A stretch of 64,000 bases of DNA from Oculina patagonica (GCF_052425735.1 NC_135758.1:35774001-35838000), one strand, 5' to 3'. Counted from the stretch's first letter, positions 1 to 64,000 are shown. The notes: generated from the sequence alone by a model not told the origin. Made by a program: numbers and translations.

Positions 1-36507: not shown

Positions 36508-39500
36508 TTACCTCACTTTAGCAACATGCTCTTCTTTTATAACAGCTTCATCCCATGGGCCGTGAATATTACTAACGAGAGAATAAACAGAAAGAAATAA
36601 AGCTTTAAAACTAAGAACGTGACATATCACTTCTACGACGCAAGGCGAACAAACTGGGTTAAAATTGTTAACCATACTTGGTTCTTTATTACTTCGCAGT
36701 ATTGATTTGAAACTTCCATTACAGTGGGGGTTTCTTACGTAGAGTGGTTTTCAATTGAGTCTCGTAGAACCAAAACCAAAGTTATCCTTCTGGCCAATCA
36801 AAATAAATACAGACAATACAGTGAACCAAACAAAGCTCGAAGTATATACTTGTAGCCGACGCGAAGCGCGGGAAAACGTGTGCGAGCAAGTCATGATTTG
36901 TTTGGTTTAATTTCTGATTGGTTGAGAAAGTTGGGCGAGATTTTTTTAAACCAATCACCAAGCGTAGTAATGCAAAACCAAAGAAAATACGAATTACTTT
37001 CGACACTCAAGGTAAAACCGCTCCAACTACTTTTCCAGTTATCGACACATAAATAAATGTATTCATTAGTTCATTCACAAGAAAATAAACGCTTGCATGT
37101 TATCTCGAGAGAAGATGACTTAGGAAAACGAGTCATAACTTAAAAACAATATACGCGATCTAACTAGTAGTGCAAGAACATTTTACACACGAACATCGTT
37201 GAGTCTGATGCAAAAAAAATAAAACAGAAATGAAACAGTCTTGCCATCGTGGCAAATCTTAAATGAAACAGAAACACAAACTGATTCTGAGTTTCTATTA
37301 AACTTATCATGTCTCTTCAGATGAGTTTCGTTCTTACTTTTTTAACCGTTGTAGTTTAATCAGCCAAAACGGACACACAAACGTTACCGCCAGGTGCACA
37401 AGGGCCAGCAATACTGCAAATAGCGGAGACAGCGGCCACAACATCACTATGGCAACCAATACTAGAGACCAGGTCACAACGACGTGGCTTGAGGGAAGCT
37501 GCATCTGTTTAAAGACAAAAGTTGGAGCAATGCATTTCTACGTACAAGTAGCATTACCAAAAAAATTAGATCTCTGGGATAACGGTTGAAGGAACTTGTT
37601 TTCAAGCAAAATTAACGTCAGGAACTGACAAACCTAGTTATTTTATTAGTTGTTGTTTTCTACTTTGAGCAAGATACCGTGTTTAAAAACTTCTGTTGAG
37701 GGATTTTGTTAAAAATGTAGTAGATTTGACCAGTAAAGAACTGGATGAGAAAGAATGCTTTGGGGCAATAACTCCATTACAGTAAAAACCCGCGTATAAG
37801 AACAAGTGGATTAAGAACACCCAGGCCTGATTTTAGGAAATAAAGTACCCTTTATATAAGAACACATTCAGCCTGAAAAATGAAAAGTTGTTCTTATATG
37901 GAAAAATATCAAAGATCAACACTACTTTTCGTTGCACACATAATAGTTCCACCCCAATTACAGTACAGTATTGCCTTGATTTATCAATTTTATTAAAATT
38001 AAAATACAATTGTGTGCATATATATTGATTTCATCTATTGGTAGCCTAGTATGTTCCTTATTTTAAGAAACTTTTTTTAAGAACACTTAAGAACACTTAC
38101 AGGCTGATTTTGCAGATTATAACCCTTTATATAAGAACCAAATCAGCCTGAACCGCCAAAATAGGTGTTCTTATACGCGGGTTTTTACTTAGTACAAATG
38201 AAATACCATGATAAACACAAAACAACCTCCTAAGAAGCGTTCTGCAGTTAATGGCCGTTTCCACACAAGACTGAGGACGGACAAATCGTCTAGACGGACA
38301 AGTCGTCTGACGATCTGTTCGTCTAGTGTTAATTTAAGACGGCTTTTAGACGACTTGTCCGTCTAGACGACCAAGTCGTCCTCGAAAAATCGTCTTCCTA
38401 GACGGCCAATTCGACGAAGTTCAACACATTCATCCCGTTTTCATACTAAGACGATTTGTCCATTTCTAGTATGAAAACGGCCAATGATAGCCACAAGCAA
38501 AATATTTCATTTCATTCAACAAGAATAAGACTATATGGTACCTTAAGCTGTCTTCTCAGCGACGGAAAGAGAGCAAATAACTGCATGGCGAAAATGACAG
38601 TAGCAAAAACATGCCAAGAAGAAGGAAGGCGGGACGCCAAACATACAGACGCGAAGATGGAGGCGTTCAGCGAGGCAGACCTTGATACTCTGATAAAATA
38701 TTTTAATTTTTTTAAACGATATTGTATTATTTTTAAATGATATTGTTAAGATGAAGTGAAAATAGAAAAGTAAGGCAGCAAAAACAAAAAAGGTCAAACA
38801 AGACTAAACAATATACACCAGGCCCCAGTTGTTCGTAGGGTGGATTTCGCTTTCCACCGGATGAATTGCTATCCAGTGGATAAGTCTTAACAAAACATGC
38901 TACGTTATCCACCGGATAGTGATTTATCTGGTGGATAGCGTTATCCAACCTTTGAACAACTGGGGCCAGTGTGCTTATTTTATGTAATGTTTATCAGGTG
39001 TTGTAAATTCGTTTTCATGCTCATGTAATAACTTACCGGTATTTAAATAATTGATGTCATAATTTGTTTTCTTTACTCCTATTGTAACTTGTAAGTGGCG
39101 AAACAAATAAAATAAAATAAAAAATAAAACACAAAGACGCCTTACCCGTACGATTACACAGCAAACTAACCTTACAATATATTGCTATCTTGGCCTAATA
39201 TTTTAGAAACTTGGACAGTTTTAACTAAGAGGTAAGATAATGTTCAATCCCCTGTACCCTTATTTAACTGAATATGGGAAGGGACAATTAACTGCAAAAT
39301 GTTTACTTAATTAACTAGTGGTAACCACAGGTTAGAAAGTGCGGGCCTAGATGCACCTTCCTTCATTTCCAGGTGACAGAAGCGTCGATCTCAGTTCATA
39401 AATGTTCATGACACTTTCTTCGCATTCTAACCGAAAAATTCTCAACTTCCTGTTTGAACGACACATTTTCGGATCCTTTTGCAATGTTGAAGAACAAATA

Positions 39501-42500
39501 ACTTAGGTCACCTCATTTTCACGCCGGCAATTATTCCGACAGGTCGCGAAAATTTATCAGAAGTGTCGATAAATCGCTGGACAAAAGACAATTATTATTC
39601 CAAGTAACGCGTCACGCACGGAATGGATGATTTAATCGAGCAAGCGGCCCGGGCGGTGTTATCGAGATGTGATCTTGTTTGGTCGGTTAACTCGCTATGT
39701 TGTCAATGTTGTAAGGAATCATTCGTTTTGCCGTGGTGTGTTTGTGATACAATAACAGTAAATATTCTCAAAACCAACGCCTAAACAACGTCGGCCAAAC
39801 GTAGTTTCCAATCTTCCATGTGACAGAAGTCTTGATCTTATGTGACAAACTGTTGTGGTTGACTTATGTTTCCTCTGGTTTCGCATTCTAATCGTTCTTG
39901 AAGAACAGATTTTCAACTTCCGGTGTTTCAACAATCTGTTTTGATTGACACATTTTTCGCATTCTGATCGTTCTTGGTGGAAGAACAAAATTTTCAACTT
40001 CCGCTTTGCAGCTAGCCTTTTATAAACGTGGCGCGCACGCGTTATACGCAATCCGCTGGTCACTGTCAAGATTAGGGTTGCGGGCCTCTCTTGGGCCCGC
40101 AATAACATTTAGAATTGTTTAGGGTAGGTACCGTTGACAATAGAAAGGGCTTGCGTTTTGGAGTGTTAAAAACAATACAGACTTTAAAGAAAATTATCCC
40201 AAGTTATTAAGTCATTTTTGCAGTGTTCAAACCAAAGACAACCTCAAAATAGTAGTTAACTACAAGCACAAAAAAAAAAAAAACGAAAAAGAGGTTGCAA
40301 AGATAAAAAGAAACTGCAGTACTGTTTTTTAAAACGACATAATTATAGTAATTCATAAAACGAGCAACACTTACATTGCAGCACTTGTTCCATAATCGTA
40401 AAGGAGTAAGTTCATCGCAAGCATAAAAGTCTGAATAAGTAAAATCATTAAGGCATATCATGTTTGATAAAGGAAGACATTAATTAATTTTTTAAGACAC
40501 TAGCTACATGTACATGTACCTACATGTAGGTACACTAGGCACAGCCGGTTGTGAAACAGCAATCTGGTATGCTACTTTAACCCTTAATATGCTGAAATTA
40601 TTCCTAAAAACGCGTTTTTTTAAACCGTTAATCGATTTTCTTGGCTCGACGGTCCAAACGTTCTCTTATTTTGCTAAAAATGCACTTTCTGACAATGCAG
40701 GAAGATTTTGATGAAATTGCCATGAAAAAATGTACAATATTTTACTTTGGTGCATGCATGGCGCATGCATGGAACCGTTCCGATTTTTTTCCTTGCTCGT
40801 TTCCTTTTCGTTTTTTTCTGCTTTCTTATTCTCTCTATCTTTTACTCTGTGCACACCTTCTACTGGCCTGAAAAGTTTTGATCTGAATCAATGGAAAACC
40901 CTGGAAAGGAGATCATGATCAAGTACGGGTATTTTGGCCTGTTTTAGCACCAATTTTACAACAAAAACTGATCGCGTTTTTTTCGATTAGCTCTGTCGGA
41001 ATGCAGTCAATATTAAAGATGGACAGTCCTGTGGAAAGATCTATCCAAGCTCTATAAGATGCAAATCACAAAAATCTTCTGACGTGTAAATTGGTGACGT
41101 CATAAGTGGCAGAATGGCCATTCCTCAAAATCCCGGGATAATCCGGGCTTAGCATGTTAAGGGTTAAATTTCTGATGTGTTCATCACAGATATCAAAGGA
41201 AAAATAGGGTAAATTACAAGATAGCATTCTTTAAAAAAAATATCTTGGTAATCAACTTGGTAATCAGTGCAGAAGATGCTCATTATGACTTTCACCCATT
41301 CTCTCGTAATTACTTTGTGGCATTAGAAATCAAAACCTCATTGAACAAATTGATCCTGATAATATTGTACATTGTACGTAACAACCCTCCAAGTTTATTT
41401 TTTTCCTTGGTGGCCATTTGGCCACCTACTGCTCAAGTTTGGTTGCCAGTGAAAAATTTTAGTCGCTAAATTAAGCTCACTCTTTCAATCCTTCTTCTCA
41501 ATTTTAGTTGCTAGGCTGGCGACTTTAGTTCCAATTTAGTCGCCAGCTCCAAAATTTTAGTCGCCATGGCGACTAAAATGGTTTTAACTTGGAGGGTTGC
41601 ATAACAAATAACTTGTAATTTGTCAACATTAATAATCCACTGATTTAATTAAACATGAACTAACTTATTGTAATAAATGTTATTAACAGCTAGGGCAGTA
41701 CAAATTTTTAAAAGTGGCTTAAAGGAGCAAAGTCATTTTTCTGATAACTTTCAAATTGAAGGAAACCTCAAAGTAATAGTTGTCCTAACATAGAAAAACA
41801 ACAAAGGAGTAATAAAACGGAAAAACAAGGATGGTTTCGACTGACAAAGATTAAAACAGATTACAATCGATTACAAAATCAAAAAAAAACTTGCCAATTT
41901 TTTCAAGATGTGTTGCCGTGACGTAGCTCCTTTAAAAATTTGCAATTGCCCTTCTCTTGGCAGTACTTACTGTCATGGCATAAATTGTGTCTGTACTAAT
42001 GGAATCAGTCAAGGTTTTTAAAACTGGAGATAACACGAACACAGAACCAAGAACCACCACACAACTCTTTAGGTCATCTAGTCCTAGAAAAAGTAAGTGA
42101 CATTTGGAGGATCTTTCAAAAAAGTAACACTGTACTCAGCAGATTGTGAGCAGCCTGTTTTTTCTCTCCAGGATTGTGAAGCGAGACGTGAAAAACTGGT
42201 AGATGGATGGCTTCCCACTTAAATGTATTATAAGGAGACTACTTGCAAACTTCCTCTTTAAAGGTTGATGTAACTGTCAAGGCTAAGAGATGATTTCCAA
42301 AACTTGTTACTAACTTAAGCCAAACATTAAATTAATCTGACTTTTTATGGTTTAAATAAAGGGTATTAGCACCCTTAAGATTAGAGTATGATAATGAGAG
42401 TTCTCTTGTTGAACACTGAGTGCACCCTCATAATTATAGTTTGCGCAAAAACTTAGGGGACTTCTCATGATACTGCGCCTTTAATAATTAACATTCTTGT

Positions 42501-45500
42501 CTATCATAATTTATTTAAGAGAAATTGATGGCCACCACAGTAAGGATCTTGGTATTTTAATATTTAATATTTCACGTTTTAGGGAAAGCAGGCAGCGAGT
42601 GGTAACCACTGCATGTTAATTAAGGCTATGTTTTGAAGTTCTTACTTGATCTTTTTGATGCCGATCTTAATGTTCCTCCATCCAAAGCATCAAACAGAAC
42701 ATAACCAAGCAGTGTCAAAACAGAGGTGAGCACAAACAGCACAGAGGGTGACAACAGTCCAAAGTCCATGTACACAAATGCCGCCACAAATATGCATACA
42801 CTGGGGAATCAAAACAAAGAGAATGAATGAAGGCAACATAATTTTGCAAAAAGGTCCTTTTCTGTCCCCTATCTAAAAATGGTCCTGCAACCAGGTGGAT
42901 TCAAAACAAGAAATTAAATGTTACTCTGGTTCATAAAGTATCTAAAAATTTAAAGGCTGGTTTAAAATCCCAATGTTTAGGCTAAAACTTCATCCTTCAT
43001 TAGGAATAGGTGATAAGAAAATTACAAAGAGCATGTTGTCAAACCAGTTTGACTTTTATATTTCATTGTCTCATATCCATTATCATAATCTGAAACAAAG
43101 GGAAATAAAAATCAAACTGGTTTGAAAAATTTGAAATCAAAGATAATTTTCAATCAAAGTCTCTTCGAGATATCGACGTTTTTGCATGAAGTATGAGACG
43201 AAGGTTTATCCTGTGCATTGTTCTTCGAACTTATCATTACAGTTTCTTTGTAGTTTAGTTTAACAATTTCCTATCTTTGTGGAGGAAATGCAGCCATATA
43301 ATTTTGTCAAAAATGGCTCGTCCGCGCTGGGTATTTATACACATATTCCTTAACATTACACAAATAAACAGTGCAAATTTCAGCGAGATCTGACAATTCT
43401 ATACTTTAAAATTGCAAGGACCTTTCGAGGCAGTCGATTACGGCAGCGAAATTAGCAAATGAAACAGCAAAATATGCGTTCGATGCTTTGTTTTTGCGAC
43501 GCCATATTTGAATTATATTGTTATAGGTAGACCGCTGTTCAATGTGTTCAAGGCCGTATTGTTACGATTGCTCCACGAAAAATCACGAAAAAATACTACT
43601 GTCGGGGAAAACATTGCGCATATAATTGCAGCGTAAACAAATCGTTACACTCAAGCTGCATTTTGTCTAGGCTTTGCGAGGGTTAACCTGAGATCATGCC
43701 CTCCCTCGCGAGGGTCGGATATCAAGACCCAGGATTAAACAAAAGCCATATATACAGTGAATGCTCTTGAATTATATTTCAAGATGAAATACGAAAGAAT
43801 TTTGCTGTCTTTGACTGAAATTCCACTCGAACTGCGTAGATACGATCGCATGTTGTAAAGCCGATTCATGCAACATTGCTATCAACGCGAAATCTCGTCC
43901 CTAACGACCTAGGCTGATGACGAAATAGAATTGCGCTTGCATGTAGCGACCAAATTTGGCCTAATATTTAACCGCTCCTAAGCTAAAAGAAGCCATTTGT
44001 TTTGACTTCAATAATATCTTTGAAAAGAGCAAGTTTTTTGGTATGGTTTATTTTTGATGTTTGTAATGTTTAAACGATGTAAGTGCTAGTGGTTATTTAT
44101 TCGTGTTTTAGTTACGCAATCCATTGTTTGTGCGACGCTTTTTATAGATCGCCTTTCAGACACACGTGCGTTGAGATAAGAAAGCTGACATGTCACTTTT
44201 AAAATTGTTATATAACGTTTGTAAATGTGACAAGTCACGTTTTTTCCACGAGATCACCCACAGCGGAAAGTAATCCCTTGAGAAATTAAAACAGTCCCTT
44301 GAGAAATTAAAAAAGTCCCTTGAGAGTTTACAAATATGTGGTTCCAAATTTTGACCACATAACCCCTATTCTACGTTTTTAGCTTGTAAACAAGCAAAAA
44401 CGTCGAAAAAAATGCAAATTTGAGCTAATTAAGTCTGATCTTGTCCTTTAAAGCTAAATTGAAATACTCATGTGGCAGATAATTACTGTAGTCCTGATTG
44501 AGTGGATTCCTGCAAGTGTTGATCTCCCACACTTCTAAAGGGCGTCCAGTATACCAATTTGCACTAAGTCTTGTACTTAAGATCTTGGAAGATTCCCGGG
44601 AGATGGAGTGACCAAAATGTAAAGAATGATCAGCGAACGCTGGCTATTGCAATTGTTTACATTCAACCACTTTCCCAAGTTCTTTCAGTCAAGAAGCAAA
44701 TTTACATTTTGTTTCACCAAACGTAGCTCTTACCACAATCTTGGCAAGGAATTAAATAACTTAGTGCCAAGAGCAGATTTGCTTCTCGGCTGAAATAACA
44801 CCATAAAGGAGTAGATAATTAAATTAAATTTTACAATAACAAGCAACTTAGGTATATACATCTACATCTTATTCATGAAAATAGGGACAAAAATAGTTCC
44901 TATCATTTTAAGCCTCATTCTAAGGGGCATTCTTCAAAGAGTACTGGTTACAGAGTGTAACACTTTTAGCAGTTTCCAGATATTCAACAAAAACTTTTGC
45001 TCCTAGAATTAAAGTTATTTTTTTACCTGCTTACTTGCTGAGACACTGCCCCTGACTCTGACACCACTGACCAGAACTGGTAGGTTCTTGTGTTTACTGC
45101 AAAAAAGTACCTGCAACATCAAACTTAACTGACATTTTCTTTCACTTTGCTCAAAATAAAAATTAAGAGGAATGCAAGGACACCTGTCACAAAATAGGTG
45201 TTCCTCAGACTGGAAAAAAAAATTCCTGAAAGGGGGGGGGGGGGGGCACTCCCATACATGGGATATATAGGGATGTGCCGTGGGATAGGGTGTAAATTTT
45301 TTTGGTGTCTATCCTTAACTCTCTCGGTGCGGTTGTCAAGAACACACAACATCCCATTTTGTGACTCTGAGTGCGGATGTTGAGTTTTTTTGTCATGATA
45401 AACAGTCCCAGATTTCCTTTTGAAACTGTCTTCAATAGGGACACTATGATCAATAAATACTTTAGATACCCTCTAGGAGAGCTGGAAAGCATGACAAGCA

Positions 45501-47011
45501 CGACCTTTTGCTGTTTGCATATGATGGCCGAGTATTATTGACAAGTTCATGTTACAATGTTTCTGTTTACGGCTGAAGGACATTTAAACATGGCGTTGAA
45601 TAGGTAGGTAATTTTTAATTCAGGAGTGCTTCGGAGAATTTAAGCTGATTTAACCAAGAATATAACAGTTGTGCTTTAGGAATCAATTTATTTAAATGAG
45701 CAGATTGGGTATTTGGCGTGTAGTTTATTGGTCATAAGTGCAAACATGAAAGAAGGTAGTTCAATTTAGCAAGCATCGTCACTGTTGCAGTTTAAGGCTT
45801 GCTGCACGAGCTTACCATACACTAAATCTTTAAAATACCATATTTTCTCGATTTAACGCCAGACACCAATAGCACATTTGAACGATGTCGTCATTTCGCC
45901 TTTCCTTTGTTGTTCAAATTTTGAATTCCCAGTGGGGTTTGAAAAGTGACGCCATCATGCAAATCGCCTATTAGACGCCGGCCTCGTATAAACGCCGGGT
46001 CAAAACTGCTAATTTTTAAATAAATGCCAGGGGGCGTTTAATCGAGGTCCCGGCATTTATATGCGGTCAAGCTTACAAGTATAATAAAATATATAGCAAT
46101 AGCACCGCTGACATACTAGTACCGTATGCAACTTTGTCGTTAATTTTAGGAGTACGTTTCTAAACCAGGAGGATGTTGGCGATGTTGTCGTCAATGAACT
46201 TATTTCTTTGTACCCATAAAATTAACTTTTTCCTATATTTTTCATGTTTGTCACAAATCTTGATTGCAACAAACACGTGTCGTATGCTGCCTTTTGGTAA
46301 TAATCATCCTCGGAGACCCAGAGACAGTTTTTCGAGGCGGGACGAAGAGAAAAATCGTCCCGCCTTGACAAACTGCCCCTGCGTCTAGGATAATTGGTAG
46401 TAATAAATCAAACTGAAAATATGATAAAAAATTGCACCTCGTTAATAAACACCGGACCCCGATTAAATGCCGGCTTCAAATAAACGCCGGGTCCTGCATG
46501 CCAAGTTTAAAATAAACGCCAAAGGCGTTTAATTGAGAAAATACGGTAATCATTTCTTTAGATTCTACATTTTCTTAGCATTACAGTGATATATACTTTT
46601 CCAAGGGTTTGTCTAAAGTAATGCGCGTATGAACGATTTTTGGAAGACATCCCTGAAGGTCTACAGTAACGCCTATCCGAAATTTCAGGGGTGGAAATTT
46701 ACGGGAGTATCCCGCCCGGGAAAATATTATTCTCTGTTATACTCAATTGTTTAATGCCGAAGGTGTGAAACAACGCTTCTTGCTATCCAATCAACTATGT
46801 TACATCAAATGTATCAACCTTTGTTCTCAATAACTACTCCGTGGTAAGCATAATTAGCAAACTCACAATTTTTCTTCATTTCTTCGAGAAATGATTTGTC
46901 CACATAGTTGTCAGGGACGCCTTGGTCTTCGTAAAGCACTTTTCTCCATGGCTTTTTTCTTTTTACCTGAACTGAAAGGAAATCATTACCCTTTCCAGTG
47001 TCACTGACCAT
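36508..47011 (-). CDS. PIGC: Phosphatidylinositol N-acetylglucosaminyltransferase subunit C (GPI2/PIG-C), 8 exons, ~305 aa
   Basis: Exons 47011-46867, 45096-45027, 42800-42646, 42083-41971, 40430-40375, 38689-38542, 37504-37338, 36571-36508; all GT-AG, frame-consistent (918 nt). Motifs [60 protein letters not shown]. Confidence 0.95.
37780..38189. mobile_element. Tc1/mariner(pogo)-type MITE, copy 1
   Basis: TIR cagtaaaaacccgcgtataagaa; inverted sister copy at 55747-56083. Confidence 0.85.
38253..38482. mobile_element. Harbinger-like MITE
   Basis: Termini tggccgtttccacac / gtatgaaaacggcca; internal cgtctagacg palindromes. Confidence 0.6.
38822..38966. mobile_element. Harbinger-like MITE
   Basis: TIR gccccagttgttc; CAG duplicated on both sides. 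Confidence 0.75.
40581..41163. mobile_element. piggyBac-like MITE
   Basis: TTAA|cccttaatatgct...agcatgttaaggg|TTAA; second partial copy at 4632-5027. Confidence 0.85.
41382..41599. mobile_element. MITE
   Basis: TIR caaccctccaagtt / aacttggagggttg; internal tttagtcgc repeats; TSD unclear. Confidence 0.7.
45838..46546. mobile_element. TA-flanked MITE, related to 57401-57636
   Basis: Termini ccatattttctcgatttaacgcc / ggcgtttaattgagaaaatacgg; aaacgccgg repeats. Confidence 0.75.
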
Positions 47012-47427
47012 GGTTTGCAGCACCAACGCACACTGCATGTTTCGCTCTTCGCTTCTACAGGACAAAACAGATTCGAGAGTTCACCTGGAACAGCCGGCTG
47101 TCCGCCATATTGGAATTTCACACACTTGAGTGTAAATTACATGACATTTACACGACGTATAATTTCTCAAATATGTGAACTGCTTAGTGATACAGCAGGC
47201 TCAAACGAGCTTCCCAAAATCGTCGAAATCGTTTACAGTTCTTGAGGATGACAGTGGTTTATTATCAAGGGTTGTGTTGCTCTTTTCTAGTAAAATAGTC
47301 ACACCTCTGATGAATTAAGTATCACAGAACGAATAAGAAGAATTTAAGTTCTGGAAAGAAGTCAATATCTTGCGATTTCGAAGGAAAAAGATACCCACTC
47401 TGTACTTCCGCTTTTCCATCCTGGAAG
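47012..47427. promoter_or_regulatory. Probable bidirectional promoter between PIGC and the death-fold adaptor
   Basis: Divergent ATGs 416 bp apart; YY1-like CCGCCATATT at 47102 and ETS-like ACTTCCG at 47404. Confidence 0.6.
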
Positions 47428-50400
47428 ATGGAGCAAGAACACAGAGAGATCCTTCGGAACCGTCGGATCCCCATCGCGGAGGATTTAGAGCCTTTAAAGT
47501 TGTTGAATAGACTAGATGTTATTGACGATGATGACAGGGAGGAGATAAAAACGAAGGAAACGCGAAGAGAACAAGCTTACGCATTACTCGACATGATTAT
47601 CAGGAAGGGACCTAATGCTTTTAAAAACTTTGTTTCTGCTTTATATGAACTTAAGAGCCAGAAACACCTCGCCGATCTTCTGATACAGGATTCAGGGATA
47701 CAGATAGCTTCTATTCCGAAAGGTAAGAATACTTTTTTCTCGAACGAGAAAAGGTTTAGGGTTTACTTGTTTTACTTTGAAGCAATAAAAATGTCAATAA
47801 TTAGCTAGGGCTCTGTCATTAGATGCCCACTCCCCGTCTCCTCTGCCCCCCCCCCCCCCCCCGCCTCTCCGTCCCCCTCCCACACATACTAAGGTATATA
47901 TTTGTTTGTTTCTTTTTTTCCTCACACAGCTGGGCATTTGAGAAAAGTGCAAAAATATGCCCCACCCATGAATGTGTTGTTCTTTCTCTAAAGCCGTGGA
48001 ACCAAGTCCCAATTTCATCAAAATTGGAATATTACCCTCTATGTGTAGTTGAGCTTGAGCCAACTGCCTAGAGTATGCCTGGAAAAGGGAGAATAGTTAT
48101 GCTGGAATAGCCAAAAAAAATTAGCTCATTTACTACCAAGGGTGTTTAGATCAACATCATTGCCCCAAACCAATGGCGGAACCAGACCTTCAGGTAAGTT
48201 GGGGCCTGATCATCCAGACTTCATGAATAAGAGGGGGGCTGATCTCAAGAGGACTTTTTCTCAACCCTACAGGTCTTAGTTTGGCCTGAAAAATTATAGG
48301 GGTGCCCACTCATTTGACTCATAAAACAGGGGACCTGACCTTGGCCGCTAGCATTTACTGATTTTTCAAATTATTTTTTTACATACATGTATTTGGAAAA
48401 CTCTTCACCTGTAAAGGTAACACTGGAATGTCAGGCCAACACAAGGAAATTCTCCGCAAAAATGTTGAAAACCTTCATCGCATGAGCCTAGATAAAATGG
48501 TGACTCAATTATCAGGTTTATTAGATGAACAAGATAAACAAAATCTACTTAATGTTGCAAAACCAGTCTCCCAAAGGGTAGAAATGCTTTTGACTGAAGT
48601 GCTCCCAAGAAGGGGTCCAACTGCTTTTAACTTGTTTGTGCAAGGGCTAGAGAAAGTCCATCCTTCAATGGCAGAAAAGCTTCTACAGGACGCTGGACTA
48701 AAAGGTACATGTACATAAGATTTGGAATGACATTGGTTAGTGTGCTGGACTTTACATTGACTGTACATTATTTGCAGTTACTCCTTATTCACCAGCATGC
48801 AGGGTAGAAAGAGGCTCAAGAACAAGCACCCTGCCCAAGACACTGTCTTGGTGTGCTCAACCTCTGAACCCCTATGTATCTTTATGTTCTTTCCACCCCG
48901 CATGCAGGTGAATTAAGTGGTACTAATTAATAATTTGTTATTGTTAGCGGACTAGAGTAAACCTGACAGGAGATATGAGCCACTGAATAATGATCAAGAT
49001 TCACAGCCTCAATATGGATACCATCGCCATCATCATCATCATCATTATTGTTATTATAATTATCATCACTTGCATGAATAGGCCAAACCTATAAAGCCCA
49101 GTATAGTAGCTCATAAGCCCTTGCATTAAACTCAGTTTTCTGGAGCATGAAGCAACTAGAAGTACTGCTACTTTCCCTAGAGGAGTATTGCTATTCTGTC
49201 AGGTTGCCGTAACAATTTGGCTGTACCATTTTTATTCTCGACTGGAGAGGTCTAGAGGGTGTGTGAATGTCAAGTGTCTACCCCAAGAACACAACCGAGT
49301 GACCCCTGCAGGGCTCACAGTTGCCTGGACTGCTTGACCCACTGACCATTAGGCCACTGCACTCTAAAAGTACAGTGTAAGTGTGAGTACTACAAGTAGG
49401 CCAGGAATCAAGGTGCAATGATGTGACTGTTAATTTCTCATTGTCAGTAGTCACAGAAAGGCAGGTACATGGACAGACACCTGGACAGTCAGACGGTCAG
49501 TTAGGTACTGGTTTTACAAACTTCCTTGTTTCTTCTTTTAAACTCTATTTTAAGTTATACTCTTTGGTCAACCTTGCCTTGCTACAAGTATCAATCTATA
49601 AATGCACATTCATATCCTCTCCCTTAATAGGATCTTCTTATAGTGAGGGATCACCTATAAAGTTCCCTGTACAAGACAGCAGTTCCTATTCATTTAACAC
49701 CCCAGTCCAAGACATTCTAGAGGAAAGACCTGAGTTGTTAAAAGAATTCAGGCTTCAAATGGATGAAGATGATATTTGGGGTAATGGATGGAAGAGGTTG
49801 GCTATAGTCATTCCCATTGTTTTACTTAAATGTTAACTGAAGTTAATTTAAGCAGTGTTATTTGTGATGCAAGTGTTATGTATTATGCACAGTAAATAAA
49901 TAATTACGGTATTAGTATTGACAGAATTGTAGGGAATGTATGAAACCAGTACAATTTGGATGGAGCCACACAATGGTCTCTGACAGTTAAATTCTCTCAT
50001 AATGCCATTCAATTTTTACTAGGTAAAATAGGCCTTTGCAATAGTTGGTCATGTGACCAACTTTCCATTAAAAACATATATATAGCAATTTATATAGAAA
50101 TATATATATAGAAATAGAAATAGTATAGAAATAAGCTAGCATGTAAATTTTCAGGCTTACTCTCTTCCCTCCCCCCCCCCCCCCCCAACTTAAAATGGGG
50201 TATCTTTATGACTGCTTGAAATTAAAAAGATTTGTATGAGAGGAAAAATGCCTTGCCATCCAGTCACGCTCATGTGCTTTTTCATACAAGTCCTTGTAAA
50301 TTTTAATACAGTCAAATCCTAATTTTTCAAACCTCCTGGGTCATTAAAATTGCTTTGAGAAATTGGGAGATAAGAAGTTAGGATTCTACTGTATTTCCAA

Positions 50401-53400
50401 AGCCCATAAAATCTCTCCCTTGCAGTTTACTGGCCTGACACTTCTGACTATGGTTAATTTTCTCACGCTCTTCCTACATCTTACAGACCACTGTCGTTTT
50501 AAAGAAATTAATAAATATTGAAAATTTATTTGGACAATATAGTTCTTCTCCAACCTCGTTCCCAGGGTCTCTCTCTTCCACTTCCTTACAAAACCTTCTA
50601 ATTACTCAAGTGTTCAAACCATCACAAAATCTCACCATTATGCCCCAATGATCTTAAAAATTGTATTTGGGTTACAATCCCAGACATCATTCTTGGGACA
50701 CTTGCTGTTTTTCCCACCTGAAACAAGAAATATCTGAGTAGTAATTCCCCCTCTCTCCCTTTCCAATGTCAAAAAAGCAATGCCTCCCATTACTGCGTAT
50801 TTTGCAACATTGTAACTGGGGAAGGGAGTCTCTCTTTAATAGTATTCGTAACGAATTGTTAAGTTATTTTTGTTAAATGGGGTGCCCCAAGTACTGGGAT
50901 TATAGGTAAAACACGCTCTCGGCTGTCCATTTCTTGAAATCGCATAACTCTAGCTACATGTTTATGATGGTTGGTTACGAGACCAATCTTTGGAAAAAGG
51001 CTTATTGGACCCTGTCTTTCTCTTGTGTGTTAATTAGGTTTTACAATGAACTTGGCCTTCCAGCCGGTAGAGAAACGACCATGCAGGGAAGAGATGGAGG
51101 CCCAACGTTAAATGTAATAAAGGGTTGGATTTCACTTAAAGGACGTGAAGCTACAGTTCAAGCTCTCCTCAGTGCTGTAAACCGTTCTGAGCGTAAAGAC
51201 TGTTCATATTGTCTGGAGAAAAGCCTGGGATGCCAACTGGACTGTGTTGATAGCCCCATTGAAAACTTGACTAAGGGAATGGGGTCACTGAGTAAGTAAA
51301 ATTAAGCAATCCTTTGTATAGCTGTTGGTTAACACAGTTGACTGGGAAAGAATTCCCTAACTATAGTTCTATTGAAGGTGGTTAAGAGTATTTTCGTGAT
51401 TCGTGAACGGCCTTATTTTCAGCTCCTGAAATGTGAAGTTATGGCTAGTTTTTTTATGTCCTATTATTTTCGACTTCCATCATTATGATTGTAATAAACA
51501 ATATTTCGTGAACGTGACAGGTCAATCGTCGATCCCTTTGAATTAATCTGTACCCTAAGAGCAAAGAGCGGACAGGTGGTGAAGATGTCATACAAGCAGT
51601 ACTTTGAACGTAATGTTTCAAAATCTCGCAACCTTTTGGAGATCGTGTTAATAAATGTCCCTCATTTTCAGTGAAACGTGAAATACTGCTGCTTAAACTA
51701 TCAGAGCTATTTGCCAGCAGAGCAAAGAGCAGACAGATGGTGAAGATGTCATACGAGGCAGTTCTTTGAACGTAACGTTTCAAAATCTCGCAAGTTATAG
51801 GAGATCGTGTCCCCAACTTAACATTGCAGCGAAAGTAACATGAACATTCCCGTTATTAACTGTAGTGTTGTTGTTTATTGTCGCTATTACCTACTATTGT
51901 GGTAGTTGTTATTTCTAATGTAAAGCCGCCTGTTTTTACGAGACTACCCTACAAAGGCACTTCAGGCTTCTTCAGCCCTATTTCTGTGAATATCACTGCA
52001 TAAACTGACAGTGTTACACATTTTACCTTCAACGTGAATTTTTTTTTAGTTTTGTTGTCTCTGTTGTCCCTCGCGACACTCACGTGTTGTGTTGTAAGTG
52101 GATTTACGATGGCCTTCCTAATCTTTGCAGGCCCCCGAGAAGTGAAATTCTTCGGAGATCTTAATGACAGTGAAGCTTCATTAATTTCAAGTAAACTGGG
52201 GCCGAATGCAAAGGCACTGTTGAGAAAGGAACTTGGAAACAGTAATATACCCACCAAGGACCTCATACTGCAGAGTAAGAACTATCCAATCCGCAGATAC
52301 ACGGATTTGGTACCGAGCAGTGACAGAGAAACAGCTATAAAGGTGTTAAGGGAAGCATTACCAACGTTTAAAGGTGTTACGGGTGAGTGATTGCGGGAGT
52401 GATAAGCTACGACTTAAGTCCGAGCCAAACGAGGATAAGAGTTGATGAGAGTTGACTCTCATGGGGGCTAAACGAGAACGAGAGTCCGTCAAACTCTCCG
52501 ATCGACTCTCATGAAAAATTTAAGCATGTTCAAGGTCGATGATAGTCGATGAGAGTGCGTGAGAGTCGATGAGAGTGTGTGAGAGTTTCAGGCCAAACGA
52601 GAGCCAGAGTTTGAACTCTTGTCAACTCCCATCCTCGTTTGGCCCGGGCTTTACGACTTTTAGCCAGTATTACGAAGTCATGCTATCGTACCTTTATTTT
52701 TCCTGTTTCTTGTCAAACCACTATGATAGCTATCTCAAATGTCCAGTGTGGTAAGCAGATTATGAGGAATGTTCAAGCTTTTTTGTAGTTTTTGGGCTTC
52801 ATCAGCTATTTCAGCCTTATATTCGGCCTCCTTTTAGCCTGTAAAGCTGGTGGTTCTTATCGCGCCATGACAAAATGGTGACGAAAAATTCCGCATACGT
52901 GAAAGTGAGTACTTTTTGCGTTTGTTGCAGGTGAACATAAGATATGTTTTCAAATTTCTGATGGATTTATTCATAATTCAAAAACAGAATCAGAATCAAT
53001 AGCAAGTTGCCTTTGCCGTTTGCGCCAGCGCTGTAGCGTAGTTTTTATTATTAATCTCTAAGTAATTTCGAGGCCATGAAAACGGTCAGAGGAAATTAAA
53101 TGAACCGTTTACAGCGTCGCTGCTTTTTTTCGGTTTTTTTGCTTGTTATTCAAGCAAAAAAAGGAGATATGTGGACAACTAATTCCCTCTCTTCCCGCAT
53201 ATTTGTTCACTCTCAGGGGACTGCTTTAATTTCTCAAGGGAATACTTTCCGCTGTGGGTGATCAAAGCGCGTGACTTGTAAAGTGTCACTCTATAGTTGT
53301 GCTTCAACACTTCGTTCTTGTACAAAAAACGTGACTTATATAACAAAACGTTAAACGTTATATAACAATTAAAAACGTTAAACGTTAAACGTTATATAAC

Positions 53401-55090
53401 AATTAAAAACGTGAGTAGCCCAAATCTTACGTGACATAACCAATTAAGAATGTGAGGGGTTCAGCGCTCGAAGGCAACGAAGTTTAAACGATTAGGAACG
53501 CAATTTGTACTGGTACAAGTCTTTAGGCGCTAATATTAATTTAACCTAAAACAATTAACAACGCAAATTTGTACTGATACAAGTCTTTCACACACTAAAA
53601 CGTTGCAAATAGTTAACCAAAGGGAATTCATTTCGTGACAATTGATTATTTCTGCTGAGTTGCACAATTTAGAATTGCAACATCATTCAATGCAGGTGTG
53701 AAGTGATGTTTACAAGTGATTTTGTAGCCATTTGTGAAATTACTTCCGGTGGAAGCAGTAAACGCTAAAAGTTTTTGCTTCTATCAGAAGTTAATGCATC
53801 GCCATTAGAAAACAAAATAAACAGCAACTGTTTTACTGGAAATGTAGTCGTTAGAAATGGCATGTGTAGCCGTAAGGGAAAGAATAACGCGAGGAGAAAC
53901 GGCTTTTGGTAATATCCAAACGAAAATTTTCTTTTCAATGTGGGGTTAAGATTGCGTGACGAGACAAAAGGTAACTCTGTCATGGTAACCTTTATCGGGA
54001 ACCCGTTAGAAATCTTTCTAACTCGAAAGGAAACAACTATTTCGATTAAAGGCAAACGTCAAAGTTTACCATTTTTAACCAAGCCAAAGTATATGAGTCG
54101 CAAAGCGCCCAGCCGTCGCGACTGACAAATACAGCATTTCCTCCGCGAAAATAAAACTGAAAGACGTTTGAATTCTTCCATGATATGTTCGAACAACAAT
54201 GCCCAGGATAAACCTTCTACTCATACTAACTTCATGCAAAAAAAGTCGATGTCTCGAAGAGATCTTTAATTAGGGAAAGGGGAGGGTTTAAGGAACAATG
54301 CGCAGTAAGGAAATAGGGTAAGCAAATTGAAGATCACTTGGGAGATAACTTGTTTACTTGTTTATTTGAATTGATTTGATTTTGAATTTTTTTTTTTAGG
54401 TCCAATGCTTTCGCCTATTACATTCATAAGAGAAGTTGGTTACACTTTCCGCAGAAATCTGACAAGAAACTTGTGCGGTACGTACCAATTTAATATCCTT
54501 CGTTTATTTCCGGCAAATACACAATCAATGCTGTAAAAAAACACCTGACCTTACTGATACCAAGTCGCGTTCCCGAGAGTGTCCTTTATAAACGGAGTTG
54601 AATCGAACTCGTATTTTGTGTTAGTTGGGTAAGGGACGCTTTCAAATAAACTTGCATCAACATACTGATGTCACAGTCGTTAACATTAAAACATTGTACC
54701 TTGCCAGTGTACTTTGAAACTGTAAACTGACGCAAACAGTTTTCCAAGAGTGGTCGTATAATTTTTCATGCATTTTATATATTTTTCTGATTGGATAAAA
54801 ATCAGTCGGAACTCTTCGCGTACCTTGGTAGTACGAAGTATCGTCAAACCCTTGTAGTCGTTGTAATTAATTTTGTCTAATTGTTATTTTTAGCTGACGA
54901 CCACTGGAAGTTCTTAGCCGAGAGACTTGGAATGGACAACAATTCAATCAAATACCTTGACTCCAAAAGGGTTGAAAATCCCGCCGATGAGGTCTTGAGA
55001 TATTGGGAGGTCAAAGCCAATAGCACCGTGGGAGCACTGTATGACATTCTAGTGGATATAGGATGTCCGTTCATTGCAGATCTTCTTTAA
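47428..55090 (+). CDS. Multi-death-fold adaptor (CARD-CARD-linker-DD-divergent DD-DD), 8 exons, ~528 aa
   Basis: Exons 47428-47722, 48417-48704, 49448-49504, 49631-49796, 51038-51291, 52131-52382, 54400-54477, 54894-55090; GT-AG, frame-consistent (1587 nt). CARDs with RKGPNAF / PRRGPTAF; DDs with WKRFYNELG...PT...W...ATVQALL and WKFLAERLG...P...LRYW...STVGALY. Confidence 0.8.
51558..51810. repeat. Intronic direct duplication (~90-bp unit, ~160-bp spacing)
   Basis: agagcaaagagc...ggtgaagatgtcatac...tttcaaaatctcgcaa...ggagatcgtgt occurs twice. Confidence 0.75.
52416..52651. mobile_element. MITE with gatgagag repeats
   Basis: Termini aagtccgagccaaacgagga / tcctcgtttggcccgggctt; flanked by tacgactt on both sides. 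Confidence 0.75.
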
Positions 55091-55746
55091 GAAATCAACT
55101 GGGAATACAAGAACGCTTTTAGATTGCACTCCCGAGTCTGCAGTCTTCGTGCGATGCGGTCTTCGTCTTTGAAGTTGCTAAGCAACGTGACCTATGCGTG
55201 TGATGTCATGATGATGTGACAACTTCCGTAGAACCTGGCTCAGTGCTTGCCCAATTTTTAGACTGATTGGTGATTTAGGGCCTGACTAAACCCCGGACTA
55301 AGCTTGGAAACATTCCTGCGAAAATAAATGTTTCCTAGTCTGCCCGGCCCGCGGAAAAACATATTTCGAAAATGTGTTTCTTGTATTAAAAAAAAAAAAC
55401 ATTTTTTTCTTTTACTCTAAAACAGTTGTTTCCGTACAAGTATTTCAGCGTTAACGTTTTCAAGGAGTCGAATCTCTTCGTGAAGGAACAATTCTTCCAA
55501 AACTATACTTCTGAGTTAACGCTGACATCAATTACGTTAACAGCGAAAATTTGATAGGTTCATCGAATGTGTCAGTGGTAGTCAGTGAAATGATTAGCTC
55601 GTGAATGCAGCCCTATTACTCTGCACCAGTAGACATAAACAAAAAACAAAAACCAGCGCGATAAACGATGAAAAACGTCGAACCGCTGTTGAGCCGGACC
55701 AAATGCATTGGAGCCAATTTTATCGGCTAAAACATTGGTCGGGGTA

Positions 55747-56083
55747 CAGTAAAAACCCGCGTATAAGAACACCTATTTTGGCGGTTACTGATTTGTTCTT
55801 ATATAAAGGGTTATAATCTGCAAAATCGGCCTGTAAGTGTTCTTAAGTGTTCTTAAAAAAGTTTCTTAAAATAAGGAACAACTAGGCTACCAAAGATGAA
55901 ATCAATATATATCACAATATTTTAATTTAATAAAAATAAAATCAAGGCAATACTGTACTGTAATGGGGTGGAATAATGTGCAAGGAGTATGTTGATCTTT
56001 GATATTTTTCCATATAAGAACAACTTTCATTTTTCAGGCCTGGGTGTTCTTAATCCACTTTTCTTATACGCGGGTTTTTACTG
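55747..56083. mobile_element. Tc1/mariner(pogo)-type MITE, copy 2
   Basis: TA|cagtaaaaacccgcgtataagaa...ttcttatacgcgggtttttactg|TA. Confidence 0.88.
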
Positions 56084-57142
56084 TATTTTTAACTATTCAT
56101 CTCTACGGTCAACCTGTAAATTTGTTTCGGCTCAACGAAAAGGTTGTTTCCAACCCCAGATAGATTTCAGGAACTGTTGTATTTCTTTAGATTGGAATGC
56201 ATCTACTTAGTTTTAACTTATTAACTTGCGATCGTCTATTAGCCGATCGTCATTGATGATAAACCAGACCCTCAGATACGTTTCAGTTCATAGTTGTATG
56301 TAAAAATTTCGTGATCGCAGAGTGCAAGTACAGAGGTTTTTTGTAGAACCAAAAAAATTAACCCGGGGGGGGGGGGGGGGGGCTTAAACTACATGCCATT
56401 GATCGAAATGATTGCAATGCATCTGACTTTTTCGTTCTAGAAAAAGATGAGATTTAAAAAAATGCTTTGGTGCAGCAAATGAAAGCACTCCTCGTATAGT
56501 GTTTAATTAGAAATGTAAAATATTCACAAGGCCATGGAAAATGCTTTGCTTTTAAATGCCTTGTATTAAAGAATTCGACACTTGTAATTGTGTTGGAAGT
56601 CAGTTATATTTTATGCTAGCTTATTATGGCTGTATAACGTGTGTCGTTGGATGTCTGTAGCTAGTCCTTTTGGCTCTGAAAACGCAACTTTCAAATTACG
56701 TTGCATTCTGTTCTCAACTGATAAAAATAATAGAAAACTAGTAAAATCATAGAGCTGAACTATCGTTCTCTAATACAGCCACTGCATGGAGTGCGTATAG
56801 GCAAATCCGCAGTTATAAGTACTTATGTTATTTGCCACACCGGCCGCTCTCCAGTTTCTTTAAACTTAGTCCTCGTGTTTCCATCAGGCTTTGTAAACGC
56901 GCGCGTTTTTAGAATCTTTAATGTTAACATTTTGTCTGTATCATGAAATCGTTTAGCTATAGATGTAAAATGATATTCATAATAAAATAAACCGTTTGAA
57001 ATGCTCTTGAAGGTTTTTTTTACAAGGGTTTTGGTAATACAAAGACAAAATTCGTTTCTGAGTCTTCATGACATTGTCACTCCTCACTGCGAAACCATTA
57101 AATTTTCTCATACATTTTTAATCATTTTTTATGTCTCCATAA

Positions 57143-57334
57143 AGCCTGGTTTTCACTAGCGACGCAAGCACAAGCACAAGCGCGATCACGCAAAAAGGAC
57201 AAATTTTGATCCTTGTGCTTGCCGCAAGCACAAGTATGCGCTTGTGCTTTTGCTTGAGTCGAAGCCTTTTTCACGGAGAAATAAGACCTGTTATCCTTGC
57301 GCTTGTGCTTGCGTCGCTTGTGAAAACCATGCTT
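57143..57334. mobile_element. Harbinger-like MITE
   Basis: agcctggttttcactagcgacgcaagcacaagc mirrored by gcttgtgcttgcgtcgcttgtgaaaaccatgct. Confidence 0.75.
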
Positions 57335-57400
57335 AAGAATGTTTTCTGTCGATTTTCGCAAAAGAATTGGCTCTTTATCCAGCCACGTTAACCAATATTA

Positions 57401-57636
57401 CCGTATTTTCTCGATTAGACGCCCCCGGCGTTTATTTCAAACTTGGCCTATTTGACTTCGCAGATTATCGAACCCGATTTCCACAAGCAATGGTTTTATT
57501 CGTTATTTTTGACAAAAATGTATAAAGCTAATATGCCTACAGCTTATTATACCTTAAATAAATACCTGAGGGGCCCATTTCAACTTAATCTGGAGACCCG
57601 GCGTTTCGAACCCGGCGTTTAATCGAGAAAATACGG
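57401..57636. mobile_element. TA-flanked MITE
   Basis: TIR ccgtattttctcgatta; TA on both sides. Confidence 0.85.
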
Positions 57637-57828
57637 TAATCATATACAGCATTTTCATTTATTTGAATTCTCGCGCCCTAAACTTTTTTTCTGGTGTTCA
57701 GCAATACTGCTATCCGTATTTTTCACTTTATATTTTCGACCTGTTTTTGGAAACCAAACCTCCTACGGATAAGCTTTCTGCACAACTTTGTTCCATTGTC
57801 GAGTCCTTCAAGTGTTTTAAATCATGGC

Positions 57829-58371
57829 TAGGGCTTTCCACAAGTTGCTCGAAATTATTCAAAAAGTTGCTCGAAGGTTCTGGTAAAGGTGCTCGAAAGT
57901 TGCTACAAAAATCCAAAAAAAAGTTGCTCGAAAGTTGCCGCAAAAAATCGTAAACGCTGCTTTTTATCAAGAACATTTCAGATTTCTAAGCAGTTTCATG
58001 CAATTTCACTGCAACAGAAGTATCTAAATAACATTTTAAGGCAAAATTTGTCGAATTAGAAGGATTTATTTCGATTCACTGAGAAAAATAGTGAAGATAT
58101 CAATGACGTTATGTTTGCTGACTAATTTTGTAATGCTTTTATGGGTAATGAGTCGAAAGTCGAAAGGTCTTCGGAGCCCGCGAATCTTCGGCAAACTTCG
58201 TTAATCTTCGGAAACGTTCGTATGGCCTCGGACAACACTCCTACATCTTCGGAGATCTTCGGTTTAGAAATTGTTAAAAATGCAACAATTTGCTCGAATA
58301 GTGAAAAAGTTGCTTACAGGGGAAAAAGTTGCTCGAAATATGAAAAGTTGCCAAAAAGTTGCCGAGCCCTA
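57829..58371. mobile_element. hAT-type MITE
   Basis: TAGGGCT...AGCCCTA termini; 8-bp TSD atcatggc (57821-57828, 58372-58379); subterminal aagttgctcgaa repeats. Confidence 0.88.
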
Positions 58372-59503
58372 ATCATGGCCATATTTGACAAGTGCACGTG
58401 ACGTGACGGGAATAGAGAAAACCCTGAGAAAACCCTAAAATTGAAAGGGTATATTCGGATCTAAAAAGTTAAAATCAGTGCCAACAGATTAAGAATGCCC
58501 ACATTCCTTATGCTTCTTATGGTTTTTTATGAAATTCGCTTTATTATAAAAGTTATAGCGTAATAAAAACCCATATAGACTTCTATAGACAGACTTTCTT
58601 CAGTAGCATTCCATTCTTTGCACGTAAAACGGTAATTCCCTACGTCTGATTTTGAAGAAGGCTATGTTATGACTTATTCTTTAAAAAATATTGGAACTCT
58701 GCTTTCTTTTTTCCAAGTTTCAGGGATTTTACATTTTGGCGCGCGGTTTTGGACTGGCACTAGTTAGGCGCGCGCAATATAGACTTATTCAATGCAGTTG
58801 TCCTCCCCACCAAAAATTCGCCATTAAACATTACCAAACGCTCCAAAATGGCTTGCCACCAAAACCCCTTTAATCAATTCCCTAGTAACTGCTGTAGATC
58901 TGTAGTTAAGAAGGACCCCCTTAAACGGTCAATAGTCAAATAACTAAATAGCGCGTGGCGTAGAGTGCGAGCTAGCCATGACGTTTAATGTTATTGATTA
59001 CGTCAGACGAATTACAAACGTGATTCAATAAAGTTTACTTTAGTTTGCGTCTTTGGTAATCAGGAAATACACTATCAGTGGACATCGTTAAGGATTTCGA
59101 ACCAGATTGATTGAAAAGCTTTTTTTAAGAAAACGACTATTCCCTACAGTTGAATAACAGGTAATGTGCAAAGTATAAATGTAACTTCCAACCATTTTCG
59201 CTACTATGAAATGGCTAATTTAAATTGCCGAGCTAAACTCACTTGACTTTTATTCAGATTGTCAAAATAGTAAAAACTGATTAATAAATTTCTTTATGAA
59301 GCAAATTTTAATTCATGAAGTCGTCGACGGAAAAAGCGCATTTATATGACCAGAAATAAATTTAAATGTTGCTACGTATTAGTTTTCCAGGACTTGTCAT
59401 TTTTGCAAAAGCTTTAAGGAAGCGTGGCTTTTGTTTTAAATTACTATTTTTCAAACAAAATTAATTTTCATTATTTTATTTTCCTCCCTAGCGTTTTGTC
59501 GTC

Positions 59504-60097
59504 ATGACCTGGGTCGAAGATATCGATTCCATGTTTCCGTGGGCGACAAGCAACCTACGAGCAATGTATGAACGCGTTGTCAGCTTGAAGGACTGCCAAG
59601 TAATGCGTGCACTCAGACAAACCAAGCAATTTATTGAGAACCATCCACTCATCTCACTGTTCCTAGCCATCTTAGTTATCATTGGTTTTCTACCATTCTT
59701 CGTGTTCCTGGCCTTTGTATCAAGCTCGTTCGTGGTAGTCTCAATGAGTGCGCTAGCACTACTTGGGGGATCATTTGTGGTGGCGTTCTTCTCATTTCTC
59801 GTTGTTCTCTCCCCATTGCTGGTCTTTGGAGGCATACTGGCAGTCTTCGTTTACCTTACATTCCGTTTTGCAATGAGAATACTGCAAGTCTTCAAGCAAC
59901 TGAAATACAAGCTGTACGTATCTCGGCATTCAAGACGTCATCCTCGTTGTAAAGAATCAATCCAATTTGTTGACTGTCAAGTTGAACCGGCAAGCTTCCC
60001 GGTAGAATACGAACATTCTTTTATCACAGCAACTAATGAAGAACTGTCCAGGGAGGAGGAATCCCTGAACAGTCACTCTTCTTATCTCAGTTACTAG
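59504..60097 (+). CDS. LDAF1: Promethin / lipid droplet assembly factor 1-like membrane protein, 197 aa
   Basis: FIENHPLISLFL...LPFFVFL followed by a ~70-aa uninterrupted hydrophobic double hairpin, the promethin (TMEM159) pattern; likely 5'-UTR intron 59161-59491. Confidence 0.65.
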   Translation: MTWVEDIDSMFPWATSNLRAMYERVVSLKDCQVMRALRQTKQFIENHPLISLFLAILVIIGFLPFFVFLAFVSSSFVVVSMSALALLGGSFVVAFFSFLVVLSPLLVFGGILAVFVYLTFRFAMRILQVFKQLKYKLYVSRHSRRHPRCKESIQFVDCQVEPASFPVEYEHSFITATNEELSREEESLNSHSSYLSY

Positions 60098-62173
60098 CAC
60101 AAGAAAATTTCGATAATAAGGACCCTCTTTCCCCATCCCTCCCCCCAAAAAAATTAGAGCCCATCCCCTTACCCCCCAAACCTCAGGCACAAAAATCAGT
60201 AATATCCGTAATCCCCCCCCCCCCCCACCCGAAAAAAGCCCCTAAACTAATAAGTGATGATGAAATGACGTGTGTTTTATGAAAGAAGAACTCAGAAAAA
60301 AATTCTGAGGATTACCCAATGCTATTTCTGAGGATAGCCCATTGCTATTTCTAAAAAAATCTAATACTTCTCCCCTTCCCAAAAATTAACCCCTTCCCTC
60401 AAATCCCAGAAGGGGCTTATTATCGGAGTTTTACAGTGCTATAATTGATTTATCAAGTGTTTTTTTTTCGGAAATACATATCCTTTCTTTAATAGTCTTG
60501 TGATAAGAAAACATAGAAACAGGAATTTAAATAAATACTTTATTTGGTTTGACATTTGCTTGGTTTACTGCAAATTTAGGCGAGATTGTACTACTGTGGG
60601 AGTTTGTCACTGGTGAGGAGATGATCACATTTCAGGCTATACACGATATCAATCCATGCTTGTTTGATATTTGTCACTTTGTCATTGGCGACAGTGCGCA
60701 TGTACCAACTCTTCTGCCCAATCAGTAATCCTTTATGGGGTAGCATGATTTTAAAATATCAGTCTACATCACTCTTACAGTAGTACAGTAGGCGATTGCC
60801 TAAAAATTCGACTCTGTGATCCTATCCCGTATGGCCCTATTCTCCCAGAGGAGAGTTAGGATTAAGAAGAAGATCCTATCTCGTAGTCATGATACGCCGC
60901 TTTCCTCCACATGGGAGTTTTCTGAGGCGCAAGCTAGTAACAACAACAACAACAACAATCTTTATTTCGTGCCCAGAAAAATTTTTCAATAGACAAAAAG
61001 CGATACCGTTTGAGACATGTTTTGAGTATTCCCTTGGCCCTTTGCTCCCTGCCGAAAACGCAAGAAGCATCTATTTAGCTGGGCAGGTCGACCCACTAGG
61101 AACCTCGGGACGAGGTTGGCATGCACACCAGGCGGTTTTGATATGATAAGAGGACGATTTCTATTTTTCTATTTTTGCTGCTATTACCACTCAAACTACT
61201 ACTACAAGAAGTGAAATAAAACTTCCAAAAGGCGTATTGCTATCGGCTTCTGTCCTGGCGGAGAGCCAGCTTTACTGGAACTGACTCTTTTTAGATAAAT
61301 AGATAGTTTATGATATTTATAGACAGTTTTTGCCTAATATCGCCTAGCCTGCGAACAGGCTCTCTCTTCGACAGTGTTTTTCGGGAGCAACGAAACTCGC
61401 GCCTTCGGCACTCGCTTCGATTCGTTGCTTTCGAAGCGCGTACGTTGCCCCCGAAGAGAGTGCCTGCTCGCAGGCTGAATATCGCCGTTTGAAGAAAGAA
61501 GGTTTAAAGCATAACAACAGATCAGAGAGTTCCGACATCTATCTCTTCACTTTACATTCATTGACTGACAACGGTACTTGCAGTTTCGAATGGAAATTAA
61601 GCGAAATTAGCTATTTCATGACAAATATAGAAATCGCTAAATGATTTTGCTTTGAAGTCGAGTTTCAGCAAAATGTCTTAAATCAAAGAAAGTGATAAAT
61701 ATAAATAGTCCCTGAAACTTACCATATATAAATCACTTAATTAAATTTAATAGCCGCTAAAAATAGCAACCTCATATGCGGTGTGCTATTTCCTTGTTTC
61801 AAATTCCTAGAAAGCACTTTGGCTGTTCAACATGTAATAATGAAAGAAAATATTTCCGTCCATCTGTTTCCAGATGTCAGAGATTTGTTTTCACTGAAAT
61901 ACTGTTTCCTTTAAACAATAACAAATAGTTTAAATTTATTATACAAGTTTCCCGAAAAGGCTTTTCCAGAGTTACAAAGGAGCAGGACAGGAACAAGCGA
62001 GAAGACTGTTGCCGAGTGCGCTGATTGGAGCGGAAGTAATTTTTGAATCTATCACTTCCGCTGTAAAACAGAGAGCATTGTGGGATCTTCCAGACAGATG
62101 TCGATGTTTTGATGTTGTGAAAATGTCGTCGGCGGGTTGGAGAAGAAAACACAATCTTATGAGCCCGGGATAA

Positions 62174-62553
<380 letters not shown>

Positions 62554-64000
62554 TAATCCTCTTTCTAGTTAAAAGATTCCAAAGAATTGGGCCGTTTTTT
62601 TTCTTCTAAATGCTGCTCATTAAACTGTTTTATCTTTCTCTCATGGTTGCTAGTTGTGTATCTTGGTGATATTTTATTGATGTTTTAATTTAGTTGTGCA
62701 ATTTTTTGTTCGCCCCGGGCTCGCAGTGGTGGTGGTGTAAAAGTGTGCGAAATTTTATAGGCCACCTGCCAGTCGAGATATTTATTGAGGATAAAAACCG
62801 TTCTCGGAAAAGGTTTTCTGGGTCAACAAGATGAGTATCTCTGAGTTCCTACGAGAGGAATAGTGTTTCGAACTCGGCAGACTAATATCGATGACGGTAA
62901 AATTGTGAACGTGTCTGTTTGAGCGAAAATAAAATACCGCGATTTGAACTTTGTCCTGGTTGTGGCAATAACTTTAAACCTGCTTGTTACACAAGATAGC
63001 GTATAAATAGTTTTGCTTTATTTCTTTTTTATCTCAGCAGTAATTCTTGAATTTTGCTGACGCTTTCCTTTCTAATATAGTGGGTTCGTTGTTTTCGTCA
63101 AGCTTGATTTGTTGTTCTGGAACGACCCAGTAAATCTTGCTTTGCTAGCTGTTTGTACGTGAATATATTACTCATGTAAATCAGTTGGTAACGATTGATT
63201 TGTCGCGGAGTTCAGGACATTTTAATCAATTTTCTCAGCGATGAACTCGAAGTGTATAATCTGGCTAAAATGAAAGGATATTATGTAAAGAATTCCACCA
63301 TGATCGTGCTATAATTTTCCTTTATATTGCCATTTGATGTTATAAGTGGAACATTGATGTGGCTTCCGAAAATGTCAAGACTTCGCGTCATTTTAACCGC
63401 ACAATAGTATATTTATACCCCTTATAGCTTGACCTATGCAAAAAGTTAAGAAACTATTTTCCTTTAGGGAACTGAAACAATTGATAAATTTTTGGATGTG
63501 GATTTTTCCTAATTTACAGCTGAACGTTTTAAAACGTGCATAAATTTTTTTTTGGTGTAGAGGAAATGTTTTCATTGCATGTGCTTCCGTTTTCTTTGTT
63601 CAATTATGCCATGGTTAGTTTGAGTTTTTCCTGTTTCAGCATGTACTTCTTTGTGAGTAAGAGCACCCACTCATTCCTCACAAATTTTTGTCAGAATTTA
63701 AGTTATTTCTTTGGGTACTATTTGGGAACTGCTTGCTCAAAATAATATTATCTGTATGCATTCCAAATAGAGTAATTAGGCAAGCGTAAATGTCAGCAGC
63801 ACAGAATAGATATAAGTTATTGGATATGTATGTCACTCATGCATTAAGATAAAATTTAAAGCCCTGAAAGTCCAATATGTTTATTTTGATGCCTATGAAT
63901 TTTAATAAAAATTAATTGCAAATAAATTCCCAGTGCTTGTTCACAAATAATTAATTACAACTGGGCCTACACGTATTTAAATTCAGGGTTTTAAAGAAAG

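Follow-up and report, generated by a model that had tools for sequence, protein, structure and literature searches.

Within the 64,000-nucleotide stretch of Oculina patagonica DNA analyzed here (the window), the locus LOC144627991, at positions 47428-55090 on the plus strand, is a real and intact gene whose product combines five modules: two CARDs, two death domains (DD1 and DD3) and a compact helical unit that we call region X. Our best reading is that the protein belongs to a family of cytosolic adaptors, without an enzymatic domain, that has so far been found only in stony corals. Splice sites and reading frame were checked, and the coding model consists of eight GT-AG exons and seven introns that together give one 527 amino acid frame without internal stops or frameshifts. 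All of the ORF pieces that an earlier note on this DNA had joined, six ORFs and a short exon making a frame of about 528 residues, were recovered at canonical sites, and its eight junctions proved to be seven introns.

Exon 1 (47428-47722; residues 1-98) carries the start codon and CARD1; an in-frame TGA lies 117 nt upstream of the start, and Met1 is kept in the orthologs. CARD2 is encoded by exon 2 (48417-48704; residues 99-194), which is 288 nt long and symmetric (phase 1-1). Exon 3 (49451-49504; residues 195-212), an 18 amino acid linker with AG/GT sites and phase 1-1, was revealed by alignment to the paralog P0030; it is predicted with a pLDDT below 30 by AlphaFold2 (AF2) and was seen in the two Oculina genes only (P0030 and P0033 carry it), being absent from all other orthologs. 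A disordered linker with a TRAF-like motif and the N-terminal part of DD1 are encoded by exon 4 (49631-49796; residues 213-267), and the C-terminal part of DD1 (residues 268-333), followed by the start of the next linker, by exon 5 (51038-51291). Region X corresponds to exon 6 (52131-52382; residues 353-436). Exon 7 (54400-54477; residues 437-462; AG/GT, phase 1-1) is the short exon reported earlier as absent from the ORF track; it corresponds to a 43-aa ORF, is 100% identical to P0030 and P0033, and contributes a linker (G-P-L/M-L-x-P) and the first helix of the C-terminal death domain. The remainder of that domain, DD3, is encoded by exon 8 (54894-55090; residues 463-527), which ends in a TAA stop at 55088-55090, with an AATAAA downstream at 55323. 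All exon junctions are phase 1 with the sole exception of 49796/51038, which is phase 2. The introns of this 7.6-kb model are rich in transposons.

The CARDs and the death domains are encoded on a single transcript. The NCBI protein P0033 (LOC144627991 isoform X5, 451 aa) runs from exon 1 to exon 8 and agrees with the model letter for letter, with 100% identity, apart from residues 100-175, which are missing owing to an internal alternative acceptor at 48643-48644 within exon 2; the X5 junction was confirmed. An mRNA-like contig of 1804 nt from a relative contains a whole 510-aa ORF, uninterrupted and with an in-frame stop upstream, full-length proteins are also encoded by several more contigs, 1.7-3.4 kb long, and the order of the exons is identical in two divergent genomic loci. 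The search returned no contigs encoding P0030. Neither of the outcomes that had been named as counting against the gene, separate CARD and death domain genes or a continuation into a catalytic domain, was found in the mRNA-like contig, P0033 or the closed ORF, and an upstream or downstream continuation of the latter kind is ruled out by the in-frame stops, the conserved Met1 and the conserved C-terminus. Because phase 1-1 domain exons can be skipped without a shift of frame, isoforms without CARD2 or the C-terminal death domain stay in frame. Exon 2 is skipped in P0009 (Pocillopora verrucosa isoform X2), and P0009, P0033 and P0034 are all NCBI models that lack CARD2 or DD3. This exon-per-domain, phase 1-1 layout cleanly illustrates exon shuffling and the rewiring of signaling valency at the level of isoforms.

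Pfam and AF2 together resolved five folded units, CARD1, CARD2, DD1, region X and DD3, on disordered linkers, and VIA gave strong structural matches for four of the five. The linkers had a pLDDT below 50 and the pTM was 0.29, as for beads on a string. Two CARD matches (E 4.5e-13 and 2.6e-4) and two Death matches (E 8e-10 and 0.014) were obtained from the raw exons, and two CARD and two Death stretches from the full-length orthologs; these place the protein in the CARD family (Pfam PF00619) and, through two separate regions, in the Death family (PF00531). No catalytic, TIR, NACHT or transmembrane domain was found in the exons or the full-length orthologs, as the earlier note had proposed, nor was a helicase or LRR, and the ORF is closed at both ends. 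The AF2 secondary structure contained no terminal hydrophobic helix, the C-terminus being a death domain. For the study of death folds, the gene offers a naturally occurring adaptor whose five modules are joined by flexible linkers.

CARD1 scored 49.5 bits (E 4.5e-13) against a Pfam cut-off of 23.9 and was modeled by AF2 with a pLDDT of about 88; against the caspase-9/Apaf-1 CARD complex (4rhw, 3ygs), VIA gave Z 16 for the CARD of either protein. The CARD2 exon of the window taken alone reached 21.4 bits (E 2.6e-4), just below the same cut-off of 23.9; in full-length orthologs it is the second CARD stretch, and its fold is that of a CARD (VIA Z 11.6 to BinCARD). For both window exons the top match among solved structures was the RAIDD CARD. 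The family profile of CARD2 likewise placed the RAIDD CARD (3crd) first, at E 3.3e-9, with the next match four orders of magnitude behind. Among solved structures the CARD1 profile matched RIG-I CARD2 best (E 9e-9), and also CARD8, Apaf-1, caspase-9 and RAIDD; its matches to caspase-9 and RAIDD were no better than those to RIG-I CARD2 and CARD8. The earlier description of the CARDs as RAIDD- and caspase-like thus agrees with the CARD2 profile and, among other matches, with that of CARD1. ICEBERG, a CARD-only inhibitor, was another solved structure that the CARD profiles matched, and comparison of the CARD fold with the filaments of the MAVS CARD gave Z 13.

Of all the proteins retrieved, a caspase prodomain was by far the nearest to CARD1. 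The prodomain CARD of a coral CARD-caspase, P0042, shares 41% identity with CARD1 (E 7e-19), and the protease domain of the same caspase matches PDB 6wi4 (E 1e-130), which we take to be the crystal structure of PaCasp7a. Mean identity was 39.9% between CARD1 and the caspase CARD, compared with 31.6% between CARD1 and CARD2 and 30.5% between CARD2 and the caspase CARD. The roughly 40% identity of CARD1 to the CARD-caspase-3/7 prodomain suggests that the CARDs of the adaptor and of the caspase share an origin, which by itself does not prove binding.

DD1 occupies residues 231-333 of the AF2 model and is split by an intron. Exon 5 alone gave a partial Pfam Death match of 15.9 bits, and a full Death stretch is present in orthologs (P0011, 230-308). 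The DD1 model had a VIA Z of 11.3 to the IRAK4 death domain, and its profile matched the death domains of NRADD, ankyrin and p75NTR; the RAIDD death domain, which is in the PDB (2of5), was not retrieved by this profile. DD3 scored 39.1 bits (E 8.2e-10) against a Pfam Death cut-off of 22.6. Its profile matched the FADD, MyD88, IRAK4 and Pelle death domains (E 1e-4 to 1.5e-3) and its VIA Z to the Pelle domain was 10.8, which bears out the MyD88/IRAK/Pelle likeness noted earlier, with FADD scoring equally well so that no one subfamily is favored.

Up to three death domains had been proposed, and two of these are demonstrable; the middle module, region X, lacks a Pfam or profile signal and is weakly death-fold-like, so that a third death domain is unproven. 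AF2 modeled region X on its own with a pLDDT of 86 as five helices and a short first turn. None of 31 family members gave a Pfam match in this region, Foldseek against the PDB returned nothing at E <1, and neither phmmer against the PDB nor an ESM Atlas feature search gave a significant match. Comparison of region X with DD1, DD3 and CARD1 by hhalign gave probabilities below 1%, although hhalign is insensitive with such shallow alignments, and since even DD1 against DD3 reached a probability of only 4.5% these negatives carry little weight. In an unbiased VIA scan of the PDB most of the top 50 structures were DED, DD or PYD folds, at Z scores of at most 5.0, and in AFDB the only models with a TM score of 0.5 or above were death domains (up to 0.58), the EDARADD domain among them. 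Region X is at most a weak candidate for a death domain, the resemblance being weak and at the level of fold. An exhaustive HMMER search returned 20 clusters only, confining the module to this coral family.

Two short motifs in the linkers are conserved. P-V-Q-D-S (residues 225-229; 49666-49680), directly before DD1, resembles the PVQET of CD40 and MAVS and lies in a segment with a pLDDT below 50; the pattern [PSA]-[VI]-Q-[DET]-[TSAV], in which the Gln is invariant, is present in nearly all orthologs and in the loci L002 and L003. In MAVS, PVQET is a TRAF2/5-binding motif (PMC5963799). Just after DD1, L-D-C-V-D (residues 335-339; 51237-51251) contains a D-x-x-D, a candidate cleavage site for caspases (DXXDases), at the edge of a segment (334-354) with a pLDDT below 50. 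Both of its Asp residues are invariant in 21 sequences, comprising 17 of 17 aligned proteins together with P0046, P0047, L002 and L003. DXXD and PxQxT are short, and their conservation can have structural reasons.

Orthologs of 504-527 aa were found in Montipora, Acropora, Porites, Pocillopora, Orbicella and Oculina, and every stony coral sampled has the family; the paralog P0030 is 94% identical across all 527 residues. Mean column identity across the sampled genera is 64-71% per module and 49% for region X, and all orthologs stop at the same C-terminal residue. Single-sequence, profile and region-restricted searches, together with HMMER run exhaustively on region X, found no homologs outside stony corals, the word-index searches being of limited sensitivity (P0012, for example, was missed). 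The named matches are all stony coral proteins of about 510 aa labeled "uncharacterized". The description of the protein as undescribed goes too far: the gene and its orthologs already have public entries, in which the predicted proteins are called 'uncharacterized' or 'Death domain-containing'. Literature searches, including ortholog accessions and 'CARD-DD' in cnidarians, found no characterized protein of the same architecture and no paper on the family.

The reading that we favor, and to which we give a little less than an even chance, is that the protein is a multivalent RAIDD-like adaptor linking death domain and TRAF inputs to the activation of CARD-caspases. The two death domains would dock homotypically on upstream death domain proteins, either receptors of the TNFR/Fas type or MyD88/IRAK-, PIDD- or FADD-like proteins, while the P-V-Q-D-T/S motif before DD1 may recruit TRAFs. 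Clustering would then allow the N-terminal CARDs to nucleate and to recruit caspases of the PaCasp7a/OfCasp3a type (the coral CARD-caspase-3/7 clade, with DXXD specificity), which would be activated by induced proximity in a step like that of RAIDD and the PIDDosome. As feedback, the activated DXXDase might cut at the D-x-x-D after DD1 and part the CARD-CARD-DD1 half from the X-DD3 half, and in-frame isoforms without CARD2 or the C-terminal death domain could tune or antagonize signaling. Every binding partner named here, as well as the D-x-x-D cleavage, is putative and predicted from sequence. The proposals of the earlier note that such a protein could nucleate its own helical assembly and couple Myddosome, PIDDosome or TNFR platforms to caspases or RLRs are speculative and go beyond what the analysis supports.

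Bleaching and disease sensitivity are linked to whether or not coral cells enter apoptosis under heat stress or disease. The coral CARD-caspases are weakly dimeric DXXDases whose activation was proposed to take place on an unidentified PIDDosome-like platform (Shrestha et al. 2020, PMC7586219), and the activation step of these caspase-3/7-like enzymes is explicitly described as unknown in that study. For that step the gene provides a candidate that is concrete and can be cloned. It is conceivable, if on balance doubtful, that the stony-coral adaptor is the missing platform of Shrestha et al. 2020 for DXXDases of the OfCasp3a/PaCasp7a clade: a single polypeptide in which DD1, DD3 and PVQD[ST] would integrate the inputs from death domain receptors and TRAFs, and which would nucleate caspase CARDs through its tandem CARDs and be severed at D-x-x-D by the caspase that it activates, with region X as a hitherto unrecognized and far diverged branch of the death folds. 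The CARD-caspase-3/7 clade has been reported in cnidarians beyond stony corals (PMC7586219); the adaptor, known from stony corals alone, cannot be the universal platform of the clade. New here are the likeness of CARD1 to the caspase prodomain, the invariant D-x-x-D and the CD40/MAVS-like P-V-Q-D-T/S motif. The candidate role predicts CARD-CARD binding to caspases, cleavage at D-x-x-D and TRAF binding at PVQD[ST]; should these predictions fail, the gene would be one more lineage-specific death-fold combination, as in amphioxus and sea urchin.

The same modules could instead form an NF-kB or antiviral hub with a transcriptional output, in which DD3 would enter a Myddosome-like complex, the CARDs would seed a filament of the BCL10/CARD-CC or RLR/MAVS type and PVQD[ST] would recruit TRAFs. 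We consider this rather unlikely. The profile matches of DD3 to MyD88, IRAK4 and Pelle, together with its VIA score to Pelle, would fit such a hub, as would the RIG-I CARD2 match of the CARD1 profile and the MAVS-like order of a CARD and a disordered linker with a PVQET-like motif, but the caspase prodomain is by far nearer to CARD1 than any other protein retrieved, CARD2 is RAIDD-like, and the protein has neither the transmembrane anchor of MAVS nor the TIR of MyD88. In addition, the tandem CARDs, which are joined by a low-confidence linker, could not be superposed on the rigid 2CARD unit of RIG-I, the rmsd being about 14.6 A.

Death-fold assemblies are capped or sequestered by ICEBERG/COPs, cFLIP and MyD88s. 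A multivalent decoy or brake that acts on death domain and CARD assemblies in this way, with short isoforms as dominant negatives, would account for five interaction modules without an output domain, for the annotated in-frame isoforms that lack domains (P0009, P0033, P0034) and for the CARD profile matches to ICEBERG. We regard it as improbable: the characterized bipartite adaptors RAIDD, FADD and ASC likewise lack effector domains, yet are activators, and the conservation of the modules across the sampled genera (64-71%, with region X at 49%) favors a bridging role that needs both ends. An artifact, either a CARD-CARD gene and a neighboring death domain gene wrongly merged in a model that initially rested only on in-silico splicing over 7.6 kb with transposon-rich introns, or a decaying pseudogene, is effectively refuted by the unbroken ORF of the mRNA-like contig, by the further full-length contigs, by the NCBI isoform that joins exon 1 through exon 8 at 100% identity, and by the absence of stops and frameshifts in an architecture that is constant in every stony coral genus sampled.

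The proposed caspase adaptor resembles RAIDD/CRADD in being non-enzymatic, in having a CARD N-terminal to a death domain over a flexible linker, in the similarity of its CARDs and in its proposed role of recruiting a CARD-bearing DXXDase. It differs in having five modules and 527 aa, compared with two modules and about 200 aa in RAIDD, the additions being one more CARD, a further death domain and region X. Since DD1 is not RAIDD-like (NRADD, ankyrin and p75NTR were its best matches), the coral protein is not a RAIDD ortholog. With MAVS it has in common a CARD and, after it, a disordered linker that bears a PVQET-type motif, but it has two CARDs and two death domains and neither a proline-rich region nor a transmembrane anchor, its C-terminus being a death domain with no terminal hydrophobic helix in the AF2 model, so that it falls outside MAVS. 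Two consecutive N-terminal CARDs are also found in RIG-I/MDA5 and NOD2; the coral protein, whose predicted CARD-CARD orientation differs, lacks the helicase, NACHT and LRR of these sensors, and its ORF, closed at both ends, contains no sensor module.

The C-terminal death domain is similar in sequence and fold to those of MyD88, Tube, Pelle and IRAK4, but the coral protein has no kinase domain and no TIR and ends at the death domain in all orthologs, which excludes it from MyD88. EDARADD also carries a TRAF-type motif directly upstream of a death domain, and that domain has a TM score above 0.5 to region X; it is, however, a single-death-domain protein to which no significant sequence link was found. 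New combinations of death folds in invertebrates are a known phenomenon, and the novelty claimed earlier for the architecture was overstated: in amphioxus and sea urchin, lineage-specific shuffling of DD, DED and CARD has produced new 'shortcut' architectures in immune and apoptosis networks (PMC2575513). The coral family appears to reflect the same evolutionary process, with phase 1-1 domain exons as exon shuffling predicts, while the amphioxus and sea urchin proteins are encoded by different genes, in deuterostomes, and the coral family has an extra module of its own, region X.

The O. patagonica gene LOC144627991 (47428-55090, forward strand) encodes a putative adaptor protein of 527 aa. 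Pfam recognized two CARD and two Death domains in the window exons, and on the full-length orthologues it reported two CARD and two Death stretches only, with no TIR, NACHT, kinase, caspase or TM domain. The presence of two CARDs in one protein and the lack of catalytic, TIR, NACHT and TM domains, both read earlier from the DNA, therefore hold. An AlphaFold2 model of the paralogue P0030, made with a 17-sequence family alignment, contained five folded units separated by linkers of pLDDT <50, and its pTM of 0.29 leads us to read the protein as beads on a string. The best structural matches were the caspase-9/Apaf-1 CARDs (4rhw, 3ygs; Z 16) for CARD1 (residues 1-94, pLDDT ~88), BinCARD (Z 11.6) for CARD2 (residues 102-193, pLDDT ~84), the IRAK4 death domain (Z 11.3) for DD1 (residues 231-333, pLDDT ~78) and the Pelle death domain (Z 10.8) for the C-terminal DD3 (residues 449-527, pLDDT ~70). 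Aligned together to the RIG-I 2CARD unit, the two CARDs gave an rmsd of ~14.6 A, and the model thus does not reproduce the rigid arrangement of RIG-I. When family profiles were compared with PDB sequences, CARD2 matched the RAIDD CARD (E 3.3e-9; next CARD9, 3e-5), CARD1 matched RIG-I CARD2 (9e-9), CARD8, Apaf-1, caspase-9 and RAIDD, DD1 matched the death domains of NRADD, ankyrin-G and p75NTR, and DD3 those of FADD, MyD88, IRAK4 and Pelle. These matches weakly bear out the affinities proposed in the earlier note, namely RAIDD/caspase-like CARDs and a MyD88/IRAK/Pelle-like C-terminal death domain; such weakness is common among death folds.

Exon 6 by itself encodes the fifth unit, region X (residues 355-430, pLDDT ~83 in the P0030 model). 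Across 31 members it matched no Pfam family, no sequence relative was found in PDB, and profile-profile comparison with DD1, DD3 and CARD1 gave no signal. Folded alone from a 31-sequence alignment (pLDDT 86, pTM 0.73), it forms five helices and a short first turn. A Foldseek search against PDB returned nothing significant, and when 48,161 chains were scanned with VIA without bias, a vFLIP DED and the RAIDD death domain came out on top with a Z of only 5.0, although the top 50 were mostly DED, DD, PYD or CARD folds. In AlphaFold DB the sole significant match was A0A2B4S753, a 514 aa protein with the same region, while the other models with TM >=0.5 were all death domains (EDARADD, p75NTR, NF-kB p105, UNC5CL and MALT1-like). 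The models suggest that region X is probably a degenerate death fold, which is unproven. Of the up to three death domains originally proposed, two are thus secure and the third lacks Pfam or profile signal, and the supported architecture is two CARDs, two death domains and one family-specific helical module.

With the full-length protein as query, the first matches beyond the adaptor family were coral CARD-caspases annotated as "caspase-3-like". The window CARD1 shared 41% identity (E 7e-19) with the prodomain CARD of P0042, a coral CARD-caspase, and over all pairs the mean identity was 39.9% between CARD1 and caspase CARDs, 31.6% between CARD1 and CARD2, and 30.5% between CARD2 and caspase CARDs. 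The protease domain of P0042 matched PDB entry 6wi4 (E 1e-130), which we take to be the crystal structure of PaCasp7a from Shrestha et al. 2020. The coral caspases OfCasp3a and PaCasp7a are CARD-bearing DXXDases and weak dimers like initiator caspases, and a PIDDosome-like platform was proposed for their activation (PMC7586219). Since the adaptor has no enzymatic domain, a CARD1 that is closest, among the proteins retrieved, to the caspase prodomain, and a RAIDD-like CARD2, it is a natural candidate platform for the coral CARD-caspases.

Two linker motifs give further hints at the mechanism. Directly after the last DD1 helix, where a disordered linker starts, lies a D-x-x-D motif (L-D-C-V-D, 51237-51251) whose two Asp residues were invariant in the 21 sequences inspected (21/21) and which reads D-E-V-D in one orthologue; it is a candidate cleavage site for the coral DXXDases. 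The disordered linker before DD1 carries a family-conserved [PSA]-[VI]-Q-[DET]-[TSAV] motif with an invariant Gln, the TRAF-like window copy being P-V-Q-D-S (49666-49680, forward strand). TRAF-binding motifs of the PVQET type are present in CD40 as well as in MAVS. The PVQET of MAVS binds TRAF2/5 (PMC5963799).

The likeliest explanation, though a tentative one, is that the protein may be a multivalent RAIDD-like adaptor for the CARD-caspase-3/7 clade with D-x-x-D cleavage feedback. Upstream input would arrive through the death domains, possibly also through the TRAF motif, the adaptor CARDs would recruit and activate the caspases, and caspase cutting at the D-x-x-D would provide the feedback. 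We infer all partner assignments from domain similarity and motif conservation. A Myddosome- or MAVS-like hub in NF-kB or antiviral signaling, to which the PVQET-like motif and the DD3 profile matches are relevant, appears unlikely, and a multivalent decoy appears quite improbable.

The coding sequence is a single 1584-nt frame including the stop, assembled from eight exons at AG...GT sites by sequence reading and a script check. All exons lie on the forward strand: exons 1 (47428-47722), 2 (48417-48704), 4 (49631-49796), 5 (51038-51291), 6 (52131-52382), 7 (54400-54477) and 8 (54894-55090), together with the 54-nt exon 3 (49451-49504), which was exposed by alignment to a database orthologue. 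The scattered ORFs on which the gene was first proposed were all present in an ORF scan of 46.5-56.5 kb, and the single frame of ~528 aa became a spliced product of 527 aa; the model has seven introns in place of the "eight junctions" first counted. Introns 1 and 4 contain long poly-C homopolymer runs (47840-47862 and 50175-50188). All junctions are phase 1 with the sole exception of 49796/51038, which is phase 2 and lies inside the first death domain, so that the exons encoding CARD2, an 18-aa linker, region X and the first part of DD3 are symmetric 1-1. Because of this symmetry, isoforms without CARD2 or DD3 stay in frame. Annotated isoforms of Pocillopora verrucosa (P0009) and O. patagonica (P0033) lack CARD2, and an Orbicella isoform X2 (P0034) ends after region X without DD3. 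The donor after exon 6 (52383-52390) reads GTGAGTGA, so retention of this intron adds one residue (Glu) and then a stop, and the Orbicella isoform has precisely this kind of ending. This suggests that a short isoform without the C-terminal death domain is conserved.

P0033 (451 aa) is residue for residue the same as the window model except that residues 100-175 are absent through use of an internal acceptor at 48643-48644, which identifies the window gene as the source of this Oculina protein. The paralogue LOC144667044 (P0030, 527 aa) aligns to the model without gaps at 94% identity. An 1804-nt contig from run SRR31906426, which we regard as RNA-derived since it lacks introns, contains an uninterrupted orthologous ORF of 510 aa (63% identical), with an in-frame stop 24 nt 5' of the ATG and a 5' leader resembling the window sequence immediately upstream of 47428. 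Full-length proteins are also encoded on several other contigs of 1.7-3.4 kb. The window has an in-frame TGA 117 nt 5' of the adaptor ATG, and the start Met and the position of the final residue are common to all orthologues. One transcript thus carries both the CARD and the death-domain exons, which might have belonged to separate genes, and no catalytic domain follows in the ORF. The gene is genuine, intact and conserved, and an artefact of gene modeling is effectively excluded.

Searched exhaustively with HMMER, the most idiosyncratic exon (52133-52381) returned 20 clusters, full-length proteins included, and word-index searches then recovered the family, whose orthologues include LOC110048990, LOC131796025 and LOC141875405. 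The named matches were all from stony corals (Montipora, Acropora, Porites, Pocillopora, Orbicella and Oculina), genera that together cover both major stony coral clades, and were mostly full-length at 504-527 aa, the shorter ones being isoforms or partial gene models. In a region-restricted search the kept matches ended at E 3e-82, with none from there to the 1e-3 limit. Database searches, in which sea-anemone and octocoral genomes were not directly covered, found no homologue outside stony corals. Two ENA genomic loci, whose X exons diverge most (36-40% identity), share with the window gene the exon order CARD, CARD, DD1a, DD1b, X, DD3a, DD3b. A Montipora foliosa protein (P0012, 347 aa), named 'doublesex- and mab-3-related transcription factor A2-like' at NCBI, consists of a partial DM domain, a long disordered stretch, region X and the DD3 module; it represents a chimeric gene model or else a distinct paralogue with the X-DD3 half and no CARDs or DD1.

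Downstream of the adaptor lies a Promethin-family membrane protein gene (59504-60097, forward strand; PF16015, E 2.4e-8), and a Promethin match has the same relative position in one divergent ENA locus (L003, 20101-20378), indicating a conserved neighborhood. Elsewhere in the window, a forward-strand tandem array holds five intronless rhodopsin-family GPCR genes (1150-2055, 6113-6976, 9749-10622, 18337-19305 and 33382-34611; Pfam 7tm_1 E 4e-30 and 6e-31 in two tested copies). The ORF is split in two of the genes, overlapping in one (9749-10357 with 10272-10622) and separated in the other (33382-34026 with 34288-34611), and both resemble pseudogenes with a frameshift or an interruption. On the reverse strand, a near-intact non-LTR retrotransposon (22077-26988; RVT_1 E 7.5e-33, Exo_endo_phos E 1e-20) has a 980-aa endonuclease and reverse transcriptase ORF, an overlapping zf-RVT ORF and, upstream, a coiled-coil ORF1-like protein (26065-26988). 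Also on that strand, tyrosine-recombinase ORFs (12858-14705; Phage_integrase E 4e-5, the adjoining ORF having no Pfam match) are probably a DIRS/Crypton-type mobile element within the GPCR array.

The family is named in databases only as "uncharacterized", "hypothetical" or "Death domain-containing protein", and no description of it was found in the published literature. No characterized adaptor matches the architecture, but to call it undescribed is an overstatement, as databases already list the protein as a prediction with no name. That invertebrates have novel combinations of death folds is well known (PMC2575513), and such combinations are to be expected; this adaptor, however, carries a specific link, open to testing, to an unsolved problem of coral apoptosis. 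Membership of the RAIDD, MyD88, MAVS or RLR families was rejected because a defining feature fails for each, which places the adaptor outside all four. The P-V-Q-D-S of the linker before DD1 resembles the MAVS PVQET and is a candidate TRAF-binding motif.
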